From Sphaerodactylus townsendi (lineage: Eukaryota), in NCBI RefSeq assembly GCF_021028975.2, contig NC_059437.1, positions 21,762,001 to 21,826,000 of the forward strand: a DNA stretch of 64,000 nt, given 5' to 3'. The first letter of the stretch is position 1, and each line of letters begins with the position of its first letter. Of the stretch, positions 1-64,000 are shown piece by piece. Position numbers and translations under genes: made by a program. Below the pieces are notes generated by a model that had not been told where the DNA came from, did no database searches, and saw only the letters and a program-made list of their open reading frames with translations.

Positions 1-1671
1 AAACCTCAGTTTAATATTGTTTCATCTCTCAACAGTGCTAATACCATGCAACTGCCCGTATTTTAACATCCTCTTATAGAGCTGTCCCATCCTCAATATT
101 CCAGCTGTTATTTTACACTTTGGCTCCAGCTGCCAGAATTTGTGTGAAGCTAGTTTTCTGAGCTCAGACTCACAGCACCCGTTTACACACTGCAGCATGA
201 GTAAACAGAGTGTGCATTTCTAGGTCTCTTCCACAGTTACCTCCTCTCACCTCCACCCACAAAAGTTTTCCTGAGATGAAATAGACAAGATGGGTGAAGG
301 CAGAAAAATCTTGGCAGCGGCAGCTGTTAAACCTATTTCTCTCCATGTCCTCTTTCATCCCACATTAGAAGCCAAACCCTGGCCCAGTTCCCTATATCTG
401 CCAGCACCTGCCAAATGATTTTTTAAAAATCTGCTTGTTTTCTTTTTACCAAGTCCATCAGATATCATCTCCTGAGAGATGCCCAGCGACTAGTATTTTT
501 GAAAGGAGTAAGTAATTGGCCAACACAACAGAGGATGAACTTAAAAATAACCTATATCGTTCCTCAGAATATAATGGGGTTTCTGTCTACTGATAAACTC
601 CTTTCACCTCACAATAAAAGCTGTTGGCCCCACAAGACAGACTCACTTATTATTCCCCATTGTAGAATAAGAGGGGTAGGTGCACCAGTATTAAGAAAAA
701 CCAAGCAAATCTGAACTAATAAGGCTGAAAGTACCAAAGTACTGTATATTAAACATTCATAAAAATATGATTTTTCAATTACTTTCAACACAGCATATAT
801 ACAATAACTTTTTCCTTATTACTTAAATCAGATTAAAAAATCTAGCATGAAGCGTTGTAGCTGCAGAGATGCAACCAATGTAATATAGCCAAATAGGCTC
901 AAGCTGCAGCCATGCAAAAACACTTAAAGAGACCACGCTCCTATATTGAGCATGATGTAGTGGTTTGTAATGGATTTACAACACCCCAAATCCCTTTCTT
1001 CTGTTGACTTTGATGAGCTGGTATGGATGTAGAGACAGCAACCACTCTGATAATGGAGGCAGGGAATACTCGGAATCCTCCCCCGATGGCTCTCCACCAA
1101 TCTTGAGGAGGAAGACTGTTGTCAGTTGTTGTCAGTTGCTCTGGCTGAAGGGTTTCTGATAGATTGGGAAAAGATCATGGGGTTTAGTATAGCAGGGTTA
1201 GTGAATAATCTACTGTGTTGTGTTGTGTTCTCTTGTGTTTTGGTTGCATTTATATCAGTTCTGCCAGAGGAGGGAATATATTTCAAAGTTCCCAAACTGA
1301 ATGTCTGTCTGAATAAAACCTGCCTGTTTTGGTTACCCTTTCTTAATGTTAACACTGGTGTGGAGTGTGGTCCTTTAACTTTCTCAAGCTATCCACTATC
1401 TTGGCTACGTGGATATAAAAAGGAGAGTGGGGTTTCTTTCTTTCCTACTTGGGAAGAGGGCTTTCTCAGCCATAAGACGACCATTCCCTCTTCTTGATCC
1501 AGAAGTGTGCAAGACCACTTCTGGGAAAGAAAAATAGGGTCTTGCTAATGGCAGCTATCTGTACCAAAGGAATCAAGGGTGGGCTAGTGAAGTTTAGCCA
1601 TCCTTGAGGGAAAACAGGTCCATTGCAAGGGAAAGTTACCTTTCCCTCCCATGAGCTGATTGCTACTCCCA

Positions 1672-1914
1672 GGTCACCACATAGTTAAGAGTGATGGACT
1701 CTAATCTGGAAAACCAGGTTTAATTCCCCACTCCTACAAATGAAACCAGCTGGGTGACCTTGGGCTAGTCACAGTTTTCTCAAACCCTCTCAGCCCCACC
1801 TACCTCACAAGGTGTCTTTCTCAGAAAGGGCAAAGGGAAGGAGTTTGAAAGCTGCTTTCAGACTCCTTATGGTTGAGAAAAGTGGGGCATAAATCCAATT
1901 TTTCTTCTTCTTCT
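1672..1914 (+). mobile_element. tRNA-derived SINE (Squam3/MIR-like, CTT tail)
   Basis: tRNA-like head (GGTTTAATTCCC box B), body GGGTGACCTTGGGCTAGTCACAG...CTCAGCCCCACCTACCTCACA, (CTT)n tail; many copies in the window. Confidence 0.85.
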
Positions 1915-2993
1915 AGATCCCAGTGTGACAAATTCATTAATTTTAAGTGAGGTAGATCCCCAAAATCCACAACACAACAGGGGAAGGAAAGAGAGAAGAC
2001 AGCAAAATTCCTTTCACAAAGGAAGTGGGATAAATGAGGCGCAATATCCATCTGCCTGTCAACCAAGACAAAACCAAAATAAACTGTTTGTTAGCTCAGA
2101 ATCACTTCCAAAGTATCCAGAGGAAGGAAAAAGAAGAATGTTTAGAATAGAATCACTTTGTGAATTATTTTTCAAAATGTATTTGCTGAAGACAGGGCCC
2201 AGTCATTTTTTCTGAGGAAAAAGGGTACTCCCTAAGAACAGTTTTCTGCCTTAGATGCAACCACCCTATACTATTAAGAGCTACATAAATGACAAACATC
2301 ACTTGCATGGATTACCACATAGAATAATTAACATAAATACAACCCAGGCAATACAATGTTCCATGCTTGGGGTGAGCTTTCAGTAGCCCTGTACTGTTTC
2401 CCTGGTAACTGATCATGCAGACCAGGAAAGTGGGCATGAGCCCACACCCCTGCCTCCTTGAGTCTGCCTCCTTGAGCTGTCCTTTGCCTGAAGGTGGTGG
2501 AGATACCTCCATCCCCAGGCTCCAAGCTCCACCAGGAGTGGTCTGGGGCTCTCATATCTTTGAAACATCTCCCCATATTGCCCATGGGGGATGCTCCAGT
2601 CCTCCAATCGTAACCTGCTGGTGGTCCCTGGCTCAAAGGATATCCAACTGGACTCAACCAGAGCCAAAGCTTTTTTGGCCCTAGCTACAGGCTGGTGAAC
2701 TCTGTCAGGATCCTGTGGGGTTTCAATTAGTTCTGCAGGGCCTGCAAGACAGAGTTGTTTCACCAGGCTTTTGGCTGAGGCCATTCTGTGAACCTGTGAC
2801 ATTTAATCTGAAATAGCCAGCTTCCCATATCACTATCATAAATAACATCTGTGTTTTTCCCTCTGGTGCATTCACACACACACACATACTTTCCCCCCTC
2901 AATAAATAAACAGAGAGGGGGTAGACATATATTTAGAGTTAGGTTTATTAATTGGTTGCCATCTAGAAATGAATTATGTTTAAAATATTATAT

Positions 2994-3291
2994 AAGAAGA
3001 AGAGTTGGATTTATATCCTCCCTTTCTCTCCTGTAAAGAGACTCAAAGGGACTTTCAAACTCCTTTCCCTTCCCCTCTCACAGCAAACACCCTGTGAGGT
3101 AGGTGGAGCTTAGAGAGCTCCAAAGAGCTGTGACTAGTCCAAGGTCACCCAGTTGCCATATGTTAGAGTGCAAAAGCTAATCTAGTTCGCCAGATAAGCC
3201 TCCACAGCTCAAGTGGCAGAGCGGGGAATCAAACCTTGTTCTCCAAATTAAAGTGCACCTACTCTTAACCTCTACACCACACTGGCTCTCC
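2994..3291 (-). mobile_element. tRNA-derived SINE (Squam3-like, long form)
   Basis: Reverse complement of the same family, with an (AAG)n tail on the plus strand. Confidence 0.88.
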
Positions 3292-4115
3292 AGATTTTAG
3301 AACTGATTTTAGAACTGATTTATGTAATTATGTTTGATATTTTAGTCTTTTTAACCTTGGTTGTAAGCCACGCTGAGCCCAACTCTGGTTATGAATTGGA
3401 CAGGATATAAATTTAATAAATTTAAACAAAACTTGCAATATGGAAGTGATCAGCTTCAGTTCTAGTTCTCTATTCCAGTCATAGTAAATAAGCACCCCTC
3501 TTAATAAATTATATATACTCTAGAAAGCTGTCTGTGAAAAAAAAACATAATGTAAGCCGGATGTTGGTTTGAATACATACATATATATGCATATGATATT
3601 TTGTGATGAGTATTCTGATTTAGAGCAACAGATTGCAATGATAAAGGCAAAGGAGCAGCAGTCAAACAAGCCATCTGCTGAGTTCCCTGGAGAATTCAAC
3701 TCTAGAAGAAATAGGTAACTGAATAGACTTGAAAATGGATACACACGCCATTAGCTAAGCAACAGCATGAACGTTGGGGGGTTACTATCAACAAAAAACA
3801 GCCACAGCAAAAAGAGGGGAAAAATCCATCGGAATTCACGAAGGCACAGAGAAAATGACCTCAGGCTTCAAACTACAGCAGTTGTGCATGGAGGTATGAA
3901 TTAGGATAGTAGTTATAGTGCTGGATTAGGAACTGGGTTCAAATCCTCACCCATCATACAAGTCATTGGGTGACCATGCGGCAGTCATTCTCTTCCAACC
4001 TCACCTATCTTACAGAATTGTCATGACATTGGGAAGGGAGCACATGCATTACCCTGAGCTTCCTGGACAGATAACAATACATGATAAATATAAAGACATA
4101 ATGACAAACAATAGG

Positions 4116-4162
4116 GTGTGTGTGTGTGTGAGTGAGAGAGAGAGACAGAGAGAGAGAGAGAT
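4116..4162. repeat. (TG)n(AG)n microsatellite
   Basis: Directly visible. Confidence 0.9.
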
Positions 4163-6329
4163 ATCTATCTATAAACCTGACGTTCTTGGACTCAGATGTT
4201 CTCTTCCTCTTTCTGTTGCATGCTGTGCACAGATCAATGACTTCCCCATTTAGGAAGACTTCTCCCTAATAACAATTTATTCGATAACCAAATTTGTTCT
4301 GGAAAATTAGTGTTTGTTTTCTGGCCACAAACAAACATTGCAAACTTCAGTTTAGTCCTAGTTTAGAAGCCAGGTCTGGGAGGAGGAAACAAAGCAAAAC
4401 TTATTAGCGCCTAATTTGCATGACACAACAAATCAAGGGTGGTCAAAGACTTCTTAAACTGAGAGGTTTTCAGGTCAGGCTCCACAGATTGATGGGGGTG
4501 GGGAGGGTAACATACTCAGGGGTTCGGACTCATTTATATCAAATACAAATGATGGATCAAAGATGAACTGTGGTTTGTTTGTGACATTGTCATACATATA
4601 ATCAGATTATTCACCAAGCAACAACTTCTTTTATTTTCTTTACCAGGACTACAAAAGGCAACAAGATGATCAAGGTGTCAAACGCCTTCCGGTAGTGGAA
4701 GAGGCTCCTGCATTTGGGAATTTATAGTTTACAGGGGAAAAGATGACTCAACTGAGTAAAGAGATCATGAGCAGGATTCTGTGAAAGTGACCAGACTGAA
4801 TGCCTGGTGGCAAGAACCAGCAAGGAAAGGAAGTAGTGGAAGGGTAACACAAAACATGATAGGACAGTTTGAGTAGCTGCCAAGTACCTGTAGCTCGTGA
4901 AAAGGACTTTATACAACTCTTGAATAATTTGTCCATCAGGGGACCACCATTGGACTGGTTTGAGTCAAGCTATGTGAAGCACTAATATCCAAATCTCTGC
5001 AAGACCAAACTTGCTACAGTAAGCTCTAGAAACAACCTGAGGTATTATATATGCAATCCGCTGCTCTAACCCTTTCCTTCCATTAATCTCTGGCCTTTCT
5101 CTGTGTTTTAGTGACCCTCTGTTAATCCTGAAATTTCCCTGTACATTCTGAAACCCTTTTTTTTAAAGTAGTGCAGAGGGTTATCAAGATTTCAGAAGAG
5201 TAACTAAGGGCAAAGAGGCATTTCTATGGAACGTGTTAAAGATTTAACTCTTGGTTATACCGATTAAAGGATTAAATTGCTCCCAAAGAGAATTTTTAAA
5301 AGCATCTATTGGGCTTACTTTTTAATATTTTCTCAGAACAACTTTAGTGAACAACAACGTATCTGTATTTTCCTTTTTTAAGGCAAAGTAATTGCCAACT
5401 TTAATATGCCATTTAATTGTTTGCAACAAAAGGAGGCAGAAGCAGTGAGCCAGCAAAATGGTAATTGCATGTGTTGAAAAACCAGGAAGGGAGAGGGACA
5501 ATATTTCCCTGCCCTTCTCTTTGTGGCACCTCTGAACTTTACAGCAGGCTATCAGAGGGATATTGTGGCTTCTGAGTGTCCTGTGTCTATAAGGACCACC
5601 TATCTGGAATCACTACTAAGTCCTTAAAAAATCCCAGTGCATCCATACTTTACATGTCAAAATAGGTTGCCCGAGAACTGCTGCCCTTCAAATTTTGCCT
5701 TCTAATCATGCCAGCTTGTATTTCGTGCCAATGCTGATCAATAGTGAAAGGGATAATGAAGCTCCTTCTTTTCAGCATGAATGTTGGAGGTTCACCCTTT
5801 TCTTTGTGGTTCTGCCTCCATGGCTCCAGGGACACAGATAGATCTCAGCTTGTACTATGAAGCTTTTCTTAGCAACCAACAAGGCTGAATCTGTTCTAAA
5901 AAGAAAGCTTTGATTACATTTTTTAAAGAAAATAAGCACCAACATTTAAATCCTTGGGAATTTCCCCAGCTTTCAGATATTGGCCTATCTTTTTGCACCA
6001 TCAACATTTCAGGGTTACATTTGGTTGCTTATTGGTAGTCTTTGTTCGTAGTTAATAGCACACACAACATCATCCTTACTGACAGTATGGATATTAAAAG
6101 TGACTCAATTGCAGAATACCATTCTAAAAATTTAAGCCAGAAACTCTGTTAAATAAATTTTGAGGGAAGCAGCAGGTTAGCAGCTGCAGCTAGAAGCTCA
6201 TTTTAACACTGCTGAAACAAAACAGTTCCTGGTAAGTGCAAAGGGCCAAATTAGACATGATAGAGAGCACAGCAAGATGCAAAACATTGACCCAGGACTG
6301 TACCTCTAGCCAAGCAACCCCAGCAGCTG

Positions 6330-6770
6330 CTTGGGGGAACCACAACAGGGAGTCAGCGCTGACACTCAACTGTGGCTTCCACAGGACGCCCCTGTGTTGC
6401 GTGCCATTCCATCATTGGCACGCCAACTATAACATCTAATCTACACTGCTGCCCCGCCCGGCCTTGGGATCGGGCACCATATTTCTATAATCCTGTTGTA
6501 CTGTATTGTACTGTATTGATGCTGCTTGGTTTTAGGAATTTTGTACATTGTTTTTAACTTAATTTCATTTATTTTATTGTGTGTAATGTTGTTTTTGGCC
6601 TATCGTGTGTAATACTGTTTTTGGCCTGGTGTACACCGCCCAGAGCCCTTTGGGGGTGGGCGGTTCAAAAATTAAATGAATGAATGAATGAATGAATAAA
6701 TGAATGAATGAATAAATGAATAAATCATACATACATACATACACACATACATACATACCTACCTACCTGC
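6330..6770 (+). mobile_element. L2-like 3' end with compound (TGAA)(TACA)(TACC) microsatellite tail
   Basis: GTACACCGCCCAGAGCCCTTTGGGGGTGGGCGG...AAATTAAATGAATGAATG terminus. Confidence 0.65.
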
Positions 6771-6902
6771 ATAGGTATTTTTTTACTGACCTCATTTATA
6801 GTCCATTTTTCTTATTAAAACCCAAGGCAGACCTTACTGAAAGAGGGATGGGAGATCACTTCTTTTAAAATAACAAAAGGAGAAGTGCACATGAGAATTC
6901 CC

Positions 6903-7107
6903 TGACCAGGATGGCCTAGGCAAGCCTGACATCATCAGATCTTGGAAGCTAAGTAGAATCTACCTTGGTTTATATTTGGAAGGGGGACAGGCAGGGAAGT
7001 ATAGGGTTGCTATACAGAGGCAGACAATAGCAAATCCCCTCTGCCTTGAAAACACTATGAGGTCACCCTAGGTCGCCTGTGACTTGAAAGCACTGTCCAC
7101 CACCACA
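6903..7107 (+). mobile_element. 5S rRNA-derived SINE (5S-Sauria-like)
   Basis: Degenerate 5S head (GATCTTGGAAGCTAAG...) followed by the GCCTTGAAAAC...GACTTGA tail. Confidence 0.75.
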
Positions 7108-7614
7108 CAGGAAAAGGCTGCTGAACCCTTCCTCCTTCAGATCCTTGTTCCCCCACTACTGCCTCCTTTTCCTTTTTTCTCTATACTATGAGCCACAAGC
7201 AAGGAGTATTCACAGAAGAAGGGCTGAGTATTCCCCATTTCATTTCCTGCTAAATTATGCTGTGACAAAAATGCCTTTAACATCCTGCATGCTGCATTAC
7301 AATGATTTGGGATGCTCACAGAGGTCATTCTTTTTTGTACCTGCAAAAGCGAGCTACACAAACATGGGAAAAATAAATACAAAATTGAACTGTAAAAACA
7401 GGAGTGGTGTAAGATACTGAGCACATTTTGGCCCTGTGTATAATAATGAATGTGTATAAAACAGGCTGTAATGAAGTATAATATCATATTATGCTGAAAT
7501 GTGTGGGGTAGAAGTGAAGGCATGGCCTTGTTAAGCAGGGTTGGTACTTAGATGGGAGACCACCAAAGAAGACTCTGAAGAGGAAAGCAATGGCAAACTA
7601 TCTCTGCTTCTCAC

Positions 7615-7857
7615 TTGCATGAAGAAATGTTTCCTTTTATTAGTCCTAATTCTTTCCCCCAGCATTTTCAATGTATGCCCCCTGGTTTTAGTATTGTGAG
7701 AAAGACAGAAAAAATTCTCTCTGTCAACATTCTCTACCCCATGCATAATTTTATAGACTTCAATCATATCCCTCCTCAGACGTCTCCTCTCCAAACTAAA
7801 GAGTCCCAAATGCTGCAGCCTCTCCTTATAAGGAAGGTGCTCCAATCCCTCAATCGT
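7615..7857 (-). mobile_element. CR1 LINE ORF2 C-terminal fragment
   Basis: GLEHLPYKERLQHLGLFSLERRRLRRDMIEVYKIMHG...TRGH...RKHFF is the CR1 ORF2 C-terminal signature. Confidence 0.92.
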
Positions 7858-9209
7858 TGATTTGCATAAACAAATTAGCCTTATGATTATTTCATGGCAT
7901 TCAAAAATAACAAGTGGTGAGTTGCATGTTACAGGGCAGCCATATTTAATGAGGCTTGAACCTCTCCTCCCCTGCAAAATACCTTTTACTGGGTAGAGGA
8001 TGATTTGCATCGAAAAATGGGGTGACTCAATGAGTTTCTCTGCACATTCCTTTCCCTCTGAAATTAACCCATCTAGTTGCTTACAGTTCTACAATATTCC
8101 AAACTTACGTTTTTCAAGTAAACACATTACTCCAAATAAATGTAATGTGATAAAAGCTGTAAGATTGCAGTACATCCTTTCTTCATAACACCCTGCACCG
8201 AAGTCATGCTCCACAAGAAGAAAAATTAAGCAGTTCATACCCTTTTGACAGTAATGGTGCATTAGGCACAATGGGGCTATGCAAACACTATTTGCCTGCT
8301 GCTGGATTCTTTGAATGCAATTCAAAAAATACAAGTGTTTGGTTTAACCACTTCTGTCCCTCACAGGTTGCCGTCAACAAGGAGTCCAAGCAGCAGGCCT
8401 TCAGAAATGAACGTCGGGCAGCACAATCTTCTAGATGAGAGTCCTTTTCAGTGACTTTCCAAAACAATTGCTTACTTTAAGACACAGGCACCCAGCTTGT
8501 GGCACAGACAGACAAAAATTGTGACACGCTTTCCCTGTGGGCCTCATTATGGCATGAAGTTTATATTCCTGCCTTCTTCCGTCTGCCTGGCTGCTCGATA
8601 CTAGGGAGTCTAAACTGGGGAGCAAGAACAAGGCTCTCTACTCTCTGCACTTCCGCGGCAGCTTGCCAGAAGAAGAAACTTCTTGTCTGCGCTCTGCTGT
8701 ACCTCCATACTGCCATCACTGCAAGTGGTCAGAGGATGGTATTGCAGTTGTTCACCGCCCTGAGCCCAGCTTGTCAAGATAGGGTGCGATATGAATTTGA
8801 AATAAAGGAAACAAAAAGCTAACAGCTCGAGAAGAGAAGAGTGATACACTGGGCCAGCAGAGTTCCACTAAGCTGAAAACATCATTCCTAATATGATCCA
8901 TCTTTGCCTCTTGGTTCATCTCCAGAACACCAAAACCCAACAAAACTGCACCCCGGGTCAGCAGATTAGAGAAAAGATACCAGGGAGATGGGGGAGATGT
9001 TTAGACATCATTGTATACCTCAGAAAAGCATCCTTTTATTCTGTTATTTTCACATTTCCAGAGAGGTCACCTACTAAAAATATTCTGCAGACCCCTGCTT
9101 AAAGCAATATGGACACATGAAGTTGCCTTGTGCCAGTAAATACCCTTTGTCTATCAAGGTCAGTAGTGCCTATTCGGACTTGTAGCTATTCTCTACGGTC
9201 TTATCTGTT

Positions 9210-9435
9210 GTGTGGGTGTGTGCCATCAAATCACAGCTGATTTATGGCAACCTCATAAGACTTTCAAGGCAAGAGATGGTCAAAGGTTATTTGTCATTGC
9301 CTGCCTCGGCATGGGTTGAGAGAACTGTGACTGGCTCAAGGTCACCCAGAAGGCTTCACGTGAAGCAGTGAGGAATCAAGCCCAGTTCTCCAAATTAGAG
9401 TCCGCCGCCCTTAACCACTACACCACGCTGACTCT
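9210..9435 (-). mobile_element. Chimeric SINE: Squam3-like head/body plus RTE/BovB-type tail
   Basis: Same composite structure as 58478-58706; nested in an older SINE (9112-9200 and 9440-9515). Confidence 0.7.
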
Positions 9436-11059
9436 GTCCTCTGTTAACTAGTCCTTTTATCTGGAGAGGGTGGGGACTGAACTGACAACTTCAGCAGGCA
9501 AAGCAGATGCTAAGCCATCAAAACAGCTCGTTTCAGTTGTGTAGTTTTACAGCGTCGCATTTGGGAGACTCACAAAAAGAAAAGAACTAGAAGGCCATAT
9601 TCCTTTTAGCTTCTTCCAGTATATGGATGCAATTGATCTTAATTGATCTTGACACATTTGGTGGGGGGAAAGCAGCACAAAAAAAGATCAGTTTCTAAAA
9701 TAAGATCCACCAGGGCTGGCTTGGAAGTCCTTTCATTTAAGCCCCTTGGGCATCCAAGAACTGGTTTTGATGTCTTAATTTTTAGAGAAAGCCTTTGCAC
9801 ACTATTCACTGGTGACATGAGACTCAAGCACTTGTGGCTGTCACGCACACATTCTCCTACATTTTATCCCCAATTCTGTGTGTAGGGGCAGTCTTAGGGA
9901 TTCTGGACCTAGGGGAAAAGTCTTGGATGGAGCCCCAGAATCACTATCGACACCTTCAAGCACCCCAGAAAGGTCAGGTGCAAGTGGCAGCAGGAGTCTA
10001 CACTTCTTTTTCCATCTCATCTTTTGGTGAGTGAGGTCATGAGTTTTTGGATGCCCAAGTAAGGGCCCAAAGCAAGGACCACCCCTTGGTGTTCCTCCTA
10101 CACAAAATTTTAGATTGTAAACTGCTCCAGTCAGAGACCTTTCACTCTCTGGAAAGCACCATGTACACTGAACATTGTATGACTATCATCAGGGAAAGCA
10201 TTCTGCATGCCCTCAGAAATACTTTTTTTATTGTTTCTTTCTTTCTATCATGGCACAGCCTTGGATGAGCCAACGTTCAGATTAAGCTCTGGTTGAAAGA
10301 TTAAAGAGCTAAAGGAAGATCAGAAGCCTCTCTGCCATTGACTATGCTACAGCTTTAAAAAGTGCTTTTTATGCTAATAAAAATTGATGGGAGAAGTAAG
10401 CACCAGTGAGTGCTGGGAAGCAAATCACCTGAAAGAGTGCTTTAGATTCTTGGACTTGCTCAGGCATTGGTCACTGAATTCTGCAGCCACTTTAAATCTG
10501 CTGTCACCATAGACACCCAAGTTCAGAAGTTCAAAAACAGAAGAATGCTAATTAGTTTTCACTCAGCTGTGGCTAGACAGCCTGCGCTTTTCCTGACACC
10601 AGCCTTGCCCTGGAATCTGAACTCTGTGCCACCAACTGTGAAGCATCAGAACAACAACTTCTTAAAATATTCATTAAAGTATATCCAAGAAAACATCAAA
10701 GGGAGCGGGATTTGAACTGGAGCCTGCTTGGTGGATCCTTCCTTTGTAGTGAACTGGACTGCAGCATACCAAGGATGCTCCAAACTTTTTTGCCCATAAA
10801 GTGAAACTATGATCCCTTCACACCAAAGTTTATACACAGCACATGGCTAGTTTTGTTGTTTTTTTCCCCCCAGTGACAGCAAGGTAAAGTTGGTGCTGTG
10901 GGTGCCCAAACCCTTTTGCCTAAGGAGAAGGTCATCCGAGGAATATGGAAAGGGTCGCTCTGCTTTCTGTGAGTCAACAGGGCAACCCACCTTCGTGCCT
11001 ATGGGACAATGATTAAAAAGGAAATTTGCATATCAACATCTCAACAAGTCAGAGGAAAG

Positions 11060-11232
11060 AGGATACAGCTTTCCATCCTTCAAGGATTGTACATGAGTAC
11101 CCAGCTTGCTGAGGGTAAAGTGCAGGTGACAATAGCAAACCACCCCATAAACAAAGTCTGCCTAGCAAATGTCAAGACGTGACCTTATCCAGTGGGTCAG
11201 TAATGACCAGGTGCTTGCACAAGGGACAACCA
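11060..11232 (+). mobile_element. Sauria SINE (Squam1) 3' fragment
   Basis: TTCCATCCTTC...ATGAGTACCCAGCTTGCTG...GCAAACCACCCC...GTGCTTGCACAAGGGAC. Confidence 0.65.
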
Positions 11233-11977
11233 GAGGAAAGAGGACCCATCCATATTCCACCAGCTAAGAAGAAGAATACAAGTGAGCAGAATTACGATGT
11301 GACATTTGCAGAGGTTTCCTCTCCCCTGTTGGGTGCACATTGCAATTATGTGCACTTTGAGAAAAGCAAATATCCCGCGGTGGCTGATCGCAGGGACACT
11401 TCCTCAATTCCCTAATTACCTTCATATAAAATTCTTCCAAGAATGACCTAATCTGAATGGTAACAAAAATGTCAGCGCCGAAGCCTACGTTAACACTGTC
11501 TGATGTTTCAAATGTGTGAAAGAGGCTGGCAGAGGTGCTGCTCTGTTGACATTAAGCAAAGCTAATTAGATACCTGGAAGCTTGCAATTTCAAAATAAAT
11601 CCAATCAATGTGTCAAAATGGAAAGTAGCAGAAGGGAAGTCATGTTGTCCCAGTCCTCTAGTTATTGCAATTCATTGTCCAGTTTTCGACCTTTGGTTTA
11701 CAGTGGTTCTTTGCCGGATCAGGGCCAACCAAATGCCTGGAATGCAATGCAAAGCAGCAGCTGCAGGTTCAACACAGACAGCGCTATGTCAACTTGAATC
11801 CAATGAAACCAACAAGTATTAAAACTCTAATTCAAACAAAAAATGTAACTGCTGGACTGTGCAAATAAACTATCCATGGACATTATGCATTCAACCATCT
11901 TTTCTTTCCTCTCTGTAAGAATGCGGACACTATGTAAAAAAAATGTACTCATTGCTCCATACAGCTCAACATTTTAT

Positions 11978-12260
11978 TAATAGTAGAACCCAGGGGTGTC
12001 CAGTGAGGTTGATGGGCAGCAGATTCAACAGAGACAAAAGGAAGGACTTCTTAACACAGATTTTGCAATTCACTACCAGACAGTGTAGATATGGCTACAA
12101 GAATCGGCTGCTTCAAAAGGCCATTAGACACATTTTGGAGAATGGGTCCATCAGCGGCTATGAGTGACTAAAAGGAGCCTCCATAGTCAGCCATTATGCC
12201 TCTGAATACCAGTAACCAGGAAGCAACAACAGGGCCCCCTTTGCCCTGTTTGGTTGCCCA
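11978..12260 (+). mobile_element. CR1 3' end fragment (degenerate)
   Basis: AGAACCCAGGGG...GGCAGCAGATTCA...GACAAAAGGAAGGACTTCTT...TTAGACAC...GGTCCATCAGCGGCTA. Confidence 0.65.
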
Positions 12261-14831
12261 TATGAAACAAGTTTCAAAGCTGTTTATTTGATGGGTTCAG
12301 AGATCAGCCAAGATTGACACATAAGAGTCATCAGCACATATACATACAATAAAATTCCAACACAACACAGTAGGCTACTTTCAATAGCACAAACATAATT
12401 AATAAAAAGACTTAACTAGCTGCTTTCTTGTTAAACATGCCAAGGTGCAACATTTGGCAACTTTTAATGTGGTCTTGTTTGAATGATCTGAGAGGAGCAG
12501 GGAAATATAAAATTCATCAGGTTGCCTGGAAAATTTGATAAGACTGGAATTACGTACAGAGACCAGATGCTCCTGTAACTGTATGAAACAGGTTGCTGAG
12601 CCTGATGGACCACAGGTCTGATCCAGCAAGGCTTTTCTTGTATCCTATTTTTGTATCCTATTCATACTTGTATTCTATTTTTCAGACCAAAGTCTCCCAA
12701 AGCGACCGTGATCAAATGAAGAGGCACAGATAAAGACATCCAACTAAATGCAGATCAGGACAATCGTCCCTTCCTGGTTTTTTTGTTTGGGTAGAGGGGA
12801 CATCCAGAGAATTCTTCTTCTGCATTTTTCTGGGAAATCATAATTAAATCAGCATTATTTTAGGCAGATGGAACAGTTTCTTCTTTAATTACTATTCATA
12901 ATAATATAATTATCTATATTTATATGGCCACTCCAGTCTTCCTTGCTGCCTCCCCTTGTTTGGAACAGCTTCACTGAACCACTTCTTCACACACCCTTCT
13001 TCTGAAAGCCTACAAAATAATTTGTCTGTTATCACAGTTTCTTGCCCTTCTCCCTTCCCCATAAAGGGCTGTTGAATATGTAGGTACACACTGATAAGAC
13101 TGTGCCCAGCTTCCTTGGCTTCTGGGGTGACAAGGGTCTCCCTGGTTCCCTCTTCTTGTCCTAGAACAACTCCAAGAGAGCCAACATGGTGTAGTTAAGA
13201 GTGGTAGATTCTAATCTGGAGGATCGGGTTCAATTTCCTTGCACGACAGAAAAGCACAACAATTAGCCAAACAAATCTCCATGAGATTCTACCTAAGTCA
13301 ACATATGACAGTGACTAACTGAAAATAATTAATTACCCTAAAGGATTGTATGATTTGGGGTGGGGGTTGAGGACTTGCAGCTGAATGGAAAGCTGTAGAT
13401 GAGATATGACCACCTTTATATTCTATTCTTGGGTTGATAAATTTGTCAGCCATTTAGATTATTTGACTGCAAAATCATGTACTCTGATTTTTTTAAAATT
13501 TAAAATCACCAGATAGAAGTTGATTGTCACTTTCAGTCTTTCTGAACCTTTCAGAAAAGCCATTTATGCCAAGCTCTTTCCCGTTCACTTGCTAGCCATG
13601 AGCCTCCGTCCTCCTTTGGATCCGAATTGCTGTGTGTTCTATCAAGTTTGTCAGAGATCTGACTTGCTGCTACAGCTCTCTCATGTGAATATTCCCAGTG
13701 GACTCAGTCCCGCTCCTCCCAAAGTCAATGACAAATAAAAAGTCTCTTTACCTCAAAAGCATAAGAGAGAATCGTGTGGTTTCTTATTTAGGAAAGGACT
13801 CAAACTCAAATACTTTCTGCTCCTAGACAGAATATTCGGAAGAAGAGCCATAGGCACAAAATCATTCTCAGACATAAAAACGATACAGAAGAGCACTATA
13901 AATGTTTATTCTGCCACTTAACACACAGTGGAGAGGCTGTGAGGTACCAAAGGTCAACAACAAAAGAAAAGTGGAACAGCCTAGATTATGGGTCAAACCC
14001 CTGGAGAATCCTTGGAACCCTGTATGAATGCTAAACATAGATACACAAACCTCTCCTCACAACACTGATACCAAATTCATTATGTTTTCACTGAATGGAG
14101 TGTTACATGACTAAACTCATTTTAAAACCCTCTGAATTATAGATGGCTCATTCACCTCAAGGATCGGAAATTTATCTCAGTCAGCTGGGTTTGAAGGTGA
14201 CACTGAGGCCCACCACTATACACCATTTGCTGCTACTGCCACATCTCAACCACAGCTTTGACAGGGGTTGCAGTGGAAGGAGTAGAAGAAAATCTGCTGA
14301 GCCTGCTAGACAATCACCTAATACCAAGAGCTTCAGGGCAGAGGAGGACAGAAAGCGAAAGCTGCCATAGCCAGGGCTAGACAATGGGGATTGTGTCCCA
14401 CTAGTATTTCTCAACACCTTTCTTCACCAGAGCCTCGGTTTCACATGGCCTTTGTCATTTGAGACCCATGATCATTGGAATAACCTGTTTGGCCAAGACT
14501 GAATCTCCATCCCTCTTACAGCAGCAGAATGACTATTAGGATATATCCTAAGGACGCAGGATACTGCATTGTTGAGGCTCCAGCCTGATCAAAATCTGAA
14601 TGGAAAAACACCAGCGTTCCAGATGTCCCAGTTTTTCAAGGATTGCCCCAATTTTCTGATGTCTGTGCATAATAAGTTTATGGTGCCATCCAAGGAGATG
14701 TTCGCGATGCCTTAAAAAATATTAAGCACATGTGCGTTAGAATTCCCAATCCTGAGCCACTTCCACCTAGCCTATAGAAGTTGTGGGGAGCCATGTGTAT
14801 ACAAATGTATGCCAGAGTGGCACTGGTAGTA

Positions 14832-15125
14832 AAGAAGAAGAAGAAAAAGAAGAGTTTGGATTTATAACCCCCCTTTCTCTTCTGCAGGAGACTCAAGGGG
14901 GCTTACAGTCTCCTTGCCCTTCCCCCCTCACAACAAACACCCTGTGAGGTAGGTGGGGCTGAGAGAGCTCCAAGAAGCTGTGACTAGCCCAAGGTCACCC
15001 AGCTGGCGTGTGTGGGAGTGTATAGGCTAATCTGAATTCCCCAGATAAGCCTCCACAGCTCAGGCGGCAGAGCTGGGAATCAAACCCGGTTCCTCCAGAT
15101 TAGATATACGAGTTCTTAACCTCCA
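14832..15125 (-). mobile_element. tRNA-derived SINE (Squam3-like, young subfamily)
   Basis: Nearly identical in reverse complement to 46189-46496. Confidence 0.9.
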
Positions 15126-18100
15126 GTGCCACTACACCACTTTGGCTAGGGACAAAGATGCCTCCAATCAGTGGCTCAGACCCCAGAGGAGAAGGACCAA
15201 CTCCCAAATGCAGTATAAGCATCCCTACACATAATCAGATCCAGACGATGGCTAGGCTGCCTAACTAAGAAACTACCATACCACTGCTTGCCTTTTACTT
15301 ATTTAAGATATTAACAGGCTGCCCTTTCCATAAAAAGGTGCTCAGAACAGCTTACGCTGAACCACAAAAAACGGAATGACAAACTATCTAAAAACAACTA
15401 ATACAAAATACAAATACAGCATTACAAATACATTTAAAAACAGCAAGTGGACGAGTCAAAGCAGATTAAAAACAACAGATCAAACATACTCGATAAGCGC
15501 AAATGGGTACCAAATGAACCACTGTAGGGACAACAGTGCCACCCCCAAAGAGACCCTGCCCTCAGATGGTAAGGGCACACTCAGTAGGAGATGATGGTGC
15601 TGATCTTAAGTGAGGAGCAGATTCATTGGAGAGCAGATGGTCCTTCAAATACCCTGTTTCCATTTATGCCGCACTGAACTACCCATCCAGATACTAAATT
15701 CACTTGGAGTTGTAATTTTTTCTAGAGCAAGCTTGACTAGATCCAATGCCAAATTAAACATTTTTAGGGTCAGCTTGCAAACACCGTGGAAGTTGATAGA
15801 GCACAATCTATGATAGAATACAGCAGGGAAAGAAGTGGCAGGATTAATGAATCATAAGAAGGGAACAGCTCAACCAATGATCCTTGGCATAAGAAGAAGA
15901 GTGTTACACGTAGGCATGATGTCCCTGTCTCGGTCCGTGAAATGTAGCAGGCTGTGAGAGATCACCCGGGAACTTCAAGTAACCCCCCCTTCCATGCTTT
16001 TCCATGCAACAGCAGCATATAAAACATAATAAGCCAATGCAATGAGCCCAGGCTGTCCTTGCAGGCTCTCAAGGGCAATTTGCACCTGTGACCGCAAACC
16101 CTGTTCTTCCCAGTGCCTTTCATTTTGTGTTCTGAAATCAGCACAACTGTTAACAGAGATGTCTTTGGCAGCGATGGGGTGACCAGTTTCAACATCACCG
16201 TCCCTTTGCCAGCTGGCGAAAGAGAACCCAGATGCAAGGAAAGCAACTTGTTTGTCCCCTGGCAGGAAGAAATGCTGAGCAGCAACAGCAGCGAAGAGGA
16301 AAGCTCTTATCTGCCGTGCTCATCAGAGAAGGCTGGAATGAATAAGTCAAAATTCAAACTAGTCCCGTTTATCCTCTGTTTACATCAGTTCCTAAGACAG
16401 TTAGCATAGCATTAAAAGGGGGGGGGGGTACCAAACCTACAGATGCTTTTGCTCTGAAAAATCCCTCCCCTGTGAATGCAGAAGATGAATGGCAAAAGGA
16501 CACAAACACAGCTAAGGATGCTAGTCAAGCAATAAACCACTATTCAAAGATCAGTACCCAAACAAACAAGTAAACCGATCTCAGCAAACAAGGATAATTA
16601 GGTAATAATGTTTTCCCCTTTGGCTGCCAAAGGAAGAAACATGGCAGATAAGTAAACATTTTGAGCACATTAACAAGAAACCTTGCGGGCCAGCCCAGAG
16701 ATACTGTGTTAGATCGTTTCAGATAGGATACCAGCAAGAACAGAAGGACCAGCAGAAATGCTTAAGAGGCTTAACTACAGACTATGGATCACCCCAAATT
16801 TGACAATCAAATCTTTCAGTTCTTTCGTACATTCCACCTTCATTAAGATCAACAGATTTTCTTAAGGTCCTTGTGTGTATTTGTGCGCTTCAAAGTATTA
16901 ACGCTAATCCTTTTTCCTCCATGGGGAGGGGGGGGGGGGAAAGTAACCTGAGGGTTAAGTTGGCTTTCCTAAATATTCCGTGCAACACATGCAGTAATCC
17001 AAGGGAACATTTGTTGGCCATAAAGGTGTACAACAGCAATTTTTTTTTTTGCAATGACACAGTGCAGAGCGAGCAAGCGAGCGAGAGAGAGAGAGAATAT
17101 GCGATCTGAGTGCTAATGAGCTGACACTGCAGTGGCTAGAGCTATGTAGTGGAGAGCACTATAAGTGCAGAACAGGAGAGACACAAGCAGTGTTATTTCG
17201 AGGGAATGAGAACTACAGAACTTTGAGCGTAATGTAGACGCTAATGTTAACAGATGCCAGTAGAGGTTTTTATCTAAACCTGAATGGAGGGGTGGGGGGG
17301 GAGCTATATTTAGATATGCCAGAAATGGAATTATGCATTTAAATACTCTGCTCCAGTACATTCTGACAAAGATGTCTCACTCTGTGTGCGTGTGTGCGCG
17401 TGCATTTCCAAAGGAAACCTGCAGTGCTTCGGTTACCACCTGCTTGCTTAAATGATACCGTTCACACTCGTAAAACAAGTTAACCTAAATCATTTGGGGG
17501 GTTTTCCTCCCAGAGAATGTGAACATCTGCAGCATAGTCTCTTGCTTTTTAAAATGAGAACCTTTATGTAAGAACCCGGCTTTATATAAGAGCTGAGGAA
17601 AAAATCCTCAAAGTTGTTTGAATGTTTCATGTTTCCATATAAAATATCACCAACACAAAAAGAGAGGGGGGGGGGTTGGTAGATGGCTACAAGATATGCT
17701 GAGACACAGGCATAGGTTTATGCAGCAATTTAACAAAACAAGTGTTATTTGCTCCTTCAAAAATTAAATGCAAAGGTTTTCTATCTCTGAAGAAACTGTC
17801 AGTAAATGCCAGCACAAAGTTTTTTCCCTGATGTTCCATGAAGATTGTCAGCATACCTTTGACCACTTATGGAACGTACACAATTGCAGCAAGCTGAATA
17901 TATCATAACAAAGACAAGCTTTCTCATTCTTCGATAAACTCATGATACCCATTGTCATAATTTCCATTTTATATTCTTGATTACGCTAATCTGAGCTAAA
18001 ATGCCCCATTATCATGCTGGCCTCACATTCATAAACTTTGATTAAAAAGATTCATGCTCTTAAGATACATTTTCAACAACAAAACCAAAAACACTAGTTG

Positions 18101-18650
18101 CCCAGTCTTTATGCTGTAAGACAACATCAGGGTATATAGCACTTGGTTGAAAGGGATACCTTTCTTTTCCTCACCATGGGAACTCATCCACACAAGTGTT
18201 GAGTAAGGATTTTTTTTGTTTATTTTAAGATAAACTCTACAAACATTTAAAATGAGTATGTCAAATGATCTCCGAATGACCTTTGGGAGAGTGCAAAAGT
18301 ACTGCTCTATGGCCATCTATAAAAAGCATCCAACTGCTAGATAAAGGGGTGATTGAGATGAGCCAGGAGCTAAATATTTGAACCTCAACTTCTTTTCATC
18401 ATTTTTTTAAGAGTCTCTAAAAGAAAATTGAGTGCCCACTGTACCTCGGAATGCCAGCAAACTACAAGCAGCGTCAGATCACCCACCTTTTCCCATCCCT
18501 CGCAGCATACGTTACAGTGAGGCCCTGAGGGCTTTTCAATGGCTTTATCTGTCATGGTTCTCCTCCCAGCCAGAAGAAAGAACCTTGAGAATCACATAGG
18601 CTACATTTCCAAAGTTCTCTGGGTAAACGATGATTGTTGAACCATGTTAA

Positions 18651-19221
18651 CTGCGCAATCCTGAGTGGGGGATGGTAGCTGCGGCGCATCCGGGGACGGT
18701 GCAGCCACGCCACCTCCTAAGAGGCTTGCTGAGCAGCAGCTAGAAAGTGAAAAGCAATAATGCCCTTTCCTCCGTGCCAGTGGCCCACACTGCACAATAG
18801 ACCATGCCGCTGGTTTTGCTGGCGCAAGTGGGTCATTACTGGCCTGAAAGAGCTCAAGAAGTTGACTAAAGTCAGCTCCATCCCAAAGAATGCTCCTTTG
18901 GCACCAGTGCGGGCTACTGCGCTGGAAGGGCACCAGTGCTATGGCTGCAGGGGTGCCCAGATGTAGCACTGCTGCGCAGCTCTCCAGCACTAGAATAAGT
19001 AGTAGTTATACCAGCACAGGGCCGGAGCAAGGGGGAACTGCACCCAAGGCATGTGCGGGTCCTGTGCCCCTGCCACGCCCCCACCCACCCCAGAATGCCC
19101 CCGCACCGGTGCGCGCCCAGTGCATTGCGCACCCCCCCCCCCCATGGCACTATGCCACTGAACCAGCACAAGGGTTTCGCCACTTCCTTAGTGCTTTCCC
19201 CCCACCCTTTGGATTGCACTG
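18651..19221. mobile_element. GC-rich non-autonomous DNA transposon (3-bp TAA TSD, PIF/Harbinger-like)
   Basis: Ends CTGCGCAATCC / GGATTGCACTG, flanked by TAA on both sides; explains the cluster of GC-rich spurious ORFs here. Confidence 0.7.
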
Positions 19222-19299
19222 TAAGTCTCCCTGGCCAGGATCTTTATAGTTTTCTCTTATCTGAATACTTATCAAAGCAGTTAAATGCAACAATAACTA

Positions 19300-19531
19300 C
19301 CGTGTTTCCCCGAATATAAGACAGTGTCTTATATTAATTTTTGCTCCCAAAGATGCGCTATGTCTTATTTTCAGGGGATTTCTTATTTTTCTGTGTTCTG
19401 TTCATCGGGCATGCTTCCAAACAAAAACTTTGCTATGTCTTACTTTCGGGGGATGCCTTATATTTCGCACTTCAGCAAAACCTCTACTATGTCTTATTTT
19501 TCGGGGATGTCTTATATTAGGGGAAACAGGG
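19300..19531. mobile_element. Tc1/mariner (Tc2/pogo-like) MITE
   Basis: TA-flanked; TIR CCGTGTTTCCCCGAATATAAGACA / TGTCTTATATTAGGGGAAACAGG; internal repeats of ATGTCTTATTTTC.GGGGAT. Confidence 0.85.
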
Positions 19532-20479
19532 TAGCTGTTTTGGACAGAGTCAAACTACGACCCCACTAGCTGAGATTCTGGAGGGAGGGAGGTTTTTTAA
19601 AGGGAAGCCAAATGCTGATCAGAAGAAACACAAACAAGCCACTACCTCATCCGCACGGGATTTCTAATTGGTAATGGCTCTGTGGGTTCATTTTTGCACA
19701 CTGTAGCTAGCTGGCGGAGCAGCCGCACAGATTGGTATGTATGAGCATTCTGACTTTTCAAAGACAATTACTTTCCAATCTGAGGAAGCATGGCAGCCTT
19801 CCTGGTTATTTATTTGTTGCTGCAAATACTTCCATGTGCAGTGGGCAGGACCGCAAATAATATTTCCCCTCTGCTACAATACATCACCATGCGATCATTT
19901 CACTCGAGACAAGGTCACCTTTCCCCATTCTTTTTCCAGTTTACTTAGTTACAGATGGTCCCACTCTATAAACTGGGGTGTGAAAAATGTGAATAGAGAA
20001 TTTTTTTCCCCTTTCTCAAATCAGACTAGAACTTAGGGTGATTTACTTAAGATGACTATCAGTTGACTTGAAAGAAAGTCCTTCTTGTAAGTAACTTATG
20101 ACACTCATTGTCACAAGATAAAGTGATTGCCTCAGGTTCAGATTAAATTAATAACTAGGGGGTGCCCTAATTGAACATTTTTCCGTTTATCTCATCCTTC
20201 CTCCATGGAGTTCAGAGCAATGTAGGTGGTTCCCCCTTCTTCAAGTTATCCTCACAACAACTCTGGAAAGAAGGGTTGGTTGCATTCTCTTGGGCTGAAC
20301 TAAAGGCATCCAGCAAGTGTCATGTCAGAGCATTATTTGAATACAGGGCTCCCAGAGCCTAATCTGACACTCTACTGGCTCATGAGCTGTTGTGGCAAAT
20401 TAGACATGATAGTCAAATAGAATCTCCATTTGCCCATTCATTCCTCAAGTCTTCCCTCTAGTTAAAATTTCTGATCTAC

Positions 20480-21135
20480 CTTCAACAATCCCTACTCAGC
20501 GTCCACCCAGGTTAGATTATTGTATTGTGTTCTACATGGGGCTGCCTTTGAAAACAATCCAGAAACTATCACTGGCCTAAAATGGGGCAGCCAAACTTCT
20601 GTCAGGGTTAGAGTACAGGGGTCATATGAGTCCTGCCCTGAAATAACTTCACAGGCTCCCCTTTCTTTTATAGGCTCAATTAGAAATGTGTGTCCTTACC
20701 TTTAACACCTAAATGGCTAAGGGGAAGGGTACTGGAAGGAATGCCTCCTGCCATATTGCTGGCTCACCAATTTAGATTCACTTCTCAAGCTCAATTCTCT
20801 ATGCTCCTGCCATTAGAGGTGATGTGGGTAGCAACTAGAGATTGGGCTGTTTCAGTAGTGGCACCTCACTTATGGAGTTCTCTTTGCTTGAGGGTTGCCC
20901 GGTGCCCATTCTACTCTTTTTGGTACCAGGAAAAACATTGCTGTATACCCAAGCTTTTAACTAAAGACTTGATTTTTAACACTGTCTGTGCTTTTGGTCT
21001 GAAAACGGTTGAATTCTCTTTGAGATGCTCAACGTGTTGTTTTCATGCTCTAGCTGGGTTTTTAATGCTGGGTTTCAGTGAGTAACTTTTCATATTTTAT
21101 TTTTTTAAAAAAAAAATTGTAAGCTGCCCCGGGCA
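20480..21135 (+). mobile_element. L2 LINE 3' fragment
   Basis: Degenerate RLDYC..LYMGLPLK..QKL motif at the DNA level; ends TGTAAGCTGCCC like L2 3' UTRs. Confidence 0.65.
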
Positions 21136-21509
21136 GGTTTGCTGCAGACAGAGTCACTCCCCATCACTGAGCCACAGCATTATCAAGTAGTATCACCTCC
21201 GGGACCTCAGCCATGTCAGGCTCTAGTTCCAAGCTCTAAACACCAGCTGCCATTGCTCCACAGAATTGGAAAGTTATTCTACATATGCACAGAAGTATTC
21301 TTCTGGAGCTCAGCTTTGGCACACAAAGGAGATTTCTGGGGAAGGATTCCTCAGCCCACAAGACATTTTACTAGTCTCATCAAAATTTATAACACCCTTG
21401 AGGTGCTGCATGAACCCTCAGCATTGGGGAACAATTGGACAGAGTCCCTTAGAGAAAGAATTAAAAGTCAGTTTTGCTTTTTGCTGGATAGTTTCTCACT
21501 GGAAGTATG

Positions 21510-21690
21510 CATGTAAATGCTGTCAAGTTGCAATTGACTTCTGGCAACTCCAGCAAGGGGCTTTCAAGGCAAGTGAGAACCAGAGGGGTGCCATTGCCCT
21601 CCTCTGCAGAGTCTTCCTTTGGTGATCCCAATCAAGTACAGACCTTGCTTAGCTTCCAAGATCTGATAAGACTGGGCCATACTACACCGC
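21510..21690 (-). mobile_element. 5S rRNA-derived SINE
   Basis: Minus strand CAGATCTTGGAAGCTAAGCAAGG...GCAGAGGAGGGCAATGGCA...TTGCCTTGAAA. Confidence 0.75.
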
Positions 21691-22049
21691 TTCCCTCCAC
21701 TTAATGGTAATACACATCATAACACTTGTTCCCCTTTTGTTTACAGGGAATACCAGAGATAACTTGAGAGAAAATGAATACTATTTGGCTTCCAGGTGTA
21801 TAATTGCTAAAGAATCTAGAACTGCATAAGCAATAGAGAAAATCCACTTTTAACCATCCAGCCATTCATGTGGTCAGGATAATATGGAACCACTAAACCA
21901 TGTTAATTCAAGAAGGATGGCTAAGCAAGTCTGTTGCAGGAATAAGAAAAAGAGTTTTGTAACATCTTAAAAACTAACATTTTAAGGTTTCGTGGACTAT
22001 ACCCCACATCATCAGATGGATCGTTAGATGGCAGCCACATATGCATACC

Positions 22050-22470
22050 ATACTTGAACGCAAAGTCACGAAGAAGAGGAAGAAGAGGAGGAAGAAGAAG
22101 AAGAAGAGGAAGAGGAAGAAGAAGAGGAAGAAGAAGAGGAAGAAGAAGAGGAAGAAAAAGAGGAAGAAAAAGAGGAAGAAAGAGGAAGAAAGAGNNNNNN
22201 NNNNNNNNNNNNNNNNNNNNNNNNNNNNNNNNNNNNNNNNNNNNNNNNNNNNNNNNNNNNNNNNNNNNNNNNNNNNNNNNNNNNNNNNNNNNNNNNNNNN
22301 NNNNNNNNNNNNNNNNNNNNNNNNNNNCTACAATCTCCTTTCCCTGCCTCTCCCCACAACAGACACCTTGTGAGGTAGGTGGGGCTGAGAGAGTTCCGAA
22401 GAACTGTGACTAGTCCAAGGCCGTCACCCAGCAGGAATGTAGGAGTGCGGAAACATATCTGGTTTACTTA
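22050..22470 (-). mobile_element. SINE with expanded (GAA/GAG)n tail spanning an assembly gap (N 22195-22327)
   Basis: SINE body at 22328-22470; purine triplet tract 22050-22194 lies at the position of the family's CTT tail. Confidence 0.75.
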
Positions 22471-25094
22471 AGAGTATTGTCAATTGAATCCAAAGTACTT
22501 TCTCACACAGTCCAGCATTAACTTATGGAAATAATTACCAAAATGTTGCCATACTTTGCACTTTCAGTCTTTGTGGCCTTTTGAAGTTGCTGTTAACCAT
22601 TTTTTTCCTCCAAAAGTGGGCATGTGTGTATGTGTGTGGATATAAAACCCACCAACCAAGGATCTACCTCACACTTGGATGAAATGAGCTCTGGTCCATG
22701 AGTGTTTCAGCCAAAATAAAATGCGTTAGTCTTTAAGGAGCTACGGGATACCAGTTTCCTTTCATCTACATTGGATTAAGTTGAAAATGCACTTGGGGAA
22801 GGAAAATAATATATCTTTGACCTTTCCTATAGTATTTTGGATTTGCTCACAGACATTAAAATGACAAACAGGAGAATCAAGGACTCTTGTGATAACAGAA
22901 GATATGCCACTGAGCTGAGTCTATATTAAATTCCATAGATGTTTGGGCCAGTAATCGAGGAAGGGGCTACCATAAAGCAGAAAGGAGGCAGTCACTTCAA
23001 GCATTAAGATTTTAGACCTCACAAAGGACCAGAAAGATATCAACAATTTCATTGTTATATGTTTTTTACTATAGAAACATGAACTAAAAAGTGTTTCCCA
23101 GTCAGATGCCAGAATCATGGGCCAACCTCACTAGTAATCTTAGTGGAATTTTTAAAGAGGGACGGACCCTAAAGAAGAATGATTAACTAATCAACAATGT
23201 AATCTCTTTAGTTTAAATCTATAGAAATGAAAGGATTACAGTCATTGAAGATTCAGATGTTTGTTGAAATAGCAGCTTGTGCTGGCCAGGATTATGAAAA
23301 TAAAATCCAAATACAGGTGGATTTTTAAAAAGGTTTTTAAAAAAGTTTTTAAAAAGTTATAACTGGGGTTGCCCACATACCTGAAAAAGACCTCCTGACC
23401 CGTTCTCTCACTTTGTACAGCAGCTAGCAAAAATCAGCAGGTGATGCTTTTCAGACCAAGGAGCTGAAAGCATCCTTCCCTGTTCATGTTCCTTTATCAA
23501 GCAACTGTTAAAGACACAGGTACAATGGCTGGTTGAAAAGAATTCAGAACTGCCCTTGGATCACTGATGTTTCATATAACTTTTCCAAAGTCTGAATCCC
23601 AAACTGTGTACACAGCTCTCTAGAAACTCACAGGAAGCAAATGCAATGCTATTTATCCTCATAAAAAAAACCCCAAGAGTATCTGCTTATAAATCAACAG
23701 ACTTGCTTATGGGTACACAGGCATCCCAGAAGGTCAGCTCTTTGCATTCTCCTAGTGCCTCCTCCCCATCCTTATTAGGTAAAGCTAGATAAACATTACG
23801 CAAAGACCATTACAACGGTGACGTGCAGCCAAGCAGTACAATCAGCCTTCTCCTCAAGAAAGGAAGTATTGCCTTTACAAGGTAGAGATTGATTGATGCC
23901 TGCAGAGCTCTGTGCCAAATCTACTCCCAAAGCAATAAATTGACCCCTTGTTGCCCATCAAAAAAGCAAGGGTGGGGAAGGAACAGCCTCTGCAACAGAG
24001 CATATGCAGGAATGGGGGGGGGGGACCACTCCAGTCTCTCTTCAAAGCTGGCGGCTCCCTGACATAACTGGTTGCTCACCAGGGTCCTGAAGGTACAGAG
24101 GCTATTCTGATAACTTCAGGTTTGCCGCTTTCCAATCCGGCAACACTCCCTGTGCAGAATTTCACAGGGGTTAAGCAGTGCTCCCGTTCTCTGCTTCCCA
24201 AACACTTGGATTTTAAATCGAGCCTGGCCCACAAGCAGAGATGCTCCTGTGCTCTCACCTCCTTCGACCCCAATAAGATAAAAATGTCCAAATATTAGGA
24301 CTCTTTAAGAAGTCTGGCTGCAGCGCAGATGGGTTTGCTCCTGTTCAACTGTGCTCTCTTCCTTTACTGTTTTGTTTGCATTTTTCCCTCTCTCTCTAGT
24401 AAAGCATTAGTAGGTATGAAAAACACACACACATTTGTAGTGCTAATTCCCCCCCCACACACACACACACACACTCCCTGCTAGACTGCCAGGTTTTCTA
24501 CATCATTTCCCTCCTCCCTCCCCCTTGCCAACAGCATTCATCAGTTAGCCTCACTGGTTTGTAGCAAGACATTCTCTATGAGAAGAGAGGCTATTTTAAG
24601 GCAGGCTGGTAACCCCATCCCATTGTGTCACCTCAAGGTCATTTTAAACTGCATTTTCCACATTTTGTCCCGATGCAATGTTATTTGGGGGAATGATGTC
24701 CCCCCTCCTTATAGCCAAGCTGTTGCTAAATACCTACTATTGTCAGCAGTCAAAGCAAAGGACAGACACTAAAACTGGCAACGCAGAACTTATTCTGAAC
24801 CACTCAATTCGACTGCTGGGGGCGGGGGAACCACTTTTATGTAGTAAGAACCAGTTCTTTATCAACCATAACCGGCACACATGCAATACTTGAACAGGAG
24901 AGAAGCGAGTCAATGGGCAGCACTAACATTCATTCTGGTGTAGTTTACCAGATATGAACTGCAGTTCTGGATAGCAAATCAGGGCTAAAATCGGTATAAG
25001 GGTATGTCTGGGGGTGGGGCGGGGGGGGGGGGGAGAGAATGGAGAGGTTTTCAAACAGGTGCCACAGTGCTGTGCGGAGAAGAGCGGGCAGCTA

Positions 25095-25289
<195 letters not shown>

Positions 25290-25968
25290 CTATAGACGGG
25301 ATGTAACAGGATCTGTAGATACGATAAGAATATTATGCTCCAAAGCAATGCTCTCCCATACAAAGCATATCCATGTCTCATTATTCATACTTAACCTTCA
25401 GAGATCAGTGTTCGTGTACATTAATTGGTATCTTTACATTAGCTCCATTGGATAGGCTGGTGGATTCCGAGACAGTGTAAGACCCTTTAGCGTGATCAGG
25501 GCCGAGGGGAGTTTTGAACCTGGATCACAGCTGATTCTTTGTGCCACTAACAAAACCAGCTCTACAGTATCAGCCTGGGCTTAAAGTTAATATCAGTTCA
25601 AAATGTGAAGATTGCTACCCTATACATCCTTGGTTTGGCCTCAGGACCATCGAATTCTGTGGGGACTGACCAATCCTGACCATATCTACTCTGAAGTAAG
25701 CCCCACTAAGAACTACAGACACAAGACTGCAGCCCGATCAGGAACGAATTCTGCTCAGGTCTGTTCAATGGGGTTTACTGCCAGGAAAGTGTTTAGTGTG
25801 AGGTATAGTTCCATTGGAGTAATCCCTGCAGAATTCAGCAGGGTTTCCTTGTGAGTCAACACCCCCAGATCTCCGGCTCTAGAATCTTGGAGTCGAACAA
25901 GAGTTTTCGCACCTGACTAGTCTTAAAGACAATCTTAACTTTCAAAGCGGTGAGTGGAAGGGCTGGAC

Positions 25969-26257
25969 CAGGGATAGGGAACCTTTAACACTCAAAGAGC
26001 CATTTGGACCTGTTTTCCACGGGAAAAGAAAACACTTGGAGCCGCAAATCATTTTTGACATTTAAAATAAAGATAACCCTATATATATTGGGTTTTTTAA
26101 AACCTTTTACTCCGCTCATTCTGAGAAGCGCATGGATGCGCCCGCCCTGCTGCTTGCAGGGCAGGCAAGGATGGGGCTGGCGGCTCGGCTCGTGGAGCCA
26201 CAGTGCAAGGGCAGAAGAGCCGCATGCGGCTCTCGAGCCGCAGGTTCCCTACCCCTG
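25969..26257. mobile_element. hAT MITE in GRIA3 intron 1
   Basis: TIRs CAGGGATAGGGAACCT / AGGTTCCCTACCCCTG; 8-bp TSD GGCTGGAC at 25961-25968 and 26258-26265. Confidence 0.9.
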
Positions 26258-28850
26258 GGCTGGACGGAAAAGATCTGAACCTCCGGGCCGCCAATCCCGT
26301 TGTAGGGATGCAGTTTCGAACAGCTGCGTGCAGAGGTTTCCCTCTAGACGGGCAGAGATCAAAGTTGCAATGGAGGAAGGATTTTTTTTAAGAGAGAAAA
26401 AGGTGCTCAAGAAGAAAGCTAAGCGCCTGAACTCCTCGCGCATCTCGGTGAGTGCAGGTTGGGAAGCGGACCGCTTGCTCCGAGTTCAGCAGCCGCAGTG
26501 GGGAGGAGAGATGCCGCTCCGAATTCGCACGCGGAGGGACGGCGCCTTTTGATAAACGGACCCAAGCACTATTTTTAAACCCCGCCTGGCAGTTCTCAGC
26601 TCCCCGGGAGGTGGGGGAAGAGATGCATTCCTACTCAGGGACTGCAAACGGAGTTACGTTGGATGGCACAGCCGGGCAGCGGGACTATTGATTATTGGGG
26701 CTCTATCGCCCGCCCCCTCCCCCTGCGACGTCTGAGTTTCCCCTCCCCAAAGCCATCTCCGCCCCCCCCCCCCCACTCATAAGCCTCTCCTGTTGGGAAA
26801 GGAACTGCAGCCACATTTCGGACCTTTCTCAGCCCAAGGCAAGGGGGGAAACGCAAAGGCAGGAACGTGCCCCGTCAACTACCCAGACGAACCACCAACC
26901 CCGTGCGCGATTCGAATCGTCGCCGGGTTAAGTTGATGCTCCCGGTCCCAGGAATCGATGCCATCTCGCACCGTTGAAGCCAAGCGAGGCCAAATGGAGT
27001 CAAAAGGAGATCATCGCGGGGATTCACGAGTTTCTATGCCGCATCCTTAAGAACCGGGGGTGGGGTGGGATTTGGGGGGGGGGGCAGTCGCAATTTCGTG
27101 TGTGTGTGGGGTGGGGGTCCCGACTTCAGTCAGGTTGCCAGCCCTGCTAATAATAACAATTTCCTACTTATGAACGCTGCTGTTTCATTCCACCCCCACC
27201 CCATTATTAATCTATGCAACGCTATGCAGTTCTCCCTCTCCCCCCGTTTGTCAACAGGACTGCGAGTTGCCCGAGGACGATCGGACTAAAAAAATGTCCA
27301 GAATCCCCGGGGGAGAGGGAGAGGAGCCACGTACAAGAGTTGACGACTTAAAACAGTGGGGACAGCATCCCACAACCTCCCCCCACCCCACCACGCACAA
27401 AAGCTTTGCAAAACAAATAAACAAACGAACATGAAGCGTCTTACCTATACTGATGGTATTTGGAAATCCTCCCCGAGACTCTCTCAGAAGCCCCACCAGC
27501 AAAAGGAAGAGAGTTGGAGGCACCGGCTGCCCCATATTTTTTTTTAAAGCCCCTGCAGTTCAATTCCTAAAACGAAACTGACAAGGCGGGCATGGGCGCA
27601 CCAGTGGCCGCGGGGCAGGAAAGGCTCGGAAAACTGGTGGGATTCCCCCCTCCTTTCCCCCTCTCAACCTTCTCTCGGGGCCCCCTTCACCCCAGACTGG
27701 AAGGGCTCATGGGCTTGCGAGCGACGGGCTGAGACTCCAACCCCTGCCGCCCCCAAGCCCCCGGCACGCAAAGATGGTGGGTCGAGCAGCAAAAGGGGAG
27801 GCTCGGCAGGGCCCCCTCCGCCGTGGCCCCCTCGATCGGTCCACGAGGGGGGTTTGAGGAGGGCTCCAACTTAGTCTGCCGCCGCCTCGGCCGCGCACGT
27901 CCCTTTTGAGCCTCCCCGCAAAACTGCGGCGGCGCCTCGTGTCAGTTTCAGAGCCCGGAGATGCGATCAATGGAAGCAGCGCAGCGCCGCTCACGGGGAC
28001 CGCCCTTTAAAGCTGCAATGCCTGCCTCGCTCGCTCGCTCGCTCTGGGAAGGGGGGGGGGGGGGAGACAGAAAGTGGCGGGGGGGGGGAGAGACTGGGGA
28101 GAAAAAGGGGAACGAGAGGACAGAGACCGGGGGAGGGGGGGGAGAGGTAAGAGACCCGGAAGAGGAGAAAGGGTGCAAGAGCTGGAGCAAAGGAAGAGCA
28201 GGAAGGGATGACATCAAACGGGAGAATCTGCTTCACCCTGCCAGGGAGAAGGCTCTGCGATGAAGAGGAAGGAACCCGTTTGCAGGACTCAGGAGTGCTT
28301 TGAATGCTGACAGCCGTGTGTGTGTTGGGGGGTGTGGGGGGAAGCAGGATTAAAGGGCCCTGTGCTTTTAGCACGGCTGCGATCCCATGTGCAGGGAGTC
28401 TGGGACTGTGAGTCGCATCGCATTGAGCACAGCCGGGGCTGAGTTCCTTCTGCGCCGGATCAGGCTGCGAGGCTTCACTCCTCTGGGCATGTTTTCCCCC
28501 TAGGAGTAGGCCACCCCGAACACAGCGGGGCTGGCTGCGGAGTTAACTTTCACAGGCGTGAGTTGGCAGAGCTCTGGCCGGGAGGGGGGGTGCGGATTTT
28601 ATCCTTTTATCGCCCTAGCCTGGCAAAAGGTGACCTCTGTGGAGACTGCTCGTGCGGTAGGGCTCTTAAAGGGGGCAGAACAACCCTCAAACGCACCCCC
28701 CCCTCCCCGGCCTCCTTTGCAGGGGTCTATCCGATGCAGCAGAACTCCAGAATGAATGGAGCAAAGATCCTCAAGGATGTTGCATGATTGAAGCCTTCTA
28801 GAAATGCCAGGGGGACCGTGGGGGGGGGGGGGAGAATTCTGTAGCTTCTG
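26130..28850. promoter_or_regulatory. GRIA3: CpG island / GRIA3 promoter, 5' UTR and intron 1
   Basis: Sharp rise in GC and CpG density against CpG-depleted flanks; spans coding exon 1; (GCGA)n and G/A-rich tracts at 28020-28150. The exact TSS cannot be determined. Confidence 0.85.
27445..27535 (-). CDS. GRIA3: GRIA3 coding exon 1 (signal peptide and start of the amino-terminal domain)
   Basis: ATG at 27535; translates [30 protein letters not shown]+G, matching the GluA3 N-terminus (mammalian [31 protein letters not shown]); 91 nt ending at a canonical AG|GTAAGA donor (intron starts 27444), phase 1. Confidence 0.97.
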
Positions 28851-29489
28851 GCTGACCAGGGGCACACAGAAAGGGATTAAATAAGAGCCCGGGAGAATAC
28901 AAAGCACAAACCCTAATAGCAAGGTGGCATCTGGAGGAAGTAAACAACCACCTCAAGCCACCACGTCAGCATTTGACAGATGCAACCCAGCAATCTACAT
29001 TGGACAGATGTACACCGGACTGATGCAACCCAGAGTCCACTCCCTTGTAATGCTGGGGAGGATGCCAATTTGAATCATGCATTGCTATGTGTGGCCTCTC
29101 GCTGGGAGCCTGGGATCTCTTTTGCAGACTGCATACACTTCATTCATGTTTCAAGCCATACATATTGTCCTGTAGCAAGTGCAAGACAGGTGTGTGCCAT
29201 CCTGCTTGAGGATCAGTAATGAATAAACAGGTGTATGCTTTGGCAGTAATCTTTGCTGGCGAGAGAAATTAAATGCACTGTTATGCCTGTAAGATTAAAA
29301 AGGGAAACAAAACGTGTGCAGAGGTGAGCTAATGTGACATTATATGTCATGGGATTTTGTAAAATGCCATGCCCGTAAGTACATAACGCTAACTTTATCA
29401 GCAATATGAGCTTTTTGGAGCCAGAATACCAAAGGCTATAATCAGCCTAGAAAGGGTTTTCTCCCCTCCCCTCCCCTCCCCTTTTATGA

Positions 29490-29740
29490 ATTCTAATCTG
29501 GAGAATCGAGTTTGATTCTCCACTGCTCCACCTGAGTGGTGGAGGCTTATCCAGTGAACCAGATGTGTTTCCGCACTCCTACATTCCTGCTGGGTGACCT
29601 TGGACTAGTTACAGTTCTTTGGAACTCTCTCAGCCCCACCTACCTCACAAGGTGTCTGTTGTGGGGAAAGGAGCTTGTAAGCCACCTTGAGTCTCCTTGA
29701 GAAAGGTGGGGTATAAATCCAAACTCCTCCTCCTCCTCCA
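29490..29740 (+). mobile_element. tRNA-derived SINE (Squam3-like)
   Basis: TCTAATCTGGAGAA...GGGTGACCTTGG...CAGCCCCACCTACCTCACA...ATAAATCCAAA plus (CCT)n tail. Confidence 0.85.
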
Positions 29741-30437
29741 TCATCAGCATCATCATGGAGCCAAGTCTGGAATCTGTGGTTGCCTAGCAATGACCACTGA
29801 GAGTATCAATTGCTTAAAGCTATAGGCCCTCCTTTTCCGTTTGGGGTTTTTTAATGTAATTATTTTTAGATTTCACATTTCTCTGAAAACCTATGGCATT
29901 TTTTAGATTTGTAGAAAGATTCATCTTGCCTGTTCTGAGCTCCAGTCCAATTGGCTTGGTTCCTGACATAATGGGATGTGCCATCTGCAGTGGACTTTAT
30001 GATTAGCACTTATGATCAGAATGAGGCTGAAGAGTTGTTGGTGTCTTGATTTAAGCTTTCAAAATAGCCCTAAATTCTACTGTTGACATCTTTCCATTTT
30101 TGCTTTTCTTTTAGGGCATCTTTTATCTGCATTGTTTTTGTCTAGCCCGCATTATTTCCACTTTAGCTAACACTTTTTGTTTGATACAAGTTATCACTTT
30201 CATCGCCAAGTATTTGAGCAAGGGTATGGCCAACATTTCTTTGTCCTTTCGTTCAGACTGCTGATGTCTTTTTTCTCAGCTTCTGCATCTTACATCTCTT
30301 TAGTTCAGAGATGGGTCACAACAATGGGTAGGCTTCTCTTTGAAGGGCAGATCTTCACCACAAACTGACATGACATTTTACCAGTTTAGCTACCATGGCT
30401 TCCTTCAAAAAAAATCTTGGGAATTGTGGGTAACAAG

Positions 30438-30951
30438 TGTTGGGATAAGTGCTCCTGGTAGTTGGAGATTATCTCTTTATCGTAGTTAGCAGAGCGGCAC
30501 GGGTGGCTAGAACACAGCAGAAGCCCTTACCTCGTGTGCGTGCGTGTGCGTGATGAATCCCAATGTGCGGCAAGCTTACACAAAAGAAAGTCGGAGTCAG
30601 TTATAGTTTCTTATCTAATAAAAAGAGTATTTATTAGTGAACTCCATTCTGGATAGAAAGGTAGGTAGATAGAGTCACCATGTTAGTTTTACCTAGCTGG
30701 ATGGAGATGGATGCGAGGAGCATCCATCCTCTCTCTAGGCATGGTAGGAAGAAGTGGGAGAAGGGGTCGAGGAAGAAGCCGGAAGGAAGGAAGTCCCTGA
30801 GAGTATCAGTCTAACATCAAAGGGATAGAACCAGCATGATAGAGTAAAGGTGTCAAATCCTTAGGTCCCTATCTAGCCACTAGCTCTCTAGTAAAACCCC
30901 CTCTGTAGGTTGAGGCAGGAAACAGCGTAACAAAGTCCTTCACTTCCAACA
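30438..30951 (-). repeat. 3' LTR of the copia element (514 bp)
   Basis: Starts TGTTGG immediately after the PPT and ends CCAACA (6-bp terminal inverted repeat); minus-strand AATAAA at ~30635-30630. Confidence 0.88.
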
Positions 30952-32847
30952 CCCCCTCTCGATGTTTCTTGACAGGCTTATCTTGCTTCTAAACTTCTCA
31001 AAAGCAGGTTTCGCTAGGGGTTTAGTGAAGAGGTCTGCAAGCATCTCAGTGGTGTGACAGTAGATCAGTTGAATGAAGCCATTCTTTTGCAGTCTTCTCA
31101 CTATGTGGTATTTCACATCAATGTGCTTGGTGCGCTTCTTCACATCTCCTTGTTTAGATAGTTTAATGCAACTTTGGTTATCTGCATACACTGGTATAGG
31201 AAGTGGTGTGTCTATGCCTAGATCCTTTAGGAGTTGGCATAACCACTGTAACTCGTGACAAACGTGAGCAGCAGACACATATTCTGCTTCTGTGGTAGAT
31301 GCTGCTGTTATGTCTTGTTTGGTACTAGACCAACTAATAGGACCATTACCAAAGAAAATGATCTGCCCATTGGTAGATGCTCTGTCAGTTGAGTCTCCGG
31401 CTCAATCTGCATCAACATAAGCTATTAGTGTAGCATCTTTGGTAGCTGGCAGTTTCAATTTAAGATGTGCTGGGTTCCTTTCAGATATCTATAGAAAGCC
31501 GCTTCAGTGCATTCCAGTCCTTGACTGTTGGTGAAGCAGTCTTTCTGCACAATAGACCAACTGCTATTGCTATATCTGGTCTGGTCAATGTACTTATGTA
31601 TAGAAGTTTTCCTAAAGCTTCTCTATATTTGGTGTTATGAGAGAGTAATTCAGTGGGATCATCTTGTTTGATATAATTGACTTGTATAGGTATGGGAGCT
31701 GGATGTGCATCGTGTAGATCCAGTAAGTTGATTAGGTCTGTAATCTTCTGTTGTTGATTCAAAAGGAAACTCCCATCTTTCTCTCTCTCTATTTGAATTC
31801 CTAAGTAGTGTGCAACTTTTCCTAGTTGCTTAATTTCAACTTGTGTGCTAAGATGGTGTATTAAGTTCTTGTAGTCTTCTGTGTTCTCGTAGACTAGAAG
31901 TAAATCATCTACATATGCTAAAATATAAGTCCATTGTCCATTTTTGTTCTTGACATAAAAGCATGGGTCAGCCTCACTTCGTTGAAATTTTGCTTCAAGT
32001 AACATTTGGTTCAATTTTGTATTCCAAGACCTCGCAGCCTGTTTCAGACCGTAAAGAGAGAGTTGGAGACAACAGACGTAATTTTCCTTGCCTTTTGCTT
32101 GAAATCCAGGAGGTTGCTGCATAAAAATCGTCTCATCCAAATCACCATGTAAAAACGCAGTCTTCACGTCGATGTGCTGAACTTGCATCCTTTTGCTCGC
32201 TGCAATACTCAGCAAAGTTCTGACTGTAGTGTGTTTCACAACAGGGGCGAAGGTCTCATCATAATCTTCTCCATATTTTTGAGAGTAGCCTTTAGCAACC
32301 AATCTTGCTTTGTAGCGTTGCACTTGGCCATCTGCATCATGTTTCAGCTTAAAGACCCATTTACAGCCAATTGCCTTTCTTCCTTCTGGTAATTTCGTTA
32401 AAGTCCAAGTTTTATTCTGTTCTAAAGAGTTCATCTCATCAAGTGCAGCTTGCTTCCATCTCTGCGCCTCTAGTGGTGGAAAGTGGGATATATCTTCCCA
32501 TGACTTCGGTTCATCTAACGCCGAACTTGCGAGGTAGGAAATTCCCAGTCTTGCAGGTGGTACTCCTTTGTTTGTGCGTTCTGATCGTCTCACCTCATCT
32601 CTTGGGATTTCTTCCCCCTCTGCAACTGCTGCTGGTATTGGTAGGTACTCTGGTTCAACATCTACATCTGGAATTTCTTCTGGTTCATCAAATACATCTT
32701 GGTTATCATCTAAATCTGCGCTGTCATCTCTCTGTGCATCATTGGCAACAGGATACATCAGCCAATCTTGCTGGGGCTTGGTCTGGTCATCGTGTGCCCC
32801 CTCTGGAGACATGGCCATTTCATTTTCCTCAAAGTAAACAGATCTGC
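30438..32847 (-). mobile_element. Ty1/copia LTR retrotransposon, 5'-deleted (RT, RNase H, PPT, 3' LTR)
   Basis: ORF 31481-32818 has copia RT motifs (GCKWVFKLK, RYKARLVAKGYSQ, DVKTAFLHG, LYGLKQAAR, YVDD); RNase H motifs KRTKHIDVKYH and ADLFTKPL in 30940-31278; frameshift near 31490 and DADW->DAD* stop near 31403; PPT GAGAGGGGG at 30960-30952. Confidence 0.95.
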
Positions 32848-32896
32848 GGAATTGTAGTTCCTGAACATCTGGAGAGCCGCAGGTTCCCTACCCCTG
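32848..32896. mobile_element. Right half of the palindromic hAT MITE family (same as 54364-54511)
   Basis: GGAATTGTAGTTCCTGAACATCTGGAGAGCCGCAGGTTCCCTACCCCTG is identical to the end of the 54364-54511 element. Confidence 0.92.
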
Positions 32897-32930
32897 TTCT
32901 AAGCCCTTCAATTATAAAGTGTGACATTTG

Positions 32931-33360
32931 TTTTAGTGCTGCTGGGACAAGGGAGTGGCCCTTTCCATAAAAGAAGCGTGCAATGGCAGAATAACTGATG
33001 GTAGCACCTGCAATAGCAGCTTTTTTGTGGGGTAACCAGGAGAGGTTATAAGAAAATGTAATTCCAAGATATTTGTATTGGTTAACCTGCTCCACTGGCA
33101 CTTTATTAATCGCCCAGTTATGTTTTTTGTATTGTTTGGCAAAGATCAAAATTCTAATGGTCTTTGATAATTGATGACTAGTCCGTTATCTGTACATGTA
33201 CTGCCCACATCTATTCAGCAGTCGAAAGCTAAGTCCAACTTTTTGAGCGAGATAGAAGGATGGTATCATCAGCATATAGAAGTATTGGAATATGCCTTGG
33301 GCCTAATTTAGGGGCATGGTTATTAATTTCCAATAAGGCTGATGGAAGGTCACTCAAAAA
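32931..33360 (-). mobile_element. RTE-X-like LINE, inverted segment part 2 (RT C-terminal half)
   Basis: Minus strand LSDLPSALLEINNHAPKLGPRHIPILLYADDTI ... EQVNQYKYLGITF ... VPAALK; continues in frame from the 36417-36869 segment. Clade assignment is tentative. Confidence 0.88.
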
Positions 33361-36300
33361 CCCTGGATTACAATTCCTGGTAGGAGGTTGAGACGAAGGC
33401 GGGATAGAAGGAGGAAGAGAGGGCGCCGGGCTGGTGTTTTTACTAAGCTGGGAAGGTGTAGTTTCAAGTCTGCACTTCCAAGCATTTTTCTTACTAATGC
33501 ACGATCTCTTAGCAACAAAATGGATGAATTAAGGCTACAAATTGTGAAGAGCAGATTTGGCAAGAACAGCTGTGTTTTATTAATTACAGAAACCTGGCTT
33601 CACTCACATTCCCGATTCAGCAGTTGAACTATCTGGTTTCTACTTCTTTCCGGCAGGACATAAGCCAGAAGTAAAGTAAAGATTCTGGGAAGCATAAAGG
33701 AGGGGGTTTAAATCTCTATGTGAACAAAGCTGGTGCACTAATGCAAGCATCACAGGGGGTCACTGCTCAAAGGGATTTGGAAAGTATGACTATTAGATGC
33801 AGACCCATATATCTGCCACGGGGAGTTTAGTGTGGTTATCATCAACATTGCAGTATACATTCCACCTGATGCTAATGCTGCCATAGCTTTGAGCTTTCCT
33901 CTGTATAACATTGTTGAAAACCAGCAGAAAAAAGCATCCTGATGCTGTGCTCATTATAAGGAGGAGACTTTAATCATACTAATTTAAAAACAGTTGGCTC
34001 CCTAAACTCTACTCAGCATGTCAGGGTGTCTCCCACTAGAGGAGCCAATACATTGGATAAAGTGTATGTACACCAACATCAAGGGATGCTCTACAAGGTG
34101 ATACAGTTACCACACTTGGGTCAGGGGTCAGACCATTTTATCCCACTTTGTTTCTGGCACCAGCATATATTTATTCCACTTGGGCACCCAGGCGTAAGGT
34201 GTTGCCTGTAATAAAGACTGTAAAATCCTGGCCTGATGATGCCTCTAAACGCTACTTCAAGATTGTTTTGAGACAACAAATTGGGATGTTTTCTACCACC
34301 CAGATCTGGAGGAGTATACCACTGCTGTTCTGAGGTTATATCACCCACTGCACAGACACTCTTACTGTGTATAAAAGTTTATCCGGATTTACTCCAACCA
34401 TAAACCCTGGATGGACAAAGGGAGGTTCATGCCATTCTTTGCATGACAGGAATATTGCTTTCAGATCTGGTGATGAAATTGGCAAAGTATATAGTGCTTG
34501 GCCGAGAGCCAGTCTCTGCAGAGAGGCGATTCGACAAGCCAAGATGAGTTATAAGAGAAAAATTGAAGATTATTTTAATAATAACAACATGAGGCAGGTG
34601 TGGCAGGGAATTCAAACAAATTACCAACCATAAACCAAACAAATGACATTTCTGTGGATGGGGATTCTTCTCTGGCGGAGGGAGCTAAATCACTTTTTTG
34701 CCCGCTTTGAAAACAGGTCTATCAGAAGCCGAGATGACACACAGCCACCAGGGTGATTGCAGCTCACACCTCACCTGTGGAGGAACATGAGGTGAGGCAA
34801 GTTTTGAGGGCTGTGAATCCAAGGGGAAGGCTGGGCTGCTGGGACCGGATGGTATTCCCGGTCGGGTGTTAAAGAAAGGAATGCACTAACCAACTGGCTG
34901 GTGTTTTTACTGGGATCTTTAATCGATCTTTATCCCAGTCCACCATTCCATCTTGTTTGAAAGCTTCCACCATTGTTCCACTACCAAAGAGAGATTTCCT
35001 GCTGACAATCTTCAGGATTATACGCGAACCAGTGGCACTCACCCCCATCATCAATGAAGTGTTTTGAAGAAACTGGTCCATAGGCATATTAGTTCTTGCC
35101 TTCCAGATACATTTGATAAACTATCCAGTTCGCATATCCGGACTAATAGATCTAATGGAGGACGCCATTGCCATTAGCCTCCACACAGCTCTTGACGCAT
35201 CTGGGAACAGCACAGGAATTATGTGCGACATGCTCTTTATGGACTTTTTTTAGTTCCGCATTTAATACAATCTCGCCACAAACACTGGTGACAAAACTAT
35301 GGTAGCTTGGACTCTCACATTCAATCTGTTTGTGGATTAGGGACTTCTTGTCTGGGCCAGTTCCCAGAGGGTTAGACTAGGAAATCGGGTTTCCTCCAGT
35401 TCTTACTCTAAATATGGGAACGCCACAGGGCTATGTGTTGAGCCCTTTACGGTTCACCCTTGATACATAGGATTGTACTCCTGGCTATCATAATAACACC
35501 GTTATCAGATTTGCGGATGACACCACGGGGGTGGGGCTCATCTCTGGAGGGGATGAGTCTGCCTATCGGAAATTGAAGTGGACCGAAGCTGCTCTCATGG
35601 TGCAGGGAAAATAACCTTGGTTCTTAACACTAACAAGACAAAGGAGCTCATAGTGGACTATTATGGTAAAGGAATAGCTCAGAAATTCAGCCCTTTGACT
35701 ATGCAAATGGAGATCAAAGCAGAGCGGGTGGCTAGTTTTAAATCTCACTGGAAGTTATGATTAAAGAGGATTTGACCTAGGGGAGTACAGACTACCGTGG
35801 TGGTTAAAGAAAGCCCAGCAAAGACTGTACCTTTCTGAGACTTTTAAAGGAAGCTTAACAACTAGATGGAAAACTTCTGAGGTGTCCTTTTGCAATCATT
35901 AAAGCTATAGAGAGTGTCCTAACCTACTGCATCTGTGTATGGTTCTCCAGTTGCACAGTGGCCGAATAGGAAGGCAGCTCAAAGGGGTGATCAATGCTGC
36001 ACAAAGGATTATCGGCTGCCCTCTCCCCTCGCTTGGAAGAAATCTATAATGCCCGAAGTCTAAATAAAGCCCAAAATATTCTAAGGGACCCGTCTCATCC
36101 AGCACACTCTCTTTTTAAACTGCTACCATCTGGCAGACGATACAGGGCCCTCAGAACTAGGACAAAGAGGCTTAGAGACAGCTTCTACTCTAGAGCTGTG
36201 GCTATGCTAAACTCCGCTGCTTCATATTGATGTATTTGGGGCTATGTAGGGATGGGTGGAGGATGATGATGTATGAGTCTGAAATTGCATGAGTCTGAAA

Positions 36301-36416
36301 TTGTATGAGTCTGAAATTGTGTGCATCGAGGAATGCTGCTGTAAATTTCGTTGTGCGTGCACAATGACAATAAAATGCTTATGCTTATGCTTATGCTTAT
36401 GCTTATGCTTATGCTT
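33361..36416 (+). mobile_element. Rex1/Babar-type LINE, near full length, many frameshifts in this assembly
   Basis: Basic RRRRDRRRKRGRRAG...LPSIFLTNARSL N-terminus; APE motifs ITETWL, GDFN, TRGANTLD, SDH; RT motifs GPDGIP, PVALTP, SAFNTI, GTPQG, FADD; C-terminus LPSLEEIY...DPSHPAHSLFKLLPSGRRYR typical of Rex1/Babar; AATAAA plus (ATGCTT)7 tail at 36369-36416. Confidence 0.88.
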
Positions 36417-36869
36417 AAAATAAATTGAAAAGGGTTGGTGCTAACACACAGCCTTGCCTCACACCTTTAAAGGTAGAAATAGAATCAGTCATGAGACCTT
36501 CACGTGAGCACTTAACTCTGCAGTTTGTGTTGGTATAAAGTTGCCTGATTAGAAAAAGAAGTTTATTGTCTATTCCTTGTATAGCCAATTTATTCCAAAG
36601 ACGTTCTCTAGAGACTGTGTCAAAAGCTGCCTTCAAATCAATGAAGGCAGCATAAAGTTTGCTTCTTGGACTTTTGGAGTATTTATTAACCAAATGCGTA
36701 AGAAGCATAGCATGGTCTAACGTGGATTTCCCCCTCGTGAAGCCTATTTGCTCTGGGCCAATGATGTTCTGATGAATCGTCCAGGCCTGTAGTTTGGGTA
36801 GAAGTGTCTTAGCATATATTTTCCCAATGACTGATGTCAAACTAATTGGGCGGAAGTTGGCAGGATCCA
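36417..36869 (-). mobile_element. RTE-X-like LINE, inverted segment part 1 (RT N-terminal half)
   Basis: Open frame DPANFRPISLTS...QIGF...AAFIDLKAAFDTV...GVRQGCVLAPTLFNLF (N-terminal RT motifs up to the QG box). Confidence 0.92.
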
Positions 36870-37502
36870 ATCTTTAACTCTAAGATAGAAGTGCAGTTAC
36901 TTTATGGAGTACCTATCTGGCTCCAAGCAGTTGACGACTCCTTGAATACTGTCCAATCCAAATTTTTCCGTAAAATTATGGGCCTGCCAAATTGTGTACC
37001 ATATGCGGCCCTCTGTTTAGAACTGGGCCAAAATTCATTAGTTTATAGGGCTTGGTTGAGAGCTTTTAAATTTTGGCTTCGCCTGCATTTCTCGCATGAT
37101 GAGCACTCGCTGATTCACCTACTTTTGTCTGATACTCAGGCTAATCCATGGTTCTCTCTGATCGAAAGAAAGATTGAATCACTTGGTATATCTCTCGACT
37201 CGCTTTTCCCGCTATCTAGTTCAGAATCCTACAACTTGTTAAAACAAAAATTGTTGGAAAGCGAATGGATTAATTTATTTAGGGCTGCTATGAAAACTTG
37301 TTCACCCTTACATCTTTCAATACCCCTATATCAAAACAGGATGGCTCCCTATTTGTATTTTTTGACTAATCCAATGCAGAGAAGAGCCCTCACACTTGCT
37401 CGCTTCAATGTTTTCCCCTCCGCTTTATTGCGTGGTAGATTTAACAACTTGGAAATGAGCGAAAGGGTATGCTCTTGTGGTGAACAACAAATTGAAACAT
37501 TG
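36870..37502 (+). mobile_element. RTE-X-like LINE, sense 3' segment (post-RT region, truncated at the CCHC knuckle)
   Basis: Open frame IFNSKIEVQLLYGVPIW...RRALTLARFNVFPSALLRGRF...ERVCSCGEQQIETLD; followed by the TSD GACATTTGTTTT (37503-37514, also at 32923-32934). Confidence 0.88.
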
Positions 37503-37519
37503 GACATTTGTTTTGTCCC

Positions 37520-37878
37520 AACCTGGTTGACTCAGGCTAGCCTGATCTCATCAGATCTCAGAAGCTAAGCAGGGTGAGTCCTAGCTAGTACCTGGTTGGG
37601 AGACCACAAAGGAATACCAGGGTTGCTATGCAGAGAAAGGCAGTGGCAACCAACCTCTGGCTCATTCTGCACAGGCAGAATAATGCACTTTCAAACTGCT
37701 TTCAGTGATCTTTGAAGCTGTGCGGAATGGCAAAATCCACTTGCAAACAGTTGTGAAAGTGGTTTGAAAATGCATTATTTTGCATGTGCGGAAGTGGCCT
37801 CTATTAGTCTCTTGCTTTGAAAATCCTACTGGGTCTCTGTAAGTTGGCTTTGACTTGATGGCACTTTACTCACACACA
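37520..37878 (+). mobile_element. 5S rRNA-derived SINE split by a Harbinger-like MITE
   Basis: CCTGATCTCATCAGATCTCAGAAGCTAAGCAGGG...GGGAGACC...GGAATACCAGGGT matches 5S rRNA; the tail resumes at 37800. Confidence 0.82.
37659..37799. mobile_element. Harbinger-like MITE copy 1 (inserted into a 5S-derived SINE)
   Basis: TIR GGCTCATTCTGCACAGGCAGAATAATGCA / TGCATTATTTTGCATGTGCGGAAGTGGCC; 3-bp TSD TCT; near-identical to 38694-38834. Confidence 0.8.
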
Positions 37879-38079
37879 ATTCTGCTCCAGATTATGCAAG
37901 AAGTAACCATTTGACTCTATTCTGTGCTAGTCAGACTTCATGTTGTTGTGCAAAGCAGGCAGTTTCCACTGAAGTGGGGAGGGGGGATTTGCTGGAGGCA
38001 GAGAGGTGGGATTGATGTATATACCAGGATAGTCCCTGGTGAGAACACTTAAATGAGGAGGTAGTTGAACAGTTGAAAT

Positions 38080-38272
38080 GGGTGCCCACATTCAGGTTGG
38101 TAAACTCCTGGAGATTTGGGGGGCAGATCCTGGGTGGACTTCAGTGGGGTGTACTGCCATAGAGTCCACCATCCAAGCATCCATTTTCTCCAGGGAAACT
38201 GATGTTTGTAATCTGGAGATGAGCTGTCACTCCAGAGGATCCCCAGGTCCCACCTGGAGGCTGGCACCTCTA
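38080..38272. mobile_element. Dispersed repeat (probable MITE); second copy at ~39937-40120
   Basis: Shared core AGAGTCCACC.TCCAAGCAGCCATTTTCTCCAGG.GAACTGAT...TAATCTGGAGAT in both copies. Confidence 0.65.
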
Positions 38273-38693
38273 AAGGAGTAGACCAGATGACCTGTAAGTT
38301 TCCTTTCAACTTTAGGCCTCATTGTGCATACTTGTCAATAGTTAGACAACCGCTTTCACAGCAGTGCATTGGCAGACTTTATATACAAGTCACAAACTAG
38401 TGTTTGCTCTTTACCCTACAAACCAGGATTTCTGGATGGGTTAATGCTGAATGGGAATCCTAGTTTTTAGGGAAGACAGAAACCAGTGACAGCAGAGAAG
38501 TCTCCAATTATTGACCTGTATGGGAGAACAAGAGGGAATGGGATGAAGGGCTTGAATACCAGGATCTCCCAGGGTCATTCCCATAAGGATACACAGTGGT
38601 GGGGATTGAACTCATTTAAAGTGAAGCAGGCCTTTGTGCAAAATACTGCTAATCAAGGAGTGGCATGTTAGAAAAAAATGCTAAGAACGTTTT

Positions 38694-38834
38694 GGCTCAT
38701 TCCGCACCTGCAAAATAATGCACTTACAAACTGCTTTCAGTGCTCTTTGAAGTTGTGCGGAATAGCAAAATCCACTTGCAAACAGTTGTGAAAGTGGTTT
38801 GAAAACGCACTATTTTGCCTGTGCGGAAGGGGCC
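38694..38834. mobile_element. Harbinger-like MITE copy 2
   Basis: Same sequence family as 37659-37799; 3-bp TSD TTT. Confidence 0.8.
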
Positions 38835-39575
38835 TTTGATTGAATGAACCTTTTTGACATGACTGAATACTGGCCACCACAAAGACATTTGGGCTGATTG
38901 CATTGAACCTTTTTTTCTTAAGGGTTTTGTCTAACTTGGAACTGCCACATTTGCCTGGAAATGTTGCTTGGGGCGAACTTGGGGGGAACTTTACACCGTG
39001 CAGAACTCAAAAAGAAACATTTTGCCGCTCTGATCTATTTCGGCTTTCGATTGCAAACTCCTCAGCCGTTTTTGCCCAAGAAAAAAAAAACAGTTTAGCC
39101 ACAGGCAAAATTTGGTGGCAACTCTAATCTGAAGAGCATCTACATTTAAATGGATGGCGTTATTAGAATGCCAGGGGGATTTTTTTCCAGGGCTTTACCT
39201 CAGTGAATATATCTGAAAATTCACCTAATTAGACATAGGGGAAGATTTTTCAAAGTGATAATTTTGCACATGGCTTTTCTCTCCTTTTCTCTCCTCTTGC
39301 TTCTTGTTTTGTCTCTCTCCCACACATGACTACTGTTGCCACTGACTGTAATTTAAGCTGCTCACTGCCTACAGGCAAAGTCTTCCTTTGAATATCTGCC
39401 CCACATTTCAGATTCCAATCTGTTGCACTGCTGGAGCAATGTTTGGAATCCCAAAATAGGCTCTCAGTAAAATCCTGAGAACATTTTTCCTAGGAATAAG
39501 CTTCACTGAATAGACCTGAGTAGGATTCTGAGTCAATCTGTTTAGGATTACTCTCTTTGTGGGACAGATGATAAT

Positions 39576-39872
39576 GAAGAAAAAGAGTTTAGATTTATCC
39601 CCCCTCCCTTGTTCTTCTGTAAAGAGACTCAAATGGGCTTACAAACTCCTTTCCCTTCCTCTCCCCACAACAGACACCTTGTGAGGTAAGTGAAGCAGAG
39701 TGAGTTCAGAAGAACGGTGACTAGCCCAAGGTCACCCAGCAAAAATGCAGGAGCGGGGGAAAAATCCAGTTCACCAGATAAGACTCCACTGCTCATGTGG
39801 AGGAGTGAGGAATCAAATCCAGTTCTCCAGATTAGAGTCCACCTGATCTTAACCACTATGCAACACTGGCAT
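39576..39872 (-). mobile_element. tRNA-derived SINE (Squam3-like)
   Basis: Same family, reverse orientation. Confidence 0.85.
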
Positions 39873-40429
39873 AGTCTCTCCCTTATATTGTCTCCCACTT
39901 ATAAACTAAGCCCAGACTTGAGATAAGCCCAGGAGGAAGGCTGCCAAATCTGCATTGAGATGTGGGGGTGGAGCTTGAAGAGGGATCCCAGTAGGGGACA
40001 ATGTCACAGAGTCTACACTCCGAAGCAGCCATTTTCTCCAGGAGAATTGATTTCTGTAATCTGGAGATCAACTGTAATTCTGGGAGACCTTCAGGCCCTA
40101 TTTGGAAGTTGGTGATCCTATCACAGAATCAGCTGTAACAAAGGTTCAGCTGGAGGGAACCCGAGGAAGGCTATGTTTGGCTGCTGGGGCCTTATTTTCG
40201 AACTCCCCCCTGAGAACTGCTGCGCCCTAAAGAACTGCTTGATATTTAAGATCTGCTGTTTCTAGATGTTTTTGAGTTGGATCATTGAGTTAAGTGGAGC
40301 TAAACGTGTGTGAGGATTGACTGGAGACACTATTGAAGTTTTAAAATGATTTTATTGGGTTTTTAAATCAACTTTCTAATGTTTTATTAATGTTATTCTG
40401 CTTTGTCGTGTGGTAAGCTGCCCTGGTTC

Positions 40430-40642
40430 CCATATGGATGGCCCGGCTAGCCCAGTCTTCTCAGATCTCAGAAGCTAAGCAAGGTTGGTTCTGGTTGGTA
40501 CTTGGATGGGAGGCCACTTAGGAATATCAGGGTCATTGTGCAGAGGAAGGCAATGGCGAACCATTTCTTTTAGTCTCTTGCCTTGACAACCCTACTGGTT
40601 TATCAGATGTGATTTGACTGCACTTTACACACACACACACAC
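40430..40642 (+). mobile_element. 5S rRNA-derived SINE
   Basis: GATCTCAGAAGCTAAGCAAGG...GTACTTGGATGGGAG...GAGGAAGGCAATGGC...CTCTTGCCTTGA; ends in a (CA)n tail. Confidence 0.82.
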
Positions 40643-43600
40643 TGCCTTGGAATCTTTTGTGAATAAGCACATAAAGAAACCTACTGGCAACATCAGACCC
40701 CATCTTCTTCTTGGTTGTCCTCAGAGAATCAAGATTCAGGAATGGAGACATTCTAGCTTGGAGATACATCTGGCTAGTGGGGGTTTTCCATCCAGCTCAA
40801 AGCTGCCTAACAGTTTTGGAGAGCATTAACCCACAGGGCTGTAGAATTGACCAGGGGTGTGAGATGTTCTTCAACAAAATGTTATGGCTTTAGGGCTAAG
40901 TATGATTAAGAGCCAGTAAGAGCTGCAGAGTGGGGGAGATGGGCATATTTGGGTCTTAACCTGCATGCTTTTGAGGCTCTACACTGAACATAATCCCCAC
41001 CCCCCCAAGAAAGATGCTGGAATCAGGAAAAGCTAGCATCCCACTTGAAATCCTGAAAAGCAGGCAGAGAACTAGGTGTGACCTTCAGGCTAAATAAACA
41101 AATAAAATGCTCACCTATGGTTGTGGGGTACTTAATCTGTAATTTAACATCATAATATTTGAGAATTAGCTGGAAACATATTTTGTATTCTATGTAAGTT
41201 TGCTTGGTTCAAGATCAAATCTTGGAATTCCTTGGACTCCAACATTACCCCCACTCTGTCTCCCTGCACTCAAGATAGAAAACTCCCTGGGCTGTTTACA
41301 CACGGATGTTCTGCTCCACTTCCCTGGTGTCTTCTGGCACCTTCTTTGTACAGAGGCCATAGATGTCTCTTAATAACAAACAGCTGGTGTTAACAAATCC
41401 ACTTCTGGATGCTGTAGGAGAGACTCCAACAGCCTTGAAATGGCATCTGTGGGTGGCATACCACAACAGTCTTGGCAACTTTTGTGTGAAATCATTGTCC
41501 GGAACTGCGGAAAGTCAAATAGGCACTGCATATTTTGAAGCCTTCACCATTTTCCTGGCTGCCTCTTGTAAGGGTAGGGAAGCTCAGTGCAATGGCATCA
41601 TGTTGCATAAGGAGTATCCCTCAATTTTATGGAAAAAGGACACAGGACTGCTGTTTTCAATGGAAGCCATGTGCTTGCTGCAAAGATAAATTCCAGATTT
41701 AATTAACTGGAGATAACAGGGACTGTAGAAAGAGAAGCAACGGAACTTAAAATGTACAGGGCAGTTTTTAAAAAATAACTTTCCCCAATTTGGTTTCTTA
41801 ACTGCTGGAGAGGACTCTCGACACAACAACGGTCATCTCTTCTCTTTAGCTTCTTCTCAACCCATCCCTAGCTAGCTCGTTTTGCTGCGTCTTTCCACTT
41901 AATATGGCTTAAAAGGAAAAACAATAGCAAACCCCTTCCCCAGCAACCACAAGCAAAGTCTTTCATCTAATCAGAAATACATGGCTTCTCAAATGGTTAT
42001 TTCATCATGAGGCAGAGCGGAGGCAATTAACCGAACTTTATGTTAATGCTGGCCATTTGATTAGCTACAACCTGATTAATTCCAAAAGGAGACAATCCTT
42101 TGCAGAAAATGCAATGGTTGCATTGATAATAAGAAAGATAAAAGGGGATTAAAGAGACAGTATGGAACAGACAAAGGCTGCAAATCGTCAAAAGAATGAG
42201 CAAGCATTAATCTCACCAAGTATATAAACACACCACTTGGCATATGCAAAAAAAAAAAAAGGTGGTGGTGGGGAATCATTTAATTCAGACAAATGCTATG
42301 TCTAATGGATTGATTGAGTCCTCTTGATGGGAGCAGTGGAAGTCGTTGGTGGGGCTGGTTCCTTCCTGACTTCCCCCAGCAAGTAGAGAAGGCTGACTTG
42401 GCTGCTTGCTCCTCCTCACTGCAACTGCCAATGTTGCCTAGCTTGTTGTCCAGGGGGGTCCTCTCCCCAAGTTTCAGTACCATTTTGACAATATGCATGG
42501 GGGGGGGAAGGTTTGCTGGGAGAAGGAGAGAGAAATCTTCCATCAGCACCTAACATGAGAGGTGCTTGAGATCCAACAACATGGTGTCTAATAGGTCCAC
42601 ACATTGCCCTTCCATCAAATGCTCTATCTTCAAGGCAGTTTGCCAAAGATTGAAATACTAGCAAAAATAAAATGCAAGCACTTAAGACAACAGCAGACTA
42701 GATCGTGCACAAAGAGTAGTAGAACATCCGCTTTAACATCCTGTGAGTATTGGTGGATCTGAAGCTTTCTTCTCTGCTTCTTGAACCAAAGACCCCCACT
42801 TTGATTTTGCTTTCCTTGAACTATTCTTTATTTTTATGTGGTTTTAAGTTTCTTCACACTGAAGTCGCCCCATACAGCCCATGCATTTTAATGTTACTTG
42901 TGCATCAATGAATCAGTGTTATGCATTATGTGTATTCTCTGTGTACATATAGTATACATAAATTCCACCAAACATGGTGTAGGAAAACCACAGAAGGAAG
43001 TATAAATAACACAGACAGATCTGCAAAATGAACAGGAAAAAAAAAATCAGAGAAGCAAATTTGAATGAATACACCAAAAAATGGTGTATTGATCTCTGGA
43101 CAGCTTATACAGAGATCAGCACCTACTGAAGCTATCCTCCTATTCCCACCAGGAAATGCCTTTCGGAATGACATGTGTAAGACCCAACAGCACTGGTAGC
43201 TACGCTTGGCTGTTATGTGCCCTCTGAACCCACACCCTCCCTTTAAGCCATAAGGAGGACATCCTGCTCCAAACTTCAAAGAGTTTTAGGGAAGGGGAAG
43301 GAACAGGCAAATAAAAATGTATCAGCTCTCCAAAGGCCTCACCCTAGGATTCCCTCCGGCATCTGTGTTGCCCAGGAGCAATTAAAACTCAGAATTATTT
43401 TCTCCTGAACTGCCAATTTTTCCCCTCTAAATTCCACCCAAGCAACCTGAGTTTTGTTGAGTGGCTCGTAGCCGTTCATTATTGGTGCCATAGCTCATAA
43501 GCATTAAATGGCATACATTCTTAGGAGTCTTGACATTCAATGCAACTTACATTGATGGCAGGATCAACTAGCATCTGATATGATTACTTGGAAATCAAAA

Positions 43601-46188
43601 TATAAATTATAGAAAAACCAAAATTCAGGACGACTTACATACTTGCTGACAGGTCCTCTCTTATAGAATGGGATAAATATTGGGTTTTGAATGTTTTGGG
43701 CAGTCCATTCATGAAATGCACTCCCCCCCCAATGGAATTAACAAGAAATTAACAAATGTAATTGCTTCAAGCACCAACATGGATGACTGATGAAAAGTCA
43801 ATTGGGTTTCTAATTAAAGTAGCAATAATCGCATATATTATCTAAGTAGTGATGGCATTAATTTTAAGCTGCCTCCCTATTAACTGGGCTTTTATGGATA
43901 CTGATTTGAAAACTGTCTATTTTAAAAAATAGTTTCCTCCCCTAAAAAATGCATGCACAAAAATATACCCACAAAGAAGCACATGTTTTCAAAAACACTC
44001 TTTTTTGCTCAAGTGGTTGTTGCATTTCCTTATTAAATAGATTGCAACTGGTGGTATACTAGATTAGACCCATAGCAACTGACCACTGTCTAGGTTGGTT
44101 TTTCTGGACACTGGGTGCACACAGAGCTCTCCCACTTGAAAGCCCATGTTGAGTCATTTCCACTGAATGGGGTAGATTTGGACTCAATTTTCCAACAGCA
44201 CAACTGAATTTCCCTGCTCACTCTCCCCTCCCCATGGCAGTTCACTGATCTTTGCAAACAGCTGCTCCTGGGAGGCAGGGAACCCAGAAGAAGGACCAGG
44301 GGAGGGGGCTTAAGCAGGAAAGGGGAACTGGTGAAAACTGCAAATTTAGCCTGGATCAAACCCTGTGACTTTGGACCAGCTTATTCAACTTTAGGATGAC
44401 CGGATCTCATTTTTCATACAAGATTCCAAAGCAGCTGACAATTTTTTTAAAAAAATGCTAATAATGCTTTAAAAGCTCAAGATACCAATGAAAAATAATC
44501 ATGATAAAATAAACCCAAAAACAAAATGGCTGATAAATAAGGCAATACCTCTCCAACCTCAAAAAGGTCACGGCATCACTGTCATAAATCAAAAGTCAAT
44601 TTCAAAAAGTTTTGTTGGGGAAAAGTGCATAGTTAGCATATTTATCTCATTTACATGATACATAACCTGCCTCACAAAACAAAGCAGTCAAGGCAGCTCG
44701 TAAAAGGAACATTTTAATACAGAAAATATACAAAAGGCTAAAACTCCAACAGCCGCAAAACAGTTAGAAGCAGCATAATGCCAGTAAACCACGAAGGAGC
44801 AATAAATATGCTACTAACAATAGTAACAGCAGAAAACTAGGGAATTAGGGATCATAAAACCATACAGCTGAGGCTACTTTCAATTCATCCAATTGAATAG
44901 AAGGATATTCTATCGTCACGCTAGTGAGCTTGCAACCCCTGCCCTGGCTCAGGCCCTTCTTGGGACCTCAGAGTAGGGTATGGTCACCCTCCAGCCATTT
45001 GACTTGCAACTGAGAGGCACTCAGTTGGACCCCAGTCTACCAAACCTCCCTGGGCTTCCAGGCACTGAGCCTAAAATCTCCTTCTTTGACTTAGGACCCA
45101 CCCCCATGCCCGCCTCCTTGACCTGGTCCTTGGGTCCTTTTGGGTCCTTTTAAAATCCTGTCCTGTCAGCCCTGACCTCTCTTTTGACAGTGGTGGGGGG
45201 CAGGGCTCTGTCAGAAGTTTGAGCATTGGCTTGAGGTTTCCTTGGGCAGGGGCTGCATTGAGTGACCCTGCTGTAGGCAGGCTATGGCTTTGCCACCCAT
45301 CTGGTACTCTCTGTTTGCTCCTGGCTGGGTTCCCTTCCATTGGTCTGACTGTTAGCATCCTCTGTCTGGACAGCCATGTGTCAGGTTTGTTTTGCTGGTT
45401 GCTTGATGGCCACAGGCTGCCTCCAGGCCCAATTACTACTGCCAGTGGTTGCCAGCAGGCTTGGTGGTGCTCCTCTGCCTCGCACTGGTCCTCACTGCCA
45501 CTGTTGACCTTCTGGGAATGGCATCAGCCACTACCTGACTGCTATCAGTGGCATCCCTGAAAGGTAAAATCCTCTTCTGGGGTTCTGGGTTGCAGTTACT
45601 ATTGTGGGAGGCAGGAAAGTCCGCGGAGCTGGTGATAGTCCCAGGACAATTCATACAATCCTATCCAACAAGATTTTGTAGTTTCCATTCCTATAATTGC
45701 TCATCAAACTGAATATCAGTATATGGAATTTCAAATGATCAGTTGCAAGTATTTGCTTTTCCTCAGGGATTAGAACAGGATATGTTCAAGCTCAAATCCT
45801 GCATCTTTCCTAAGGCAAATTTATTCTTAAAGTACTGTAGTCATGACTTTCCATATTTCCCCAGTTTAGCGATTGGGGCAAAAGTGTGGCTTTTCTATAG
45901 TTTCTTGGTAGCCTCCAAGTATGGATATTGGGGAAATTTTCTTCTGAGTTTCATGCAATGTGCATAGCTGAGGTTCAAGTGTCACTGGAAAAGTACATCC
46001 TTGGGTTCTTGAATGTAGTGCAACTTCATAATCAGAACAGTTTTCATATCATATTCCCTGATGTGATATTAATACTACATCATGTAGTTCTGCCTCTCCA
46101 AATTTCAGAACTTTGGTGGAATTTAAATGGCTTCAATTCCTAGGAAAAGAGAGAAATTTATTCCTAAGCAGGACAGAGCTGGGGGAAT

Positions 46189-46496
46189 GGAGCAGCAGTG
46201 GCGTAGGAGGTTAAGAGCTCGTGTATCTAATATGGAGGAACCGGGTTTGATTCCCAGCTCTGCTGCCTGAGCTGTGGAGGCTTATCTGGGGAATTCAGAC
46301 TAGCCTGTGCACTCCCACACATGCCAGCTGGATGACCTTGGGCTAGTCACAGCTCTTCTGAGCTCTCTCAGCCCCACCTACCTCACAGGGTGTTTGTTGT
46401 GAGGGGGGAAGGGCAAGGAGATTGTAAGCCCCTTTGAGTCTCCTGCAGGAGAGAAAGGGGGGATATAAATCCAAACTCTTCTTCTTCTCTTCTTCT
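46189..46496 (+). mobile_element. tRNA-derived SINE (Squam3-like, young, full length)
   Basis: Box A-like GTGGCGTAGGAGG, box B GGTTTGATTCCC, family body, (CTT)n tail. Confidence 0.9.
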
Positions 46497-48783
46497 AGGT
46501 GAATCTAAAAATTGTTGAAAGGTATTGGCTTTTAAGGAGAGATGCAAGTTGCATCTGTACCATGTGACCTTATGATTAATACTTCCCAAGTCACAACCTG
46601 GCCTGAAGCTTGTAGTGCATTTTATGTTATGGTATGTGAAAAAATAGGGTTCATCTCGTAGGCAGCAGATAGCTGGGTCAGCAACAGAAATGGAGCCACA
46701 AAGTCTGGAGCAAATTGTGATAATTGACCTGTAACTTGATTGGTGCAAGAGACTATGACTCTATTCCTACGGAAGACTGTTGCTGGGCAAAGTGGTAGCT
46801 TAAACATTATAAAGTTGTGTATCGAACTCTGTATGTTATCTTAGTTCTTAGTTCTATTCTGTTCTATCTTACTGACTTAGTCCTGTGTAGCTTAAGAACT
46901 TTGCATAGTGTTTTGCATAGTGCTTGTATAGTGCAACTAGTAAAGCCTTCCTGTGGAAAGAACATCTCATGTGAAGTGTCTTAATCCTAAGAAGGTGGGA
47001 GGCTGCTGGGTGTATGCAATTGGACTACTAGACCTACTTGTCTAGTATGGGTAGCTCCTCTCTACTCTGCTGATATTTTGAACTGGTGACTTGAGGGAGA
47101 CAGGGCATAGATTCAACCTGTGCAGCGCCACCTGGTTCAACCCACAGAATAAAATAGCAAGAAGAACTACCAAAAAAAGCTCCTTTGAATCAATAAGTCA
47201 GAGCAGGTCTGATGATACTTTTTGACCACTGTGAAGGCTTCAGGTCAGTCTTGGTTGTTGATCAAGCAATTAGGAAGTATATTCCTGATGACTTCAGGCT
47301 GCCTTCCTATCACTGCCTATTTTCAGCTACAGGGGATTTTTTATCTACAAGTTGGTGCTGTAGCATCTCTTTAGACGCAGTGGGGTAAGATAAGGATAAC
47401 TCTAGACTTCAGTTTGAAATTCTTTCCTTTTATGTTGATAAGGCAGCACCTTTCTGCATTACTTTGATGCACTGTACTTATTTGCTGTTTAATCTTGTAT
47501 AATAATTAACTCCAATTGATCCACTGCAGTGTTTTAGCAAAGTGCTGGGGCCTATTAAATTGGACAAAGAACGCACCAGCACTATCTCTGTTCCAAGCAA
47601 AACTAGGCAACTGGGGGAAAGGAATAGATTAAAATAATGGTTTCGCTAGATGGGACTCTTTGGCACTGTAAATTTAGGAGTGCTGCAGCAAGGTTTTAAA
47701 ATATTTAAAAAAGGCAGTCTGCTGGAACTCTCCTGATTAGTGAATATGTTTCCATTGTTCTGGGCAGGGGCGGGAGTGGAGGGCTACTTTTAGTCAGATG
47801 GAAGAAATAAGCAAGAGCATTATAGAATTCAATTCTGAAGTTTTTATTCAATTATGACAATTATTTTCCAGACTGCAGTTTCAGTTAAAGTATGGAGACA
47901 TGGTTGCTTCTGAAGCAACCATTTTCTACCAAGCAATTGCTGAAAATCTCCGAGGCAGAATTTCAACTTTCTTTTTTTCCCCAGGCCCAGGGGGAGGGAG
48001 AATGCAGAGTTATACAAATATCTGTTTAGCCATGATAGGAGGCAGAATATACAGGAATGAAATCGCTCTGAAAGACTTCACTCTAGAGTTTTAGTACTCT
48101 TAACACTGCAATCCTAAAAACCTTTTCCTGGATAGTGAGTCCTGCTTAGCAGATTGGAGTAGGATTCTGGGTAGACTTGCTTAGGATTGCAAGTTTTTGA
48201 CATTTCCAGTCTTTCCACACATACTTATTCCCTATTGCAGCAATATTGTTGGTTTTTTCTTGAACCTTATTGGTGAATTCTTTGCTTACTTGGGCAAGGA
48301 TCTGAGCCATAAAACAACAAAACAAGCACTCATAAAATGGTCTATCCCCAAAACTAGACAACTAGATTAAAGCAGAAAGAGGCTACAAAGTATTGCATGG
48401 CATACCTATGAATTAGAGGATATCACTTTAAAAATAAATATTTACCTGTTTCACATCAGATGGAGAAAGGAGGCTGTCTGAAATGGGGGTCACTACTGCC
48501 CCAGACCCTTCCCAATTTTACCAGACTAAAGGATGAAACAAAGAGCAGATAATCACCTGCTGAGCTGAGGAAAAAGGAAAAGTCAATAGTTTAATTGATT
48601 TATTGCTACCTTGACCCTATGGCAACTTCCAGCAGTCAAAAACAAAACAGAGGAGTGGAGGTTTTTTTTTTACTTTATTCATTTATTTATAAACATAATA
48701 AACTCAAGGTTCTCACAGAAAATTCAAACCAAATCGCACAGTCCCAGATACCTACCAGTCCTTGCAAGGAATGGAAGGCGATC

Positions 48784-48804
48784 AGAGCTGTCCATGGTAC
48801 TGAC
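48784..48804 (-). promoter_or_regulatory. Candidate REST/NRSF binding site (RE1/NRSE)
   Basis: Minus strand GTCAGTACCATGGACAGCTCT versus consensus TTCAGCACCWYGGACAGMGCC; both half-sites present with canonical 2-bp spacing. Confidence 0.65.
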
Positions 48805-49597
48805 AGGCACAAGTCGCATCACATTGCAGGGTGTCCCTTTGTTGGGACAGATGTTCCATCCATCCAAGGGATAGATCCAGCGGACAGTTGGTAGCTGTCT
48901 TTATTATCATGAGGGATACTTGATATCTCTCTCTCATCCAGCGATGGCTCTTTTTATAATTCGAATTGCCTGGGGGGAGCTACAGCCATGCCATCCTCAG
49001 AATGTCACGCGATGCCTTAATCAAAAGAAGGAAGAAAGCCTGGAGCAGCTCAACAAGCCTCAAGTGAGGTATAAATACTGCATCAATTCAAGACAATGTG
49101 ACAAATATGATAATGGTGCCCTGATTGTTTGCTCAACAGCTTTCTTGGGTGCAACATCTCCTTTCTCATATGTTCCTCATCCTGCATTCCACATATATGC
49201 ATAAAATAATACACTAGAAAAGGAAATATTTTAAGCAAAGACAATTAAAATCATATCCTGGTTCCCACCCTTTCTTTCCTTTGATCTGTTTTCTCATATG
49301 TTTATGCCATCCAGCGATCAGGCTTTGGGTAGTGAATGAGCTTCTAACTGGACATGGCATACTTGGGGCATCTGCTTGAGTTTACAGGCTGATAAATGTC
49401 ATTGTTAGATATGCAGAGTGAGCAGTTGGACCCCTACTCCCATTAAAGGGTTTCATGGAGGCCAGGGGGCCTCTACGGCTGGCACCAGAGCAGGGTACTG
49501 CTCTCACAAAATGGATGTCCCTCAGGATTTTGGAGATGCATCCTGTTGTTTTCTAGCTTTGTAGGAAGGGGTTGGCAGCTGACCTTTCCCCCTAGTC

Positions 49598-49772
49598 CAG
49601 TGGTTCTCAACCTTCCTAATGCCGCAACCCTTTAATACAGTTCCTCATGTTGTGGCGACCCCCAACCCTAACATTTATCCATTTTACAGATGGAGAACAC
49701 TGATGCAGTGACCCTTGTGAAAGGGTCGTTTGACCCCCAAAGGGGTCCCGACCCCCAGGTTGAGAACCACTG
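49598..49772. mobile_element. SPIN (Space Invader) hAT non-autonomous MITE
   Basis: CAGTGGTTCTCAACCTTCCTAATGCCGCAACCCTTTAATACAGTTCCTCATGTTGTGG ... GAAAGGGTCGTTTGACCCCCAAAGGGGTC...GGTTGAGAACCACTG matches my recollection of SPIN/URR1 ends; perfect 8-bp TSD CCCTAGTC. Confidence 0.88.
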
Positions 49773-50656
49773 CCCTAGTCTAAAGGTATGCCTGGCTTAA
49801 CAGTGGGGCTAGTTGAGCACTCCCAGAAGACCATTGCCTACCATATCTGTATCCATCTCTCCAATCAATCAGCATTCAAGGGAATAGCCCAGGCATTCTC
49901 TTGGAATCTAATGATCCATCAAACCTCTCCTATCCTTTTATCTAAACCCCAGAAAAGCAGTCAATTCTTTGCTCTCTGGCTTTCCTGCCAGAATGCTTCA
50001 TACTTCCTCAGGACCCATTTTAGGGTATTAAATTTGGTCCTTTGTCTCTGTGTTTGTTGAAGCAGTGCACTGACCCCACCTTCTCGTCCATGGGCCTTCT
50101 CTCATTTCCCTTCTCTGCCCTGCTTTCATGGATGTCTCTTCAAGACTGTTAACTATCATCCTTCCATAAACCTCCTCCCTTTTTTCTAGCTAGTTCTTGT
50201 GCATTCATCCCCTTGAAATGATTCTTGGCTGCCATTTTCTGATTTTCCCTGTTTTTTCCTCAGTGTGTGGACAGATCAGTGCTTCTGAGCTTCACAACCT
50301 CATGCTTCAATTCCCTGAGTCTTCTGTAGTCAACACTGTGAAGATTAATCCCCCCACCCAAATCTCAAAAATGTTTCAACCAAAAGAATCGCTAGGAAAA
50401 AGGATGCATTTAAAATGTTTTGAAGCTGCAAATAAAATGTTTTTGGGAAAAACAACACATAACTCCTTGGAGGAAAGGTTTTATTTCCTCCCCTAATATG
50501 TTTTAGAGTGTTTTTGTGGAAATGACTTCTGTCTCCAGACTTTACTTCCAACTGAAGTGGAGTCTGCTTGCTCAGGGTAACAATGGTATCAAACAGTCTC
50601 TGCCAAATAAATTCAATAGAACTTCCAAATAAGTGCATTGAGGATTGTTCACTCTC

Positions 50657-50850
50657 ATGAACACATGAAGCTGCTGCAGACTAAGTCATCTATCAAGGTG
50701 AGTGTTGCCTTCTCTGACTGGCATTAGCTCTCCAGGTTCTAAGGCAGAGTTTTTTCATACCACTTCCTACCTGTCCCTTTTTACTGGAGTTGATAGCGAT
50801 TGAACCTGAAACCTTTGCATGCCAAGCAGATACTTTACCACTGAGCAACA
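50657..50850 (-). mobile_element. tRNA-derived SINE (second family)
   Basis: Minus-strand GCTCAGTGGTAAAG...GCATGCAAAGG...GGTTCAATC tRNA-like head; ATGAACACATGAAGCTGC end is shared with 9112 and 55415. Confidence 0.65.
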
Positions 50851-53234
50851 GCCTTTCCCTTGAAGCCATTTTACCCTGATGCAATATGAGTTTTAATTGC
50901 CATGTTTACCCAGATCCCAATGGATTGGCTGCTTATGTATCTTTTGATGTAAATTGGGACTTGTAATCATGTCTGAGGTCACTGGTTGTTGCCCATGAAC
51001 ACCTGGATTTGAATCAAGACCAGAGCTTTTATCTCCAAATAGTAAAAACTGGAACACTGAGTTATAACAATATCATAATATAGTTGCAATAATATCATCT
51101 TTGCCACTATGGGGCTAATGGATTAATTCAAAAATTCAGCACTCAGAATATGGGGTGCAGGAGTGTGAGCAATCTCATAGCAATAGTACATGACTTAGTG
51201 ATTATAAAAAAGCCGTCAGCATAGTGGCCTAGAAAAAATGGTTTGATGGTTTTAACAGCGGCAAGTTCTGCATTAAAAATGCTTGTCAGAAATCAGTAGC
51301 TCAGAGTATCAATTTTTCAAGCCACTTTTCTGGATTAGCTCCCCTGCACTGGCTTCAGTGTAACTCTTCAGATTCTGTTCTGCACTCTCCTCCAGTAATC
51401 ACGTTAAGTGTAAAAAATGAAGGAGTGGCAGTGGATAGAACATCAGCTGACATCTTAGGAGCAGACTCTTTTGGCTAATGAAGTCAAGGTCCAGATTTTT
51501 AGGATCCAGCATGAGACTGTGGCTCTCAGAAGTGAGCCAGAGGCAGCTGAGAAGAAGCTTGTGTAGGTTTGGAAGCCAGGAAACCAGGAATCTGATGCTG
51601 AGAGTTGCAACCAGGAAGGACTGCTGTTTTGCAGGGTAAAAATCTCAGCTTGAATGGGAAGCCTTGGTCATCTTCCTAGTGCCAGGGGCCAAAGGCCATC
51701 TGGCATGGATGGGCCTCAAGATACCTTCATTGGCCAGTGGATTTTCTGACCAAAAGTATTAGAGTGTCCTTATGTGAGGCTGATCTCAGGTCCCAGATAT
51801 GTAACACTAGTAATTCAGTATCTACTCTCATGTACAACTGAGCACATCTTTGAGTAGCAGGGAAAAACCATGCGCTTAGAATGACACTCTTGTGCAGTTG
51901 GGCAAATAGAGAGTTAGTATGGATCTAGGTTGTTTCTTTAAAAGAAGAAGACAAGAAAAAAGTTTCTAAAAACAGAAAATGAACAGGATGGACTGTACAA
52001 TCAATTCAGGCAACAGAGTGGGGGCTGCGGAGCAGCAGCAATCTCCTGTTCAAAACACTGCAATGCCCCAGTCCCCTGCTTGCCAATTGCTATCCATGTT
52101 TTGTCCCTGACTGGGAGTCACAGAGAGTAATTCTTGTAGCCTAATCATCCTCCCAACACCAGTCTCTTTAAAGTTAATGTGGCAAGCCACACACACCCTT
52201 TCCCCAAATCTTGAAAGTTTAGCTTCTTTCCTCTCATGGGAGATTGGCCATCATTTCTGGTTGCCTGTTGTCAGGGCAACCAAAATGATGGCTGAACTCA
52301 CCTGAGAGTAAGCAATCTCATGAGAATTTTGGAAGTCCCATGGGCCTGTTTGGTTTTTAAGAAGACTGGGGCAACAAAGATGTAAAGTGGATTATATACT
52401 CTGGGATGGCAGCTATTACTGCAGTAGCATTGACTGGCAGTGGTTACTGCCTCAAGCCTCAAAAGATCTTGAGCACCACTGAAGATGAATACAGTCTTCC
52501 TTTGTCATTACTCTTCCTTCTTTCATTTGTCATTTTTCTTCCTTCCTATCTTGTTTCCCTCTGTCAACGATCTCACTGTCTTCCTTCTGATCTTTCTTGG
52601 TAATTTCCCTCCCTTGCTTCCAGTCTGGAGGCAGGGAGATTCTGCACTGCATGTCTCTGCACTGTGGGAATGAATTTAGAATCAGCCCTGCAGCAGCTCC
52701 CAATGAAGGCAAGCCATGTGAAACGTGCTTGTAATTTGTTTGGCTCATGCTCAAAAGAACACTATCTGAACAGTCACCTTCTCTAAGCCCAGAAAACTAA
52801 GATACCAGGGTAAGAATGGCTCAGGATTCTCCAGAGAATGCCAGGGATATCATATGAGGATTAATATCATTTGTTGGTCCTTCATCTCCACTCTGTTCAT
52901 TTTATTCATCACTATGTTGGGATTGGCATCTTTCCTTATCAGACAGGAATGGTATCTGATCATCTGTCAGAATATAGCCAACAGGCTGGGGTGTGGTCCT
53001 GTCAGAAAAACCTGTTCTCTGGAACATATGCCATGCTCTTTACTAGCCTCTCCCAGTCCATTAGGGGAAGACACTGGTAGAATAGTCAGTCAGGCTTGGG
53101 CAACAGAGCTACTGTATTGTGGGTGGGGAAGGCCACTCTCCTTCGAGCTGGGCCAGTTGGTCTGCAGGGTTGCTGACAAGCCAATTATGGTATATGACTG
53201 TATTGTTGAATGCTGTCAGCATTCTGACAAGAAT

Positions 53235-53718
53235 GAAAGGTACTGCTGACTAATCCAAGCTGAGAAATCAGCAGTAGCTGAACATGCTCTAAACCAAGCT
53301 GGACATCAGATCTAGACACAGGCATTCTTCAAAAAGACAACTCCAATAGCTACCATGTCAGACTACACAGGGAACAAACACTACACAAAAACTGGAACAG
53401 TTTCAACAAAAAGGTAGAGAAACTGAAAACCAACAAAACCTGGCTACCAGTACTAAAAAAACATCAAAACCCAAAACAGTGATATTCAAATGCAACTGCA
53501 ATTGAACTCCACCTGCCTCGCTCCCCTGCACCTCCCACCTGGGAAGTGGATAAAACATATATCCCACCACACAATTACTTCACATTGTGGAATGGAGAGA
53601 AGCGCATCTTACTGTGACATGCCTCTGACGATGCCAGCCATAGATGTGGGCAAAATGTTAGAAGCAAAAACTATCTGACCATGGCCACAAACCCCAGAAA
53701 ATCCACAATAGCCAAGTC
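53235..53718 (+). mobile_element. Penelope-like element 3' fragment (GIY-YIG region and terminal repeat)
   Basis: Translates LIQAEKSAVAEHALNQAGHQI...YHVRLHRE...NKTWLPVLK; CCTCTGACGATGCCAGCCATAGATG terminal motif. Confidence 0.75.
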
Positions 53719-54363
53719 ACATGACTCCCAACATTATTCTTGCTATCTATAACAACATAAAAGATCCCTGGTGAATCAGATTTGGGTGGGTATGTAGCCC
53801 AGCATGCCATTTCCAGTAGTGGCCAGTTAATTGCTTCCAGGAAGCCAAGAAGCAGGGCATACAGGCAACATCCTGACCTCTCACCATGCATGAAAAGTGC
53901 AATTATGCAGCGAAACATCTATTCAGTGGCTGTCGCTCAGTTCTGGAATTCTCACCAAAGTCTGAGCCTGTGCAGCCTGCGGTTTGAGTCCACTCCATGC
54001 TCTGTAATTGTCCAGCAAGAGTTTTGAGAGGTGGGAAAGATGGTGTGAGCCTTTCCTCAGCAACAAGAATAATCATATATGAGACTGATATTTCCTGTGG
54101 CGATCCAACATGACATGCACACAGGAATGTATATTCTTCTTCCAGCAGCCCAAAACCTGGACAATGTAAGGATCTGGACTTTGTCAGTCTTTGAGGGAAA
54201 AGCAGGACAGAGGTGAGGGGCAGAACTCTGGCAGAAATAAGTGCTTGGTGCTGGTAGCCATCTTCTTTCTGCTCTTGGGTCTTTTAAGCCAGGCCTCTAC
54301 ATTTGCCACTTCCTTTGTAATTGTATAGGTGTGCAATAGTTTCTTAAAACAGTTTAACTAGAA

Positions 54364-54511
54364 CAGGGGTAGGGAACCTGCGGCTCTCCAGATGTTCAGG
54401 AACTACAATTCCCATCAGCCCCTACCAGCATGGCCAATTGGCCATGCTGACAGAGGCTGATGGGAATTGTAGTTCCTGAACATCTGGAGAGCCGCAGGTT
54501 CCCTACCCCTG
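54364..54511. mobile_element. Palindromic hAT (Charlie-like) MITE, 148 bp
   Basis: Near-perfect hairpin; TIR CAGGGGTAGGGAACC; 8-bp TSD AACTAGAA on both sides. Confidence 0.93.
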
Positions 54512-55449
54512 AACTAGAATAAGAAGAGCATGAAGGTGAACTTGGAAGCACAGGACCAGATTTATGCTTAGAGTAACATCACTAGAGTTAATGAAGTTAC
54601 TCCTGGGATGAATTAAGTCAGCTGTGTTTATTCTCTAAGCTCCCTTTACATTGTACATCATGGTAAGATTAACATTAATCTGACTGAAATATTTGAGCAT
54701 CCAATTCCCTTGCTAATTCTATTAAGCACTTTTCTCTCCCTCCCTCCCTCGCCTCCCTCATACTACTTTGAAATGTTATCACATGGTGACAAAAACCTAA
54801 GCTCCTTATTGGATTTTTATAAATCCTCTCTTTGCTGGCTACTCTCAGAATTGGGTCTGTGTGTTGAATTATTGTTCCTTCAGCACTGCACAGTGGTTTT
54901 AAAAACAAATAAACAATCATTTGGAGCCCAGCACAGAATCATCAGCCATGTGTCTGATCCAGTGATGCCACATTGCTAAATGTAATCACTCTAACAGCCA
55001 GCTGTGGTAGGATTTCAGGGGCATGTTAACTTTTCTAGGGCACAGTAGAGGTCTGGCCCCAGGTGCTTAGGTCTGGATCTTCAGAAAGTCAGTTTCCTGT
55101 TTATTGAAGCTAGAATAGAATGTCATAAACATGAAGCAGAAATGGAAAGTAAGAAGACCCAGATTCCTTCTCCTTTGAGCCTTGCTTGGCACCTACCGTA
55201 CTGACTTGTAGGTATCAGGCAAATTATTTTCACTGAGGCTTTTAGTGAAAGGAATTTATCTTCTTAACTGTTTTATGGCCAGGTTCTGGTTGGGGGGGGG
55301 GGGGTCTGTTTTATGGATATTTTTAGGGCACTCAGTGGTTGGTTTTTTTGGGGTGTTTTTATGCCCCTGTGTTTTTTTGTGTTTTTATGCCCCTGTATTT
55401 TGATGTTTTTTGCACATGAACACATGAGGCTGCCTTACACTGATTGAGA

Positions 55450-56290
55450 CTTCTCTTTTTAGGATAGATGGGTTTTGCGCATCAATTTTTTCTAATAAGA
55501 CAATCAAGGCATCATAATATTAGACTGAATATTAGAGATTCTATGATTGGTTTAAGCTGCTGCCCCCTTCCCAAAGTTTCTGCTGATATATCCTGAAAGA
55601 CTTATATCTGAGTTTTTTGGAAAGGCAAAACACTCTTTTCCAGTGCTGCACAGAATTTTATCTTTTGAACCATGAGGCAAGAAACAAACTACGATATCTT
55701 GAGGAAATTTTGAATGTCTGACTTGTAAAGGACCGATTTGTTGGACTCTTTCAAGTATTAGAGAAACTCCATCTTCCAATGGCAGGACTGTAGCTAGCCA
55801 GGAAGAGATAAACAGAGATGTATCTGTGCCTTCTGCTTTTTCAACAAATCCGCAAAACCACAAATTATTCTGGTGGGCTCTGTTCTCAAGGTCTTGAATT
55901 TTTGCTTTTTAATAATACCTTGTTTTATTGCAGGCATTTGAGTAAGTGCCATTTCCATTGCTGCGTCTGCTGGAGTGGAAACATCTTTTAGGCATCTCTT
56001 TATTTCAATAAGCTGGGACGATAGGCTCCAAAAGAGATTCCAGTTTAGAAAACAGAGCTTTGCTACTCTCCCAAGAGGATCAAAATATCTTGCTTTGTAG
56101 CAAGATCTTCATCATTTTGGAACCGTTCTGGCCTTATGTTTGCATTGAAGCTATTTTAGCTCCCTCTTCTGCCTCCTGTTCAAAGACTCTGTTCCTGCTG
56201 TTGCTCTGGAAGATTTGTTTCAGTCTTCAGAGCCTGCTTGGACTTTACCTTCTCCTTTTTTGCCCATTCTCACTTGAGGCACTTGCATAG
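55450..56290 (-). mobile_element. L1/Tx1 ORF1 remnant
   Basis: GFVEKAEGTD...ILERVQQIGP...KFPQDIVVCF resembles the L1 ORF1p RRM motif (G.PE..E...IERAHR.G...PRDIIV.F). Confidence 0.65.
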
Positions 56291-58477
56291 GTTGTAAGGT
56301 AAGTGCAGTGGAGAGGGAGAGCATTGGGTTCAAGTGTCCATCACCAAACCACAACATCACTTCCTCCTGTTCTTTTTATACTGTAATGAAAGGTGATGTA
56401 TGGCATAGGTTTTTTCTTAGGCCCCTTCCACATGGGCCAATTAACGTGGGTTGACCATGGTATAAAACTTGTGTTTGTTCGGGGAGGGGGGGCTTTGCAT
56501 GGATCCCACTCCTAACTCAAGTCCACTCCACATTTCTCCTCCCAACCCGAGTTTTTCAAGAATCGCACTATCTGCGATTCTTTTGTTTTAATGTGGATTG
56601 CAGCAATGGCCGAGCGAATGGCTACCCTAGGAAGCGCGTTACTTGGCTGCGCTTCTGGGTTTTTTCAATCCTTGTCTTCCATTTTTATGGTGTTTTTTTC
56701 CATCAGAGACAGTTTGGTAGTTTGGTAGCTATATACTACTTTGATAACGATTTTATATATAGTTTAAAATGCCTTGTAGAAGGAGGAGAGGGATATAGAA
56801 CCCCGTCTGGCTGATATAAGATCTCGTAGCTGAGTCTCCTTGCAGGTAACATTTGTAAATCTGAACTGGCCCAGGGTGGAAGCCTGTGACATACATTAAA
56901 GGGCAAGAACTGATGTACTGTTATCATGGATTCAGGAGGAAGATCTGCTGCCAGAGGCTCAGTGGCCTGCCCTGCAGTCTTAGGCTCCACCCTCAATCCC
57001 CCACTTTGTTTATATTGTATTCATGTACTGTAAACCACTTTGGGTCCTCATGGGTGGAAAAGTGGCATATAAACACTAAAATAAATATGTCAACAAAGAT
57101 GCACTGGTAATTAGTGATAAAAATCTGCAGCAGAATTATTTGCCATAAAAAGGTGAATTACTCAGTTTATCCAAGGATTAATAACTATTGCAGGATTGTG
57201 CTTTTAAATAGCATGCAAAAAAGCATTTTAAAAAACATTTTCATAGAGAAAAGAATCCCTTTACATTGCCCAACTAAACAAAGGTAATAGTGTTTTGGTG
57301 TGTGTGCAAATTCAATTAATGTTTTCCAAACTATGAAAGGCTAAATGCCACATTTACAATTGTTTCTGCTTGACCTTTATTGAAATAACGAAGTATACGT
57401 ACAGCTCAGAAGATTTTCTTTCTGGTGTAAATTAAATGGTATATTTGTTGATGGAAAGGTCAGTTTTTGAGTACAGCTTTACTTTCAAATCCCTCCATCT
57501 TTCCCCTCCTAAATGGGAGAAATTAATTAGTTATACAGCCAAGATGCATAACATAACACTTTTACTTGGGTTTGAAAATAGATTACTTACAGTGGGAAGA
57601 GGTTGATTTGCCAAATGGCAAGTGTAGCTTCTCTCAAAATAATTTGGCATTGAGGATCTGAAGAATTAAAATCTTTGGAGGATGTACGTAGTCTAATCGG
57701 GCCTGACATACTAGGATTAACACATTTAATTTTTCTTTCTACCTGAATGGAAGCATTCCCCGCTCACCCCATACTTCTGTGAGGAGATGAACATTTTTTT
57801 CCTCATTTCAATGCATTAACTATGAGAAAGCATTAACTGAAGCAACAGGGCTCAGTGACCAATGGAAGACACACACCCCGAAAACAATATATTATCATCA
57901 TTATTATTATGAACTGACAAAATGGATAAACTTTGTGAAAATTAATACTTTGTGAAAATTACGTTTCAGGAATAATTATGGAGAAGCCTGGACCCTCTTT
58001 ATGAGTTAAGGGAATAGGTTTAGAGGTTACCAACATTAATCAATCTGCTTCCTGAAAAGTAATTTTATTACAATTGTTCATCAGTAAATGTTACCTATAT
58101 GGACTCCAGTGTCTATAAATACTAAAAATGATGCTGACCTATGGTAATTATGTAATTCATATTATCTTAACAGTTAAATACATAAAGTAAGTGTCCAACA
58201 AGGCAAATTGATCCCCTTTTTTTTCTTTTCTGCTTCAATGATTCCTCTGGCTTTTAAGTTGTTCATTGCTACAGCCTCAAAGGGGAAGTTCTGGAAATGG
58301 GTGCAAACCACTTAACACAGCCCACCGCAAAAAGCCCCACCATCTCAGTTGAAGGTGGAAAGCAAATGGTGGGATTGAACACATATAGCAGTTTACGTTG
58401 TTGTTTTAAAGGTATTCACTAGGAACAAAATAACGTTCTCCAATCCTGATATTTTATTATCACTAACGTTGAAGGTA

Positions 58478-58706
58478 GAGCCAATGTGGTGTAGTAGTTA
58501 AGTATGACGAGGCTTAAATCTGGAGAATCAGGTTTGATTCCCCACTTCTCCACACGAAGCCTGCTGGGTGACCTTGGGCCAGTCACAGTTCTCAAAACTA
58601 TCTCAGCCCACACAGAGGCAGGCCATGGTGAACCATCTCTGCATGTCTCTTGCCTTGAAAACCCTGTGAGGTCACCATAAGTCAACTATGACTTGACAGC
58701 ACTTTC
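58478..58706 (+). mobile_element. Chimeric SINE: Squam3-like head/body plus RTE/BovB-type tail
   Basis: tRNA head and GGGTGACCTTGGGCCAGTCACAG body joined to CAGAGGCAGG...CTCTTGCCTTGAAAACCC...GACTTGACAGCAC tail. Confidence 0.75.
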
Positions 58707-59849
58707 TTCCAGCAACGTTGATGGTGCAAAGAGAACAGCTCCCTCCTAATGATATAAAGGATTGTAACTGTGGATGGCCAGTGGATATGCGCATGGTAGT
58801 ACTTAATCCCTGCCCAAATAACAGCAAGATGAACTTTCCTCCTTCGTTCTGGTAACCATTAAACACACAGGATTTTTTCCCCTGTACTCAGCCCTCATGC
58901 TGCCAAGTGCACAACAGTCCTGTTTGGGATTCCCCTCCCTTTCTGTTCCACCTTATGCATTTTGAAACTGTTTTTTTTTAAACTGTGTTTTTAATTTTTC
59001 TTCACTGTTTGTCACTTTGTGGATCCTGATCAGGTAAAAAGGTGGTTTATAAATATCTTAAATAAATGAATAAAATAATTGAAATTAGTGAGTTGGCATC
59101 CAGTGACACAAGCCTGCCCGAAGATATGGCTGAGTCTTCAGAAATATTTCTGTGGGGCATGACTTTCTCTCCCACTTGCCAGCTTATGGATCTCTCTATA
59201 GCAGTCAATTTATTCTGGGGTGGGGAGGGCGAGAAACTCTGACATTTCAGAAGACAAGATGCACCTTTCAGCTTGGCTAAGCTTGCAATGTCTCAGCAAA
59301 TACCATTTGGCCTCATTGCTAGAAATGTCAGGTGTCTGGAATGAGCAGCTCTTCCTTTAATGTTACATTCAGGATAGCAATGTTTCCTCATTTGTCATAC
59401 TAGCCCGCATGGCGACACATTTGTAGCTAGGCCACTAATATCCAGAGTCCTGTTATCTGATCTTCGATTTTTGCTGACATCAGCTGTCAAACCTCAATGG
59501 GAAAGTTATTCCTTGCATCCAGAGCCTAAAAGAAACTCAGTCATAGCTGGGTTCATTCCTGTTCTAACCTTCCGCCCACTCCACAAAGTCCTACAATATT
59601 CTGTTCCAAAGTTTTGACAGGTAAGGCAAGCTTTTTTCTCCCTGAATTAAAATTGGAGACACATATTTCATTGTTTTAGGATGTTGAGAGGTCAATGACA
59701 GGAGGCACAACAGTCTTGACTTAGTCCCAGATGGGGAGAAATCTCAGGAGCAGCCAGCAACTGGCAGATCAATCTGCTTCCAAAATATTTGGGGAACCAC
59801 TGAGATTGTGGGGGTGGGATGTTCCCTGAGCAGTGAAATGATCCTAAAC

Positions 59850-60498
59850 CAGGGGTCCCCAACATGGTGCTTGGGGGTGCCATGGTGCCCCCTGACACCT
59901 TTCTTTGTGCCCTTCAAGTGTTTATAGAAAGTAGGAGGGAGGGAACTTTTCCCAGCAAGCCTTTTGATTGGCCTTCGTAGATCTGATTGGCTGTGCAGAG
60001 TTTTAAAAATATTGCTTTGGCTTCAGCTGCCAACACAGCACAAGGATCTTCACTGTTAGAAGAAGTTGGATTTATATCCTGCCTTTCTTTCCTGTAAGGA
60101 GACTCAAAGGGGCTTACAAACTCCTTTCCCTTCCCCCCTCACAACAAACACCCTATGAGGTAGGTGGGGCTGAGAGAGCTCCGAAGATCTGTGACTAGCC
60201 CAAGGTTACCCATCTGGCATGTGTTGGAGTGCACAAGCTAATCTAGTTCACCAGATAAGCCTCCACAGCTCAAGTGACAGAGTGGGGAATCAAACCCAGT
60301 TATCCAGGTTAGAATGCACCTGCTCTTAACCACTACACCATGCCGGCTCTCTTACCTTAGACTGAAGGTAAGCTGCAGCAGTTATTTTGTGGCTTGCTTT
60401 TCCTCCTGTGGCAGCCATTTTGTCCCAGTCATTTTTTTTAACTGCACCCACCACATTATGGCAGAATTTCAAAGGTTCAGAAAGGTTCAGGACCCTTG
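59850..60498. mobile_element. hAT non-autonomous element interrupted by a SINE (60059-60351)
   Basis: CAGGGGTCCCCAAC ... GGTTCAGGACCCTTG ends; TSD TCCTAAAC/TCCTAAAA. Confidence 0.75.
60059..60351 (-). mobile_element. tRNA-derived SINE (Squam3-like) nested in a hAT element
   Basis: Close match to 2994-3291. Confidence 0.88.
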
Positions 60499-60711
60499 TC
60501 CTAAAACCGTGAGCAATTCCTCTAATTCATGCTGGTCACTGGCACCTAATGCAGCCATTGTGGTAATGCCATCCAAAAATTGGTTGAGACTATTTTTCAG
60601 TGGCTTGTCTTTTCTAATATTTATTTATATTATAACCACCTGTGCTGATAAAAAAGCCCTGCATTATGGAAGCACCCAAAACTACAACAGAGGTTGCTGC
60701 ACACCCTAGAG

Positions 60712-60798
60712 CAGTGGTGGTGAAATTGGTCATGCTGGCAGGGGTTGATGGGAATTGTAGTCCATAACATCTGGAGTGCCAAAGGTTCGCCACCATGC
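60712..60798. mobile_element. Internally deleted hAT MITE
   Basis: CAGTGGTGG...GGGAATTGTAGT...GGTTCGCCACCATGC; TSD CCCTAGAG on both sides. Confidence 0.8.
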
Positions 60799-62844
60799 CC
60801 CTAGAGGAACAGTCAGAAGCAGCCATTTTTCTGAGAGGGAGAAGGAAAGTCAGAAACAGAGGAGTTATTTTGATCAGTTCTTACTTCATTCTTATTTTAA
60901 TAACTTTATTCTTATTAACAGAACTTTATTCTTAATAACAGAAAGGTAAGATTATTGATCTTCTCATTTACTGGTTGGGTCTTAAGTGTATATTAGTATC
61001 CAATATCTGGATTTAAAAAAATAAATGTGGGATGATTTCAGTGATATTGTTGCAAGTCACCTTGAGCAAAAAATAGATAAATAGAAATATTATTTCGTAC
61101 CAAATAATCATAATACCATATCCAGAGAAATCCTAAGTAGGTCATCCCAGAAGTAATCCCTGTTTTATACAATGGAACTTATTCCCAGGAAGGTGGGTTT
61201 TTTTTCTCTTTGGATTGCCGCCATTGTCAATCAGATTTGGCAACATGATAGTGTAATGCAACAAACCCAGCCTGATAATTGTCCTTGTTGTCATTGCTCT
61301 GACTTGGAGAACATTTTAGCCCTCCTTTCTTTCTTCCTTCTTGCCCAAATGGAGGCCTGCATGTCACATGTTTTGCCACCCCCCACCCCCCCCCGCCCTC
61401 CAAATAGTTCTAAAATTACAAGAGAACTGAAAAGCTTGGCAAATTCCACAGATATATACCAGTATTCATTTTAGGGATTATCCTAGTTAAAGTACAATCG
61501 GGGAAGAGTGGGAGCACAGCAGAAAGAAAGCAAAGAGATAAAGAGACCAAATGGGGAAATCTGCTGTTCATATGTCCTTGATTCCAACTGATTTTATGAC
61601 AGTGAGATTTAAAAGCTGTGACAGCAGATGATGTGAACGAAAGCAATTAAAATGGTTATCATAACTGTTTATTTAGAGTAAAAATGGGATTTATCTAATG
61701 AAAGTAATTACAAAATGAAGAGATACAGCCACAGATCATGCATGTTTATTCAAAAACAATTCAGTAGCATTTATTTCCAGCTAAAGGTGAAGAAATAGAC
61801 ACACTTTAGAACAGCAGTAGCTCTCCAAGGTACTGCCATAGGCAAATCCAACTGACTGTGATAGAAGGCAGTCTGGTCTGGAAGAAGAATGAACTTGAAA
61901 GACATTGAGAGTTGCATGAAAGAGTCACTCTGCACAGGATCACTGAAGTCCCCGAGGTTAATGTTTTCTCCATCAGTATTTTGAAAGCATTCGCTACATA
62001 AAAGGGTGTGCTACAGTTCACAAAATGCTGGTTCGAGTGGAAGGTTCCATTGAACACTCAATAGAAATAGAATTTTGCAGGGCTGATGAAACATTACATA
62101 ATTGTTTCTTGCACCAAAACTTATGCAAGATATCACGTCATTGCTGACCTTGCAAAATGGCTGGAGATAAGTGACCTTCATCGCCTTGATCCCTGGTGTC
62201 TGTGGGATGTCCTGTCTTCCTTTGCTCCACTACAACAGCTTTGCTCATCTCATCAGGACCTTCTGCAAGATACCATCCTACACATGGGCAAAATCAATAA
62301 CCACCCTGCAATGTCCACTCTTATTTCTTCACAAATAAATATATATAAGTGCAAAATAATGTTTATTTTTTTGCCCTCTTTCTCTATATTTTTCTGCCAC
62401 TAGGAATTTAATTCCAAATCCCTTTGTAATTTCTCTTGAAATAGTGTGTCCAAGCTTTAAAGCAGTTTCGAAGAGCTCTGTGGTCCTGAGGAAATTACTA
62501 GTGTGGGATTCCAGGTTACATTTAACAAATTAAAATTTTATTTATATATATTATTTAGCTTAAATGTTTCAAGAAATAATACACAATAAATAAAACAAAC
62601 TGAGGCAACAATTTTTGCTGAGGTGACTTTCACTTTATATCAATCCACTCTCTCCTTTACATCTTTGAGATCATTATAGGATTTGACCCCTTTTCTAGTA
62701 TCTCTAGTTTTCTACACACTCTGACTCAGTTTAGCAACACAGTTCAGCAATACATGAAGCAACACAGACTGCTGTCTCTCTCCCTAGTTATACATATGCT
62801 CTTTCTGATTCTGTCTCAGTTCAGCACAGACTCTCCGCAGTCAC

Positions 62845-62986
62845 NNNNNNNNNNNNNNNNNNNNNNNNNNNNNNNNNNNNNNNNNNNNNNNNNNNNNNNN
62901 NNNNNNNNNNNNNNNNNNNNNNNNNNNNNNNNNNNNNNNNNNNNNNNNNNNNNNNNNNNNNNNNNNNNNNNNNNNNNNNNNNNNNN
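62845..62986. other. Assembly gap (N run)
   Basis: 142 Ns. Confidence 0.99.
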
Positions 62987-63514
62987 ACACATTTTAACTT
63001 GATTCTCCTCAACCTCTCTGTTGTATTTTAAACTCATGCCAATAAAAGGTTGTGGTTGTTGATGATGATGATGAAACACACACATTTTAAAATGTTGCAC
63101 ACCCATACCTGTACATTCGCCTTGGAGCCCAAATGTTGTGGAATGGCATCCCTGCTGAGATTAGGAAGGGTCCCACTCATCTGGTTTCCAGCAAACTATG
63201 CAAAATAGATTTATTCAAGAAGCCTTTTTGCACAGGAGCAAATGTATTTTTGACATACTGTCCAAATTACAGCTGACTTATGGTGACCCCATGGGGGTTT
63301 TTAAGGCAAGAAATGCCCATCCAAATACTTACCAGGGCCAACTCTGCTTAGCTTCTGAGATCAGACAAGATCAGGCTAGATGGAAGCTATCCTGTAGTAT
63401 AATGCAATGGTTAGAAAATGGCATTGAGACTGTGACATATACTATTGTATTGTTAATGCTGTAAGTATGCTCCAAGGTTATGCTCCTAAGTATGCTCCTA
63501 GGTTAGTTTCTATA

Positions 63515-63863
63515 CAGAGGCAGAGCTACAAGGGGATCAGGGGGTGCGCATTGCACCGGGCACGCGCCTGGGGACCTGGAAAATCCTCCTGCTCCCCCCG
63601 TGGTGCCCCCCGCACTTACCTTCAATAAACAGTGCAGGCTGGAGAAGCAGTCTGTTCCCTTCAGGCTTGAAAATGGTCTGGTGGGAACAACATTTCCCAT
63701 GAGACCTTGGGGCTCACAAGATCTCATGGGAAATATAGTTCCCACCAGCACTGTTTATGGAAAATAAGAGTGTGGGGGGGCACCATGGGGGGGGGTGCCG
63801 CTGGGTGAGACACGGAAAACACAGAGCGTGCACTGGGCGCACTCTGGCCTAGCTATGCCTCTG
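63515..63863. mobile_element. hAT-type non-autonomous element
   Basis: TIR CAGAGGCAGAGCTA / TAGCTATGCCTCTG; perfect 8-bp TSD TTTCTATA. Confidence 0.85.
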
Positions 63864-64000
63864 TTTCTATACCACTTAATTTATATTTAAAAACTCATGC
63901 TTTGTTTCAGCTCTATTTGAAATGTGTTTGTTTTCAGATTTCTGTAGTCCAGACTGTATTGCACATCTCACGGAATGTTCCATCCTGTTGATTGCACTTG

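What the first reader, a model, noticed from the sequence alone, without database searches (positions are those of the whole stretch)
32923..37514. Twin-priming 5' inversion with internal 3' priming in a non-L1 (RTE-X-like) LINE
Seen: after removing the Rex1 insert, the structure is TSD (GACATTTGTTTT, 32923-32934), inverted RT segment, sense 3' segment, same TSD (37503-37514). The inverted part ends ...GCA CTA AAA (PAALK) at 32931, overlapping the TSD by TTTT, and the sense part begins ATC TTT AAC (IFNSK) at 36870. The two appear codon-contiguous, which is the geometry predicted by twin priming. The 3' end stops inside the CCHC knuckle (CSCG...ETLD) with no UTR or tail, so first-strand synthesis was also primed internally. 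Established: twin priming is described mainly for mammalian L1. Inference: this clade can integrate by double internal microhomology priming, independent of its 3' tail, which I have not seen described for squamate LINEs. This is the strongest mechanistic novelty in the window.
Basis: partly seen in the sequence, partly recalled or inferred. Interest (0 to 1): 0.7.

Follow-up and report, generated by a model that had tools for sequence, protein, structure and literature searches.

The report
Doubly internal twin-primed non-L1 retrotransposon
A tail-less, half-flipped copy of a young non-L1 jumping gene sits between two identical 12-base target repeats, likely because both cut DNA ends started copying from inside the same RNA, and flipped copies of this kind, known mainly from mammalian LINE-1, make up roughly a tenth of the long copies of this family.

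Summary
The structure is real as assembled: 12-bp target duplication, 871 family bases inverted (later split by Rex1), 635 in sense, contiguous in intact copies, with the last 312 bases and the (TTA)n tail missing. The element is a young two-ORF LINE outside L1, RTE-X-like. The larger result is family-wide: 8 of 76 long copies and 3 of 40 fresh copies are inverted, and 4 of 76 are tail-less with a target duplication, so this locus is the expected overlap of two family habits. Pairing at the priming ends far exceeds chance. 'Independent of its tail' is not shown, since the tail may still load the enzyme. The empty site and long-read support are untested, and the assembly is noisy inside the locus. 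One non-L1 inversion is already published (Nimb-2_DR), and this scan noted single twin-primed RTE copies on other genomes. New variant of a known mechanism.

The parts
32923..32934 (+). Left copy of the 12-bp target-site duplication; its last four bases (TTTT) pair with the internal A-run of the element (ref 4732-4735)
32931..33360 (-). Inverted piece, first half (ref 4735->4313), RT thumb region ending PAALK; 9 indels at 33152-33240 look like assembly noise
33361..36416 (+). Later nested Rex1-type LINE with (ATGCTT)n tail and AAAA duplication (33357-33360 / 36417-36420); 146 extra bases against 99.9%-identical relatives, likely unpolished long-read sequence
36417..36868 (-). Inverted piece, second half (ref 4316->3865), RT core (Pfam RVT_1); its end at 36868 is the 5' truncation point and inversion junction
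36869..37503 (+). Sense piece (ref 4735-5369), IFNSK to CSCG...ETL, stopping inside the CCHC knuckle; 312 further bases incl. stop codon, 3' UTR and (TTA)n tail absent
37503..37514 (+). Right copy of the duplication; its first five bases match the element (G, one bulged C, ACAT; ref 5369-5374)
37514..37631 (+). Right flank: older 5S rRNA-derived SINE (about 85% to other copies); not part of the insertion
32848..32896 (.). Left flank: fragment of a high-copy short repeat (MITE-like), fused to the cut end of a copia element; not part of the insertion

Best explanation
This is a tail-less, part-inverted copy of a young non-L1 (RTE-X-like) LINE between 12-bp target repeats, likely made in one insertion event in which both nicked DNA ends primed reverse transcription inside the same RNA. 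Shown: the anatomy, the contiguity, pairing of 4 bases at one end and 1 (5 with a bulge) at the other, and the recurrence of each half-feature in the family. Inferred: the endonuclease nicked first at the TTTT end, which annealed to the internal A-run and copied 871 bases toward the 5' end; the second nick, 12 bases away, annealed 635 bases downstream on still-free RNA and copied back until it met the first priming site; the two cDNA ends were then joined; Rex1 inserted later. The order of the two primings is less sure (about 70%) than the double internal priming itself.
For: Anatomy. TSD length fits the family: among 122 tailed copies with a 10-18 bp duplication the commonest lengths are 12 and 13. 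Inverted copies: 8 of 76 places with an RT motif (7 with TSD), 3 of the first 100 of 356 places with a 3' motif, 3 of 40 fresh places plus one unclear. Pairing at the TSD end of the 10 inverted copies with TSD: 0,3,2,4,4,4,2,2,3,4, sum 28 against 3.5 by chance, 0 of 100,000 draws. Tail-less copies with TSD: 4 of 76 and 1 of 40; pairing at their 3' break 6,0,3,2,1, sum 12 against 1.8, P 6e-5. Pieces abut within 20 bases in 8 of 12 inverted copies. Order: 0 of 122 TSDs start with G or C, the base before is C in 55 and G in 6; the site scores 3.9 bits read from the TTTT end against -7.2 (12-bp) or -0.2 (11-bp) as read; leave-one-out 79 of 122 versus 1 of 122 for the cautious version.
Against: No locus-specific junction was seen in reads (about 1x of one run, 15 of 140 joints shown). 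The assembly carries 158 indels inside the locus. The inversion junction has no exact microhomology against the reference copy (3 bases only if the source had a variant seen in 2 of 50 rows). The 3' pairing needs a bulge (or a one-base assembly loss). The site profile is biased by pairing with the (TTA)n tail: on the two upstream bases alone the support for the reversed order is only 12 vs 2 and 3 vs 0 of 122, and 1 of 4 tail-less controls (L202) scored better flipped although its orientation is known. Two inverted copies (L183, L265) and six tail-less copies (L181, L184, L185, L194, L218, L266) showed no TSD.
Confidence: 0.8

Rival explanations
1. Ordinary tail-primed twin priming, followed later by a microhomology-guided deletion that removed the last 312 bases and the tail between G(C)ACAT in the element and GACAT in the right repeat.
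For: The same short homology is expected from such a deletion; tailed inverted copies are common in the family; tail-less copies without TSD, probably deletions, exist.
Against: The deletion would have to stop within the first bases of the TSD, here and in four other copies (L186, L200, L202, L264); a tail-primed TSD starting with G was seen in 0 of 122 copies.
Confidence: 0.07
2. The template was an already broken RNA ending near ref 5374, so one primer annealed to its free 3' end rather than internally; the rest is twin priming.
For: Gives the same DNA; L200 ends with two extra A and no pairing.
Against: Breaks of the five tail-less copies are scattered (ref 4224, 4489, 4543, 4926, 5369) and mostly show pairing; PMC5322556 (passages) found no truncated-RNA intermediates for L1-made tail-less copies. 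Not separable from the best explanation by sequence alone.
Confidence: 0.07
3. Assembly artefact: a chimeric or folded-back long read joined pieces of different copies.
For: Insertion-rich noise over 33150-36050; no junction reads seen.
Against: An artefact would not give a family-typical TSD, 1-base abutment and pairing at both ends; the sequence around all junctions is indel-free (0 indels in 36100-37503, 33300-33499 and before 33152), which fits polishing anchored on real junctions (inference); 11 other inverted copies exist.
Confidence: 0.04
4. Dual priming on two separate RNA molecules of the family.
For: Postulated for L1 in PMC2837659 (passages); cannot be excluded by sequence because copies are nearly identical.
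Against: Two RNAs give no reason for the pieces to abut within one base, here and within 20 bases in 8 of 12 copies.
Confidence: 0.02

Closest known systems
5'-inverted (twin-primed) human L1 insertions (model of Ostertag and Kazazian 2001, paper not held, seen as described in passages of PMC2912911, PMC12016303 and bioRxiv 10.1101/2024.08.27.596794)
   Same: TSD around two oppositely oriented pieces of one element, near abutment with small deletion or overlap, pairing at the TSD end, frequency of the same order (18-22% of L1 in PMC12016303; 3-10% here)
   Different: Element is outside L1, has a (TTA)n tail; in this copy neither primer used the tail, and the first nick was likely at the 'inverted' end
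Internally primed / tail-less retrocopies made by L1 (PMC5322556, passages; Srikanta 2009 seen only as a reference line)
   Same: No tail, TSD intact, target complementary to the RNA at the break, A-rich preference
   Different: Those are credited to L1's relaxed machinery and are not inverted in the passages read; here a non-L1 LINE does it to its own RNA, combined with inversion
Twin-priming variants with a poly(T) head (PMC2837659, passages)
   Same: Order of priming inferred from which end resembles the nick site; no microhomology at the inner junction
   Different: There the first primer is in the poly(A) tail; here both are in the coding body
One 5'-inverted Nimb-2_DR insert in DT40 cells (PMC4245944, passages)
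   Same: Non-L1 LINE with a ~12-bp TSD giving an inversion; the paper proposes that long overhangs are needed
   Different: A single engineered event; the paper states that inversions were otherwise seen only with L1 in human cells, whereas this family shows 12 natural ones
RTEX clade (Repbase; RTEX-2_Acar named in PMC4476161)
   Same: Two ORFs, AP endonuclease + RT + CCHC, tandem-repeat tail, RT near RTE-like proteins, closest named relatives in Anolis and Podarcis
   Different: No curated RTEX sequence was in the tree; ORF1 has no Pfam match, no esterase

Membership tests
Twin-primed (5'-inverted) LINE insertion | TSD around the whole insert | tested here: met
   12-mer at 32923 and 37503, family-typical length
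Twin-primed (5'-inverted) LINE insertion | Two pieces of one element, opposite orientation, abutting in the source | tested here: met
   ref 4735->3865 and 4735-5369; contiguity in reads
Twin-primed (5'-inverted) LINE insertion | Pairing between TSD end and start of the inverted piece | tested here: met
   4 bases; family sum 28 vs 3.5
Twin-primed (5'-inverted) LINE insertion | Microhomology at the inversion junction (frequent, not universal) | tested here: inconclusive
   0 against the reference, 3 with a variant seen in 2 of 50 rows
Twin-primed (5'-inverted) LINE insertion | First primer on the 3' tail (classical form) | tested here: not met
   tail and last 312 bases absent: works like twin priming, is a variant
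Twin-primed (5'-inverted) LINE insertion | Empty site with one copy of the target | not testable with these tools
   no related genome held; no such joint among those shown
Internally primed (tail-less) insertion | No tail, intact TSD, target complementary to RNA at the break | tested here: met
   1 exact, 5 with one bulge; 0.4% of internal positions do as well; four more copies
L1 clade | RT groups with L1 | tested here: not met
   10 L1-type rows incl. rodent L1 form a branch of support 100 without the query (quick tree, SH-aLRT only, no AU test)
L1 clade | Poly(A) tail | tested here: not met
   family ends in (TTA)n
RTEX clade | ORF2 with AP endonuclease and RT | tested here: met
   PF03372, PF14529, PF00078 in the 1105-aa ORF2 of L031
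RTEX clade | Substantial ORF1 (unlike RTE proper, PMC3905857) | tested here: met
   594-codon open frame before ORF2, no Pfam match
RTEX clade | RT groups with curated RTEX elements | tested here: inconclusive
   groups with lizard LINE proteins (100) and, at 88, with invertebrate homologs and two RTE-like domains (RTE label inferred from PF20049 and recall); no curated RTEX row available

The most novel reading that the evidence does not exclude
Twin priming is a routine pathway of a non-L1, RTE-X-like LINE with long target duplications (about one long copy in ten), and this locus records a reversed, tail-free form of it: the first nick primes in an internal A-run and the second primes downstream on the free RNA, so the flipped piece is really the 3' one.
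Probability: 0.55. Interest if true: 0.62.

Novelty: new variant of a known kind. Interest (0 to 1): 0.5.

Why it matters
Papers read here treat 5' inversion as nearly exclusive to L1 in mammalian cells, and one proposes that it needs a long (10-20 base) overhang. A natural non-L1 family with 12-14 base duplications and about 10% inverted long copies supports overhang length over clade or host as the cause, and makes that testable within one genome that also holds short-TSD LINEs such as Rex1. The single locus adds a form in which neither primer uses the tail. It has no evident function for the host.

Tried and rejected
Reads: four runs confirmed family contiguity but showed no locus-specific or empty-site joint among the rows displayed; depth about 1x, short right flank, so no verdict. 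Using flanking repeats to rebuild the empty site failed: the left flank is a cut copia plus a repeat fragment, the right an old SINE, and no other copy joins them. Search for an RTE (BovB-type) reference in the genome: PF20049 rang nowhere, controls included, and P0063 pulled CR1-type copies. First tree left L1 on long unresolved branches; replaced. Local RNA folds round the two priming sites were no stronger than shuffles (z -0.11, 0.04; one search used wrong coordinates): the A-run is mostly unpaired in the model, but this is weak. An automatic count of distinct loci failed, so counts are given per sample. The first microhomology count scored three copies 0 because of homopolymer slips; corrected, both significant. 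A cluster of 5' ends near ref 3857-3878 was noted but not tested. A full-length consensus was not needed; one natural copy served as reference.

Full report
Observation. The 12-mer GACATTTGTTTT occurs only at 32923 and 37503 in the window. A search of the own genome with the sense piece found a young family (1255 candidates, best copies 98-100% identical) whose match stops at window 37507. One copy, L031, is full length with a 594-codon first frame and a 1105-codon ORF2 carrying AP endonuclease, RT and a CCHC knuckle, and ends in (TTA)n; it served as reference. Against it, window 32931-33360 and 36417-36868 are ref 4735->3865 inverted, and 36869-37503 is ref 4735-5369 in sense. The two parts overlap by one base in a five-A run. 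The last four TSD bases pair with that run. At the other end the TSD start matches G, skips one C, then ACAT (ref 5369-5374); the C is present in 177 of 184 rows in the usual form (rows not deduplicated), so it is a bulge or a one-base assembly loss. Only 0.4% of internal positions match as well. The final 312 bases are absent. Rex1 (33361-36416) sits in another A-run with a 4-base duplication and is a later arrival. Raw reads of run X16 join 32931 to 36870 on opposite strands (54 reads) and 33356 to 36417 (59 reads); these come from ordinary family copies and confirm contiguity, not the locus.

Family background. Of the copies fetched, 122 distinct tailed ones had a 10-18 bp duplication, most often 12 or 13 (copies without a clear duplication were left out of that count). 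Three motif-defined samples were examined. RT motif, all 76 exact places: 8 inverted (this locus, L183, L197, L199, L206, L219, L222, L228; 7 with TSD), 4 tail-less with TSD (this locus, L186, L200, L202), 5 tail-less without a TSD or a continuation within the fetched downstream stretch. 3' motif, first 100 of 356 places: 3 inverted (L183, L226, L228). Middle motif, the 40 not yet seen among the first 100 of 148: 3 inverted (L265 without TSD, L293, L295), 1 unclear (L288), 1 tail-less with TSD (L264), 1 without (L266). Samples overlap; in all 12 inverted copies, 10 with TSD, and 5 tail-less with TSD. Pairing at the priming ends is far above chance (sum 28 vs 3.5; sum 12 vs 1.8); non-inverted copies average 1.25 bases at the 5' junction by a cruder measure. 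With 7 of 75 and 3 of 75 as separate rates, about 0.3 double events are expected among 76 copies (my arithmetic), so one such locus needs no special pathway.

Which end was first. None of the 122 tailed TSDs starts with G or C, and the preceding base is C in 55 and G in 6. Scores: 3.9 bits against -7.2 or -0.2; in leave-one-out tests a gap of 4.1 bits favoured the true orientation in 79 of 122 and the false one in 1. The profile is partly shaped by pairing with the tail; on the two upstream bases alone the counts are 12 vs 2 and 3 vs 0, and one of four tail-less controls scored better flipped. I put the reversed order at about 70%. It also makes mechanistic sense (inference): once the first primer copies RNA upstream of the A-run, the free single-stranded RNA lies downstream, where the second end landed.

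Clade. In an RT tree of 43 domains (quick IQ-TREE) ten L1-type rows form a branch of support 100 that excludes the query; CR1-, L2- and Rex1-type rows lie on another (94). The query sits with lizard proteins (100; Anolis and Podarcis relatives at about 46-52%) and, at 88, with invertebrate homologs and two RTE-like domains. With a long ORF1, which PMC3905857 gives as the contrast of RTEX to RTE, RTE-X-like is the best label, but no curated RTEX row was available. The host is called a lizard from these relatives and earlier scan notes; not tested.

Assembly. The Rex1 copy has 146 extra and 3 missing bases against a copy that is 99.9% identical to its own relatives; 158 indels fall in 33152-33240 and 33500-36099, none in 36100-37503 or 33300-33499. 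The junctions lie in clean sequence, which fits real junctions but is indirect. An earlier scan note (e1-9312534) also called this assembly patchy. The empty site could not be tested.

Literature (passages only, by term search, for all papers cited). PMC4245944: inversions were seen only with L1 in human cells except one Nimb-2_DR insert (TSD peak about 12 bp), and long overhangs are proposed as the requirement. PMC2912911: early top-strand cleavage could be nearly exclusive to L1. PMC12016303: 18-22% of human L1 insertions inverted. PMC5322556: tail-less copies by internal priming, tied to L1, also detected in anole. [quoted passage not shown] PMC5389967 states that all truncated anole LINEs kept their 3' end; it and PMC6007223 mention twin priming only in references; PMC13295347 has no hit for inversion; PMC4476161, PMC5753468 and PMC11203168 gave RTEX context. 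Searches found no report of twin priming in RTE/RTEX or squamate LINEs, nor of a doubly internal event; three key papers were not held and supplements were not read, so absence from print is not established. This scan noted single twin-primed RTE copies on two other genomes (e1-9339800, e1-9059193; unchecked).

Verdict. The claim of tail independence is not shown. The family-level frequency is the more valuable result. New variant of a known kind, interest 0.5.

Noticed in passing
window 30438-32850: 3' half of a young Ty1/copia element on the minus strand (one LTR, RNase H and RT region, 95-98% to the closest copies over the stretch searched), cut inside integrase and fused to a 49-bp repeat fragment; no second LTR in the window.
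   Followed up: partly
window 33150-36050: Insertion-biased noise (146 extra, 3 missing bases against a Rex1 copy whose relatives are 99.9% alike): apparent frameshifts and low identities inside young repeats of this assembly are likely sequencing error, not age.
   Followed up: yes
L031 minus strand (G000:C7): Full-length family copy with both frames open (594 and 1105 codons); ORF1 has no Pfam match. The family looks recently active.
   Followed up: partly
L176, L178, L201, L224, L291 and window 36868: Six 5' ends fall within ref 3857-3878, just downstream of an A-run: possible RT pausing spot; not tested against chance.
   Followed up: no
L183, L219, L228: Inverted pieces that come from the extreme 5' end of the element with 1.5-3.1 kb missing between the pieces.
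   Followed up: partly
L245 and L227: L245 has a direct internal duplication (ref 4374-4938 before 4392-5684); L227 has a 419-base internal deletion with a 12-bp TSD: possible template jumps.
   Followed up: no
L098: A copy flanked by a 40-bp direct repeat, far longer than the family's usual duplication.
   Followed up: no
window 37658-37800 and 38693-38835: Two 143-bp palindromic MITE-like copies, 92% alike, the first inside the tail of the 5S-derived SINE.
   Followed up: no
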